This document shows, piece after piece, positions 1-64,000 of a DNA stretch of 64,000 nucleotides. The notes under the pieces are model-generated. The model was not told the DNA's origin and did no database searches. It saw nothing but the letters and a program-made list of their open reading frames with translations. The stretch is from Spirochaetia bacterium (GTDB taxonomy: Bacteria > Spirochaetota > Spirochaetia > SZUA-6 > Bin103): NCBI GenBank assembly GCA_965208575.1, contig CBDBOV010000006.1:1568001-1632000 (forward strand), read 5' to 3'. Positions within the stretch are counted from its first letter, which is position 1. The number at the start of each line of letters is the position of its first letter. A program made the position numbers and the translations under genes.

Positions 1-9394: not shown

Positions 9395-10687
9395 TCAGAC
9401 CCGCCTGAGAGGGTCATTTTGCCGTGGACCGCTGCCACCACGCTCCTCGCTCGGTGTTTGCACCGTGCTTGGTGCGGCCTTGGCGGTCTTGCTGACGTTC
9501 AGCTGCAGCAGATCCTCGGTCAACCTGGTCAGCTCGCGCTTGAGGGCGACCGGATTCAACGTCGCGTACTGCTGCTTGAGGCGGTTCTTCACCTTCTCGC
9601 TCACCGACTCGGAGGCCAGCATGCGGTGATACGGCGTCTGCGGGTCGTCATAGATGCGGCGCACCTTGCTGCCGGTGCGGGTTTTCTTCACCAGCTTCAC
9701 CGAGGGATAGAAGAAGTTCACCAGCAGGCACAGCGGGCGGTATATCGCGTTGAGGGCAGCCAGTTCCCGGTCGGTGTCGTAACGCAGGTGGCCGACCGCC
9801 CGTCGCACCACGTGGCCATTCTTCTGCTCGACGTAGCAGGTGTCGTTCTTGCGATGCGGGCGACCCCGAGTGAACGTGATGCCGTGCGCTTCGCAATAGC
9901 GCAGCAAATGATGATTGATGAACTCGCTGCCGTTGTCGGTGTCGATCCCCCGCATCACGATCGGCAGGCTCTGCCGGGCAGCGTCGATCGCCTCGTGGGT
10001 CCAGCGCTGCGCCTTGTTCTGCACGCCGTACAGGTCGACCCAGCCGGTGTCAACGTCGGTGATGGTGAGCGTGTGGCAGAAGTCGCCTGACGCGTTGCCG
10101 CCTTCATGGCCCACCAAGTCGATCTCGAAGAAGCCCGGCTCCTGCTCGTCCCAGTCAGCGAAGGTTCGGATCGCGATCTGATCCTTCAGGAGGGTGCCCG
10201 GCTTGGTGTGCGTGCGACCCTTCAGGCGCAGCCGTGCGCGCTCCTGCTGCAGCAGCCGGTCGATGGTCGCGGCGCTGATGGTCTGCAGCTTGCCGCGCAC
10301 CGCTGCGGTCAGCTCGATCTCGCCGAACGACTCCAGCGTCGGCAGCATGGTGCGCAGCACGACCACCAGGCGCTTGCCGCACATGCAGTCGAACACGTAC
10401 CAGATCAGCTTCAGAGCGACCAGCACCTCCTGGTCGTAGCGCCGCGGTCGCACGCGGCGCTGGGCAGGCCGCGGACGCCCGACCACCAGCTTCACCAGTG
10501 TGCCGTCGACTCGCACCATGCGGGTCCGTCCCCACCAGGTCAACAGATGGATCGCGTACTTGCGCTGGTACCCGGTCGACTCGACGAACTCGTCGAGTAT
10601 GCGCCCCTTCTCCTTCTTGCCCGCCCGACGATACCGCTGCGCGTGCTGCTCGGTGAGCTCTCGCCTTGAACTCATCTTCAACCCCAT
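9395..10687 (-). CDS. Integrase-core (rve/DDE) transposase, ISNCY-like
   Basis: RYRRAGKKEKGRILDEFV, EIDLVGHEG, GIDTDNGSEFIN, KNDTCYVEQKNG; GGAG RBS. Confidence 0.9.
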   Translation of the reverse strand: MGLKMSSRRELTEQHAQRYRRAGKKEKGRILDEFVESTGYQRKYAIHLLTWWGRTRMVRVDGTLVKLVVGRPRPAQRRVRPRRYDQEVLVALKLIWYVFDCMCGKRLVVVLRTMLPTLESFGEIELTAAVRGKLQTISAATIDRLLQQERARLRLKGRTHTKPGTLLKDQIAIRTFADWDEQEPGFFEIDLVGHEGGNASGDFCHTLTITDVDTGWVDLYGVQNKAQRWTHEAIDAARQSLPIVMRGIDTDNGSEFINHHLLRYCEAHGITFTRGRPHRKNDTCYVEQKNGHVVRRAVGHLRYDTDRELAALNAIYRPLCLLVNFFYPSVKLVKKTRTGSKVRRIYDDPQTPYHRMLASESVSEKVKNRLKQQYATLNPVALKRELTRLTEDLLQLNVSKTAKAAPSTVQTPSEERGGSGPRQNDPLRRV

Positions 10688-10750
10688 CTCCTCCGGAACC
10701 TCCTCACGTCCCTCGGAGAGGCTCCAACCGGACCCGGAAGGTCCAGCCCG

Positions 10751-10810
10751 TTCGGTTAGATTTTTAGATGAGGCATGCTTTCGCTACGGTTAGATTTTCG
10801 ATGAGTCAAT
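10751..10810. repeat. Right terminal inverted repeat
   Basis: GGTTAGATTTT..GATGAG.CA occurs twice and is the inverse of 7023-7083. Confidence 0.8.
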
Positions 10811-10865
10811 GCGGCCACTGGACTCCAAGAGCAAAGGGCGGTACGCTCAGTCCGCAACCGAGTTC

Positions 10866-11711
10866 ATGGCGAGAACAGTCAGTCTCATAAACATGAAGGG
10901 TGGCGTTGGCAAGACGACCATCGCGGCGCAGTTGGCACGCTCGGCGCGGAACGACGGGTATCGGGTCTTGGCAGTTGATCTGGATCCGCAGTCGAACCTG
11001 AGCCAAGCCCTGATGGGCCCCCAGCGCTACGTTCGTCATCTCAGGAACGAACGTCCGACAGTTGCACAGGTGTTCGACGACTACGTACCTTCGCAGCGTA
11101 CATCGGGCGCACCGCGCCCGCTAGATATCCGCGACGTGATAGTCCATCTGAGTCACAAAGAGCAGAGTCCCTTGGATCTGATCCCATCACGTCTAGAACT
11201 GAGTAGAACTCTCAAGAATCCTACTGGCAAGGAGCGCCGGCTTGCATAGTGCATCGCACAGGTGAGCGAACAGTATGATTTGATACTCATCGATTGCGCT
11301 CCGACCGAGTCTATCTTGACGGACGCCGCCTACTTCTCGACCCGGTACGTAGTTGTACCCACCAAGCCCGAGTTTGTGGCCACTATTGGCTTGCCGTTGT
11401 TGGCTAGATCTGTACAAGAGTTCGGAACGGAAAACGAAGATCACAAGATCGAAATCGCTGGTCTTTGCTTCGTCGAGTCTTCCTACTACAGCACCGGACC
11501 CGAAGCGACAACCTCAAAAGAAGACGTGACCAGCATCGCCGCTCAATATGGCTGGCATGTGTTCGAAACGGAACTCCGCCACTCCGCATCCTATCCGCGC
11601 GCTTCACGCGAAGCTACCTCGCTCTGGGGTACTCCCCATGTCCGATGGGAGGTTTGCCAGGAGTTTGATCGGTTTAAGGACGAAGTGTTTCGCGCGGTTG
11701 GTCTTGCATGA
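10866..11711 (+). pseudogene. ParA/MinD-family ATPase interrupted by one in-frame TAG (11247-11249)
   Basis: KGGVGKTT and VDLDPQSNLS precede the stop. YDLILIDCAP follows it in the same frame. Confidence 0.8.
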
Positions 11712-12289
11712 GAGCTGCTCGGGGCTCGGTCAACGCTCTTCTCGATCTTGAGTTGCGTGTTCTGGTTGCACGGCACGGACACAAGAGAGTTAGTGAAACT
11801 CTGTCACGCATCGGAGAGGTGGATCCGTCGGCGCTCGTATCGGTTGCTGCTGCGCTTGACGCTACTGAAAACAAGAAGCCGGCGAGCCGGAAGAGCCCCC
11901 GAGCTGTCAAGTCCGTTGACGAACTGATCTGCGACCTGGATCCGGTCGCCCCCGCCGTTCGAGAGCTACTCGGGAAACTCGGACATGCTTACGAAGCCAA
12001 GACATTCCTCCCGGCTCTGCGACTGGTGAGGAGCTTTCTGGAGAGTAGGGGTGAGGTTGGGTCGCGGCTTCGATCCCGGCGTGATGCACTGCCCGCGGTC
12101 TTGAGGGCCCTGTCGCGGCTGCCTATGGAGGAGCTCCGGTTGATTGACATCGAGCGCCTCGACACGAGAAGTGATCTTGGAATCATAGCCGACCAGATTC
12201 TTGGCCCCCCTGTGGGGAAACCGACGAATACCGCGACCGCGACCGCGGGTGCCGGTGCGCGGACAAGTAACGAAGCAACGGAGAGTTAG
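11708..12289 (+). CDS. Hypothetical protein translationally coupled to the parA-like gene
   Basis: ATGA overlap with the parA stop; 193-aa helical-looking ORF. Confidence 0.65.
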   Translation: MRAARGSVNALLDLELRVLVARHGHKRVSETLSRIGEVDPSALVSVAAALDATENKKPASRKSPRAVKSVDELICDLDPVAPAVRELLGKLGHAYEAKTFLPALRLVRSFLESRGEVGSRLRSRRDALPAVLRALSRLPMEELRLIDIERLDTRSDLGIIADQILGPPVGKPTNTATATAGAGARTSNEATES

Positions 12290-12365
12290 ACCCCGACAGG
12301 CGGGACCATCGAGACTGTCCTGAGTCGTTGCCTAAGGTGTGGCTTGTAGGCGACTCTAATGGGGG

Positions 12366-13403
12366 ATGTCCGTACCCACTACCGAATCGCCGCTGGTGCG
12401 GCGGTTGCTGGCCAGGATCGAACGGGCCGTGACCACGCCGCTGCCGCCGGCCGGCCTGGCGCTGGACGGCGCTGCCGCTCTGGCAGCGGAGATCGAAGCG
12501 CCCGGCCGTGACCTGCTCGCGCTGGGCGGCAAGCGCTGGCGGCCGCTGCTGCTGGCGCTGAGTTGCCGGATGTGCGGCGGGCGGGAGGATGCGGCCGTTG
12601 CGCTGGCGCCGGTGGTGGAGCTGGCGCACAACGGCAGCCTGATCATCGACGACATCGAGGACGGCGCCGACCTGCGCCGCGGCGCCCCGGCCGCGCACCT
12701 GCGCCACGGCCTGGACCTGGCGATCAACGCCGGCAACCTGCTGTACTTTCTGCCGTCCGGCTACCTGGCGGCGGCCGGGCTCGATACCGCCGTCGAGCTG
12801 CAGGTGCACCGGCTGTACGGGAAGGCGATGCTGCGCCTGCATTACGGGCAGGGGCTGGACATCCTCTGGCACCGGCAGCCGGACCGCATACCGGCGATAC
12901 ACGAGTACTTCGCCATGTGCCGGGCCAAGTCGGGGTCGCTGGCCGGCCTGGCGACCGCGCTCGGGGCGGCCGCGGCGCGCGCGCCGTCCGCGGTCACAGT
13001 CCTGCTCGGCGAGGCGGGCGAAGAGTTCGGCGTGTGCTTCCAGATCGTCGACGACGTGCGCAACCTCACCACCGGCAACCCCGGCAAGCGCCGCGGCGAC
13101 GACCTGGTGGAGGGCAAGAAGAGCCTGCCGGTCATCCTGTACTGCAACCGCGACGACGCCGCCCGGCGGCGCATGGTGGCGCTGCTCGCGGCCTGCTCGG
13201 CGGCGGACTCGGTGGAGGCATCCGGCGGCGCCGTGGAGGAGGCCATTGCCCTGATGGAAGGCGCCGGTGTGATCGCGGAGGCGCACGGCATAGCGCGGCA
13301 GCAGTATAGGGAGGTGGTAACAAGACTGGAGACGCACTCTGGGCTCGCCACCGGCGACGGCTGGGCGGCTCTGCGCGACCTCACGAGCGCGCTCATCGGC
13401 TGA
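12366..13403 (+). CDS. Polyprenyl diphosphate synthase
   Basis: GGKRWRP, first aspartate-rich motif IIDDIEDGADLRRG, second motif FQIVDD, GDDLVEGKKSLP. Confidence 0.92.
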   Translation: MSVPTTESPLVRRLLARIERAVTTPLPPAGLALDGAAALAAEIEAPGRDLLALGGKRWRPLLLALSCRMCGGREDAAVALAPVVELAHNGSLIIDDIEDGADLRRGAPAAHLRHGLDLAINAGNLLYFLPSGYLAAAGLDTAVELQVHRLYGKAMLRLHYGQGLDILWHRQPDRIPAIHEYFAMCRAKSGSLAGLATALGAAAARAPSAVTVLLGEAGEEFGVCFQIVDDVRNLTTGNPGKRRGDDLVEGKKSLPVILYCNRDDAARRRMVALLAACSAADSVEASGGAVEEAIALMEGAGVIAEAHGIARQQYREVVTRLETHSGLATGDGWAALRDLTSALIG

Positions 13404-14596
13404 CCGGCAGCCCGTCCCTGCCGGAATTGGCGTGCCGGTCGCCGAGCCTCTTCGTTTCCACGTAAGCAGGTCAGCTCCAGCCCTCGTCTGTGTGCGTCAT
13501 CTCTACTGGCTGACTGCGAGTGACCTCGTGTTCCACCAAGTGCGCTTCGACGACTGCTCCAGAACGGAGCATTGGGCCAGCGAGCAACGCGACGGTAAAC
13601 ATCCAAGCGCTCTTTGAGGTACTTGTCACGTGTTCTTGCGAGTGAAGCAGCGTAGATATCGAGCGCACGGGTGTCGCCCACCAAGTACGCGCATATGGTC
13701 TCCGCGGCGTGGATTCCTCCTTCCAGCGCAGTTTCGATACCAGCAGAGGAAAGCGGATCGCGTGCCAACGCCGAATCCCCGACGCATAGGAATCCCCGTC
13801 GCTTCGCGTTATCGAGAGCCTGGCTCTTCGCATCCACGACATGGCGAGAGACCTGAGTGCCGGCCCGCTTGATGCGGGCTTGAGTGTGTGGGCACGAAGC
13901 GATTCTAGACGACCGACTTCGCGATCTGAGCAAAGGCGCGTCCGTCATGAATGCCGTGATGAGTCTGTGGTCTCGTAAGACGACAGAGTACCACCATCCA
14001 TCCTCATGTGCCTCAACGAGCACGGATTGGTCGACGATGTCCGATCCTGGCGCGAATTGTGTAACCTCGGCAACCAATCGGTCGTATTTCACGAGTTCGA
14101 GCCCCAGCATACGTGCCGCCGACGCGCGTCGCCCGCTTGCGTCGACCAGCGCACTGGCGTGGTACTGGTTGTCATTCAAGTCGAGCCGCCATCCGCCACC
14201 AACCCTCGTGACTCGTGTGCAGGGTTTTCCGGTCGTCACAACAGCTCCGCGCTCTCGTGCTACCGAAAGCATGAGGCGGTCGAACGAGGGGCGCGAGACA
14301 TTCCACCCGTGTCGGTGAGGATGAAACAGATAATCGCGCCATGAGAGTTGAGGTTCTTCCCACGCGCAAGCGACTCCTGGGCACTCCTGGTGTCCGTCGC
14401 GGTACATCGTGTCCAGCAGGTCCAGCCTCGCCAGCGCAGCCGTGGCACCGGGAGAGATGTGCTCGCCCGGGCGCGGCTGCTCATAGTCACTGCGCTCAAT
14501 GACCAGGACCGATGCACCCGTCCTGGATGCTTCAATTGCGGTGGCAAGACCGGCCGGACCTCCTCCCACGATCGCTATATCGAAAAGGCGACTCAC
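12842..14596 (-). CDS. LodB/GoxB-like FAD-dependent oxidoreductase. The family-like portion ends near 13545 but the frame runs on to 12842.
   Basis: IAIVGGGPAG, DASGRRA, GWWYS, VGDSALARDPLSSAGI, RWPNAPFW. Coupled to the lodA-like gene by a 4-nt overlap. Confidence 0.8.
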   Translation of the reverse strand: MSRLFDIAIVGGGPAGLATAIEASRTGASVLVIERSDYEQPRPGEHISPGATAALARLDLLDTMYRDGHQECPGVACAWEEPQLSWRDYLFHPHRHGWNVSRPSFDRLMLSVARERGAVVTTGKPCTRVTRVGGGWRLDLNDNQYHASALVDASGRRASAARMLGLELVKYDRLVAEVTQFAPGSDIVDQSVLVEAHEDGWWYSVVLRDHRLITAFMTDAPLLRSRSRSSRIASCPHTQARIKRAGTQVSRHVVDAKSQALDNAKRRGFLCVGDSALARDPLSSAGIETALEGGIHAAETICAYLVGDTRALDIYAASLARTRDKYLKERLDVYRRVARWPNAPFWSSRRSALGGTRGHSQSASRDDAHRRGLELTCLRGNEEARRPARQFRQGRAAGQPMSALVRSRRAAQPSPVASPECVSSLVTTSLYCCRAMPCASAITPAPSIRAMASSTAPPDASTESAAEQAASSATMRRRAASSRLQYRMTGRLFLPSTRSSPRRLPGLPVVRLRTSSTIWKHTPNSSPASPSRTVTADGARAAAAPSAVARPASDPDLARHMAKYSCIAGMRSGCRCQRMSSPCP

Positions 14597-16089
14597 TCGG
14601 GTTCCAACTGCATGTACTCGTCGCCAACGCGGACGATGAAGCCGAGTTCGCGCCAGCGATTCACCATCGCGTGATTACTGTTCCAGGTGACCCAGTAATG
14701 AGTCATCCGCTGCCCATTTACGAGGCGCCGCACTTCGTTCGGGCGTTGCGAGGGCCACCAGCCTGTTCCGCACGCTTGGAAATCTGCCTGCCAGGGGAGT
14801 GCATTACCAATGGTCAGGTGTCCGACGGGTATCGCGTCCTTGACACGAAACGGAGTATCGAAGGTCACCGGATCAGTAAGCACATTCCAGGTTTCGATTC
14901 CCGGATACCATGGCCCACCAGTCGCTCCTTCGAGTGCTGCCCTGTCGAGGGCAGCAGGCTGCTCCGCGACTGGAAGGGTATCCACCGGCCCTGACGTCGA
15001 CGGAATGCCGGTCGTAAACCGCCCGAGGCTCCACTGTCGCATCAGCTCGTACATGTGGGGTGTCACCGAGAATCCGTCATTCAGTTTCGGCATGTCCCGT
15101 TGACTCGGGCGCAGGTTCGGGTCTTCGCGGTAGATCGTCGGTGGTGCGGAGTTGTTGGGCGTCCGCATTCGCAAAAAGACGGTCCGTCTCCGCTGGTATG
15201 CGTTGGACGTGGGACTGGAATCATTGTCGGAGAGGACCATGATGTGGTTTTGGTCTGTGAATTGACCGGGCCGCGTCGTACCGTGCCCATACTGGGCGAT
15301 CGCGCTAACCCAAGAGAGACCGACCGTCCTGCGCAACAGCGGCAGGATGTCATCATGAAAAGTAGGCAGCCGTTCGGGCGGCCAGAGTGAATTATCAAGT
15401 TCTATGGCAGCCTGGAATACGGCATCATAGAGCGTAACTACGTTTTCGATTCCGGGAGCGAACCCCGGTGGACCACACAGAACCCGTGCATTCATCGTCG
15501 TCTGAATCGGAGTGCCGCCGTCGAAGGTGACCGTCGCCGACACCACGCCATCGGACGTGTCGTCATACCAGCCGTCGTTGTTGGCAAAATGCAGGTCTGT
15601 ACCACTCCTTGGCACCGGGCCATCGGATTGTCCGTATCCACCGAGGACAGTAAGTCGTCCATCGTCATCTGCAATCGCAGCTCCCAATACGACTTTCTTG
15701 TTCCGAAGACGGAACTCGCCTTCGAGAACGCGCCGACCTGCCGGTGAGACATCCTGCGTTCGAGAGTCGATAATCAGGTCTCGAACCGGCACGCCGACGT
15801 TGCGCGGTAGGGCCGGTCCATGCGCCTTACGGAGTGCCGCCTTGTGATTTGCAAGCTGCACGTGCCACTTAATCTGAGCGTCGGACGCCGTAATCTCGCG
15901 GATTGGAGATCCATGCTCGTACTCGTATATTCGAAACCGTTGCCCCTGCTTCTTGATGCGGCCTGTCTGGTCCCGGTAGCTATTCCCCTCGTTGGCAATC
16001 TCTCCGGGAGTCTCCGGTGTGAGGTAGTATTCGTCACTTTCACCCACGCGGGCCAGACCGATTGCCGGGTGGATCCAGTATCCCTTCAC
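14593..16089 (-). CDS. LodA/GoxA-family cysteine tryptophylquinone (CTQ) oxidase
   Basis: IHPAIGLARVG, RIKKQGQRFRIY, NNDGWYDDTSDG, PWQADFQAC, WWPSQRP. GGAGG RBS before the GTG at 16089. Confidence 0.88.
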   Translation of the reverse strand: MKGYWIHPAIGLARVGESDEYYLTPETPGEIANEGNSYRDQTGRIKKQGQRFRIYEYEHGSPIREITASDAQIKWHVQLANHKAALRKAHGPALPRNVGVPVRDLIIDSRTQDVSPAGRRVLEGEFRLRNKKVVLGAAIADDDGRLTVLGGYGQSDGPVPRSGTDLHFANNDGWYDDTSDGVVSATVTFDGGTPIQTTMNARVLCGPPGFAPGIENVVTLYDAVFQAAIELDNSLWPPERLPTFHDDILPLLRRTVGLSWVSAIAQYGHGTTRPGQFTDQNHIMVLSDNDSSPTSNAYQRRRTVFLRMRTPNNSAPPTIYREDPNLRPSQRDMPKLNDGFSVTPHMYELMRQWSLGRFTTGIPSTSGPVDTLPVAEQPAALDRAALEGATGGPWYPGIETWNVLTDPVTFDTPFRVKDAIPVGHLTIGNALPWQADFQACGTGWWPSQRPNEVRRLVNGQRMTHYWVTWNSNHAMVNRWRELGFIVRVGDEYMQLEPE

Positions 16090-16107
16090 TCTGAGATCCT
16101 CCGATTC

Positions 16108-16152
16108 GATCAGGATAGCACAAGTGTGCTTTGCTCGAATACGGTTGAGCAA
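16108..16152. promoter_or_regulatory. Two adjacent palindromes between divergent lodA-like and desaturase genes (possible operators)
   Basis: AGCACA-AG-TGTGCT and TTGCTC-N10-GAGCAA. Confidence 0.3.
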
Positions 16153-16268
16153 GCGCGCCTTCGCGCCGCGGCGTCTGCTGTGTCTGCGCCCGACGCTTGC
16201 CGGCAGCGGCGGCCGCCGCCATACTGGCGCGTACCCGGCGCTACCGCGCCCCACTGGACATCACCCGC

Positions 16269-17372
16269 ATGGCTACCGCAGTCGCGCCGGCGCCGCCGGC
16301 TCCGAGCGCTCCCCTGGAGCATGACTGGACCGCCAACCGGCAGATTCGCTGGTACCGGTCGCCGATTCCGATGGCGCAGCTCCGCGCCCTGTCGCACCGC
16401 CGCAACCTGCGCCCGCTGCTGCACGTCCTCGGGTTCATCGCGCTGCTGACCGCCACCGGCACCGCGGTGGTGCTCACCCACCGCCACCTGAGCTGGCCGT
16501 GGTTGATCCCGGCGCTGTTCCTGCACGGCACGGTGTTCCGCACCCTGCAGCATTCGCGCCACGAGCTGTCGCACCGCACCGTGTTCCGCTCGCGGCTCCT
16601 TAACGAACTGTTCCTGCGGCTGTTCTCGTTCCTGCAGTGGTCGAGCCCGGATTTCTTCCGCGCCAGCCACGTGCGCCATCACCAGTACACGGTGCACGAC
16701 GAGCTCGACCGCGAGGTGCAGCTCCCGCGTCCGTTCCGGCCACTGCAGTGGCTGTTCCGTTTCGTCGCCGCGGTGCCTAACTGCGTGGCCGAGATCAGGC
16801 TCCTGGTGCGCTGGAGCTTCGGGCGTCTTGCCGGCGATGGACGGCCGGGCGACGGCGGCGGCGTGACCTGGGAACAGCACTGCTTCGCCGACCGGCCGGT
16901 GGGCCAGGGTGATGCGGCCAAGCGCCGCGCGCTGTTCGGGTGGGCGCGCATCGTGCTGCTCGGCCACCTGGCCCTGGCGGTGGCGTTCATCGCCTCAGGT
17001 GCCTGGATCATGCTGCTGGTGGTGACCTTCGCCCGCTATCTGGCGCCGTGGCTGAGCTATCTGTTCGTGGAGACGCAGCATGCCGGCCTGCCGGCGAACA
17101 CCCCCGACCACCGCGTGTGCTGCCGCACCGTGCTGCTCGGGCCGGTGACGCGCTTCCTGTACTGGCACATGAACTTCCACATCGAGCACCACATGTTTCC
17201 GAGCGTGCCGTTCTACAACCTGCGCCGGCTGCGCGCGGCGATCGCCGCCGACCTGCCGCCGGCGCCGCGCGGCCTGGTGCGCGCCTGGGCGCAGATGCTG
17301 CCCGTGCTGTGGCGCCAGCGCCGCGACGCCGGCTGCGCAATGATTCCCCCGCTGCCGGCACACCCCTCCTGA
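16269..17372 (+). CDS. Fatty acid desaturase family membrane di-iron protein
   Basis: Three histidine boxes: HELSH, HVRHH, HIEHH. Confidence 0.88.
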   Translation: MATAVAPAPPAPSAPLEHDWTANRQIRWYRSPIPMAQLRALSHRRNLRPLLHVLGFIALLTATGTAVVLTHRHLSWPWLIPALFLHGTVFRTLQHSRHELSHRTVFRSRLLNELFLRLFSFLQWSSPDFFRASHVRHHQYTVHDELDREVQLPRPFRPLQWLFRFVAAVPNCVAEIRLLVRWSFGRLAGDGRPGDGGGVTWEQHCFADRPVGQGDAAKRRALFGWARIVLLGHLALAVAFIASGAWIMLLVVTFARYLAPWLSYLFVETQHAGLPANTPDHRVCCRTVLLGPVTRFLYWHMNFHIEHHMFPSVPFYNLRRLRAAIAADLPPAPRGLVRAWAQMLPVLWRQRRDAGCAMIPPLPAHPS

Positions 17373-17469
17373 CGGCCGCCGGCCGGCCGCCGCCTGGGCC
17401 GGGCCGGCGGGGCCCGCAGGGCGCCGGCAGGTTTGCCTCCGCCTCGCGTGGCCGGGTACTCTTTGCGTG

Positions 17470-18090
17470 ATGGCCTACCGGCGCCGCCAGTTGCTCTCCT
17501 ACCGCTACTACAACGCCACCGTGGCGCTGATCATCGCCAACGTGGCGGTGTTCCTGCTGCAGTTCGCCAGCCGCGGCCTGGTGCGCGAGTTGGCCCTTAT
17601 TCCCCCGGAGGTGGTCAGCGGGCGCTGGTGGACGCTGGTCACCTACATGTTCGTCCACTCCACCGGCTCGCTGTACCACATCATCTTCAACATGCTCGGG
17701 CTGATGTGGTTCGGCATGCCGGTCGAGCGCGAGATCGGCAGCGACGAGTTCCTGGCCCTGTACCTGAGCACCGGCGTGGCGGCCGGGCTGTTCGCGATGG
17801 TGCTGTCGATCCAGGTGCCGGTGGCGATCATCGGCGCATCCGGAGCGCTGTTCGCGGTCATGCTCACCTTCGCCACCCTGTTTCCGGAAGCGGTGATCTA
17901 CGCCTGGTTCGTACCGCTGCGGGCGCCGGTGGCGGTGCTGATCTTTGCCGGCATCGCGGTGATCGGCACCATGACCGGCTTCGCGCCCGGTGTCTCCCAC
18001 CTGACCCACCTCGGGGGCCTGGTGGCCGGCTTCCTGTACGTCTGGCTGCGCATCGGACGCAACCCGCTGGACGCGTTCTTCCGGCGTTGA
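17470..18090 (+). CDS. Rhomboid intramembrane serine protease
   Basis: WTLVTYMFVH, HIIFNM, GASG, HLGG. Confidence 0.92.
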   Translation: MAYRRRQLLSYRYYNATVALIIANVAVFLLQFASRGLVRELALIPPEVVSGRWWTLVTYMFVHSTGSLYHIIFNMLGLMWFGMPVEREIGSDEFLALYLSTGVAAGLFAMVLSIQVPVAIIGASGALFAVMLTFATLFPEAVIYAWFVPLRAPVAVLIFAGIAVIGTMTGFAPGVSHLTHLGGLVAGFLYVWLRIGRNPLDAFFRR

Positions 18091-19703
18091 TGGGCTATCT
18101 GCGCGCCACCGCGGCACTCTGCGCGCTGTTCCTGCTCGGCGTGCTCGCACCCGCGCCGACGGCGGCGCAGAGCGACGGCCCGCGCGAGCGCTCGCTGGTG
18201 GTGGCCTACCCGCCGCAGCAGTTCTCGCTCGATCCGCTGCACACCTTCTCCACCACCGAGGCGCAACTGTTCACCGCGGTGTACGAGGGCCTGGTGGCGT
18301 ACGATCCGATCACCCTCAACCCGGTGGCCGGGCAGGCGGAGCGCTGGGAGATTTCCCGCGACCGCCGCATCTACACGTTCTACCTGAGGCCGGGCGCGCG
18401 CTTCTCGAACGGCGACCAACTGCGCGCGGAGGACTTCCGCCAGTCGTGGCTGCGCATCCTCGACCCCGGCGCCGCCGCCGAGTACTCGTTCCTGTTCGAC
18501 GTGATCGAGGGCGTCGCCGAGTATCGCTCCGGCGAGCTTTCCGACCCGAATCAGGTGGGCATCCGTACGCTCGGCGACAAGGTGCTGGAGGTGGAGCTGG
18601 CCGAGCCGGCGGACCACTTTCTGAAGGTGCTTGCGCATCACAGCTTCTCCGCCATCCATCCCGGCTACATCGGCGCGCTCAATTGGGACCGCGCCGGCCA
18701 GATGATCGGCAACGGGCCGTTCCGGGTCACGTCGTGGACCGACCGGGAACTGCGCCTGGAGCGCAACGAGTACTATTGGGGCCGATCCCAGGTGGAGCTG
18801 GACCGGGTAGTCGTGCGCTTCTACGAAGATCCGCAGGAGATCACCCGGCGGTTCCTCGCCGGCGAGATTCACTGGGCGAACAACTGGGCCAACACGGCCG
18901 AACTGCGGCCCTACCTGGTTGCCAACCCGCTGTTCGCCACCACCTACTTCTACTTCCGCAGCGATCGCGAGCCGTTCGACGACGAGCGGGTGCGCAGCGG
19001 CCTGGCGCTGCTGCTGCCCTGGCACCAGATTCGCAGCCCGGAGGCGGCTTACTTTCCGAGCGACACGCTGGTGCCCGACATCGCCGACTACCCGGAAGTA
19101 GTCGGGATCCGCGAACAGGACATCCGCCGCGGCCTGCAACTGCTGAGCAAGGCCGGCTACGGCGGCGGCCGCGGGTTGCCGACGATCAACATCAAGGTCG
19201 CGGCCGGCAGCGTTGCGGTGCGCGTGGCACAGATCATGCAAGAGGCGTGGGAGGGCCAGCTCGGTGTCGAGGTGGCGGTGCAGGAGTTCCCCTACCGCGA
19301 CCTGATCGAGGAGGTCCGGGCCGGCGACTTTACCCTCGCGCACCAGACCTGGGTGGGCGACTTTGCCGATCCGCTCACCTTCCTGCAGATGTGGATGCGT
19401 TCGAGCAACCTCAACGACGCGGGCTACTTCAACCGCCAGTACGACCGCGCGGTGACGCGCGCGCTGCGCACCGCCGGCGGCGAACGCATGCCGGCGCTGG
19501 CGAGCGCGGAGGAGATGCTGCTCGAGGAGGCGGTGATCCTGCCGATCAGCCACATGGTGGCGTTCAACCTGGTGAGCCGGGGCAGGCTGGACGGGTGGTA
19601 TCCGAACGCGCTCGACATCCACCCGTTCCGCTTCATCCGCTTCAAGAGGCTGGAGGGCCCGCGCGGCGTGGCCGGCGCACCGCCTCCCGCGCCCACCGGC
19701 TAG
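18090..19703 (+). CDS. oppA: Oligopeptide ABC transporter substrate-binding protein (family 5)
   Basis: Signal peptide, LDP, YEGLVAYD, YTFYLRPGARFSNG, GNGPF, WVGDFADP. TGATG coupling to the rhomboid gene. Confidence 0.88.
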   Translation: MGYLRATAALCALFLLGVLAPAPTAAQSDGPRERSLVVAYPPQQFSLDPLHTFSTTEAQLFTAVYEGLVAYDPITLNPVAGQAERWEISRDRRIYTFYLRPGARFSNGDQLRAEDFRQSWLRILDPGAAAEYSFLFDVIEGVAEYRSGELSDPNQVGIRTLGDKVLEVELAEPADHFLKVLAHHSFSAIHPGYIGALNWDRAGQMIGNGPFRVTSWTDRELRLERNEYYWGRSQVELDRVVVRFYEDPQEITRRFLAGEIHWANNWANTAELRPYLVANPLFATTYFYFRSDREPFDDERVRSGLALLLPWHQIRSPEAAYFPSDTLVPDIADYPEVVGIREQDIRRGLQLLSKAGYGGGRGLPTINIKVAAGSVAVRVAQIMQEAWEGQLGVEVAVQEFPYRDLIEEVRAGDFTLAHQTWVGDFADPLTFLQMWMRSSNLNDAGYFNRQYDRAVTRALRTAGGERMPALASAEEMLLEEAVILPISHMVAFNLVSRGRLDGWYPNALDIHPFRFIRFKRLEGPRGVAGAPPPAPTG

Positions 19704-19721
19704 CGCCGCGCCGCCCTTGCC

Positions 19722-20516
19722 CTATCCGCCTTCGCTGCCGGCGGGCTGCCCCGGTACCGGGTTCGCCGCACGCCGCGCGGAGCGTCCCGGCGCATTTGCG
19801 AACCGCTCCAGGAAGGCAAGCAGGCGCGCCCGGAACAGCACGCCGGTCCCGAACAACACCAGTGCGATCGCCATTACGATGCCGGCGAACAGCCAGCGCT
19901 GCTCGGCCGCCGCGTCGCCCATCACCACGCTGCCCACCACGCCCGGCAAGCGGCCCACGGTGGCGATCACCAGGAACAGGCTCAGACGCATCCGCGACAG
20001 GCCGGCCACGTAGCACAGCACGTCCTTGGGTATGCCGGGGATGAGGAAGAACAAAAAGAAGGTGATGGTCGCACGCGGCGACGACGCCATTTGCTGCAGC
20101 CGCTCGAGCTGTTCGCCGCGCAGGATGGCGCGCAGGAATTCGATGCCCAGGAGCCGGGACGCCAGGAATGCGACCGCGGAGCCGATTGCGCTGCCGGCCA
20201 CGGTGAGCGCCAGGCCGCCCGCGATCCCGAACAGGTAGCCGCCGGCGATCTGCGGCACCTCGCCGGGGATGACGAACACGATGATCTGCAGCGCCTGCAC
20301 GGCGACGAACGCGAGCGGCGCGACGGCACCGAAGCCGCCCACCCATTCGCGCAACTCCTCGGGGCGGGTGGCGATGGTCCAGATTTGTTCCCGGAACAGC
20401 AGGATGATCGCAAGCATGGCCGCGAACAGCAGGGGATAGGCGGCCAGGGCAATCAGGCGGTGGGCAGAGGGGGCAGAGGGGGCAGAGCGCGCTCGGCGTG
20501 GACGTTTGGCGGGCAT
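19722..20516 (-). CDS. TVP38/TMEM64 (VTT/DedA-like) membrane protein
   Basis: LQIIVFVIPGEV...GGYLFG and FLIPGIPKDVLCYVAGLS. Confidence 0.88.
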   Translation of the reverse strand: MPAKRPRRARSAPSAPSAHRLIALAAYPLLFAAMLAIILLFREQIWTIATRPEELREWVGGFGAVAPLAFVAVQALQIIVFVIPGEVPQIAGGYLFGIAGGLALTVAGSAIGSAVAFLASRLLGIEFLRAILRGEQLERLQQMASSPRATITFFLFFLIPGIPKDVLCYVAGLSRMRLSLFLVIATVGRLPGVVGSVVMGDAAAEQRWLFAGIVMAIALVLFGTGVLFRARLLAFLERFANAPGRSARRAANPVPGQPAGSEGG

Positions 20517-20642
20517 CGGTTGCGTTTCAGTATAAACGCTTGCGGTCGATTCGTTTGCAACCTGGTAACGGTGTCGTTATATTCCCCCGTGATGTTGACG
20601 TTGTGTGCCCGAGCCCGCTTCGGGCCAGGCAGTTCGCCGGGC

Positions 20643-21785
20643 ATGACGGCGAACCGTACCGGCACCCCAACGCCCGAGATCAGGCATCTCTCCGAGATCA
20701 GGCATCTCCACTTGGCTACCGGATCGACCGCAATTTCCCCGCCAGCGTGGCAGGTGCGTGCCGCCGCGGCTGCCACGCCGAAGCCCGCGGCCGACGTCGC
20801 CGCCGCAAGCGAGGCTGCGCCGTCCGCCGTCCCGGAGAAGCAGCCTGCCGGCACGCGCTCGAAGTCGCACTCCTCCGGCACGGCCAAGCCCGCGAAGACT
20901 GCCAAGAGCGCCGCCGCCGCCCAGACCGCCGCCGCCGCCAAGAACGCCGGTGCGGCCAAGCCGGACGGCGCCGCGAAGTCCACGAAGCCCGCCAACAGCG
21001 CCGGTGCGGCCAAGTCCGCGAAGGCCAAGGCGACCAAGCCCCCCGCCGCCGCCAAGAGCACGGGCAAGGCGAACGGCGAGGCCGCGGCGAGCGGTACGGG
21101 CACGGCCAAGGCCAACGGCGCCGCGGCCAAGACGACCAGGACTGCCAGGGCCACCAAGGCCACCAAGGCCACCAGGACCACCAGGACCACCAGGGCCACC
21201 AAGGCTGCCAAGGCCGCTGCCAACGGATCCGCCGCCAAGACGGCGGCCAAGCCGCGGAGCCGCAAGGGGGCCACGGCGCGCCGCCCGCGCCTGCAATACA
21301 AGGTCGGCCAGCAGCTCGTCTATCCGCTGCAGGGCGTGGGCCAGGTGACCACCATCGAGGAGCGCCCCTTCCGCGACGACACGCTGCTCTACTACGTGGT
21401 CTACCTTGAAGTTTCCGACATGACCATCATGGTGCCGGTCGAGAAGGCGGACGAACTCGGCATCCGCGCCATCGTGCCGCGCCCGGAGGCCAACGGGGCC
21501 CTGCGCCTGATCGGCGAGGACTACGAGCCGATTCCGACCGACTGGAAGCTGCGCTACCAGATGAACCTCGACCTGCTCAAGGCGGGATCGGTACGCGACA
21601 TCGCCACCGTGGTGCGCGCCCTCTACCATCGCAGCCGGATCAAGGAACTGCCGATCCTGGAGCGCAAGCTGTACGACAACGCACGCTCGCTGCTGGTGGA
21701 CGAGCTCTCGTTTTCGCTCGGCAAGGACAAGGACACCATCCAGGAGATGATCAACACTCGCCTGGAAGCCGGCGTGAAGCCGTAG
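20643..21785 (+). CDS. carD: CarD-family RNA polymerase-binding regulator with a long Ala/Lys-rich N-terminal extension (start uncertain)
   Basis: YKVGQQLVYPLQGVGQV...MVPVEKADELGIR...WKLRY...ERKLYDNARSLLVDE. Confidence 0.85.
   Translation: MTANRTGTPTPEIRHLSEIRHLHLATGSTAISPPAWQVRAAAAATPKPAADVAAASEAAPSAVPEKQPAGTRSKSHSSGTAKPAKTAKSAAAAQTAAAAKNAGAAKPDGAAKSTKPANSAGAAKSAKAKATKPPAAAKSTGKANGEAAASGTGTAKANGAAAKTTRTARATKATKATRTTRTTRATKAAKAAANGSAAKTAAKPRSRKGATARRPRLQYKVGQQLVYPLQGVGQVTTIEERPFRDDTLLYYVVYLEVSDMTIMVPVEKADELGIRAIVPRPEANGALRLIGEDYEPIPTDWKLRYQMNLDLLKAGSVRDIATVVRALYHRSRIKELPILERKLYDNARSLLVDELSFSLGKDKDTIQEMINTRLEAGVKP
21135..21215 (+). repeat. 9-bp tandem coding repeats (TRT/ATK units) in the CarD extension
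   Basis: Repeats of GCCACCAAG and ACCACCAGG. Confidence 0.7.
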
Positions 21786-21819
21786 CGGGCAGCGCTCGCA
21801 CCGAGCACGGTCGCGGTCG

Positions 21820-22506
21820 ATGAACCGGGTGACCTCGGCAGGCCCGCCGCGGCGTCCCCGCCGACCCTGGAAAAGGACGCTGGACCGCATGGCGGAGCGC
21901 GTCGGACGCGCCCTGCCGGCGGTATCGGAACTGGCCGAGCAACGGCGCGATCCGTTCGTCGTGCTGGTGTCGACCATCATCTCGCTGCGCACCAAGGACG
22001 AGGTTACCGGACCGGCGTCGCGCCGCCTGCTGGCGCGCGCCCCCGCGCCCCGCGAGCTGGCCGCGCTGCCGGAGGAGGAGATCGCTTCGCTGATCTACCC
22101 GGCCGGTTTCTACAATACGAAGGCGCGCCAACTGCGCGAGGTCGCCGCGATCCTGGTGCGCGACCACGATGCCGCGGTGCCCGACGCGCTGCCCGCGCTG
22201 CTGCGCCTGCCCGGCGTCGGGCGCAAGACCGCCAACCTGGTGCTGGGGCTGTCGTTCGGCATCGCGGCGATCTGCGTGGACACCCACGTGCATCGCATCT
22301 GCAACCGCCTCGGCTGGGTCGCCACGCGCGCGCCGGACGCCACCGAACTGGCGCTGGCGGGCGTGCTGCCGAAACGCTACTGGATTCCGATCAACGCAAT
22401 CATGGTGAGCTTCGGCCAGCAGGTGTGCACCCCGCAGAGCCCACGCTGCTCGCTGTGCCCGGTACGCGGCGGGTGCGAGCGCCGCGGCGTGACCCGGCAC
22501 CGCTGA
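21820..22506 (+). CDS. nth: Endonuclease III
   Basis: HhH motif LPGVGRKTANLV, VDTHVHR, Fe-S motif CxxxxxxCxxCxxxxxC. Confidence 0.93.
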   Translation: MNRVTSAGPPRRPRRPWKRTLDRMAERVGRALPAVSELAEQRRDPFVVLVSTIISLRTKDEVTGPASRRLLARAPAPRELAALPEEEIASLIYPAGFYNTKARQLREVAAILVRDHDAAVPDALPALLRLPGVGRKTANLVLGLSFGIAAICVDTHVHRICNRLGWVATRAPDATELALAGVLPKRYWIPINAIMVSFGQQVCTPQSPRCSLCPVRGGCERRGVTRHR

Positions 22507-22579
22507 GCCCGCGCCGCCCCCGGTGCTAGCGCCCCAAAACCGCCGCCTGCCGGCGCCGTTTTTGGCCCATCCCGTCCCT

Positions 22580-22620
22580 TCGCCTAGGAGGCTGTCGCGA
22601 TCCGACAACCTCCTAGGCGA
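22580..22620. repeat. 18-bp inverted repeat at the MFS stop codon (IS-footprint-like or bidirectional terminator)
   Basis: CTAG-GAGGCTGTCG-cgatc-CGACAACCTC-CTAG. Confidence 0.65.
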
Positions 22621-23848
22621 GGCGGCGAATTCGCGGCAGGCCGACGCCCGCGGCTGCGCTGGAGGCCAGCAGGATCGCGCCGCTGATGAACAGCGCCGAC
22701 GGCGCGCCGATGGCGCTGGCCAGGGCGCCGATGCCCAGTTGCCCCACCGGGGCCACGCCGATGCTCAGCGTCCAGGCGCCCATCGCGCGCCCGCGTTCCT
22801 CGTTGGCGACGTTGTCCTGCATCAGGGTCATGCTCAGCGCATCCACCGCCATCGCGCACGCGGTGGCCGCGGTGAGCACCGCCACCGCCCATACGACGTT
22901 GGCCGACACGATCAGCGCCATCAGGCTGGCGCCGAAACCGATCATCACGGCGAACAACAGCCTGCCCTTGTGGCGAAAGTCGCCAAGCGCCGCCAGCACC
23001 AGGAGCGCGGCGATGCCTCCCGCCTGCCGCACCGCGCTCATTACGCCCAGCCCGACCGCGCCGAGCCCGAGCACGTCCTTGGCAATCACCGGCAGCAGGC
23101 TCATGTGCGTGAAGCCGAACAGCTCGGTGAGCGCCATCAGCGCCATCAGGGTGACCAGCGTGCGGCTGCGCCGCATGATCGCCAGGTAACCGCGCAGCAC
23201 GCGCAGAATCGACGGCGGCGGGGTGTCCAAGGCGGTGGCGGGCCGGCTCCTGATCAGCGCCAGCACCGCCACGGACGCGAGGTACAGCAGACAGATCACC
23301 AGGAACTGCCCGCCGGCCCCGGCCGCGGCAATGATGAATCCCGACAGCAGCGACCCGACGGCCAGGCCGATCTGAAAGCTGACCGAATTGAGCGACATGC
23401 CGTTGAGCGCCAGCGCCGGCCCGACCAGGTCGTAGGTCAGCGCCTGGCGGGTGGTGGTCTGGAACGCGGTTACCCCGCCGGCAAGCGCGGTGAGCGCGAG
23501 GATCGCCCCCAGCGGCGCCGCCCCGGCCAGCAGCACTGCCGCCATCGCGCCGGTTACCAGCACCGCCGCGCCGGTAATCGCCAGCAGCAGGCGGACGCGG
23601 TTCATGCGGTCCGCCACCGCTCCGGAAACCGGCCCGAGAAAGAAGAACGGCGCCATCGACATGGCGGAGGAGACCGCGGTCCAGAACGGCGAGCCGGTGA
23701 TTTCGAACACCAGCCAGCCGGTGACCACCATCTGCATCCCGAGCGACGCGGACTGCAGCAACAGGCCGATCCACAGCAACCGGAAGGAAGGGACGGCGAA
23801 CGAGCGGGCCCACCGGGGGTAGCGCCGCGCACCCGGGCTGCGGCGCAT
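22613..23848 (-). CDS. MFS transporter
   Basis: About 12 hydrophobic segments, GAVADRMNR motif A, RGRAMG. Confidence 0.88.
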   Translation of the reverse strand: MRRSPGARRYPRWARSFAVPSFRLLWIGLLLQSASLGMQMVVTGWLVFEITGSPFWTAVSSAMSMAPFFFLGPVSGAVADRMNRVRLLLAITGAAVLVTGAMAAVLLAGAAPLGAILALTALAGGVTAFQTTTRQALTYDLVGPALALNGMSLNSVSFQIGLAVGSLLSGFIIAAAGAGGQFLVICLLYLASVAVLALIRSRPATALDTPPPSILRVLRGYLAIMRRSRTLVTLMALMALTELFGFTHMSLLPVIAKDVLGLGAVGLGVMSAVRQAGGIAALLVLAALGDFRHKGRLLFAVMIGFGASLMALIVSANVVWAVAVLTAATACAMAVDALSMTLMQDNVANEERGRAMGAWTLSIGVAPVGQLGIGALASAIGAPSALFISGAILLASSAAAGVGLPRIRRLA

Positions 23849-23852
23849 GCGG

Positions 23853-24425
23853 TCAGTCCTGTTGCAGTTCGTTGATGCGGTCGCGGATCTTGGCCGCCTG
23901 CTCGTAGTCCTCGTCCTGTACGGCGGCGTCGAGTTCCTTTTGCAGGTCGGCGAGCAGGGAGTTCTCCTGCGACTTGCCCGGCCGCTTGCGCTGCCGCGCG
24001 CGGTCGCCGTCGTCGACGCCGGATACCGAGCTTGCCGGCATGCCGGCGTGAGAAACCACTTCTTCGTCGATGAAGATCGGGCACTTCACGCGCACCGCGA
24101 GCGCCACGCAGTCGGACGGACGGGCGTCGATCACCATCTCCTCGTCCTCCTGGAGCAGGATGAGGCGGGCGTAGAAGATGCTGTCGTTGATGGCGGTAAT
24201 CTCGATGCGGTTGATCTCCGCGTCGAGCCGACCGAGCACCGACACGAACAGGTCGTGGGTGAGCGGGCGGGCGGCGTTGACGTCGCCGAGCCCCATCACG
24301 ATGGAGTGCGCGATGCTGGGATCGACGAAGATGGGCACTACCGAGTCGCTGCCGGTGGGGCGGATCAACACCGCGTTGCCGTCCTGAGCCTTGACCACGG
24401 TCCAGATGTCTGCGGGTACTAGCAT
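23853..24425 (-). CDS. Bifunctional nuclease (DUF151) domain protein with a C-terminal UVR domain
   Basis: RPLTHDL, IDARPSDCVALA, AVQDEDYEQAAKIRD. Confidence 0.88.
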   Translation of the reverse strand: MLVPADIWTVVKAQDGNAVLIRPTGSDSVVPIFVDPSIAHSIVMGLGDVNAARPLTHDLFVSVLGRLDAEINRIEITAINDSIFYARLILLQEDEEMVIDARPSDCVALAVRVKCPIFIDEEVVSHAGMPASSVSGVDDGDRARQRKRPGKSQENSLLADLQKELDAAVQDEDYEQAAKIRDRINELQQD

Positions 24426-24453
24426 GCTGCGTGCGGCATCCGTCTCCCCGCCA

Positions 24454-25716
<1,263 letters not shown>

Positions 25717-25763
25717 CCATCGTCACGGAGCAACCCCCGGGACCAGGACCACAGGATTTGTCC

Positions 25764-25810
25764 AACCGACTTTGCTGGTCTTCGCCACCTGGTCAGCCCC
25801 TACTCATCGC
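25764..25810 (-). repeat. Diverged duplicate of the clpX 5' end (copy of about 25680-25724)
   Basis: GGGGCTGACCA(A/G)GTGGCGAAGACCAGCAAA occurs twice, about 85 bp apart. Confidence 0.85.
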
Positions 25811-25874
25811 CGGCAAGCGATGCCCCGGCCGGCAAGGGGATGCCACTGCATCGGTCCTCGTCGAGATTTCCGTG

Positions 25875-26501
25875 TCACGGAGTGTCCGTGCCGCCGCCAT
25901 CGCTTTCGTCGCGCTTCATCACCCGGTCGATCAGGCCGTACGCCTGCGCCTCGTCGGAAGACATATAGTAGTCGCGTTCGAGGTCCGACGCAATCACCTC
26001 GTCCTCCTTCTGCGCGTGAATGGCAAAGTAGTGGATGATCATCCTCTTGAGCCGGATCAACTCGCGCGCCTGGATGCTGATGTCCGCCGCCTGACCCTGC
26101 ACGCCGCCCCACGGCTGGTGAATGAGCATGCGCGCGGAGGGCAGCGCGAACCGCTTGCCGTGGGTGCCGGCGGCGAGCAGCAGGGCGCCCATCGACGCGG
26201 CCTGCCCGAGGCAGACGGTCTGAATGTCGGGCCGGACGTACTGCATGGTGTCGTAGATGGCGAGGCCGGCGGTGACCGAGCCGCCGGGCGAATTGATGTA
26301 GAGCTGGATGTCGCGGTCCGGATCCTGCGACTGCAGGAACAGGAGCTGGGCTACGACCAGGTCGGCGGTGACGTCGAAGATCTCACCGTCGATGAAGATG
26401 ATGCGGTCCTTGAGCAGCCGCGAGTAGATGTCGTAGGAACGCTCCCCCCGGCCGGTCTGTTCGATGACGATGGGTACCAGACTGTTTAGCTGTGCGTCCA
26501 T
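25875..26501 (-). CDS. clpP: ATP-dependent Clp protease proteolytic subunit
   Basis: [30 protein letters not shown]. Confidence 0.97.
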
Positions 26502-26553
26502 GATGCGTGTAGAGCCGGCCCCTGCCCGTGGGGCACGGGGAGACTGCGCTAAT

Positions 26554-27933
26554 TTACTGGTTCGCCTGCACCGAGTCCATATAGCCGGTGTAGCTCGTGC
26601 GCGCACCCGCCGTGATGTCGCAGACCGCGATCAGGCGGTCGAACAATCGCTCGTCGCGCAATTCGCGGCGCAGGTAGTCGAGCATGTTCCGGCTCTCGTA
26701 GCGCGTGCGCAGTTCGGCCGCATCCTCGCCGCGCTGCTCCGCCATCTCGCTCAGGCGGGCATCGAGATCGTCGTCGCCGATCGCGATCATCTCCCGGTCG
26801 GCGAGCGCCTCCTGGACCAGCGAGCGGCGCACCCGGCGCTCCACCGTCGGGCGCAGATCCTCGATCGCCTCGTCGACGCTGCCGCCGCCGGCTTCGATCG
26901 CCGCGGCAAGCTGCTCCGGCGTCTGCCCGCTGCGCGCCGCGTAGCCGCTCCACGCGCTCTGCAAGTCGACCGCCACCATCGACTTGGGCAGCGGGATCTC
27001 GGACGATTCCACCACCCGGTCCATGATCTGCTCGATCAGCCGGGTGCGGATGTGTGCGTCGGCGTTCGACCGCAGCCGCTCGCGCAGGTCGTTCTTCAGG
27101 TCGTCGAGGGTTTCGAAGCGTTCGCTGACGTCCTGGGCGAGTTCATCGTCGAGGTCGGGGAGCTGTTTCTCCTTCACCGAGGTCACGGTGACCCTGAGGG
27201 TGACCGTGCGGCCCGCCAGTTCGCGGTGTTCCCAGTCGTCCGGGAACGACTTGCTGAACTCCTTGTCGGCACCGCGCTGCATGCCGATCAGCTCGTCGTC
27301 CATGTGGTACAGGTTGTAGTGGGTGCCCACCTCGAACACGAAGTCGCGGCGCTCGGTGGTGGAGTTCGGGGCTCCCGCATCGTCGAGCTCCACGTAGTTG
27401 ACCGTGACCACGTCGCCTTGCTCGACCGCCACCGGTGCGTCGCCCTGGGCCTTCTTGTCGATCACCACGGCGTTCTGTTCGCGCAGGTTGCCGAGCTCGC
27501 GCTCCACGTCGGCATCTTCGACGGCCACCTCCGGCTTCTCCAGCTTCAGGCCGTGGTAGTCGCCGAGCTTGACGTCGGGCCAGGTGTCGTAGACCACGGT
27601 GAAGGTGAAATCTTCGCCGAGCACGATCTGCCGCCCGGAGTCGGCGCGCGGCGGCAGGTAGGGCAGCGGCTTCTGCTCCACGCTCTCGATCACTTCGCTG
27701 ACGGTCTCGTTGATCACCTGCTCGGTGACTTGGCGGGCGAGGGCGTCGCCGAACTTGCGCACCAGCACGTCGCGCGGCACCTTGCCGCGCCGGAAGCCGC
27801 GGATCTGGGCGCCGCGGCGCAGTTCGCGGAGCGACTTGTCGTAGCACTCCTGGACGCTGCTGCCTGCCACGGTGAGGGTAAGCCGCACCTCGCTGTCGTC
27901 AGAGACGGATAGTTCCTGGTTGGTAACGGTCAC
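26554..27933 (-). CDS. tig: Trigger factor
   Basis: GFRRGKVP signature and an FKBP-like middle domain; lies upstream of clpP. Confidence 0.93.
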
Positions 27934-27975
27934 TCGATTGCCTTGTGTTTGTTCGAGCCATTCGAACGATGTTCG

Positions 27976-28047
27976 AGCGGGAAACGGGATTCGAACCCGC
28001 GACTTCCACCTTGGCAAGGTGGAGCTCTACCACTGAGCTATTCCCGC
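27976..28047 (-). tRNA. tRNA-Gly(GCC)
   Basis: GCGGGAATAGCTCAGTGGTAGAGC...TTGCCAA...GGTTCGAATCCCGTTTCCCGCT. Confidence 0.95.
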
Positions 28048-28051
28048 TTGT

Positions 28052-28133
28052 TGCGAGAGAAGGGACTCGAACCCTTACGCCTCGCGGCACCAGATCCTAA
28101 ATCTGGCGTGTATACCAGTTTCACCACTCTCGC
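28052..28133 (-). tRNA. tRNA-Leu(TAG)
   Basis: GCGAGAGTGGTGAAACTGGTA...TTTAGGA, long variable arm, GGTTCGAGTCC. Confidence 0.95.
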
Positions 28134-28174
28134 CATTGCCGAGGCACGCGCCCCCGGAACCTCGGCTGCCATGC

Positions 28175-28247
28175 TGAGCCGTGAAGGGATCGAACCTTCG
28201 ACCCGCAGATTAAGAGTCTGCTGCTCTACCAGCTGAGCTAACGGCCC
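28175..28247 (-). tRNA. tRNA-Lys(CTT)
   Basis: GGGCCGTTAGCTCAGCTGGTAGAGC...CTCTTAA...GGTTCGATCCC. Confidence 0.95.
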
Positions 28248-28367
28248 TCGATGTCGCAACGGACGCTGCCTCTTCTTGTGCTCCTCCTCGTGTGCCCTGC
28301 TCATCCGTGTGCCCCCTCCCCGGGTACCCTTGGGCGCCGGAGAGGCGGTTCCGCACGATTGCTCGCT

Positions 28368-28442
<75 letters not shown>

Positions 28443-28550
28443 CACTGTTGCGCGTAGCGGATCCGGTAACGTACCTGGTGGCCTGCGCAACCCGCCATCC
28501 GCTGGCGCCCGGCTGCCGCCGGACGCCCGCCCAGGTACCACCAGAGGGTG

Positions 28551-28624
28551 GGTGGGTGATGGGGCTTGAACCCACAACTTCCAGATCCACAGTCTGGTGC
28601 TCTACCTATTGAACTACACCCACC
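28551..28624 (-). tRNA. tRNA-His(GTG)
   Basis: G-1 then GTGGGTGTAGTTCAATAGGTAGAGC...CTGTGGA...GGTTCAAGCCC. Confidence 0.93.
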
Positions 28625-28766
28625 GAGTGGCGCAACCCGTCCGCCCTCGCGCACGCTGCAACGCAGACAACAGGGTAATCAGCGGTCTGGCCGGCTGTCA
28701 ACCGGAATCTGGCCGGCTTGGTCGGCTGCGGCGCGCAACGGCTGCCGCGCCGGTTTCGCGGACGGG

Positions 28767-29180
28767 TCAGCGGCGCTCCAGGTCGAGCGCGGCCGAGTTG
28801 ATGCAGAAGCGCTTGCCGTCGGGACCGGGGCCGTCGTCGAACACGTGCCCGAGGTGGGCCTCGCAGCGGCTGCACAGCACCTCGGTGCGGCGCATGAAGA
28901 AGCTGTTGTCGGACTCGGTGTGCACGCAACCCGCGGCAACGGGCGCGGTGAAGCTCGGCCAGCCGGTGCCGGAGTCGAACTTGTCGGCGGCGTCGAACAG
29001 CTTGCTGCCGCACGCCACGCAGCGATAGGTACCGTCGTCCTTGGTGTTCCAGTAGGTGCCGGTGAACGGTGGCTCGGTACCCTTCTTGCGGGTAATGTGA
29101 TACTGCTCGGGCGTGAGCTGACGGCGCCACTCGGCGTCGCTCTTGCGCACCTCCGGTTCGACCTTGCCTTGCTTGCTCAC
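28767..29180 (-). CDS. msrB: Peptide-methionine (R)-S-oxide reductase
   Basis: GTEPPFTG, KFDSGTGWPSF, HLGHVF, RFCINS. Confidence 0.95.
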   Translation of the reverse strand: MSKQGKVEPEVRKSDAEWRRQLTPEQYHITRKKGTEPPFTGTYWNTKDDGTYRCVACGSKLFDAADKFDSGTGWPSFTAPVAAGCVHTESDNSFFMRRTEVLCSRCEAHLGHVFDDGPGPDGKRFCINSAALDLERR

Positions 29181-29216
29181 CAGTGTCCTCCTCCACGAAC
29201 CTTCCAGGACACGGTA

Positions 29217-29305
29217 CTACAAACCGATCTTGTCGGCCACTTCGCGCATCGCCAGAATGACGAAACGGTCAGTCGGTAACAGGTCGTCCAGCGGGGTGGC
29301 GAGGA
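29217..29305 (-). repeat. Diverged duplicate of the HD-protein 3' end with its own stop codon
   Basis: [28 protein letters not shown] versus the gene's [25 protein letters not shown]. Confidence 0.88.
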
Positions 29306-29311
29306 GGCGGA

Positions 29312-29869
29312 CTAGAGACCGATGTCGTCGGCCACTTCGCGCATCGCCAGAATGACCGTACGGATCAGGTCGTTCAGGTCCGTATCGAGCATTCCGGCGC
29401 CGCGTTCGATCACCTCGCGGTCCACGCCGGCGGCGAAGTTGGCGTTCTTCCACTTCTTCCTGACCGACTTCACCTCCAGGTCGCGCACGCTGCGCGATGG
29501 GCGCACCAGGGCGCAGGCGGTCACGAAACCGGTCAGCTCGTCGATCGCGTACAGGGTCTTTTCCAGGTCGGAGAGCGGCTCGACGTCGGTGCAGATCTGC
29601 CAGCCGTGCGAAATCACCGCGCGCACGTATTCGTCCGGCCAGCCGGCGGCGCGCAGGATCTGCTCGGTCTTGCTGCAGTGCTGCTCGGGGAACTTCTCCC
29701 AGTCGAGGTCGTGCACCAGCCCGATCACCTCCCACGGCTCGGGCTCCTCGCCGCGTTCGCGGGCCACGTAGCCCATGGTGGCGGCCACGGCGCGGCAGTG
29801 GTTGCGCAGCGCCGGGTTCTCAATGTATTGCTCCAGGAGCCGTTCGGCGTCGGTTCGGGTCGGTACCAT
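29312..29869 (-). CDS. HD-domain (HDIG-like) hydrolase
   Basis: [40 protein letters not shown]. Confidence 0.85.
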
Positions 29870-30013
29870 GGCACCGATTGTACGTGCCGGGCGCGCACAA
29901 TGCACCCCGGCGGGGCCCGGCGGGCGCCCCGGAACGGCACGGCGGTGACGGCAGTCACGGCAGTGGCCGCGGATGACTTCGAGAGGGACGCGGCGGTATG
30001 TTTCGCTGACTTC

Positions 30014-31549
30014 ATGGCCAATCTCCTCAGTTCCTACCTGGCGGCGACTCCGCCCGAGCACGTGACGGCGCCGATGGCCGCCTACGTTGCCGCCCTCGAC
30101 CAGATGTACGACGGGTCCCCGGACGTCGCCGCCGCGGTGGTGCGCGAACTCGCCGACCAGCGCGCTCACCTGAAGCTGATCGCCAGCGAGAACTACGCTT
30201 CGCTCGCGGTGCAGGCCGCCATGGGCAACCTGCTCACCGACAAGTACGCCGAGGGCGTGCCCGGGCACCGCTTCTACGCCGGCTGCGCCAACGTCGACGA
30301 GGTGGAGCAGCGCGCGGCGCATCTGGCGTGCGAGCTGTTCGGCGCCGAGCACGCCTACGTGCAGCCGCACAGCGGCGCCGACGCCAACCTGGTGGCGTAC
30401 TGGGCCATTCTGGCCACGCGCGTGGAGCAGCCCCGGCTGGCCGACCTGCGGGCGAAGTCCGCGCTGGCGCTGAGCGAGACCGACTGGCAGCGGCTGCGCG
30501 CGGAGCTGGGCAATCAGCGCCTGCTGGGCATGGACCTGGGCGCCGGCGGCCACCTGACCCACGGCTACCGGCTGAACGCGTCCGGGCGCATGTTCGAGTG
30601 CCACTCGTACGGCGTGGACCCGGACAGCGGATTGCTGGACTACGACGCGCTGGAGCGCCAGGCGTGCGAGGTGCGCCCGCTGATCCTGCTGGCCGGTTAC
30701 AGCTCCTACCCGCGTGCCCTGGACTTCCGCCGCCTGCGCGCCATCGCCGACGCCGCGGAGGCGGTGCTGATGGTGGACATGGCCCACTTCGCCGGGCTGG
30801 TGGCCGGCGGCGCGCTTGCCGGTGACCATGATCCGGTGCCGTTCGCCGACGTGGTGACCTCCACCACCCACAAGACCCTGCGCGGCGCCCGCGGCGGCCT
30901 GGTGCTGTGCCGCGGCGAGTTCGCCGAGGCGGTGGACCGCGGCTGTCCGCTGGTGCTCGGCGGGCCGCTGCCGCAGATGCTGGCCGCCAAGGCGGTGGCG
31001 TTCGCCGAGGCGAACCGCCCCGAGTTCGCAAGCTACGCCCGGCAGGTGGTGGCCAACGCCAAGGCGCTGGCGGACGGGTTGCTGGCACGCGGGCTGGCGC
31101 TGGTGACCGGCGGCACCGACAACCACCTGCTGGTGCTGGACGTGGCGCAGTGCGGGGTGACCGGCAGGCAGGCGGAATCGGCGCTGCGCGACGCCGCCGT
31201 CATGGCCAACCGCAACGCCATCCCCGGCGACCGCAACGGGCCGTGGTATACCTCCGGGCTGCGCCTGGGCACCCCGGCACTGACCACGCTCGGCATGCGC
31301 GAGGAGCAGATGGAGCAGGTGGCGGCGCAGATCGCGCGCGTGCTCGATGCCGTGCAGCCGGCGCCGGTCACGCGCGGCAAGCTCGCCGGCACTCCGAGCC
31401 GCAGCCGCTACCGCCTGCCCGCCGAGGTAGCCGGCGGGGTGCGCGCCGACGTGGCCCGCCTGCTGGCCGGCTATCCCGCCTATCCGGGCCTCGACCTGGA
31501 CGTGCTGCAGACCCTGCTGGCCGACGCCGACGGCAGGTGCTCAGGTTAG
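30014..31549 (+). CDS. glyA: Serine hydroxymethyltransferase (long form)
   Basis: [36 protein letters not shown]. Confidence 0.95.
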
Positions 31550-33643
31550 GGTAGCTATACTCGCCCTCAATTCGGCTAGTTCGGCAACGATATCGGGTCG
31601 TCTCCGGACCTCTCGTTCCACCTCCTGCCATTGCTCGAATTGCGTGATGAGGGTACCGAGATGGCCGGAGTTACGCTTCAGTACATCGTTCACTACGGCC
31701 GGCGTGGCACCGTTCCGGGAAGCGTTGAGGATACAGATCGCAACCATGCGGTGATCTCCTCCCAGGAAATCCAGATCCTGAGACAGGACTTGCGCGTACT
31801 CTTCAGAGCATCGTGTGGATGTTTCGGAAGCGTCTGGCGCTACGTCCAGCTCGCAATAAACCATCGGGTGCCAGCAGAACAACCGCTGGAGGTGGATCTC
31901 GATAGATTCCGACAAATGACTCAGTGTCATCGTGAGCCAACATTCTCTCGTGCAGTCGAACAATGAGCGCCACAACACCCGCGCCTCATCGGAACGAGAG
32001 TTGGGCGGTGAGAGCAACCAAGCAACTGCCGACACTCCGACCGCGAGAAGAAAGAGAGAGGGAGCAAGTGCATCGCTGTCGTTCGTCCGGGTCCAGTGCT
32101 GGACGCGTCGGCGCTGCTCAACCAGCAAATCCCATGATTGGCGCCATCGCTCGGAGGGATTCGGTTGGTTCGCCACCAAGCTACCGAGGTAGCGTGCCGG
32201 CATGCCGTCAAGGCCCTCTCCTACATTCGTTTCCAGTTCGAATCCAGCGTGGCGCGAAGCCAGCAACCGATCGAACAAGCACAAGCGTTCCCGCTCCACA
32301 TCACCGCACGAGTTGTCATTCGCAAAATCGACCAAGCGCATTGCGAGTAGCGCGCCAAGGCGATGATCGGGCGAATCGTCACGCGGTGCGGGCCGGCCCG
32401 GGGCGATCTCGCCGCCAGGGGGCAGCGTGGAGAAGTCGACCTGATCAGCGATCGTGCCGGTGGTAAGGCCAGCCTTCGCGAGGCCCACGGCCACCCATTC
32501 GATCAGATCAGCTTGCGGGATGCGCCGATCGGAGCTCTGTCGAGTGAATCCAAGGTGGGCGCGCTGTTGACGTTCATCGCCGAGCTTCGTGAACAGCCAC
32601 TGTTCAGCGAGGAACTGGCCGTCAGACCGGTCCATGATGACTCTGCCAAGCTGTTTGATCCATGGCAGGAGAGTGCGCTTCACTTTTTCAAGAACCTGCG
32701 GTCTAGTATCGTCCGGGCTATCCGCACATTCTACTCCCCATAGCGCGTCACAGTGATCACCCACGACCTGAAGTACGAGTAATGCGAACGGGTGATGGTT
32801 CCACGATCGCCCATCATCGCTGCATGGAGGCGCCTTCTCGAGCAAAGCGGCGATTTCCTCGCGGTCATGGATAACTGGTGATCGAAAGAGAATCTGCTGT
32901 ATCGGAAGCGGAAACTCCAAACGGTCCAAACAATCAACTATTTCGTCTCTGGCCTCGGCAAGGAGCCCGGGAATCATGCTCAGGAGCTCATCGTGGAAGT
33001 TTACGAACTCAAACTCCTTGAGTCTTTCAATCGACGGCTCCTTACTCCACGCGTCAGCGGCCTGCCTCAGCCCTTCCCGGTCTTGACTTAGAAACGTGCC
33101 AATACCAGGATCTTCATTGATTTCGTTGACCCGTGACTCGAGCAGGTCAATGATTATGCGGCGAACCGACTGAGATCGACGAATCAGATCTCGTAACGAA
33201 TCGACAAAGCAGGAGGCGAGGAAGAACTCATGACCGATCACATTCCATAATTTGGGAACGAGTAGTCTGATCTGCTCGCTGTCCCGCTCTAGTGCGTCCA
33301 CGAGAGCCTTCCCAAACAGCCGGCCCATGACGTCTCGTTGGGAGTGATCACGCCGTTCGATCACCGCCCTGAACCCCGCCTCTAGGGTCTGGCGTTGCCG
33401 AGGATCCGAAATGGCGTGGAATGCTTCGTCCGGATACCGGGTGGTAAGCACCGCGGTGAAAGTAGCGAGGCCGTTTCCTCGGTCTCCGGAATCGAGCACG
33501 TCGGCTGCAAACAGCACGTCGCGGCACCACTCGGCTAGACCGACGACCATCGCTTCCGCGTCGACGACGCGTGCGGCCGCTTCGGACGCATCTTGGAGCC
33601 TCTTGTCGATGCGATGTTGCTCGAGTCTCGGGTCACGCATCAT
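31541..33643 (-). CDS. Hypothetical ~700-aa protein (third gene of the PLD-like island)
   Basis: Long lower-GC ORF with a GGAG RBS. Its start overlaps the upstream gene's end. No motif recognised. Confidence 0.8.
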
Positions 33644-34271
33644 TTCGTCTCCAACATTCCTCGAAAAAGGGGACTGCACGTGTCGCCGTTTCCGGCCACG
33701 GCCCGCTCACTGCCGTCAATCCGGAGTGCCCACCGCCGACGGTCGCGCCGAAGTGCCAGAGGCCCCCGTCGATGATAGCAAACCGATCATGCAGGAACGG
33801 GTAACGACCTGTGTCGAGGATCGCGCGCCAGTGAACCTCCACTTGGCGGCTGTCATGCCGCTCTTGGTTGCAGCTCCATGTGAGCATGTTCGCCAGTCGT
33901 GTCCTGACGACATCTCTTAGACGTCCCCTCCCCGTAAGCAGCCGCACGTCGTGGGCTTGGCTGGAAACCAAAGCGCCACCCAGAATATCGGCGCCCTGCT
34001 TGTCGAAGTGACGATCAAGCACGAACACATGCACCTCGGCACCCACTACGGCCTCCTCGAAGGCGATCAGACTGAGTTCGTTGCCAGCTTCGATTGAATC
34101 CCTCCTGGCACGGATTGCGTCCGCATCAGGAAAATGAGGGACGTCATGACGGTCCATGCGCTCTCCATATCTGATCGAGGGCCAGAGCAACTGCGGCCCT
34201 ACCGATGGTGTCGGAAGCTGCTCAACCGCTACCCGCGGGGCGACACCGGCTTTCGGCTGCAGAGGGGTCAT
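33633..34271 (-). CDS. Single-domain PLD-superfamily-like protein (HDRF variant)
   Basis: VFVLDRHF...VRLLT...LHDRFAIIDGGLWHFGATVGG. Confidence 0.7.
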   Translation of the reverse strand: MTPLQPKAGVAPRVAVEQLPTPSVGPQLLWPSIRYGERMDRHDVPHFPDADAIRARRDSIEAGNELSLIAFEEAVVGAEVHVFVLDRHFDKQGADILGGALVSSQAHDVRLLTGRGRLRDVVRTRLANMLTWSCNQERHDSRQVEVHWRAILDTGRYPFLHDRFAIIDGGLWHFGATVGGGHSGLTAVSGPWPETATRAVPFFEECWRRNDA

Positions 34272-34307
34272 GCACTCTCGCCGGGTGCCGTCACAACGGT
34301 CGACGCA

Positions 34308-35879
34308 TCATACGGCGTGGTCCTCGTGCACTGGTAACAACTCCTGGTCGGCACGGTCGGCTAACCACTCCGAGAGAGGACGCGCCTGCAGCCAGAACGA
34401 TTCGAGCCGCTCGACGACCGGTTCGGGGTCAGGCAACTTGACGATCATACCTGCCCGCTCCCCGATGCTGTTCAGTGAATTGCCTGAGAACCAGACGCTT
34501 CCGTCTATCACCAGGAAGCGATCGTGTACGGGTGGCGAATCTCCGAGGATCCTTATTTCCGGCTTGCGGGAATAGTCGTCGAACGTAGTCGTTTTAATCT
34601 TCTGAAGGTTCGATCCCGCTTCAAGCGCAGTCTCACCTAAGTCGGAATTCTTGAGACCCCTTGTAGAACTGAGGATACGAATGTGCACTCCGCTACGACT
34701 AGTAGCGTGACCAAACGCTAGTAATTCACGTCCGGCGAAATATGGATCCACAATGAATACCGCGTCGCGTGCCGAGCCAATTCTCGCACGTACAAACTGT
34801 GTCGCCTCTTGTGGAGTTTTGTAGAACCATTCTTGATCATAACCTTTGGCTGTCTGTCGACGAGAGCGTCGCATCTCCGCCTCCACAATCCGCGATAACG
34901 GATTGCGCGCCGTTTCTCCTATGATACTCTCTACTGTATCGCCGACTTCGTCTACTTGGTACCGCTCAAGCGGCCGCCGACGCCCTCCTGCGGGTACCTC
35001 AACCGTCTTTCGTCTCCGTATCATCCCTATACTCGTGCGGATCGATCTAACGAAAGGAGACGGTTTGCTCCAATACAAGAGACCGAACACAGGGTGAGTG
35101 ATTGAGATACCTTCCTTGAAAATCCTGGTGGGAAAAGAAGTAACCTTGATCGGATCGTTGTCGAACTCGTGCACCTCAGGAGAGAGTCGACCGCGGACCC
35201 GTTCGTTCGTTATTTCCAATCGCAGCCCCTTGGGACACTGTCCTTGGCGTGTTACTACTCTGTATGCTACGGTCTCAACCGTATGCGTGTCCGTTGCGTT
35301 GCGGAGCGATCGATCGACTGACCGGAAGACAGGATTGGGTGCTGCTATACAAATGGCTCCCTGATATTCGCTATAGGTATCAATGATGTCAAAACCCAAC
35401 CAATCCTCCAACTCTCTACGATTCCTGTCGGATTTTATAACATCTCGAACTTCGGCAGGAATAGAATCTCGGGGGAACAGAGAGTGTGATCGCGCGCTAA
35501 CCATCCAGTCCGGCACAAAAGGAAGGTCGTTGGATGTGATGGTCTGTGGCCAGCACGGCTCTTGGACGAATGCGCCTGTGGACAGTGTAGCGCCGTCACC
35601 AGGTGTGGGAGTATTCGGATCGCACGGGAGAGTTATTGGGTTTCCTGCGGTTGCACTCCTATACCACTCGATCCCCTCCGTCGATTGCATTAAGAAGCGA
35701 CGATAGTAGAGGTACTTCCGTCCGCTTGACGTGGCGCGATGTGTGTATTCTGGAGACCCGACCGCGTCGGGGAACTCATTCGGCCGCAGTTCGACCAAGC
35801 CGAACAGCAGATGGCGCAGGTGATCGTCCCGGAACCAAGCAAGGTGGATGACGGCCTGACCATACCCAGTGCTCTCCAT
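34308..35879 (-). CDS. VPA1262-like protein with a C-terminal PLD-like (HDRF) domain
   Basis: VFIVDPYF...IRILSS...VHDRFLVIDGSVWFSGNSLNSIG; GGAGG RBS. The VPA1262 resemblance is from recall only. Confidence 0.72.
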   Translation of the reverse strand: MESTGYGQAVIHLAWFRDDHLRHLLFGLVELRPNEFPDAVGSPEYTHRATSSGRKYLYYRRFLMQSTEGIEWYRSATAGNPITLPCDPNTPTPGDGATLSTGAFVQEPCWPQTITSNDLPFVPDWMVSARSHSLFPRDSIPAEVRDVIKSDRNRRELEDWLGFDIIDTYSEYQGAICIAAPNPVFRSVDRSLRNATDTHTVETVAYRVVTRQGQCPKGLRLEITNERVRGRLSPEVHEFDNDPIKVTSFPTRIFKEGISITHPVFGLLYWSKPSPFVRSIRTSIGMIRRRKTVEVPAGGRRRPLERYQVDEVGDTVESIIGETARNPLSRIVEAEMRRSRRQTAKGYDQEWFYKTPQEATQFVRARIGSARDAVFIVDPYFAGRELLAFGHATSRSGVHIRILSSTRGLKNSDLGETALEAGSNLQKIKTTTFDDYSRKPEIRILGDSPPVHDRFLVIDGSVWFSGNSLNSIGERAGMIVKLPDPEPVVERLESFWLQARPLSEWLADRADQELLPVHEDHAV

Positions 35880-35962
35880 GATGTTCCTCCGTTCCGAGCA
35901 AGGGTACCGCTTGCAGCCGCCAGTGCGACCGCAACGCGCAGCGTTCCCTCCTCAAGCAAACT

Positions 35963-36036
35963 CGCGTCCAGCGCGACTCGAACGCGCGACCCGCAGCTTA
36001 GAAGGCTGCTGCTCTATCCGACTGAGCTATGGACGC
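35963..36036 (-). tRNA. tRNA-Arg(TCT)
   Basis: GCGTCCATAGCTCAGTCGGATAGAGC...CTTCTAA...GTTCGAGTC. Confidence 0.93.
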
Positions 36037-36055
36037 CTGGCGCATGTTCTGACGT

Positions 36056-36128
36056 TCGGGATGAGAGGACTCGAACCTCCGATCTCCTGCTCCCAAAGCA
36101 GGTGCCCTAGCCGCTGGGCTACATCCCG
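36056..36128 (-). tRNA. tRNA-Pro(TGG)
   Basis: CGGGATGTAGCCCAGCGGCTAGGGC...TTTGGGA...GGTTCGAGTCC. Confidence 0.93.
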
Positions 36129-36209
36129 GGTACGGCACGCCAATGCCTGACACCGGAATATAGAAGCGCAATCGCCACGAGGTCAACGGCCGCGGGCGGG
36201 CGGGGCGGG

Positions 36210-37454
36210 TCAGGCGAGCAGGCGCGGTGGCGCAACGCCGGGGTCGGCCTCGGCGCGGCCCACCAGGTGCGCGATCAGTGCCGCCGTGGTGACGTCGAGC
36301 AGTACCGCGGCGCCGGTGAGCAGCGGCAGCACGGGCTGCATGATGAGCGGGCCGTCCGCGAGTCCGTTGCCGGACAGCGACCACAGTATGGTCAGGCTGC
36401 CCAGCGCACCGATGCCGGGCACGGCGCCGGCGGCGAAGGAGAGCAGGAACGTGAACAGCGCGGCAAACAGGAGCTGCTCGACGGTGACCTCGAAGCTGGT
36501 GTAGGAGCGCAGCACCACCAGGTAGCCGATGCCGGTGACCAGCGCGGTGCCGGCGCGTCCGAACACGGTGCACAGCGGGAACACGGTGGCGCTGACCCGG
36601 CGCGGCAGCCGGAACGAGTCGCGGCCGTGCACCACCAGCGCAGCGAGGCTGACGTAGGAGTCGCCGCTGACAAGTGCGGTGAGCGCCGGTCCCAGGGCGG
36701 CGTAGATCGAGCGGTAGGGGTTGGTGCGCTCGCCGAGCAGGTAGAGCAGGGCCGGAAACACGCCCAGGTAGAGCACGCCCACGGCGACTGCCAGGACCAC
36801 GATCAACTCACGGTACAGCGCCAGGTCGGCCCCGCCGAGCTGCACCGCCGAGGCCGCCGCGATCACCACGACCGCCACCCAGAACAACTCCACCACCAGG
36901 GCGTTGATCTGATAGAAGATGCGGCACAGCGACTCGAACAGTTCCGTCACCGGGCGCCCTGCCGTGTCGTCGAAGTCGAGATGCGCCCCGAACACGAACC
37001 CGAGCGCCAGCAGCGGCAGCAGCATCGAGCCGTCGCCCACCAGCGCCTGGAACATGTTGCCGGGGAAGGTGCCGGCCACGAGGTCGATAAGCCCGGCGGG
37101 CGTGCGCGGCGCCTGCTCGACGATTACCACGATGGGAATGCGCTGCGGCGCCAGCAGCAGTACCGACGCCAGGCCCGCCACGGTGAGCAGGGCGCTGCTG
37201 CCGGCCAGGTACAGCGCCAGCCGCGCATACACGCGCAGCGCGGTGCCAGTCGAACGCAGCTCGTGGGTGCTCATGACCACGCCGAAGAAGATGACCGGGA
37301 ACACCGCGTAGCGCCCGACCTGCAGGGCGACCCGGGACAGCCGCGGGAGGAGATCGGCGACCTCGCCGCCGCCGCCGCGGCTCAGCAGGACTCCGATCAC
37401 CAACCCGGCCGCCGCCGCCAGCGCGGTCTTGAGCCACAGTTTCATCTCCGGCAA
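36210..37454 (-). CDS. Dicarboxylate/amino acid:cation symporter (DAACS) family
   Basis: Polytopic membrane protein with FPGNMFQAL, FPLCTVFGRAGTAL and AGAVPG. Confidence 0.8.
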   Translation of the reverse strand: MPEMKLWLKTALAAAAGLVIGVLLSRGGGGEVADLLPRLSRVALQVGRYAVFPVIFFGVVMSTHELRSTGTALRVYARLALYLAGSSALLTVAGLASVLLLAPQRIPIVVIVEQAPRTPAGLIDLVAGTFPGNMFQALVGDGSMLLPLLALGFVFGAHLDFDDTAGRPVTELFESLCRIFYQINALVVELFWVAVVVIAAASAVQLGGADLALYRELIVVLAVAVGVLYLGVFPALLYLLGERTNPYRSIYAALGPALTALVSGDSYVSLAALVVHGRDSFRLPRRVSATVFPLCTVFGRAGTALVTGIGYLVVLRSYTSFEVTVEQLLFAALFTFLLSFAAGAVPGIGALGSLTILWSLSGNGLADGPLIMQPVLPLLTGAAVLLDVTTAALIAHLVGRAEADPGVAPPRLLA

Positions 37455-37576
37455 GGGTGCCGCCGCCGCCGGCCGCCGTCAACGCCCGCGGGTGCCGCGG
37501 TGCGCCACGGCGGCGCCGCCGGATCGGTCCGGGCGGGTCACGAAGCTGCCCGGCTTGCGGCAGGCGCCTGCCCTGT

Positions 37577-38461
37577 TCAGCGCCGGCCGGCAGCTTCCGG
37601 AGCATGCGAGCGGTCGCCGGACGGGGCGCTGCAGCGGCGTGCCAGGGCGTCGTAGCGGGCGGCCTCGGCGGTACGACCGCGCTTGCGGCAGCCGGCGGCG
37701 TAGATGCGCGCCTTGCGCGCCAGTTCGGCCGCGGCCGCGGCCCGTTGCGAGCGAGTGAAGTACCGGCAGTCGCCCCGTTCCACAAGGTCTCGCAGCGCGC
37801 GCAGGCGGAACAGCTCGATGTGGCCGTAGCGTTCGGAGAGCTGGTCGCCGTGGCCGGCGCGCTTGATCACCGACTCGCGCTCCACGTAGCCGACCGGGTG
37901 GCGCGCGGTGAGCCGCAGCCACAGCTCGTAGTCCTCGGCGATCTCCAGGTCCTCGCGGAAGCCGCCGGCGGCCTCGAACACGTCGCGGCGCAGCAGCACG
38001 GTGGAGGGGCCGATGATGCACTTGCGCAGCGAGTCCGCGAACAGGTAGCCGCTGCGCCGGTGGCGCTGGCCGCGCTGCGATACGACCCGCCCGCCGCGCA
38101 GCCAGCGTTCACGGGTGTGGTTGATGGCGTCGCCAGCGGCGGTGGCCGCGGCCACCTGCACCGCGAGCTTGTGCGGCAGCCACAGGTCGTCGGAGTCCAG
38201 GAACGCGAGGTACTCGCCGCGCGCCACGCGGACCCCGGCGTTGCGCGCCCGGCCCGGCATGCCGGTGTGGTCCTGGCGCACCAGGCGCAGGCCGCGAAAC
38301 GACCGCAGGCGGGCGGCGGTGGCGTCGGTCGAGCCGTCGTCCACCACGATCAGTTCGCGCGCGGCGTAGTCTTGCGCCAGCACCGAGGCGATCGCCTCGC
38401 ACAGCAGGGCGGCGCGGTTGTAGGTGGGAATGACGACCGACACCAGCGGCTGCGACTGCAT
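37577..38461 (-). CDS. Glycosyltransferase family 2
   Basis: VSVVIPTYNR, VVDDGSTD, FLDSDD, EDYELWLR. Confidence 0.92.
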   Translation of the reverse strand: MQSQPLVSVVIPTYNRAALLCEAIASVLAQDYAARELIVVDDGSTDATAARLRSFRGLRLVRQDHTGMPGRARNAGVRVARGEYLAFLDSDDLWLPHKLAVQVAAATAAGDAINHTRERWLRGGRVVSQRGQRHRRSGYLFADSLRKCIIGPSTVLLRRDVFEAAGGFREDLEIAEDYELWLRLTARHPVGYVERESVIKRAGHGDQLSERYGHIELFRLRALRDLVERGDCRYFTRSQRAAAAAELARKARIYAAGCRKRGRTAEAARYDALARRCSAPSGDRSHAPEAAGRR

Positions 38462-38547
38462 CACGCACAGGATGCTACCGACGCCGGGCCATGCGCACCA
38501 GCGGCGGGTTGCGGAAATGACCTGCGACCGGCAGGCTCCGGGACGGT

Positions 38548-39048
38548 ATGGCATTGCCGGATCGAATCGCCCTGGTGGGATTCATGGGCTCGGGCAAGAG
38601 CACCGTGGGGCGGCTGCTCGCGACCGCGGTCGGCTACCAGTTCGTCGACGTGGACACGCTGATCGAGCGGGCCGCGGGGATGTCGATTCCCGAGCTGTTC
38701 CGGCGCGACGGCGAGGAGGCGTTCCGGGCCCTCGAGACGCGCATGCTGCTCGAGCTCGGCGCACGTCGCAGCGTGGTGATCGCGACCGGCGGCGGCGCTC
38801 CGATGCGCACCGTCAACCACGAGTTCCTGCGCACCAGGTGCCGCGCCTTCTACCTGCAGATCAGCGCCGCCGAAGCGCAGCGCCGAGTGGGCGGCTCAGG
38901 AGGCCGGCCGCTGCTGGCGGCCACGCCGGAAGGCATAGCGGGTCTGCTCGCGTCGCGCCACGACACCTACGCCGTCACCGGCGAAACCATCCCGGCCGAG
39001 GGACGCTCGCCACTGCAGGTGGTTGCGGCCATCCGTGCGCTGTTGTAA
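38548..39048 (+). CDS. aroK: Shikimate kinase
   Basis: GFMGSGKSTVG, GEEAFRALE, ATGGG, RPLL. Confidence 0.93.
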   Translation: MALPDRIALVGFMGSGKSTVGRLLATAVGYQFVDVDTLIERAAGMSIPELFRRDGEEAFRALETRMLLELGARRSVVIATGGGAPMRTVNHEFLRTRCRAFYLQISAAEAQRRVGGSGGRPLLAATPEGIAGLLASRHDTYAVTGETIPAEGRSPLQVVAAIRALL

Positions 39049-39069
39049 CCGGGGTAGACCGGCCCTCGG

Positions 39070-39378
39070 TCACCGCTTGCCGGCGGCGGCACGCGCGGCG
39101 AGAATGTGCAGCACCTCGTCGAGCGGTACCTCCGCGGCTGCCAGCAGCACCAGCAGGTGATAGATCAGGTCCGCGCTTTCGGCTGCCAGTTCGGCGCCGG
39201 TGGCGGCGGTGATCACTTCAATCGCTTCCTCGCCCACCTTCCTGCGGATGGCGGCGTCGCCGGTGCGAAACAGGGCGGCGGTGTACGAGCCCTCCGGCAG
39301 CGTGCGGCGCCGGTCGCGGATTACTTGTTCCAGCCGTTCCAGGACAACGGCGGCCGATTCGGGCGTCGGGCGGCTCAT
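39070..39378 (-). CDS. hisE: Phosphoribosyl-ATP pyrophosphatase
   Basis: GSYT, KVGEEAIE, ESADLIYHLLV. Confidence 0.93.
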   Translation of the reverse strand: MSRPTPESAAVVLERLEQVIRDRRRTLPEGSYTAALFRTGDAAIRRKVGEEAIEVITAATGAELAAESADLIYHLLVLLAAAEVPLDEVLHILAARAAAGKR

Positions 39379-40163
39379 TGCGCCGGGTGGCGTTCGCGGG
39401 CGGCGGTCTCAATGTGCCCGCCGGCGCCGGCGCCGGCGTCGTCCTGCGGATAGCGGCGCAGCAAGTCGTCCAGGTCGACGCGGCCCTCAATCCACGCCTT
39501 GCCGATGATCACGCCCACCACCCCCTCGGCGCGCAGGCCGGCCGCCGCGTCCACGTCGTGCGCCGCGCCGATCCCGCCCGACAGGATGACCGGCTTCCGT
39601 GCGCTGCGCGCCACCGCCACGGTGCGTTCGATGTCGGGACCGGCGAAGGTGCCGTCGCGGGCGATGTTGGTGTACACGATGGCGCACACCGGCTGTTCCT
39701 TCATGCGCGCGGCCAGGTCGGTGTCCGCCACGCCGCCGCCGGTGAGCCAGCCGTGGGTCTTCACCACGCCGTCGTCGGCGTCGATGCCGGCCACCAGCCG
39801 GTCGCCCACCTGCGCCGCCCAGCGTTCCGGCAGCTCCGGATCCTGCGCCAGCGCCGAGCCGACCACGACGCGGTCCACGCCCATGTCCAGCAGCCGGCGC
39901 GCATCGTCCAGCGTGCGCACGCCGCCGCCGACCTGCAGCCGCACCCCCACCGCGGCACGGATTGCGGCGATCAGCGTGCGGTTGTCGCCGCTGCCGCGGG
40001 CGGCGTCGAGGTCCACGAGGTGCAGCCAGCGCGCACCCTTCCGCTCCAGTTCGACGGCGCTGCCCGCGGCATCGCGCGCGTAGTCGGTAACGGCATCGAA
40101 GCTGCCCCTGGTGAGGCGCACCGGCCGCCCGTCGAGCAGGTCGATGGCGGGCAGAATGAGCAT
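39375..40163 (-). CDS. hisA: ProFAR isomerase
   Basis: LPAIDL, HLVDLD, QVGGGVR, YTNIARDG, SGGI. Confidence 0.92.
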   Translation of the reverse strand: MLILPAIDLLDGRPVRLTRGSFDAVTDYARDAAGSAVELERKGARWLHLVDLDAARGSGDNRTLIAAIRAAVGVRLQVGGGVRTLDDARRLLDMGVDRVVVGSALAQDPELPERWAAQVGDRLVAGIDADDGVVKTHGWLTGGGVADTDLAARMKEQPVCAIVYTNIARDGTFAGPDIERTVAVARSARKPVILSGGIGAAHDVDAAAGLRAEGVVGVIIGKAWIEGRVDLDDLLRRYPQDDAGAGAGGHIETAARERHPAQ

Positions 40164-40169
40164 GGGAAG

Positions 40170-40703
40170 CTACTGCGGGCCGGTGGAGTTGGCGCCGCCG
40201 CTCTGCACGCCGCTGCGTTCCACTTCGGCCTGGAACGCATGGCAGATGTGCTGCTGCAGCTCCTGCTCGGTCATGTCCCGGGTGAGCAGTTCGCTGAAGA
40301 ACTGGCGCTTGCTCAGCCGGCAGATGCCGGACAGTGCCGTCAGGTAGTCGCGGTGGTTGTCGGGCGGTGTGGCGAGCACGAACAGCAGGCGTACCGGCTC
40401 GCCGTCGACCGAATGGTAGTCGATCCCGGTACGCGAGATGCCAAGCGCGATGGTGACCTCGCTGACGCCGTCGGTCTGGCCGTGCGCGGCGGCGACGCCG
40501 TGGCCGATGCCGGTGGTCTGGATATGCTCCCGGCGCACCACGGCACTCTCCACCGCTGCCCGCTGCTCACCGTTGGCGAACACGGAGGCGCGTCCGACGA
40601 CCTCGTGAATGGCCGCGAACTTGTCCGTGCTCTGCAGGTTGTCTACCACGGTACCTGGTTCAAAACAACGCAGCATTTGACGCTTCTTTTGCGAAACTAT
40701 CAA
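40170..40703 (-). CDS. PTS EIIA (Ntr/Fru-type) domain protein
   Basis: RREHIQTTGIGHGVAAAH, GIDYHSVDGEPVRLLF. Confidence 0.88.
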   Translation of the reverse strand: MIVSQKKRQMLRCFEPGTVVDNLQSTDKFAAIHEVVGRASVFANGEQRAAVESAVVRREHIQTTGIGHGVAAAHGQTDGVSEVTIALGISRTGIDYHSVDGEPVRLLFVLATPPDNHRDYLTALSGICRLSKRQFFSELLTRDMTEQELQQHICHAFQAEVERSGVQSGGANSTGPQ

Positions 40704-40825
40704 CCGCGGTTGATGGCGTCAAGAGCAGTTCGAGCGATCAATCGGTTAGATTGCCGTACCACGCGGGCCGAACGCCCGCGCGCCCGCGCGCGGGTGACCG
40801 CTTGGGACCGGTCTGCTACGGTACG

Positions 40826-40953
40826 CGCGGCGGATGCGGTTGAGACGCGGCGGGATGCGGTTGAGACGCGGCGGGATGCGGTTGAGACGCGGCGGGATGC
40901 GGGTTGAGGCGCGACGGGATGCGGGTTGAGGCGCGACGGGATGCGGGTTGAGG
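40826..40953 (+). repeat. Tandem 21/22-bp repeat array covering the purL start codon
   Basis: About 3x GGGATGCGGTTGAGACGCGGC, then 2x GGGATGCGGGTTGAGGCGCGAC, then the purL start ATGCGGGTTGAG. Confidence 0.9.
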
Positions 40954-43900
40954 TCTGGTTCCGGGACGAGGTCGGCGACGGACGCGCGGCAGGCGTATTG
41001 GCGGCATTGCGCGCCGGCGGCGTGCCGGACCTGCAGGCGGTAAGCATCCGCGACGTGTACCTGGTGGACGGGGTGCCGGGGCTGCGGCCGCGCGACCTGG
41101 TCGACCTGGTGTGCGATCCGGTCGCGCAGCGGGCATCGGTACGCGCCGCGCCCGCCGGTACGGCGCCGCCCTGGGACCTGCTCCTGGAGGTGGCCGCCAG
41201 GCCGGGGGTGACCGATCCGGTGGCCACCAGCCTGCGCGGCGCGCTGCGCGCCGTCCTCGGGTTGCCGGTGCCGGACGCTGCGCTGGTGCAGACGGCGCGC
41301 CAGTACCTGTTGCACAGCGGTGCGCTGCACGGCGGCGGGCTGCACGCCGTTCCCGAGCGGGCGTTCGGGGGCCTGTGCAACCCGCTGATTCAGGACGAGC
41401 TGACCATCGCCGCGCACCAGTGGCGCGCCGGCCGCCGGCCGCCGCGCATCTACCCCGCGGCCGGAGGCGCCGCGCGGGTGCCGGCGTCCGGCCCGCCGCG
41501 CACCGCCCGCCTTCCGGTCGCGGCCATGTCGGACGGCGAGTTGGCGGCCCTCTCCGAGGAGCGCCTGCTGGCGCTGTCCGTGGCCGAGATGCAAGCCATT
41601 CGCGACTACTATCGCATCCCCGCCACGCGGCAGCGCCGCCGCCGCACCGGCCTCGGAGATGCCGCCACCGACGTGGAGCTGGAGATGCTCGCCCAGACCT
41701 GGTCCGAGCACTGCAAGCACAAGATCTTTGGTGCGGCCATCGAGTACCGCGACGGCGACCGCGTGGAGGTGATCGATTCGCTGTTCGATACCTGCATCCG
41801 CGCCACCACGCGCGCCGTGGACCGCGGCGACGGCTTCCTGCGCTCGGTGTTCCACGACAACTCCGGGGTCATCGAGTTCGATGCCGACACCTTGCTGTGC
41901 TTCAAGGCGGAGACGCACAACTCGCCGTCGGCGCTCGATCCCTATGGCGGCGCCATCACCGGCATCGTGGGGGTCAACCGCGACATCATCGGCACCGGCC
42001 GCGGTGCGCGGCCGATCTTCAACACCAACGTGTTGTGCTTTGCTCCGCCCGACCTGACCGACGTGCCGGCCGGCCTGCTGCCGCCGCGCCAGGTGCTCGC
42101 CGGCGTGCACCGCGGCATCGTGGACGGCGGCAACCAGTCCGGCATCCCGACCGTGGCCGGCGCGCTGCTGTTCGACGCCAGCTTCGTGGGCAAGCCGCTG
42201 GTGTTCTGCGGCACCGGCGGCATCCTGCCGGCACAGCTCGACGGGGCGCCGTCATGGGAAGCCGAGCCGCACGCCGGCGACCGGGCGGTGATGGCCGGCG
42301 GGCGCATCGGGCGCGACGGCATCCACGGCGCCACCTTCTCGTCGCTGGCGCTGGACGAGTCCTCGCCGCTGTCGGCGGTGCAGATCGGCGATCCGATCAC
42401 ACAGAAGAAGATGGCGGACTTCCTGCTGGAGGCGCGCGACCTGGGGCTGTACCGCGCCATTACCGACAACGGCGCCGGCGGCCTGTCGTCGTCGTTCGGG
42501 GAGATGGCGGAGGCGTGCGGAGGCGTGCGGCTGGAGCTGGATCGCGCGCCGCTGAAGTACCAGGGTCTGGCACCGTGGGAGATCCTGGTGTCCGAGTCGC
42601 AGGAGCGGATGAGCCTCGCGGTGCCGCCCGAGCACTACGAGGCATTGGCGGAGCTGGCCGCGCGGCGCGAGGTGGAGGTCACCGACCTGGGCGAGTTCAC
42701 CGCGGACGGCACCGTCGAGTTGCACTACGCCGGCGAGCTGGTCGGGCTGCTCGACCTGCAGTTCCTGCATCACGGCCTGCCGAAGATGAAGCTGCGCGCG
42801 GTGTGGCAGGCGCCGGAGCCGGCGGCGGTGGACGCGGGCCGCCCGCCGCCGGCGCCGCAAGAGGTGCTGCCGCGCCTGCTGGCGGATCCCAACATCGCCT
42901 CCAAGGAGCCGCTGGTGCGCCAGTACGACCACGAGGTGCAGGCGTTGACCGTCGGCAAGCCGTTTGTCGGCCGCCGCATGGACGGCCCCGGCGACGGCGC
43001 CGTGCTGCGCCCGCGCGCCGGCTCGACGCGGGCCATCACCGTCACGCACGGCATCTGTCCCTGGTACGCGGCGCACGATGCCTACCACATGGCGATGTGC
43101 GCGGTGGACGAGGCGGTGCGCGCCCACGTGGCGTGCGGCGGTGACCCGGAGCGGATGGCGGGCTTGGACAACTTCTGTTGGCCCGATCCGGTCGCCGGCC
43201 CCGACAACCCGGAGGGCGAGTTCCTGCTCGCCCAGCTCGTGCGTGCCGCCCGCGGGCTCAGAGAGGCGTGCCTGGCGTACCGGCTGCCGCTCGTGTCCGG
43301 CAAGGACTCGATGAAGAACAACGCCGTGGTGGACGGGCGGCGGATCGCGGTGCTGCCCACCCTGCTGGTGTCCGTGCTCGGCATCATGGCCGACCTGCGC
43401 CGCTCGCCGAGCACCGACTTCAAGCGGCCCGGCGACCTGGTCTACCTGGTCGGCGACGACCGCGGCGAGTTGGGCGCCACCGCCTACGCCCGCCTGCTGG
43501 CCGCGAGCGGTGCTGCGCTGCCGATTGCCGAGCGGCAGCGCCACTGTCCGACCGTGGATGCGCAGGCCGCGATGCGCCGCTACGGACGACTGCACGGCGC
43601 CATCGCAGCCGGCTGGGTCAATGCGGCGCACGACGTGTCCGACGGCGGCCTGGCCGTCGCCCTGGCCGAGTGCGCCATCGGCGGCCGCCTCGGCGCCCGT
43701 ATCGACCTGGCCCGGGTGCCGGCAGCCGACGAGCACATGCGTGCGGATGGCGCCGCGCACCGGCGCGCCGGCCTGCTGTTCAGCGAGTCCGCCGGGCGCA
43801 TCGTGGTGACGGTGCCGCCCGCCGCGGCCGACCGCGTGGATCAGCAGTTTCGCGGCCTCCCGTGTGCGGCGGTGGGCGAGGTGACCGGCGACGACCGCCT

Positions 43901-43979
43901 TACCGTGCTCGATGGCGGCGAGCCGGTGGCCGCCTGGCCGGTGGCCGAGCTGGTACGCGCCTGGAAGACGCCGATATGA
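40941..43979 (+). CDS. purL: Phosphoribosylformylglycinamidine synthase, synthetase subunit (with N-terminal PurS-like region)
   Basis: QTWSEHCKHK, KAETHNSPS, DNGAGG, SESQERM, SGKDS, HDVSDGG. Confidence 0.95.
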   Translation: MRVEVWFRDEVGDGRAAGVLAALRAGGVPDLQAVSIRDVYLVDGVPGLRPRDLVDLVCDPVAQRASVRAAPAGTAPPWDLLLEVAARPGVTDPVATSLRGALRAVLGLPVPDAALVQTARQYLLHSGALHGGGLHAVPERAFGGLCNPLIQDELTIAAHQWRAGRRPPRIYPAAGGAARVPASGPPRTARLPVAAMSDGELAALSEERLLALSVAEMQAIRDYYRIPATRQRRRRTGLGDAATDVELEMLAQTWSEHCKHKIFGAAIEYRDGDRVEVIDSLFDTCIRATTRAVDRGDGFLRSVFHDNSGVIEFDADTLLCFKAETHNSPSALDPYGGAITGIVGVNRDIIGTGRGARPIFNTNVLCFAPPDLTDVPAGLLPPRQVLAGVHRGIVDGGNQSGIPTVAGALLFDASFVGKPLVFCGTGGILPAQLDGAPSWEAEPHAGDRAVMAGGRIGRDGIHGATFSSLALDESSPLSAVQIGDPITQKKMADFLLEARDLGLYRAITDNGAGGLSSSFGEMAEACGGVRLELDRAPLKYQGLAPWEILVSESQERMSLAVPPEHYEALAELAARREVEVTDLGEFTADGTVELHYAGELVGLLDLQFLHHGLPKMKLRAVWQAPEPAAVDAGRPPPAPQEVLPRLLADPNIASKEPLVRQYDHEVQALTVGKPFVGRRMDGPGDGAVLRPRAGSTRAITVTHGICPWYAAHDAYHMAMCAVDEAVRAHVACGGDPERMAGLDNFCWPDPVAGPDNPEGEFLLAQLVRAARGLREACLAYRLPLVSGKDSMKNNAVVDGRRIAVLPTLLVSVLGIMADLRRSPSTDFKRPGDLVYLVGDDRGELGATAYARLLAASGAALPIAERQRHCPTVDAQAAMRRYGRLHGAIAAGWVNAAHDVSDGGLAVALAECAIGGRLGARIDLARVPAADEHMRADGAAHRRAGLLFSESAGRIVVTVPPAAADRVDQQFRGLPCAAVGEVTGDDRLTVLDGGEPVAAWPVAELVRAWKTPI

Positions 43980-44797
43980 GCACCGGCGTCCGGGTGTGCA
44001 TCATCACCGGTTTCGGCATCAACACCGACCGCGAGATGGCGAGGGCGTTCGAGCTCACGGGGGCGCAACCGGTACGCGTGCACGCCAACGACCTGATCGC
44101 CGATCCTGCCGCGCTCGACCGGTTCGCGATCTTCGTGGTGCCGGGCGGGTTCTCGTTCGGCGATCACGTCGGCTCCGGGGCGTTGCTGGCCGCCCTGCTG
44201 ATGCGCTCCCTGCGCGAGCCGCTGGCGCGGTTCGTGGACCGCGGCGGCCTGGTACTGGGCGTGTGCAACGGCTTCCAGGTACTGGTGCGCATGGGCCTGG
44301 TGCCCGGCGGCGTCGCCGCAGGCGGCATGGCGCAGTCGGTGGCCCTGGTGCACAACGACTCCGGTCGCTTCGAGGACCGCTGGGTCAGGGTGGCGTTCGA
44401 CGCCGCCTCGCCATGCGTGTGGACGCGCGGCATCGCCGCGCTGGAACTGCCGGTGCGCCACGGCGAAGGCAAGCTGGTCGCCTCGGCGGCGCAACTCGCC
44501 GCCATCGACGCCGCCCACCTCGGCGCGGCCCGCTACGCTCTGACCGCTCCCGAGTCGGCGTCCGCCGGCGGATCTCCGCTGCCCTACCCCGCCAACCCCA
44601 ACGGCTCACTGCGCGACCTGGCCGGCCTGTGCGACCCCAGCGGCCAGGTGCTCGGCCTGATGCCGCACCCCGAGGCGTTCCTGCACCGCTACCATCACCC
44701 CGCCTGGCGCAACGCCACCGGCGCCGCGGCGTCCGTCCTCGACGAGGCCGCCCTCGGGCTGTTCCGCAACGCCGTTCGCCACGCCGCATCCGCCTGA
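43976..44797 (+). CDS. purQ: FGAM synthase glutaminase subunit
   Basis: PGGFSFGD, GVCNGFQ, HGEG, LMPHPE. Confidence 0.95.
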   Translation: MSTGVRVCIITGFGINTDREMARAFELTGAQPVRVHANDLIADPAALDRFAIFVVPGGFSFGDHVGSGALLAALLMRSLREPLARFVDRGGLVLGVCNGFQVLVRMGLVPGGVAAGGMAQSVALVHNDSGRFEDRWVRVAFDAASPCVWTRGIAALELPVRHGEGKLVASAAQLAAIDAAHLGAARYALTAPESASAGGSPLPYPANPNGSLRDLAGLCDPSGQVLGLMPHPEAFLHRYHHPAWRNATGAAASVLDEAALGLFRNAVRHAASA

Positions 44798-44887
44798 CCA
44801 TGAGCCGGTCGCGCGCAACGCTCGCGCACCGCGCCCGGGTGTCGACGCGGCACTGCCGGCAGCGGTATATTATCCGTCACGAACCGC

Positions 44888-44961
44888 GGGGGCGTAGCTC
44901 AGTTGGCTAGAGCGCGTGAATGGCATTCACGAGGTCGTGGGTTCGATTCCCGTCGCCTCCA
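44888..44961 (+). tRNA. tRNA-Ala(GGC)
   Basis: GGGGGCGTAGCTCAGTTGGCTAGAGC...ATGGCAT...GGTTCGATTCCCGTCGCCTCCA. Confidence 0.95.
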
Positions 44962-45169
44962 CACTCCACCAACCTCCACACTCTTGACCGCGACTAGCCC
45001 GCGACCGTGCGCGGTGCAATTCGGCTCCAACGACGCTGCTCCTCGAACACCGCGGTACGACCGGTACGGTGACGAAATGGTGTTCACTCGGTGAAAGACA
45101 GTATTTCTTCCGTGTAATCCGCGAGTGACCCAGGCGACAGTCGCACACGTTCCGTGCAGTATTGACGGC

Positions 45170-47291
45170 AATGGAAGCGGTCGAAGTTCACCGAGCCCCA
45201 CTGAACCAGTCGACGGCGACGCGTGCCGGGGGCCGGCGCCGGAGGTTCGCTCCGGCTGCGCTGGCGGTGTTTGTGACCCTGGTGTCGTCGGGCTGTTCCC
45301 AGGTCAGCCCGGTGGGGCCGGTGCAGCCGGTGGCGCCGGTGCGGTTCCAAGGGACCGTCGTCGACCGGACCTATTCGACCGGTGAGGCCATGGCGCTCGC
45401 CCTGCCCCCGGCCAGCGGCGGCAACGGCGCGCTGACCTACTCTCTGCGACCGGCGATCCCGGGGCTGGCTTTCGACGCGGATGAGCGCACGCTGCGCGGC
45501 ACGCCGACCGAGCCCGGCCGCCACCGGATGACCTACACGGCGACCGATGGCAGGGAACGGGTGACCCACACCTTTACCATCACCCTCGAAGATGACTCCA
45601 TCTACCGTCTGAAACTCAGGTACCGCGGGACCGGGGATCAGGTGTTCGTGCTGAATCCGGATGGCGAGCATCTCGATGACACCCCCCATGCGCTGGATCT
45701 GGGAGACGCCACGGCAGAGGTGTACCTGATCGCGACCAACACCGCGGACCACGACATGGATCCGCACGTCGAGAGAATCGACCTCGGGGACGGCGCGGCA
45801 GAGGGGCCGCATCCGGCGGCGCGGGACGACCGTGCGGGGCAGCCGAGAGCGGCGGCGAACGCGCGCGTGGCCGAACGGGAGTGGATCACCGAGTTCAACA
45901 ACAACCCGCCTCTGTCGGGAAGAGGCGCGGGGATGCGGTCGGTGGCAAGCGCCCCGTCGCGGCGAGGCGTCGCGGAGGGAGACCGGGAAATCTTCAGAGA
46001 TCTGGACGACAATCAGAACATCGTCTCCATCCCCGCCACCGCCCGCGAAGTGGTCACCGACGGATACCGGACGGCAGCGTTGTGGGTGGCCGACCGGGAT
46101 TGGGGGCCGAACTGCCGCGGTGCCGGGCCGTGCCTGACCAGGGAGATGGTTGAGGCGTTGGGTGACCGGTTTCTTCGCCCCGGCGCCGGCAACGACATTT
46201 ACGACTGGGTGACGGCGATCTACGGAGATCCGTGGGGACGGCACCGCTATGTGAACTTGATCCCCGCGGCGGCCGCGCGCGAGATTCATATCCTGCTGTT
46301 CGACATCGATCGCGACGGAGCACCGGAACCCGGTGAGTGCCGCATCGTTGGCTTCTTCTGGACGGTACACAATTTCCGCCGCAGTCCTGATCCTCCAATC
46401 AACCGAGTCTCGGCCGAGCGGCTGATCTTCTTCATGGATTCGGTGTACATGGCGCTCCCGGAAGGTGCCACCTGGGAGCTGACGGATCGGGGGCCGAGCG
46501 TGGTGATTTCGGCCCTCGCGCATGAGTTCCAGCACATGATCCACTTCTATCAGAAGCCGGTTCTGCGTGACGCCAAGAGCGAGGCGTGGCTGAACGAGAT
46601 GGCATCGGAAGTGGCGCAGGATCTGATCGCCGACAAGCAGGGGGTGAACGGACCGCGCGGGGTCGCGTACGACGATCCGACCGCGGGGGCGCCGGGGAAC
46701 AAAGCCGGTCGATTACCCTACTACAACCTGTTCAACGACGTTCAAGTCACGACGTGGGATAAGAAGATCGCCAACTACGCGGTGAACTACGCGCTCGGCG
46801 CCTACCTGGCGCGCACGTATGGAGGAGCCGAGCTGTTCAGTGCAATCGTGCAGAGCAACAGCGCGGGGGTGGGCGCGATCGAAGCAGCACTGGCGGCTAC
46901 CGGCCATGCGGTGTCGTTCGGCGAGATACTGGCGGACTGGGCGGTGGCGGCGCTGCTGTCGGACAACCCCGCAGCCCCGAGTCGGTACCGATACAACCCG
47001 GGGACCTGGAGCACCTCGTTCAGCGGCGGCGAGGAGTTCCGGCTGGGGTCGATCGATCTGTACCGTTACCGCTACGAGCCGCCGGAACAGGTGTCGGACT
47101 GCATCGGGCCGGACGTGGCGAACCGGCCGGCGCAGGAGGGCCCGTACCTGCACTCGCTGCAAACTTTCAACGCGCGTCCACAGCCGCCGCACTCCAACAT
47201 GATCGCCGCGCTCGGACGCAACAGCGGGCGAGTCCGGCTGCGCGTCACCGCGGCCGGCGGCAACCGCATCACGGTAGTGGTGAAGGAATGA
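45170..47291 (+). CDS. Lipoprotein zinc metallopeptidase (M30/hyicolysin-like) with an N-terminal putative Ig domain
   Basis: Lipobox-like SSGC; ASGGNGALTYSL..IPGLAFD..RTLRGTPT (Ig-like); LAHEFQHMI...WLNEM. Start uncertain (ORF from 45162). Confidence 0.8.
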
Positions 47292-47326
47292 GAGGTCGGT
47301 GTGGCTGAAGCTGAACGCAGTTGCCC

Positions 47327-47365
47327 TTGACAGGGATTAATGACCATTAATAACATTAATCAATA
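47327..47365 (+). promoter_or_regulatory. Sigma70-like promoter overlapped by an AT-rich palindromic operator
   Basis: TTGACA-N18-TAACAT, with the ATTAATG-AC-CATTAAT inverted repeat and a third ATTAAT. Confidence 0.55.
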
Positions 47366-47425
47366 GTATTCTGCCCGGCCGCGGCTGCGCCGTCCTGTTC
47401 ATAGCCGGGTGGGCGGAGGGTTACG

Positions 47426-47818
47426 ATGAAAGCGGTACGCTCCAACTACTCGTTACGTCTTCTCGGGCATCTTGCCTCCACGAGCTGGGTGGCGTGGGAC
47501 ACCAGGCACAACAGCCCCGTTCACGCGGTGAACGGTAAGCCGGAGACCATGGAGTTTCACGAAGACGGCATCTTCATATCGGTGGTCGCGTGCATCAGGA
47601 CGGTCGGTACCTGGGACATACAGGAACTGCGATGCGGGGCGAGTCTGTGCGTCTGGGTGGGCAATCAGCTTTTCGGGTGGCCTGTCGAGATGATAGGCCA
47701 GGATGTCATGACCTTTCCGACCTTTGCCCATCCCGTGTACTACCGGAGGTGCCTGTTGATCGGGAGCGCGATACTCGTCAACGGCAAGCGCGGCGAGCAT
47801 CTCGTCTTCTGCCGCTAG
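47426..47818 (+). CDS. Hypothetical protein (beta-rich)
   Basis: GGAGG RBS, promoter upstream, 130-aa ORF converging on the next gene. Confidence 0.5.
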   Translation: MKAVRSNYSLRLLGHLASTSWVAWDTRHNSPVHAVNGKPETMEFHEDGIFISVVACIRTVGTWDIQELRCGASLCVWVGNQLFGWPVEMIGQDVMTFPTFAHPVYYRRCLLIGSAILVNGKRGEHLVFCR

Positions 47819-47819
47819 C

Positions 47820-48092
47820 TCAACGCCGGCGGCGGCGGAAGATGGGGTGCAGGTACTGGTCGAGGTTCCAGCGTTTCTGGACCCAGCGCATGACGGCTCC
47901 GTAGGCGAAGAAGGTGATCACGATCGGTACGCCGATGATCAGGAAGCCGATCAGCCCGGCCAGCGGGCTGGACGAGTCGCGGAACAGGGAAGAGGCGATC
48001 ACGAACGAGGCGATCAGCAGGACTCCCATCAGCAGCAGGTTGAATACCGTGGCGACCAGGATGAAGACGGCGGTGTTGGCTTTCTTGTTCAC
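47820..48092 (-). CDS. Small two-TM membrane protein coupled to lspA
   Basis: MNKKANTAVFILVATVFNLLLM...; GTGA overlap with the lspA stop. Confidence 0.8.
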   Translation of the reverse strand: MNKKANTAVFILVATVFNLLLMGVLLIASFVIASSLFRDSSSPLAGLIGFLIIGVPIVITFFAYGAVMRWVQKRWNLDQYLHPIFRRRRR

Positions 48093-48622
48093 GGCGTATC
48101 CCTCCGATGTGCGCGCAGTTCCGCGCCGAGAAAGGTAACGAGCAGCAGGATGCCGCCCACCACGACCGACGAGTCGGCGACGTTGAAGGTGGGGTAGCGC
48201 TCCATCCCGAACAGGCCGTAAAACTTCACGTCGACGAAGTCCACCACCCCCTGCGGGCGGAACACCCGGTCCACCATGTTGGCCAGACCGCCGCCGAGTA
48301 CCGCCGCCACCAGCCAGCGCTGGAAGCGCGAGAGATCGTCGGTGCGCAGATAGTAGACCAGAACAAACGCCAGCACCACCAGCGGCAGGACCAGGAACAG
48401 GGGCCGGCGCACCTGCTCGGGCAACGAGTGGCCGATGGAGAAGGCGATGGCCGGGTTGTGCACCAGGGTGAGGCGCAGCAGGTCTCCGATCACCTCCTGG
48501 GGGCGCCCCGGCGGCAGGCTGGCGATGGCCAGCGCCTTGGTCGCCTGGTCGGCGGCGAGGATGACCGGCGCCAACAGCAGCGGCAGCAGGCGGCCCCTGC
48601 GCGCGGAGCGATAGTGGTTCAT
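48089..48622 (-). CDS. lspA: Lipoprotein signal peptidase
   Basis: ADQATK, HNPAIAFS, GGLANMVDR, VVDF, FNVAD. Confidence 0.93.
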   Translation of the reverse strand: MNHYRSARRGRLLPLLLAPVILAADQATKALAIASLPPGRPQEVIGDLLRLTLVHNPAIAFSIGHSLPEQVRRPLFLVLPLVVLAFVLVYYLRTDDLSRFQRWLVAAVLGGGLANMVDRVFRPQGVVDFVDVKFYGLFGMERYPTFNVADSSVVVGGILLLVTFLGAELRAHRRDTP

Positions 48623-49401
48623 AGGCCGGTGGCGACGTCGATGAGGGTGGTTTCCACGCCCAGGTCGCCGGCCAGCCGCCTGGCCACCGAGCGCACGCCG
48701 AACACCTCCGACAGGTAGTGGCCGCCGGATACCACGTGGATGCCCGCCTCCAGCGCGGCGTGGTAGTTTTCGTGCGACGCGTCGCCGGTCACGAACAGGT
48801 CCGCGCCGGCTTCGATCGCGGCGGCGAGTTCGCGGTTGCCGCCGCCGGAGACCAGCGCCACCCGCGCGATGCGTTCCGGGCCGAACGGCAGCACCGCCAG
48901 GCAGTTGTGCTCGCCGCCGAACAGCCGGTCCGCCACTTCCGCCAGCGACAGCGGATTCGGCAGCCGGCCCTGGATGCCGATCGCCACGCCGCGGTATTCG
49001 CCGAACGGCGCCCGCCCGGCCAGGTCGAGCGCGTCCGCCAGGCCGGCGTTGTTGCCCAGCGTGGGGTGGCAGTCGAGCGGCAGGTGCAGGGCGTACAGCG
49101 CCAGGTCGTGCTCCAGCAGCGAGCGGACGCGCGCCAGGTGGGTGCCGGTGAGCGCCAGCGGGCGTCCCCAGAACAGGCCGTGGTGCACGAACAGCAGGTC
49201 GGCGTCCCAGTCGGCGGCGCGCTCGATGGTCTCCTGGCAGGCGTCCACCGCAAACGCGATGCGCGCCACGGTGGCGCCGGTGCGGCCCACCTGCAGCCCG
49301 TTCATCGCTACGTCCACTCGCGCCGCCTGCGCCCCCGCCGGGTTCTCCGGCCCCGCCACCAGCAGCCGGTGGGCGATCTGTACGAACTCCTCCAACAACA
49401 C
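48619..49401 (-). CDS. Nif3-like dinuclear metal centre protein
   Basis: NGLQV, VHHGLFW, HLPLDCHP, GHYLSE. Confidence 0.92.
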   Translation of the reverse strand: MLLEEFVQIAHRLLVAGPENPAGAQAARVDVAMNGLQVGRTGATVARIAFAVDACQETIERAADWDADLLFVHHGLFWGRPLALTGTHLARVRSLLEHDLALYALHLPLDCHPTLGNNAGLADALDLAGRAPFGEYRGVAIGIQGRLPNPLSLAEVADRLFGGEHNCLAVLPFGPERIARVALVSGGGNRELAAAIEAGADLFVTGDASHENYHAALEAGIHVVSGGHYLSEVFGVRSVARRLAGDLGVETTLIDVATGL

Positions 49402-49566
49402 GGCTCCCCCTCAGTATAACCCAAGCGCACGCGCCGCAGGTTCCCATAGGTTCCCATAGGGTGAGGGTTGAAGTGTGTAGTCATCTTTGACAACTTATCG
49501 TGTGACACCGGGACGAGACCGTCTCGTACTTGTCGGCCTTCTGCCGGAGGGTTACCATCGGTGCCC

Positions 49567-50058
49567 GTGAGTGACGGAGTCACAGCGCTGTTGGGCGTAG
49601 CGGGCGCGGTGGCGGCGATGTTGGCCGTACTGGTGCCGGTCATTCGCGCGCAGGGCGCGAGTCTGCGGCGCGAGATAGCAGCGCTACAGCACGCCCTGGA
49701 TGCGCAGGGAGAGGCTTTTCGGCGCGCTCTGGATGCGCAGGGAGAGACGTTTCGGCGCGCTCTGGATGCGCAGGGAGAGACGTTTCGGCGTGCCCTGGAT
49801 GAGCAGGGAGAGACGTTTCGGCGTGCCCTGGATGAGCAGGGCGCAAGTCTGAGGCGGGAGATCGACTCGCTACGGCGGGAGGTCGACGCGTTGCGCGTCG
49901 AAATGGGCGAGTTGCGTGCCGACGTCGCCGAGTTGCGCAGAGACGTGCATGCCCTGAGTGATCGAGTGGCGCGTGTCGAGGGCGCTCTGACCGGCCCATG
50001 GCGCCCCACCAACGGCACGCCGGCGCCCAGCACACCTCCAAAGGAGACCGACAAGTAG
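49567..50058 (+). CDS. Membrane-anchored coiled-coil protein with 11-aa tandem repeats
   Basis: N-terminal hydrophobic helix, (ALDAQGETFRR)-type repeats, heptad tail ending RVARVEG. Promoter-like TTGTCG-N17-TACCAT lies just upstream. Confidence 0.7.
   Translation: MSDGVTALLGVAGAVAAMLAVLVPVIRAQGASLRREIAALQHALDAQGEAFRRALDAQGETFRRALDAQGETFRRALDEQGETFRRALDEQGASLRREIDSLRREVDALRVEMGELRADVAELRRDVHALSDRVARVEGALTGPWRPTNGTPAPSTPPKETDK
49693..49845 (+). repeat. 33-bp tandem coding repeat (about 4.5 copies)
   Basis: GC(C/T)CTGGATG(C/A)GCAGGGAGAGACGTTTCGGCG(C/T) units. Confidence 0.9.
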
Positions 50059-50140
50059 CTCGCCCGGCCTTCCGCTGCATCGGCTGCTGCCAAGGTTGCG
50101 GGACAAACGCGGCGGGGGGCTGCCTCGCCGAGGAGGGTTG

Positions 50141-51451
50141 TTACAGGTCCAGGGTGCCGGTGGGGGTGAAGGGGAGGGGGCGGGCGGGGCCGGTGACGGC
50201 GGCGCCTGCGCGGGCGGCGACCTCGGCGGCCATGTTGGCGGATACCTGCAGGCGGTCGAGGGACAGGGTGTCGCGGACCCAGGCCAGGCGGACCGCGGCG
50301 GGGTCGGGGATGGTGGCGGTGCGGATGGCGGCCTGGATGGCGAGCCGGTCGTCCGGCATCACCATCGGGATCTTGACCGCCGCGGTGGCGGTGGAGGTGA
50401 GCGCGTTGGGGTAGGTCTCGGCGAACGAGAACTTGGCGAACAGTCGCTCGGTGGTGACGTCGACCACGCCGATGCCGTTGACGTTGCCGCCGGTGAGCGG
50501 GGTAGTGTCCAGCGCCACGATGCGGGTGATGTCGGGCCCGCCGCTGGCGTACGGCGTGGTGTAGCGGCCGACCACGTTGCAGTCCAGGCCGGTGCCACTG
50601 ATCTCCTTGCCGACCCGGCCCAGCACCAGCACGTCCAGTTGGTCGAACGGCAGCCGCGGGTAGCGGTCCCAGGCCAGCTTGAGGAGCGCCGGCTCCCGGT
50701 CGGGAATCGTGGCCGCGGGCACCAGTTCGACGTGGTGGGTCTGGTGGCGGGCGTTCTCCACCACCGCCAGGCCGCCGGCGACGTTGCCGCGCGCAAGCAC
50801 CGCCTTGCCGACGGCGGCAATGCGGTCGGCCAACTGGCCGAAGCCGCGCGTATGGCAGGTCTCGGCGCCCTTCTGCTTGCCCAGGCCGATGGCCAGCATC
50901 TTGATCAGCCCGCTCTCGTAGCGTCCGCGAAACGAACTGTGCGGCTTGACCCGGCCCAGGATGAGGGTGGCGTCGGCCGCCGCCGCCAGCTTGTCGCTGA
51001 ACGCCGGCAGCCCCGGTGCCGCCTCGCCGAGCCCCACCACCTCCATCGACGCGCGGATCGGTGCGCCGACCGCCGCCTCGGTCACCCCCATCTTGGCCAG
51101 CAGTTGGGTCTGGCCATCCGCGGTGGCGCCGCCGTGGCTGCCCATCGCCGGCACCACGAACGGCTGCGCCCCGAGCCGGCGCACCGCCGCCGCCAGCAGC
51201 CGCACCAGTTCCGGCAGGTTGGCGAGGCCGCGGCTGCCCACCGCCAGCGCCACCCGGCGGCCGGGCCGCACCATGCCGGCCAGGCCGCCGTCGGCCAGTG
51301 CCGCTTCCACCGCCGCCGCCAGGTCGTGGATCGGACTGGCGGCGAAGCGCTGCTCCACCGGCACCACTTCGGGCAGCGGCACCCCGGCGAGGATGCGCTC
51401 GATCGCGGCGCCCGGCGGCGTAGCGGGGGTGGCGGGCGCTGCTGCCTTCAT
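50141..51451 (-). CDS. LarA-like (nickel-pincer racemase N-terminal domain) protein
   Basis: AVGSRG, VPAMGSHGGAT, RVKPH, ESGLIKMLAIGLGKQKGA. Confidence 0.8.
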   Translation of the reverse strand: MKAAAPATPATPPGAAIERILAGVPLPEVVPVEQRFAASPIHDLAAAVEAALADGGLAGMVRPGRRVALAVGSRGLANLPELVRLLAAAVRRLGAQPFVVPAMGSHGGATADGQTQLLAKMGVTEAAVGAPIRASMEVVGLGEAAPGLPAFSDKLAAAADATLILGRVKPHSSFRGRYESGLIKMLAIGLGKQKGAETCHTRGFGQLADRIAAVGKAVLARGNVAGGLAVVENARHQTHHVELVPAATIPDREPALLKLAWDRYPRLPFDQLDVLVLGRVGKEISGTGLDCNVVGRYTTPYASGGPDITRIVALDTTPLTGGNVNGIGVVDVTTERLFAKFSFAETYPNALTSTATAAVKIPMVMPDDRLAIQAAIRTATIPDPAAVRLAWVRDTLSLDRLQVSANMAAEVAARAGAAVTGPARPLPFTPTGTLDL

Positions 51452-51545
51452 GCCGGTGGCTCCGCTGTGCGCGGTGCTTCGCCCACGCCTGCCGAGAGCC
51501 GCGGCGGGCCGCCGGCCGGCTGGTGCCGGTCCCGCGCGCGGACGT

Positions 51546-53726
51546 TCACTGCCACGTGCGCCTCCCCACCGCCACCGCGGCGTCGGCTATCTGGTCGTCG
51601 CTGACCAGCGCGGCCAACTCCAGCGCGCGCGACACCGGGGTGGAGATGTCCAGCGAGGTGAGCACCGCGACCGGGGCGTCCAGGTGGTCGAAGAAGCGGC
51701 TCTGCACCTGCTCGGCCACGGTCGCCGCGATGCCGTGGCTGCGCGCCGCCTCTTCCACGATCAGCACGGCGCCGGTCCTGGCCAGCGACGCGCCCACGGT
51801 GGTGTAGTCCAGGTCGACGTGGTCCAGGGTCTTCAGGTCGATGACGTCGGCGCTCACGCCCTGTTCGCGCAACCGCTCCGTCAGGCCCCGGCAGCGCCCC
51901 ACCAGGTGGCCGTAGGTGACGATGGTGAGGTCGTCGCCCTGCGCAACCACCTCCGCCTGTCCGAATGGCAGGCAGTAGCCCAGGTCGCCGTCGGGCACCG
52001 GGAACGACTGCGTGTAGAGCGCGTTGTGCTCCAGCATCACCACCGGGTCGAGCGAGTGCATGGCGCTGTTGAACAGGCCGATGTAGTCCGCGCTGGTGGC
52101 CGGCGCCACGATGCGGAAGCCCGGGAACAGCCCGTACAGTCCCACCGGGTCCATCGAGTGCTGCGCGCCGTAGCCGAGGCCGGTGCCGATGCGGGTACGT
52201 ATCACCAGCGGCACGTCGGTGGTGTCGCCGTACATGTGGCGGCCCTTGCTGATCTGGTTGAACAACTGGTCGGCGGCCACCAGGGCGAAGTCGGCGAACA
52301 TGATTTCCACCACCACGCGCATGCCGAGCTGGGCGGCGCCGAAGCCGAGCCCGGCGAAGCCGCCCTCGGAGATCGGCGTGTTGATGACCCGGTCCGGGAA
52401 CCGCTCCGGCAGCCCCCTGGTGGCGCCGTAGGCGCCGCCGCCGAGGTTGGCCACCTCCTCGCCGAACACGATGGCGCGCGGGTCGCGCTCCAGCCAGCGG
52501 CCGGTGACCGCGGCGATGGCGTCAGCGTAGGTCAGCTCGCCGTTGGCCGCCAGGTCGCGCGGCGACACGAAGGTTATCCCCTGCCACTCGGAGCCGGCGC
52601 TGCGCATGCCGTCGGCAGCCGTCTCCGCCCGCGGCCACAACTCGGCGCGCACCGCCCAGGCACCGCCCGCGTCCTTGACCGCGCAGGCGTCCATCGCCGC
52701 CCGCACCGCCTGCTCGCCGGTGGTGCGGATGTGCGCTACCTGCTGCGCCGACAGGATGCCCGCCGCCTGCACGGCTTCCGGCAGCACGCGGGTCACCTCG
52801 CGGCCGGCGTATTCGGCTTCCTCGTCGCGGCTGCGGTAGCGGAACGCGCTGCCGGGCACGTCGCCGGCGTGGTGGAAGCGGCGGTAGCACTTGGCCTCGA
52901 TCATCGCCGGGCGCCCGCCGCCGCGCAGGCCCTCCGCGACGTGGCGCACCAGCCGGTAGATCGCCACCGGGTCGCTGCCGTCGACGATGTAACCGTCCAT
53001 GTCGTAGGCGGCGGCGCGCACCGACAGATCCTCCACCGCCGACGCCTCGCGCACGCTCGTGGCGACCGCGTACCCGTTGTTCTCGACGAAGCAGATCAGC
53101 GGCAGCTTCCACAACCCGGCCATGTTCAGCGCCTCGTGCAGGGCGCCCTGGTGCAGCGCGCCGTCGCCCACGAAGCCCACCACCACGCTGTCGCTGCCGG
53201 CCTGCTTCTCGGCGTACGCCGCTCCCGCCGCCAGCGGCAGCCCGCCGGCAACGATGGCGTTGGCGCCAAGAAACCCCGCCTGTGCGTAGCGCAGGTGCAT
53301 CGACCCGCCGCGCCCGCCGCAGTAGCCGGGCGCCAGCCCCATGATCTCCGCCATGGTGCGCCGCACCACCTGCAGCCCCGCCTCCGGCAGTTCCTCCGCC
53401 GCCGGGTTCCAGTCCGCCGGCAACTCGTACTGCAGCGCCTTGGCCAGGAACTGGTGATGGGAGCGGTAGGTGGCGGCGAACTTGTCGGCCGGGCGCAGCG
53501 CCGCCACCACGCCGGCGGCGGTTGCCTCCTGGCCGACGCTGGTGTGCACCGGCCCCCACACCGCGTCGCTGCCCTTCAGCTCCAGCAGCGCCAGCTCGAA
53601 GCGGTTGATCAGCAGCGCGTCGAACAGCATGCGCGCCGCGACTCCCTCCGGCAGGGCCGCCAGGTCGCCCTCCTCGGAGCGCCAGCGCTGCCAGGTGAAC
53701 GTGGGACGAAGTTCCTCTTGCCGCAT
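51546..53726 (-). CDS. Fused alpha/beta 2-oxoacid dehydrogenase E1 (ThDP-dependent)
   Basis: GRGGSMH, ThDP motif GDGA...ENN, TPISE, QHS, C-terminal transketolase-like domain. Confidence 0.9.
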   Translation of the reverse strand: MRQEELRPTFTWQRWRSEEGDLAALPEGVAARMLFDALLINRFELALLELKGSDAVWGPVHTSVGQEATAAGVVAALRPADKFAATYRSHHQFLAKALQYELPADWNPAAEELPEAGLQVVRRTMAEIMGLAPGYCGGRGGSMHLRYAQAGFLGANAIVAGGLPLAAGAAYAEKQAGSDSVVVGFVGDGALHQGALHEALNMAGLWKLPLICFVENNGYAVATSVREASAVEDLSVRAAAYDMDGYIVDGSDPVAIYRLVRHVAEGLRGGGRPAMIEAKCYRRFHHAGDVPGSAFRYRSRDEEAEYAGREVTRVLPEAVQAAGILSAQQVAHIRTTGEQAVRAAMDACAVKDAGGAWAVRAELWPRAETAADGMRSAGSEWQGITFVSPRDLAANGELTYADAIAAVTGRWLERDPRAIVFGEEVANLGGGAYGATRGLPERFPDRVINTPISEGGFAGLGFGAAQLGMRVVVEIMFADFALVAADQLFNQISKGRHMYGDTTDVPLVIRTRIGTGLGYGAQHSMDPVGLYGLFPGFRIVAPATSADYIGLFNSAMHSLDPVVMLEHNALYTQSFPVPDGDLGYCLPFGQAEVVAQGDDLTIVTYGHLVGRCRGLTERLREQGVSADVIDLKTLDHVDLDYTTVGASLARTGAVLIVEEAARSHGIAATVAEQVQSRFFDHLDAPVAVLTSLDISTPVSRALELAALVSDDQIADAAVAVGRRTWQ

Positions 53727-53743
53727 CGCGTGCTCCCGTCCCC

Positions 53744-54508
53744 CTAGTCCATGTGAAAGCCGCCGTTGACGTCGATGATCTCGCCGGTGATGTAGGCGGC
53801 GCGATCGGACGCCAGGAAGGCCACCGCGTCGGCCACGTCCTCGGCGGTACCGTAACGCCCGAACGGTATGTTGGCGGCGAAGTCGGCGTTCACCTCCTCA
53901 CCCCAGGCGCGCGTCAGGTCGGTGTCGATCGGCCCCGGCGCCACCGCGTTCACGTTCACGCCGTGGGCGGCGCCGGCCAGCGCCAGCGACTTGGTCAGGG
54001 TGATGATGCCCGCCTTGGAAGCGGAGTAGTCGGCGGGCGCCGCGACGCCGCCGATCTTGGCCGACATCGACGAGATGCTGACGATCTTGCCGTGCCCCTG
54101 GCGGCACATCGCGCGCAGCGCCTCGCGGCTGGCCAGGAAGGTGCCGCGCAGGTTGATCGCCATGGTGCGGTCCCACTGCTCGGCGCTCAGCTCCAGAATC
54201 GGGCACAGCGTGATCACACCGGCGTTGTTGACCAGGATGTCGATGCCGCCGTGGTCGCGCACCGTGGCGCCGATCAACTCCACGATCTGCTCTTCGCTCG
54301 CCACGTCGGTCTGCCGGGCGTGGCCGCGCCGTCCGAGGGCCGCCACCCGCTCGGCGGTGGCGCGCGCCGCGTCCGCATCGATGTCGCTCGGCACCACGTC
54401 GGCGCCGTCGCGCGCCAACGCCAGGCAGATCGCCCGCCCGATGCCGCGCCCGGCGCCGGTGACCACCGCCACCGGCGCTCCGCCGGCACGCTTCCGTTCG
54501 CTGCTCAC
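53744..54508 (-). CDS. Short-chain dehydrogenase/reductase (FabG-like)
   Basis: TGAGRGIG, NNAG, YSASK, VAPG. Confidence 0.92.
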   Translation of the reverse strand: MSSERKRAGGAPVAVVTGAGRGIGRAICLALARDGADVVPSDIDADAARATAERVAALGRRGHARQTDVASEEQIVELIGATVRDHGGIDILVNNAGVITLCPILELSAEQWDRTMAINLRGTFLASREALRAMCRQGHGKIVSISSMSAKIGGVAAPADYSASKAGIITLTKSLALAGAAHGVNVNAVAPGPIDTDLTRAWGEEVNADFAANIPFGRYGTAEDVADAVAFLASDRAAYITGEIIDVNGGFHMD

Positions 54509-54562
54509 CTGTCTCTCACCACTCCTTTGTCAGCCTCGCCGGCGCGATGCCGCGCACCGCGT

Positions 54563-55012
54563 TCAGCGCAGCGAGTCCGCAACCTCCCGCAACTCCACCA
54601 CCTCGCCGTCGGGGCCGCGAAAGTACACCACCCACGCCCCGGACCGAAACTCCACCGGGGCGCCGAGGAAGCTCACCCCGGCGGCGCGCAGCCGCGCCGT
54701 CTCGCCGTGGATGTCCTTCACCCGCAGGCCGAAGTGGATGTAGCCGTGATCGGCCTGCGACCGCCGCGCGGCCCCGGCCCGCCCCTCCGGCACGCGGTAC
54801 TGAAACAACTCGAGCATGAACTCGCCGAGGTACAGGTGCGCGATGTCGGCCGCGGCGCCCGCCACCCCGATCACCTTGCCGAGCGGCAGGCCCGGGTCGG
54901 CCGGCAGCCGGCGCCGCACCTCGAACCCGAACAGACCGGTATAGAACCGGATCGACCGCGCCATGTCGGCCACGCTCAGGGCCACGTGATCGGCACCGAG
55001 AATCATCGGCAA
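54563..55012 (-). CDS. VOC/glyoxalase family protein
   Basis: DHVALSV, LELFQY, HFGLRV, GPDGEVVEL. Confidence 0.9.
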   Translation of the reverse strand: MPMILGADHVALSVADMARSIRFYTGLFGFEVRRRLPADPGLPLGKVIGVAGAAADIAHLYLGEFMLELFQYRVPEGRAGAARRSQADHGYIHFGLRVKDIHGETARLRAAGVSFLGAPVEFRSGAWVVYFRGPDGEVVELREVADSLR

Positions 55013-55259
55013 TCACCGGGTGTCGCCATGCGCCGATGGTAGCCATTGTGGCGCCGGCGCTACAACGCACAAGTGTGTATTTGCCCCCGGTCAATGTCGA
55101 TACGGCCGGCAAGGCAACGCGCCGGGACCTACCCAACCACGGGCGTGGAGTGTTACGTTCACCCCCGGCGGCGCCGCGGTCGGCCGCCGTCCCCCGAATC
55201 ATGACGTTGCGCAACCTCCCCCGTCCTCAGTTCCTGGACCGCCGCCGGCGTAAGGCGGT

Positions 55260-56279
55260 GTGTGGATGATGCGGCCCCTGCGCCGGCTGCCGGCCGCGGC
55301 GGTGCGCGGCGCGGCCGTAGCCGCGGTCGCGGTGCTCGCCGGCTGCTTCCTGCTGCCCCGGGAGGAGGAGATACTGGCGCCGCCGCTGCTGGCCACGCCG
55401 GAGATCGAGTACCGCGTCATCACCGCCACGCCCGGCGTGATCGAAGACCGGGTGACGGTCGGCGGCGTATTCATCTATCCGAGCCAGTACTCGCTCAAGT
55501 TCCGCTTCCGCAGCGGTCCGCTGCGCGCCATCTACGTGGGCTACGGCGACGACGTGGAGCCGGGCCAACTGGTCGCCGACCTGGACACCGGCAGCCTGGA
55601 GCTGGAAGTGCGCCGCCAGGAGATCCGCGTGCGCAAGGCGGAGCTGGCCGCCGAACTGGCCGCGGCCCGCGATGCCGACCGCTTCGCGCGCGAGAACGCC
55701 GACCTGGACATCGAACTGGAGCAGTTGCGCCTGCAGCAGCTCCGCGAGGAACTGCGCAAGTCGCGCCTGGTGGCGCCGGTGGCCGGCGAGGTGGTGTACA
55801 TCGCCCCGCTCGGCGAGGGCGAACCGGTGGAGCCGTTCCGTACCGTGGTGCAGATCGCCGATCCGACCGAGACGCTGCTCAGCTACAACGGCCCCAAGCG
55901 ATCCGAGTTTGCCCTCGGCGCCGAGGTGAGCGTGGACATCCGCGGCGACAAGTTCCGCGGCGAGGTGGTGATGACGCCGCTCAACGTGCCGCGCGATGCG
56001 CCGGACGAGATGCGCGAACTGATCCTGATTCGCGTCGACGACCTGCCGGAGGAAGTGGAGAAGGGCGACACCGCCTCGGTGGTGCTGATCCGGGCGCGCC
56101 GCGAGGACGTCATCGTGCTGCCGCGCAACCTGGTGCAGACCTACCTGGGGCGGCGCTTCGTGTACGTGCTCAAGGACGGTCTGCGGGAAGAGCGCAACGT
56201 CGAGATCGGCATCCAGACCCCCACCCAGGTCGAGGTGGCGGGCGGACTGGAGTTGGGTGAAGAGGTGGTCGTACGCTAA
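55260..56279 (+). CDS. Efflux periplasmic adaptor (MFP) lipoprotein
   Basis: LAGC lipobox, barrel-sandwich hybrid motifs (GDDVEPGQLVA, LVAPVAGEV), coiled coil. Confidence 0.85.
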   Translation: MWMMRPLRRLPAAAVRGAAVAAVAVLAGCFLLPREEEILAPPLLATPEIEYRVITATPGVIEDRVTVGGVFIYPSQYSLKFRFRSGPLRAIYVGYGDDVEPGQLVADLDTGSLELEVRRQEIRVRKAELAAELAAARDADRFARENADLDIELEQLRLQQLREELRKSRLVAPVAGEVVYIAPLGEGEPVEPFRTVVQIADPTETLLSYNGPKRSEFALGAEVSVDIRGDKFRGEVVMTPLNVPRDAPDEMRELILIRVDDLPEEVEKGDTASVVLIRARREDVIVLPRNLVQTYLGRRFVYVLKDGLREERNVEIGIQTPTQVEVAGGLELGEEVVVR

Positions 56280-56331
56280 CGCCCCGAACCTGCCGCCTTC
56301 GGCGCCACGTCCGGCCGAGCCGGCCTGCACC

Positions 56332-59190
56332 ATGAGAGCGTCGCAATCCGCCGGTCTCATTGTCCTCGTCCTGCGCAAGATGGCCAGTCACCGCTGGCTG
56401 GTGCTGGCGCTGCTGGCCGGCTCGGTGCTCTCGGTCGGGCTGCTGGCCAGCATTCCGATCTACACCGACGGGGTGTTGCAGCGCCTGCTGACGCGCGACC
56501 TGGAGCGCTACCAGGAGCGCACCGGGCGCTACCCCGGCACCACCGCCGCCAGCTACAATTTCTACCGGCTGGTGGAAAAGCCGGCCGCCAAGGCGCCCTT
56601 CCACGACGCGCTCGAGGGAGAGATTCTCACCCGGCTGGTTCCCGCCCTCGGCGTCCCGGTGGCCGCGCAGATGAAGCGCATGACGCTCGATTACCTGTAC
56701 GACGTGCGCCCGCAGCCGGAGGAGAGCCGCGTCGAGTCGGTGAAGAAGTTCAGCCGCGTGGAGGCGATGCAGCACCTGCCCGATCACGTCGACCTCCTGC
56801 ACGGGCGGATGTATGACCCGGAGCCGGTCGACGGAGTGTACGAGGCGATCGTCACCGGCGAGGCGATGCAGGACCTGCAACTGATCCTGGGCCGCACCTA
56901 CCTGCTGTACGACCTGCTCACCGAACAGCCGCGCCTCACGGTGAAGGTGGTGGGCGTATTCGCCAAGAACGATCCGAGCGACCTGTACTGGTTCCGGCGC
57001 TTCACGTCGCTGTCGGAGAGCTTTCTCATCGACTACGACACCTTTCTGCGCGACTTCCTGTACCAGCCGACCCGCAACCTGACCCATGGATCCTGGTACT
57101 TCGCCCTCGACTACCACCGGATCACCATCGACAACGTGCCCAACCTGCTGCGCCGCTACGACGAGTACCGGCGCGCCTCCGCGGAGCGCCGCGTCGAGCT
57201 GGACTTCGGCATCGCCGCGCTGCTCGAGGACTACAACCGCCGCGCGGCCGTGCTGAAGATCACCCTGTCGTTCCTGCACGTGCCGATCGTGCTGGTGCTG
57301 GCGTTCTTCATGTACATGGTGTCGCAGTTGATCGTCGAGGGCGACCTGGCCGAGATCGCCGTGCTGGAGAGCCGCGGCGCGGCCGGCAACCAGGTGTTCA
57401 CCGTCTACCTGCTGCAGAGCCTGCTGCTCGCGGCCGCCGCGCTGGCGCTCGGGCCGCCGCTGGCGCTGGTTATCGTGCGCTTCCTGGGCGCCGCCAACGG
57501 GTTCCTGGAATTCGTCGGCCGTACCGCGCTGAGCGCCGAAATCGGCCTGCGCGCCTATTGGTTCGCCCTGGCCGGGGCGGCGATCTTTCTCGCCGCCACG
57601 CTGCTGCCGGCCAGCCGCGCCGCGCGCACCTCGATCGTGGAGTTGCGCGGGCGCGGCGCCCGTACCCGGCGCTACACGTTCTGGCGCCGCTTCTATCTCG
57701 ACCTGGTGCTGATCGCCATCGCCGTGTACGGGCTGATCCAGTTCCAGCAGCGCCGCGAGATCCTGCTGCTCACGGCCGCCACCGGGTCCGACCTGCCGCT
57801 CGATCCGCTGCTGTTCCTGACCTCGGTGCTGTTCATCCTCGGTTGCGCCATGCTCGCCCTGCGCCTGTTCCCGCACCTGGTGCGCGCGCTGTTCGGGGTC
57901 GCCCGGCGGCGCTGGTCGCCGCCGCTGTACGCGGCCTTCATCCAGGTGGCGCGCGCCCGCGGCCACGAGCAGTTCCTGATGGTGTTCCTGATCCTCACGC
58001 TGGCCCTCGGCATCTACAACAGCAGTGCCGCGCGCACCGTGAACCGCAACATCGAGGAGCGCATCTACTACGCCGCCGGCGCCGACCTCACCATGCAACC
58101 CTACTTCCCGAGCGACCAGCCGCCGGAGGGCGCCGGCGGTATGCCGGGCGAGCCCGTGGCGGTCAGTTCGCCGGTGGTGCAGTACCGGGAGCCGCCCTAT
58201 CACCCGTATACCCAGATCGCTGGCCTCGAGAGCACCACCCGGGTGCTGCGCCAGGCGCGCGCGCAGGTGTCGCTGCCCGGCAACCGGCGCACCATGTCGG
58301 CGCTGATGGCGATCACCCCGGAAGAGTTCGGGCGCGTGGCGTGGTTCCGCTCCGACCTGCTGCCGGCGCACTGGCACCACTACCTGAACCGGCTGGCGGC
58401 GGACCCGAAGGCGATGCTGCTGTCCTCCTCGATTGCCGAGGAGTTCGAACTGAAGCTCGGCGACACCATACTGGTCACCTGGTCGAGCCAGGACGTGGTG
58501 GACGGGGTGGTGGTCGGCTTCATCGATCACTGGCCCACCTTCGTGCCGGTCGACGAACGCACCCCGCCGCGGCTGGTGGTGGCCAACTTCCCCTACATAC
58601 GCGCCAAGATGGCGACCGAGCCGTACGAGATCTGGGCCAAGCGGGAGCCGCGCAGCAGTACCGCCGAAGTCTACCGGGAGATCGAGGAGCGGGAGCTGGA
58701 CATCCTCAGCATGCACGACGCGACCCAGGAGGTGGTGGCGGCCAAGAACGATCCGCTGCTGCAGGGCACCAATGGGGTGCTGACGCTCGGCTTCTCGGTG
58801 GCCATGCTGATCAGCGTCGTCGGCTTCGTGATGTACTGGGTGCTGACGCTGCGCTCGCGCACGCTGCAATTCGGGGTGTTGCGCGCCATCGGCATGTCGG
58901 CCCGGCGCGTGCTGGCGATGCTGGTGACGGAGCAGATCCTGATTACCGGTTCGGCGATCGTCGCCGGCATGGTGATCGGGCGGGTGGCGGCGCTGTTGTT
59001 CGTACCGCTGCTGCAGGTGGTGTACGCCGCCGCCGACCAGGTGCCCGCGTTCCGGGTGGCCAGCGAGCGCGGCGACTTCATCCGCATCTACGTGGTGGCG
59101 GCGGCACTGCTGGTGCTCGGCGGGGTGCTGTTCCGCGCTCTGCTCGCGCGCCTGGACATCCAGCAGGCGCTCAAGTTGGGAGAAGAGTGA
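56332..59190 (+). CDS. FtsX/MacB-type ABC permease (duplicated)
   Basis: EIAVLESRGA and FGVLRAIGMS FtsX motifs; many TM segments. Confidence 0.88.
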   Translation: MRASQSAGLIVLVLRKMASHRWLVLALLAGSVLSVGLLASIPIYTDGVLQRLLTRDLERYQERTGRYPGTTAASYNFYRLVEKPAAKAPFHDALEGEILTRLVPALGVPVAAQMKRMTLDYLYDVRPQPEESRVESVKKFSRVEAMQHLPDHVDLLHGRMYDPEPVDGVYEAIVTGEAMQDLQLILGRTYLLYDLLTEQPRLTVKVVGVFAKNDPSDLYWFRRFTSLSESFLIDYDTFLRDFLYQPTRNLTHGSWYFALDYHRITIDNVPNLLRRYDEYRRASAERRVELDFGIAALLEDYNRRAAVLKITLSFLHVPIVLVLAFFMYMVSQLIVEGDLAEIAVLESRGAAGNQVFTVYLLQSLLLAAAALALGPPLALVIVRFLGAANGFLEFVGRTALSAEIGLRAYWFALAGAAIFLAATLLPASRAARTSIVELRGRGARTRRYTFWRRFYLDLVLIAIAVYGLIQFQQRREILLLTAATGSDLPLDPLLFLTSVLFILGCAMLALRLFPHLVRALFGVARRRWSPPLYAAFIQVARARGHEQFLMVFLILTLALGIYNSSAARTVNRNIEERIYYAAGADLTMQPYFPSDQPPEGAGGMPGEPVAVSSPVVQYREPPYHPYTQIAGLESTTRVLRQARAQVSLPGNRRTMSALMAITPEEFGRVAWFRSDLLPAHWHHYLNRLAADPKAMLLSSSIAEEFELKLGDTILVTWSSQDVVDGVVVGFIDHWPTFVPVDERTPPRLVVANFPYIRAKMATEPYEIWAKREPRSSTAEVYREIEERELDILSMHDATQEVVAAKNDPLLQGTNGVLTLGFSVAMLISVVGFVMYWVLTLRSRTLQFGVLRAIGMSARRVLAMLVTEQILITGSAIVAGMVIGRVAALLFVPLLQVVYAAADQVPAFRVASERGDFIRIYVVAAALLVLGGVLFRALLARLDIQQALKLGEE

Positions 59191-59912
59191 ACTCCGCGCC
59201 GTCGCTGCATTCGCCGTTCGTGCTCAGCGCCGCCGCCCTGAGCCGCTCATTCCAGGTCGCCGGCACCACCGTGCATGCGTTGCGCGAGGTGAGCGTGCGC
59301 GTGCCGCGGTCACGGCTGACCATCCTGCAGGGGCCGTCCGGATCGGGCAAGACGACGCTGATCAACATCCTCGGCGCCCTCGACTACCCCACCGGCGGCC
59401 GGGTGGAGTTCGAGCACCTGGACATCGTCGGCCTGAGCGACCAGGAGCGTGATGACCTGCGCCGGGTACGCATGGGCTTCGTGTTTCAATCGGTGGCGCT
59501 GATCGGGGTGATGTCGGCGTTCGAGAACGTCGACTTCGCGCTGCGCGTGGCCGGCTACGACGACGCGCAGCGCGAGCGGCGTGCCCGCGACTGCCTGTCC
59601 CTGGTCGGGTTGCGCGGGCGCATGGACCACCGGCCGGGTGAGCTGTCCGGCGGCGAGCAGCAGCGGGTGGCCATCGCGCGCGCCATAGCGCATGAGCCCA
59701 CCCTGCTGTTCGCGGACGAGCCCACGGCGGAGCTGGACACGCACACCGGGCTGCAGGTGATGGCGCTGGTGCGGCGCCTGGTGCGGGAGCACGGCGTGAC
59801 GGTGGTGATGAGCAGCCACGACCCCTATATCGTCGAGTTGGCCGATCAACTGGTGCAACTGGAGGATGGCCGCCTGGTGCAGCGCACCGGCCGTGAGGGA
59901 TCGCCGCCGTGA
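59187..59912 (+). CDS. ABC ATP-binding protein (LolD/MacB-like)
   Basis: [24 protein letters not shown]. Confidence 0.92.
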   Translation: MNSAPSLHSPFVLSAAALSRSFQVAGTTVHALREVSVRVPRSRLTILQGPSGSGKTTLINILGALDYPTGGRVEFEHLDIVGLSDQERDDLRRVRMGFVFQSVALIGVMSAFENVDFALRVAGYDDAQRERRARDCLSLVGLRGRMDHRPGELSGGEQQRVAIARAIAHEPTLLFADEPTAELDTHTGLQVMALVRRLVREHGVTVVMSSHDPYIVELADQLVQLEDGRLVQRTGREGSPP

Positions 59913-60817
59913 CCAACATGATCAGCGCGGAAAACCTGGTGCGCATCTACAAGACCGCCGAGTTCGAGGTGATCGCCTTGCAGGGCCTGGACCTGGAGGT
60001 GGCGAACGGCGAGCTGATGGCGATCATCGGCAACAGCGGCAGCGGCAAGAGCACGCTGCTCAATGTGATCGGCGGTCTCGACCTGCCCTCCGCCGGCAGA
60101 ATCACGGTGGCCGATCGCGACCTGTTGAAGCTGTCCCGGCTGGAGCTGCTGCGCTACCGGCGGGAGAAGGTGGGCTTCGTATGGCAGAGCAGCGCGCGCA
60201 ACCTGATCCCCTACCTGTCGGCGGTGCAGAACGTAGAGGTGCCGATGCTGCTTACCGGGCGCGGCGAGCGCCGGCGGCGGGCGCAGGAGCTGCTGGCCAT
60301 GGTGGGCATGGCGCAGCGCGCCCACAACCGGCCGAGCCAGCTCTCCGGCGGTGAGCAGCAACGCGTGGCGATCGCCATCGCGCTGGCCAACGCGCCGCCG
60401 CTGGTGCTGGCCGACGAACCCACCGGCAGCGTCGACGGAGCCACCGCGTCGACGGTGCTGGGCGTGCTGCGCAAGATCAACCAGGAATTGGGCGTGACCG
60501 TGGTGATCGTGACCCACGACCGGCGCATCGCCCAGCAGGTGGACCGGGTGGTGGCCATTCGCGACGGGCGCACCTCCAGCGAGTTCATCCGCCGCGGCAC
60601 CTACACGAGCGAGATCAGCGAAATCACCCAGCTTGCCGCCCACATGGAAGAGGCGGACACGCACCAGGAACTGGCGGTGGTGGACCGCGCCGGGCGGCTG
60701 CAGGTGCCGGGCGACTACCTGCGGGCGCTGGGCGTGGACGGCCGCGACCGGCTGCAGGTGGAGCTGGAGGATGACCGCATCGTGCTGCGCCGCCCCACGG
60801 AGGATACCGATGAGTGA
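59909..60817 (+). CDS. ABC ATP-binding protein with a C-terminal AbrB-like domain
   Basis: [16 protein letters not shown], then [19 protein letters not shown]...DRIVLR. Confidence 0.9.
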
Positions 60818-61328
60818 CCGAGCCGGCCCGGCAGCCGCACCGGTGATCGGGGTGATCATGGGCAGTGCGTCCGACTGGGAGACGATGCAGCATGCCGACG
60901 AGACGCTGCGCGAGTTCTCGGTGCCGTACGAGTGCCGGGTGGTTTCGGCGCACCGCACCCCGGAGCGGATGCGCGCGTACGCGCGCGAGGCGGCGGCGCG
61001 CGGCATCGAGGTGATCGTCGCCGCGGCCGGCGGCGCGGCCCACCTGCCCGGCATGGTGGCCGCCTACACCTCGCTGCCGGTGCTTGGCGTGCCGGTGCAG
61101 AACCACGCCCTGCAGGGCGTCGACTCGCTGCTGTCGATCGTGCAGATGCCGGCCGGCGTGCCGGTCGGCACCCTGGCCATCGGGCGTGCCGGGGCGGTCA
61201 ACGCCGCCCTGCTGGCGCTCTCCATCGCGGCCCTCAGCCGCCCGCCGCTGCGTGCCGAGCTGGACGCGTACCGCGCCCGCCGGGCGGCGGCCGTGGAGGC
61301 CGCGCGGCTGCCGCCGGCGGATTCCTGA
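60810..61328 (+). CDS. purE: N5-CAIR mutase
   Basis: [30 protein letters not shown]. Confidence 0.96.
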
Positions 61329-61554
61329 TGTTCACGGCGTGCGCGGCAGCACCGACAGACGGCCGGCGCAGCCCGGTGCGGGCGCCCTCGCCCGCCCTGC
61401 GCGGGGTTGCCTGCCGGCGGCTGCTCGCCGCACCGCTGTCCGGTTGCGGGCGGCGCCGGTCGGTTGCCGCCGGCGCCGCGGCCGTTTCGCGGGTGGTGCG
61501 AGCGCGGCGGCTGACCGCGCCGCGCACCGCCGCCGCCCGGCGTCCGGGCCGGCC

Positions 61555-62784
61555 ATGAGCGGCATGGTGCGGGGCGCCGGCGCGGCGGATCCGATCCTGC
61601 CGGGGGCGACGGTCGGCATTCTGGGCAGCGGCCAGCTCGGGCGCATGCTCGCCGTGGCCGCGGCGGCGCTTGGCTACCGGGTGCACGTGTACTCGCCGGA
61701 GGCCGGGTCGCCGGCCGGGCTGGTGGCGGCGCGCGAAGTGGTGGGCGGCTACGACGACGTCGATGCGATCGCGGCGTTCGCCGCGGGAGTCGACGTGCTG
61801 ACCTTCGAGTTCGAGAACCTGTCGAGCGCCGCGGTGGCGGCGGCGGAGCGGCACACCGTGGTGCGTCCCGGCGCCAACGTCCTGGCCACCGCGCAGAACC
61901 GCCGCGCGGAGAAGGAATTCCTCGGCGCCGCCGGGTTTCCGGTGGCGGCGTGGCGGCCGCTGCCGGCGGCGCCGGGCGAGCCGCGCGGCGCCGGCACTTC
62001 CGCCGCCGATCCGGTCGCGGCGGATGTCGGCTACCCGGCGATCGTCAAGACCGCCGGCTTCGGGTACGACGGCAGGGGGCAACGCCGCGTGCACGACGCC
62101 GAGGAGCTGGCGGCCGCCTGCCGTGCCGCCGCCGGCGAGCCGCTCATCGTCGAGCGCGTGGTGCCGTTCGACCGCGAACTCTCGGTGATCGGGGCGCGCA
62201 CCGCCAGCGGTGAGTACCGCGACTTCGGGCCGTTCGAGAACGTGCACGCCCGCCACATCCTGGACGTCTCCAGCGCGCCGGCGGCGGGCGACCCGGCCGT
62301 GCTGCGCCGCGCCCGCGAGCTGGTCCGCACGCTGGTGGAGCAGTTGCGCGTGGTCGGGCTGCTGTGCGTGGAGCTGTTCGAGGTGGCCGGCGACCTGCTG
62401 GTCAACGAGGTCGCGCCGCGGCCGCACAACTCCGGCCACCTCACCCTGGACGCGTGCGCCACCAGCCAGTTCGAGCAGCACGTCCGCGCCGTGTGCGGCC
62501 TGCCGCTCGGCGACCCGGTCCAGCACACGCCGGCGGCGATGGCCAACCTGCTCGGCGACCTGTGGCGCGCCGCCGCGGCCGGGTCCGCGGCGGACGCGGG
62601 GGCGGGCGCCGGTGCGCCGCCCTGGCACGCGGCGCTCGCCGTCCCCGGCGTCAAGCTGCACCTGTACGGCAAGCGGCAGGCGCGCCCGGGCCGCAAGATG
62701 GGCCACCTCACGGCGCTCGCCGCCACCGCCGCGGAGGCAACGACGCAGGCCGTCGTGGCCCGCTCCCTGCTTGCCCCGTCGTAG
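61555..62784 (+). CDS. purK: N5-CAIR synthase
   Basis: GSGQLGRM, TFEFEN, GYDGRGQ, NEVAPRPHNSGH, RKMGH. Confidence 0.95.
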   Translation: MSGMVRGAGAADPILPGATVGILGSGQLGRMLAVAAAALGYRVHVYSPEAGSPAGLVAAREVVGGYDDVDAIAAFAAGVDVLTFEFENLSSAAVAAAERHTVVRPGANVLATAQNRRAEKEFLGAAGFPVAAWRPLPAAPGEPRGAGTSAADPVAADVGYPAIVKTAGFGYDGRGQRRVHDAEELAAACRAAAGEPLIVERVVPFDRELSVIGARTASGEYRDFGPFENVHARHILDVSSAPAAGDPAVLRRARELVRTLVEQLRVVGLLCVELFEVAGDLLVNEVAPRPHNSGHLTLDACATSQFEQHVRAVCGLPLGDPVQHTPAAMANLLGDLWRAAAAGSAADAGAGAGAPPWHAALAVPGVKLHLYGKRQARPGRKMGHLTALAATAAEATTQAVVARSLLAPS

Positions 62785-62901
62785 CGGACGCTCGGGCCGG
62801 CGGCACCGTTCGGCGCGCATGTCCAGGTGCGGGAGGCGGCGCAAACTGCCGATGAAGTAGTTAGGAAGGTGGGCATGGTCCCGCCTTGGGAGAGTATTGC
62901 T

Positions 62902-63618
62902 ATGCGAATTCGTGCGCTGCCCGCCGCGGCCCTCCTGGTGGCCGTGCCGTCTCTGGCAGCATTCGCGCAGGCCTGGAACACCGGGGTGTACGTGGAGCTG
63001 AACGGCGGCGCGGTCCTGGTGGGGGAGGCGAACGACGTAGCGTCCAAGGTGGTGGGAGACGTCGGCGATGACACTTTGCCGGAGCTCGGCCGGGACTGGG
63101 AGTTCACGCTCGGCGCCGGCGGCGCGGCGGGCATCGGCTATGACTTCGGCGCCATCCGGCTCGAAGGCGGGCTCTCGTACCTCTCCACCGGCATCAAGAT
63201 CAGCCGTGACCAGAAGCTGGAAGAGGACGACAACAAGGACACCTTCACGGTGCTCGCCGCCACCGGCAACGCCTGGTACGACATCGACACCGGGTCGCCG
63301 TGGACGCTCTACCTGGGCGGCGGGTTCGGCACCGCCAACGTCGGCATCCACCTGGACGAGATCAAGGTGAAAAACATACCGGACACGCCCAAGTACACCT
63401 TCTCCACCTGGTCGCTGGCGTTCCAGGCGGGGGCCGGCATCGGCTACACCATCGCCGACTTCATGGTGATCGACCTCGGCTACCGGCTGCTCGGCTCCAT
63501 CGACCCCAAGCTGGTCAAGTCGGGTTCCATCGATGGCAGCGACTTCGAGTGGCCGCTCGAGCCGGGGACGCTGCTGACCCACCGTCTCGGCCTCGGTCTG
63601 CGCATCATCTTCCTGTAG
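62902..63618 (+). CDS. Outer-membrane beta-barrel protein (OmpA/Opacity-like 8-strand)
   Basis: Signal peptide; alternating beta-strands ([36 protein letters not shown]). Confidence 0.82.
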
Positions 63619-63713
63619 CTCCGCGGGTTGCTCCCGGCCGCGAATCTCATGATCTTAGGCTCGTCCGCGCCAACTCGACCGCGAGACGGATCGACAGGGA
63701 GAGGAACAGCATC

Positions 63714-64000
63714 ATGATTGTAACCACCACGCCCACCATCGAGGGCAGCAACATCGCCGAGTACCGGGGCATCGTCACCGGCGAGGCCATTATCGGCGCC
63801 AATATCTTCAAGGATTTCTTCGCCGGCATCCGCGACATCGTTGGCGGACGTTCGGCCGCCTACGAGTCGGAGCTGCGCAACGCACGCGAGATCGCGCTCG
63901 CCGAGATGGCCGAGGCGGCCGAACAGAGGGGCGGCAACGCGGTAGTCGGGGTGGACCTCGACTACGAGGTGGTCGGCCAGGGCGGCAGCATGCTCATGGT
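63714..64000 (+). CDS. YbjQ/UPF0145 family protein (truncated by the window end)
   Basis: [11 protein letters not shown]...[33 protein letters not shown]. Confidence 0.9.

Follow-up and report, generated by a model that had tools for sequence, protein, structure and literature searches.

A cluster of three co-oriented genes, found in a window of 64,000 nucleotides from a Spirochaetia bacterium (contig CBDBOV010000006.1, positions 1,568,001 to 1,632,000), is probably a candidate anti-phage module in a new multi-gene variant. Its first gene is related to the full-length VPA1262 family, which was named Juno and reported to protect against phages in a 2026 preprint (bioRxiv 10.64898/2026.08.01.741415). 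We consider it somewhat probable that the trio is a self-contained, horizontally mobile operon of several genes, akin to the single-protein Juno (VPA1262) system, and that it defends against phages.

The trio occupies a foreign islet between glyA and tRNA-Arg(TCT)

The three genes are all on the minus strand and fill the whole of a low-GC insert of 4.4 kb, with these features (window positions, genes from the window ORFs):

29606..31549 (+) glyA (SHMT), convergent housekeeping flank (Pfam PF00464, 1.8e-117)
31541..33640 (-) gene 3, predicted all-alpha solenoid, 699 aa (AF2); the ORF, 31541..33679, runs up to a GTG start at 33679 and has 712 aa
31550..35962 (.) inserted islet, 4.4 kb, from the glyA stop to the tRNA-Arg 3' end (empty sites, GC, GC3)
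33633..34271 (-) gene 2, stand-alone PLD-domain paralogue, 212 aa (hhalign)
33729..33791 (-) gene 2 HDR motif, aa 161-181, HDRFAIIDGGLWHFGATVGGG (alignment of 31 homologues)
34308..35879 (-) gene 1, VPA1262 N-terminal-domain family protein, 523 aa (ORF, NCBIfam NF040700, AF2)
34344..34853 (-) gene 1 predicted PLD-fold domain, aa 343-512 (Foldseek, VIA-align)
34470..34526 (-) gene 1 HDR variant of the HKD motif, aa 452-470, HDRFLVIDGSVWFSGNSLN (alignment of 60 homologues)
35963..36036 (-) tRNA-Arg(TCT), 3' end abutting the insert (ARAGORN)
36056..36128 (-) tRNA-Pro(TGG), upstream member of the tRNA pair (ARAGORN)

The islet is a foreign insert. GC was 0.50-0.63 over positions 31500-35750 compared to 0.69-0.75 in the flanks, and the trio genes had a GC3 of 0.57-0.65 compared to 0.87-0.94 for five flanking genes. 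Four genomes of the same genus (G404, G410, G412 and G413) were found to have an empty site, with the end of glyA approximately 20-40 nt from tRNA-Arg, and the trio was present in one of 40 relatives. This patchy distribution, the empty sites and the GC3 contrast together indicate that the module is mobile. The original observation of three lower-GC genes with glyA on one side and the tRNA-Arg(TCT) 3' end on the other was confirmed by coordinates, GC and GC3, and the tRNA 3' end that it proposed as an island site is indeed where the insert lies.

As tRNA-Arg(TCT) is located at 35963-36036 (-), gene 1 starts 83 nt past its 3' end, and at the opposite border the gene 3 stop and the 3' end of glyA overlap by 9 nt. 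The window's own trio is flanked by housekeeping genes. Neither an integrase nor a mobility gene was seen for the islet among the window ORFs, and a search of the islet flanks for an att-like direct repeat found none. One contig in the X24 run joined 31521 to 35962, a weak join with a side of only 29 nt. A promoter-like site at 36186-36157 (-) came from a scan that gave 2 sites where 1.5 were expected, no more than chance would yield.

HDR-type PLD domains of genes 1 and 2

Gene 1 matched the NCBIfam model NF040700 (VPA1262 N-terminal domain) with 210.6 bits (3.8e-62; cut-off 80 bits) across profile positions 3-476 of 478, which bears out the VPA1262 resemblance first suggested, and had 348 relatives at E<=0.001. 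The AF2 model (pLDDT 88.5, pTM 0.77) showed an N-terminal region rich in beta structure (aa 1-321), followed by a long helix and then a C-terminal domain which, as modelled, has the PLD fold and is nearest to Nuc, NucT and SauUSI. With aa 343-512, Foldseek returned NucT (6ehi, 4e-6), SauUSI (7clg) and Nuc (1byr, 9.6e-6, TM 0.66 of target), each with a probability of 1.00. VIA-align gave Z scores of 13.7 for SauUSI, 13.5 for both Nuc and NucT, 10.4 for MITD1 and 10.1 for BfiI, with FAM83 (13.3/13.0) and TrmB/TrmBL2 (11.9) as further neighbours, and the Pfam model PLDc_2 scored 26.5 bits on gene 1, just below its cut-off of 27. The PLD fold first proposed for the HDRF region of gene 1 was thus recovered by AF2, Foldseek and VIA-align alike.

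Profile alignment shows gene 2 to be a paralogue of this domain that stands alone: hhalign aligned gene 2 aa 74-179 with gene 1 aa 366-470 at a probability of 97.3% (E 1.6e-11), in agreement with the earlier view that gene 2 is also a PLD half-domain. Gene 2 additionally carries a conserved N-terminal extension of approximately 70 aa. It had 588 matches at E<=0.001, forming 292 clusters at 50% identity, so that gene 2 alone marks the module as widespread; no fused form was found among the best 150 of the 292 clusters, all of which were <=400 aa. Searches of gene 2 against Pfam (including PLDc_2), NCBIfam and PHROG gave no match.

The motifs originally quoted for both proteins were located in the translations, with DPYF at aa 378-381 and HDRFLVIDGSVWFSGNSLN at aa 452-470 of gene 1, and DRHF at aa 86-89 and HDRFAIIDGGLWHFG at aa 161-175 of gene 2. 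Residues H452, D453, R454, F455, D459, G466, S468, L469 and G473 were invariant in 60 aligned gene 1 homologues, as were H161, D162, R163, F164, A165, D168, L171-G175 and V178-G181 in 31 gene 2 homologues, where the HDR block was the most conserved stretch (0.69 bits per column). The PLD consensus motif is HxK(x)4D(x)6GSxN, and this motif with its catalytic Lys was found in neither gene 1 nor gene 2; both have HDRFxxxD, in which the K of HKD is replaced by R, and HDR was present in every sequence of the tree (35 gene 1, 35 gene 2 and 7 Juno). At the motif end gene 1 retains G-N-S-L-N and gene 2 has G-S/A-T-V, without the Asn of GSxN. With Arg in place of Lys in every member, and with this Asn absent from gene 2, hydrolytic activity of the trio is only putative. 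The Pfam model MIT_C (PF16565) did not match gene 1 or gene 2 at E<=1, the MIT_C likeness being structural only (MITD1 Z 10.4, Atlas feature score 0.89), and no solved structures related by sequence to the trio PLD domains were found.

Gene 3 is predicted to be a large helical protein

The gene 3 product is confidently predicted to be a large all-alpha solenoid, with an AF2 model (pLDDT 87.0, pTM 0.85) of helices throughout and nothing else. As its database relatives (40 matches at E<=0.001) are 699-703 aa long, the true start is likely Met13 at position 33640, giving 699 aa. Foldseek of the model against the PDB gave no match at E<=1e-3, and the best VIA Z score of 11.1 is inside the tool's range for generic helical repeats. 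Gene 3 is the fastest-evolving of the three, with a median pairwise identity of 17% compared to 28% for gene 1 and 32% for gene 2, and an iterated HMM recovered the third gene in 47 loci.

The three genes travel together

The trio is inherited jointly, is tightly or translationally coupled and moves among unrelated genomes, plasmids and viral contigs. With gene 2 as seed, the adjacent, one-strand order of gene 1, gene 2 and gene 3 seen in the window was preserved in 38 of 45 genome loci (six of the remaining seven were cut by contig ends and one was an orphan gene 2), and co-occurrence in other genomes as one unit, which the original description had put forward as a check, was thereby established. 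This conservation of gene order extends across phyla and, with the many relatives of all three proteins, goes far beyond chance. The trio was also found in 4/4 viral contigs (one cut after gene 2), in both metagenome loci seeded with gene 3 and in three of the five plasmid loci examined. The gene 1 stop and gene 2 start overlapped by 4 nt in 17/38 loci. Distance matrices of the three genes were correlated (Spearman 0.79-0.86; 0/999 permutations as high), and the PLD clades of genes 1 and 2 had mirrored sub-topologies in the tree; correlated divergence of this kind is taken to show co-inheritance of the trio, not contact between its products.

Carriers were named in their records as Pseudomonadota, Binatia, Latescibacterota, Nitrospirota, Acidobacteriota, Actinobacteria, Elusimicrobia and one spirochaete, and included conjugative plasmids, predicted viral contigs and a Tn7-like context (TnsB/TniQ) in locus L022. 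Among 493 flank ORFs the trio families alone recurred, and as the flanks are unconserved the module is not bound to one kind of element. The suggested proximity to defence genes was observed as a PADLOC match at E<=1e-12 within 5.5 kb in 17/40 loci and its absence in 23/40, as raw counts; these neighbours included RM, Wadjet, Septu, NsnABC, IetA, PDC-S01/02/03/37 and DrmD/DrmMI-like genes. Databases annotate genes 2 and 3 as hypothetical proteins only.

Two plasmids departed from this arrangement. Methylorubrum extorquens pCMU01 and Rhizobium tumorigenes pRt1078 carry gene 1 with a gene 3 homologue (gene 3 HMM, 2.9e-36 and 5.2e-07) immediately after it and have no gene 2, which indicates that the family core works without the proposed second half and that gene 2 is an add-on and not an obligatory half.

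Proposed function and alternatives

As gene 1 is kin to Juno, the trio is probably a multi-gene form of Juno-type immunity. The module would defend against phages or other invading DNA by means of a PLD-type phosphodiesterase effector, most likely a nuclease, with a two-lobed active site to which the gene 1 PLD domain and gene 2 may each contribute, by analogy to the single-HKD enzymes Nuc, BfiI and Zucchini, in which a pair of identical chains forms the site. The helical protein encoded by the fast-evolving gene 3 would bind a phage-derived trigger, or restrain the effector until infection. We also entertain, more tentatively, a distinct anti-phage system comprising an HDR-paralogue pseudo-heterodimer of genes 1 and 2, a gene 3 solenoid sensing phage proteins and a substrate other than bulk DNA. 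Gene 3 would then recognise phage proteins much as the TPR-like arms do in Avs receptors, and the HDR chemistry common to the trio and Juno would target, for instance, a nucleotide signal or a particular kind of nucleic-acid end.

The pairs without gene 2 on two plasmids also fit a defence module in which genes 1 and 3 are the working core, with gene 2 a regulatory or decoy paralogue (for example one that covers the dimer face of gene 1 until a trigger arrives), or with each PLD protein homodimerising. This we regard as rather unlikely, although the plasmid gene 1 sequences fall among those of the trio (FastTree, topology alone), gene 2 combines the missing Asn with its additional conserved N-terminus, and single-HKD enzymes are known to homodimerise, two chains being needed to form one site. 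Against it, the HDR block of gene 2 is invariant, as for an active or ligand-binding site, and the strict 1:1 coupling of genes 1 and 2, with its 4-nt overlap, fits a stoichiometric partner. Every gene 1, gene 2 and Juno sequence examined has Arg where the catalytic Lys would be, and this raises the further explanation, which we think unlikely, that HDR-type PLD domains are binding modules and not hydrolases. Like the PLD-like domains of MITD1, FAM83 or TrmB, they would bind or sequester a ligand that bears phosphate, or a nucleic acid. These non-catalytic proteins are among the structural neighbours of gene 1, and gene 1 falls just under the PLDc_2 cut-off; however, the best structural matches are the nucleases SauUSI, Nuc and NucT, genes 1 and 2 keep without exception the motif His, the Asp four residues past the Arg and the motif Gly/Ser, and Arg may still bind phosphate.

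A role outside immunity, in which the module would serve its mobile carriers (through addiction, upkeep of a plasmid or island, or DNA processing) or act in conflict between bacteria, appears very unlikely to us. It would be consistent with the conjugative plasmids, Tn7-like context and predicted viral contigs among the carriers, and with the close structural match to the plasmid-borne PLD nuclease Nuc. However, the unconserved flanks do not link the module to one element type, no secretion or immunity-pair features were found, the islet is without a mobility gene, and Juno, the nearest characterised relative, is directly anti-phage.

The preferred reading, of a mobile multi-gene relative of Juno, would divide a Juno-like protein into three: the VPA1262 front half, which holds one HDR-PLD lobe; another HDR-PLD lobe, which is free; and a helical partner. 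Because these parts are separable, the role of each is open to genetic test. If the module protects against phages, a common system would be added to defence catalogues, together with a natural hetero-paralogous PLD site; a distinct system, if true, would define a new branch of immunity based on PLD proteins, with forms of one, two and three genes.

Comparison with known systems

Juno shares with gene 1 the same N-terminal module of ~480 residues (NF040700), the front half of the family, and a DP(Y/F)F strand with an HDR-type PLD motif (7/7 long forms examined), and Juno and the trio alike are patchy island or plasmid cargo. Juno differs in being one gene of about 1,050-1,135 aa, solitary in the five plasmid loci examined, and in lacking the HxRxxxxD Asp, which genes 1 and 2 retain. 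A Juno protein is expected to be one polypeptide of about 1,030-1,130 aa that acts alone, whereas the trio has a 523-aa gene 1 protein and two conserved partner genes. Gene 1 was unlisted at E<=1 for the full-length Juno model NF040699 (criterion >325 bits; true long forms score 387-973 bits), NF040700 alone being listed, and the Juno C-terminal half had no detectable similarity by hhalign to gene 3 (E 0.18) or gene 2 (E 0.22). The available part of the Juno report gives a phenotype and no mechanism (bioRxiv 10.64898/2026.08.01.741415). From the NCBI product name and an 1851-nt amplicon inside VPA1262, listed in the primer table of PMC1464126, we infer that the tested Juno proteins were the long form. 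The original description of the module as uncharacterised therefore does not wholly stand, because it is related to a named system, and holds insofar as PADLOC gave only weak PLD-domain matches.

Those matches were to the profile PDC-S05, in the gene 1 PLD region (6.5e-8, 30.1 bits, spanning only profile positions 175-292 of 306) and in gene 2 (0.007). PDC-S05 differs in being a single-gene candidate of ~300 aa, the match being restricted to the PLD domain, and its tested cold-seep example is described with a Virulence_RhuM domain (10.1101/2024.09.26.614923). The PADLOC models matched nothing in the trio beyond the gene 1 and gene 2 PLD domains. Class 1 DISARM is composed of DrmD, DrmMI, DrmA, DrmB and the PLD protein DrmC, and in two Nitrospirota loci (L028 and L043) a DpdE/DrmD-like SNF2 helicase gene and a DrmMI-like methyltransferase gene stand immediately before the trio in the same orientation; this association is limited to 2/40 loci and no Drm model matched any trio protein.

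Nuc (1byr/1bys), NucT (6ehi), BfiI (2c1l), the SauUSI nuclease domain (7clg) and Zucchini (4ggj) have the fold of the gene 1 domain (Z 10-13.7, rmsd ~3 A over 137-151 residues) and, like the trio PLD proteins, one motif per chain. These single-HKD nucleases differ in sequence (7-17% identity) and in having HxK where the trio has HxR, and in the trio each of the two lobes could come from a different paralogue. The two-gene relatives on pCMU01 and pRt1078 resemble the window in pairing a gene 1 homologue with an adjacent helical gene 3 homologue, and the window form differs from them by the extra free-standing PLD paralogue between the two.

A three-gene insertion between glyA and tRNA-Arg

The trio is an insertion between glyA and tRNA-Arg, in which three co-oriented ORFs, all on the minus strand, matched the description given in the original prediction:

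35963-36036, minus strand, tRNA-Arg(tct)
34308-35879, minus strand, gene 1, ORF of 523 aa
33633-34271, minus strand, gene 2, ORF of 212 aa
31541-33679, minus strand, gene 3, ORF of 712 aa from a GTG start

A gap of 83 nt separates the start of gene 1 from the 3' end of tRNA-Arg(tct), just upstream of which lies tRNA-Pro(tgg), and gene 3 likely starts at 33640, because its relatives are 699-703 aa long. Gene 3 ends 9 nt within the 3' end of the convergent SHMT/glyA ORF (Pfam PF00464, 1.8e-117). At this junction (31500-31560), where the gene 3 stop is overlapped by those 9 nt, the final glyA codons were unlike those of relatives with an empty site, and the C-terminus of glyA appears to have been reshaped by the insertion. 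The lower GC content noted for the three genes was confirmed (0.50-0.63, versus 0.69-0.75 outside), with GC3 at 0.57-0.65 versus 0.87-0.94 in five genes of the flanks. Housekeeping genes flank the insert (SelR, SHMT, dicarboxylate symporter, glycosyltransferase and shikimate kinase). Elsewhere in the window, an ordinary group of five tRNA genes (Gly, Leu, Lys, Arg-tcg, His; 27975-28623) adjoins trigger factor, and the many overlapping long ORFs there are high-GC artefacts.

Gene 2 was present, besides the window's own genome, in one of 40 relatives searched (G409, same genus), where the trio genes adjoin glyA in the same arrangement as in the window. The site is empty in four further genomes of the genus (G404, G410, G412 and G413), with tRNA-Arg(tct) lying ~20-40 nt from the end of glyA. 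A sponge-metagenome contig of 6413 nt carried glyA, the trio and the tRNA in one piece at ~92-95% likeness. One RNA-library contig joined 31521 to 35962, a weak join because the contig side is only 29 nt. One RNA-library run gave contigs over parts of all three genes (85-95% likeness); DNA was possibly in the library, so that such contigs cannot demonstrate transcription, and the uncovered parts are uninformative. Searches at the insert ends found no att-type direct repeat, no integrase was among the ORFs of the insert, and a promoter and terminator scan gave no excess over shuffles.

The trio is inherited as one unit

Species-representative genomes were scanned with a gene 2 alignment as seed, which returned 45 loci from many phyla. 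The predicted co-occurrence in other genomes was confirmed: at 38 of the 45 loci all three genes have homologues, arranged gene 1-gene 2-gene 3; six more were cut by contig ends, with the visible part keeping this order. The remaining locus (L006:6522-7229) was an orphan: its gene 2 homologue lies inside a gammaproteobacterial MAG contig of 10 kb, away from the contig ends, and neither gene 1 nor gene 3 is close by. The stop of gene 1 and the start of gene 2 overlap by 4 nt at 17 of the 38 complete loci. Four of the 38 were apparently decayed or truncated. Pseudomonas cichorii ICMP 3353 (L040:7001-7635) has a frameshift in gene 2, an Ideonella MAG (L031) has a split gene 1 and a truncated gene 3, L035 has a gene 1 with an N-terminal truncation, and the gene 3 of L002 is reduced to 560 aa.

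Gene 3 was too diverged for BLAST at most loci (median pairwise identity 17%, versus 28% for gene 1 and 32% for gene 2); an iterated gene 3 HMM picked out the third gene, and no other, in 47 loci. Among 493 non-overlapping ORFs of these loci, only the gene 1/gene 2 and gene 3 families recurred. A conserved fourth gene was considered and rejected, the ~1,310-aa upstream proteins of L028/L043, on the one hand, and of L048, on the other, being unrelated. Across the window and 34 intact loci, the pairwise distance matrices of the three genes correlated (Spearman 0.79-0.86, values that none of 999 permutations reached), which shows co-inheritance, not contact. The trio was found on plasmids of Klebsiella variicola, Azospirillum argentinense and Burkholderia glumae, with genes 2 and 3 annotated as hypothetical, on all four IMG/VR contigs found, and in both metagenome loci seeded with gene 3, a scan made with a narrower gene 3 alignment that yielded these two loci only. 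That the trio is one unit is well supported.

Gene 1 and gene 2 share a PLD-type domain

The resemblance of gene 1 to VPA1262-type proteins that the original prediction suggested was borne out by a match over nearly the whole of the NCBIfam profile for the VPA1262 family N-terminal domain (NF040700, 3.8e-62). Its match to Pfam PLDc_2 (26.5 bits) fell just below the cut-off of 27, and matches to PADLOC PDC-S05 were weak and confined to the phospholipase-D-type (PLD) region. In an AF2 model (pLDDT 88.5), a beta-rich N-terminal region with an Ig/FN3-like sandwich (aa 181-279, Z 8-9) is followed by a long helix and then by a C-terminal domain (aa 343-512). This domain, which holds the HDRF region, has the anticipated PLD fold in the model, matching the single-HKD PLD nucleases SauUSI (Z 13.7), Nuc (Z 13.5), NucT (Z 13.5), Zucchini (Z 11.8) and BfiI (Z 10.1), and is also similar to the non-catalytic PLD-like domains of FAM83, TrmB and MITD1.

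The gene 2 profile aligned to the gene 1 PLD domain over 101 columns (97.3% probability, E 1.6e-11), and gene 2 had no match in Pfam, NCBIfam or PHROG. Its homologues are always a free protein of ~200-230 aa; clustering at 50% identity gave 292 clusters, and the best 150 of the 292 were all of 400 aa or less. Both genes keep the DP(Y/H)F strand and an invariant H-D-R-F-x3-D where PLD enzymes have HxK(x)4D; catalysis is putative, because every member carries the Lys-to-Arg change. In a tree of PLD domains, gene 1, gene 2 and Juno (represented by long single-gene forms of the VPA1262 family) fell into three clean groups (supports 93/85, 99/97 and 98/98). The gene 1 and gene 2 sub-topologies were mirror images, suggesting a single old duplication behind their PLD domains.

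Gene 3 was modelled by AF2 as a confident all-helical solenoid (pLDDT 87, pTM 0.85). Foldseek returned nothing at E<=1e-3, and VIA matches reached at most Z 11.1, within the tool's stated generic range for helical repeats and with residues 1-335 barely covered; the C-terminal arm of Avs4 was among these matches (Z 10.2), also within that generic range. Atlas features were weak (0.84, DUF6138). On its model, gene 3 would seem to be without a specific structural relative. Searched against PDB sequences, the profiles of the three genes gave nothing relevant below E 0.005, and none of the three had a match in PHROGs.

Plasmid pairs lacking gene 2

Five of the nine plasmid records matched by gene 1 were examined. 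In Methylorubrum extorquens CM4 pCMU01 (L093) and Rhizobium tumorigenes pRt1078 (L094), a gene 3 homologue lies immediately downstream of gene 1 (gene 3 HMM, 2.9e-36 and 5.2e-07 respectively), and gene 2 is absent. On pCMU01 the pair is followed by an unrelated 260-aa gene and a SIR2-family gene. The two gene 1 sequences group together among trio sequences (FastTree topology alone). These pairs count against the idea that gene 1 and gene 2 are obligatory half-sites of one another; the core of the family is therefore gene 1 with its helical partner, and gene 2 is an additional PLD paralogue present in a large subgroup.

Defence genes near the trio

PADLOC was run on 217 flanking ORFs (at least 150 aa, within 5.5 kb) of 40 loci, with six ORFs of the orphan L006 left out and two large upstream ORFs added by hand. 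Matches at E<=1e-12 were found near the trio at 17 of the 40 loci (raw count) and at none of the other 23. These neighbours comprised type I and type IIG restriction-modification, Wadjet JetC/JetD, Septu PtuA/PtuB, NsnABC, IetA, SoFic, PDC-S01, S02, S03 and S37, and DpdE/DrmD-like plus DrmMI-like genes, together with the less specific QatD, RtcR, TnsB/TniQ and a viperin-like radical-SAM protein.

At two Nitrospirota loci (L028:77-5325 and L043:226-5570), the trio directly follows a DpdE/DrmD-like SNF2 helicase and a ~1,310-aa DrmMI-like/type IIG methyltransferase (60% identity between the methyltransferases of the two loci), with which it is co-oriented and overlapping; the arrangement is possibly a DISARM-like hybrid whose PLD component comes from the trio. 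In Rheinheimera sp. A13L (L022:1163-11281) the trio is flanked by TnsB-like and TniQ-like genes, IetA follows after a few kb, and the trio looks like cargo of a Tn7-like element.

Relationship to Juno

The VPA1262 family was renamed Juno in a 2026 preprint (10.64898/2026.08.01.741415), in which single genes taken from Pantoea agglomerans and Vibrio parahaemolyticus lowered the plaque counts of 4 of 12 coliphages >100-fold; the passages of the preprint that were consulted gave no mechanism. A separate full-length NCBIfam model, NF040699 (1026 positions), is matched by two genomic proteins (1103 and 1052 aa) and, unlike these long-form VPA1262 proteins, gene 1 of the window does not reach it. 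A tblastn search with the 1103-aa protein found 1110-1135 aa proteins on five plasmids, four annotated as VPA1262 family protein and one as hypothetical, all five solitary. These long forms carry one HDR(Y/M) motif each. We infer that the phage-tested Juno proteins are of this long form, because of the NCBI naming and an 1851-nt amplicon within VPA1262 that appears in a primer table (PMC1464126).

A split Juno, with gene 3 or gene 2 corresponding to the C-terminal half of the long form, was considered and rejected: hmmsearch gave E 0.039 and 0.0022, the latter in the PLD region only, and hhalign with seven long forms gave no support (E 0.18 and 0.22). The C-terminal half of long-form Juno thus had no detectable similarity to gene 3 or gene 2. 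NF040699 had 0 matches in 401 genomes of the class of genome G001, a result uninformative on absence. NF040700 scored above cut-off in 7 of 401 genomes (a sample from one order), comprising two long forms, three trios, one pair and one gene with an in-frame TAG. In the pair (L068:7773-10818), the 534-aa NF040700 protein has a 483-aa partner without a match to the profile of gene 2 or that of gene 3; this is another architecture within the superfamily. The gene with one in-frame TAG (L055, G031:C1:250215-251588; NF040700 282.9 bits), in whose 1.5-kb flanks gene 2 and gene 3 matches were absent, is probably a pseudogene.

The trio, whose architecture, homologies, co-inheritance and mobility are established, is most likely a mobile system, related to Juno, that acts against phages or, more generally, against invaders; its defence function is plausible. 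The effector would be a PLD-type phosphodiesterase of putative catalysis, with a bilobed site in the trio formed through putative contact between the gene 1 PLD domain and gene 2, and the fast-evolving solenoid of gene 3 may sense a trigger or restrain the effector. The trio corresponded to no named system in PADLOC, and genes 2 and 3 matched no model in PADLOC, Pfam or PHROG, apart from the weak PADLOC matches in the PLD domains (genes 1 and 2). Literature on VPA1262, Juno or three-gene PLD defence yielded no description of the three-gene arrangement, and we rate the trio as a multi-gene variant, as yet undescribed in the literature searched, of the just-described Juno-type system.
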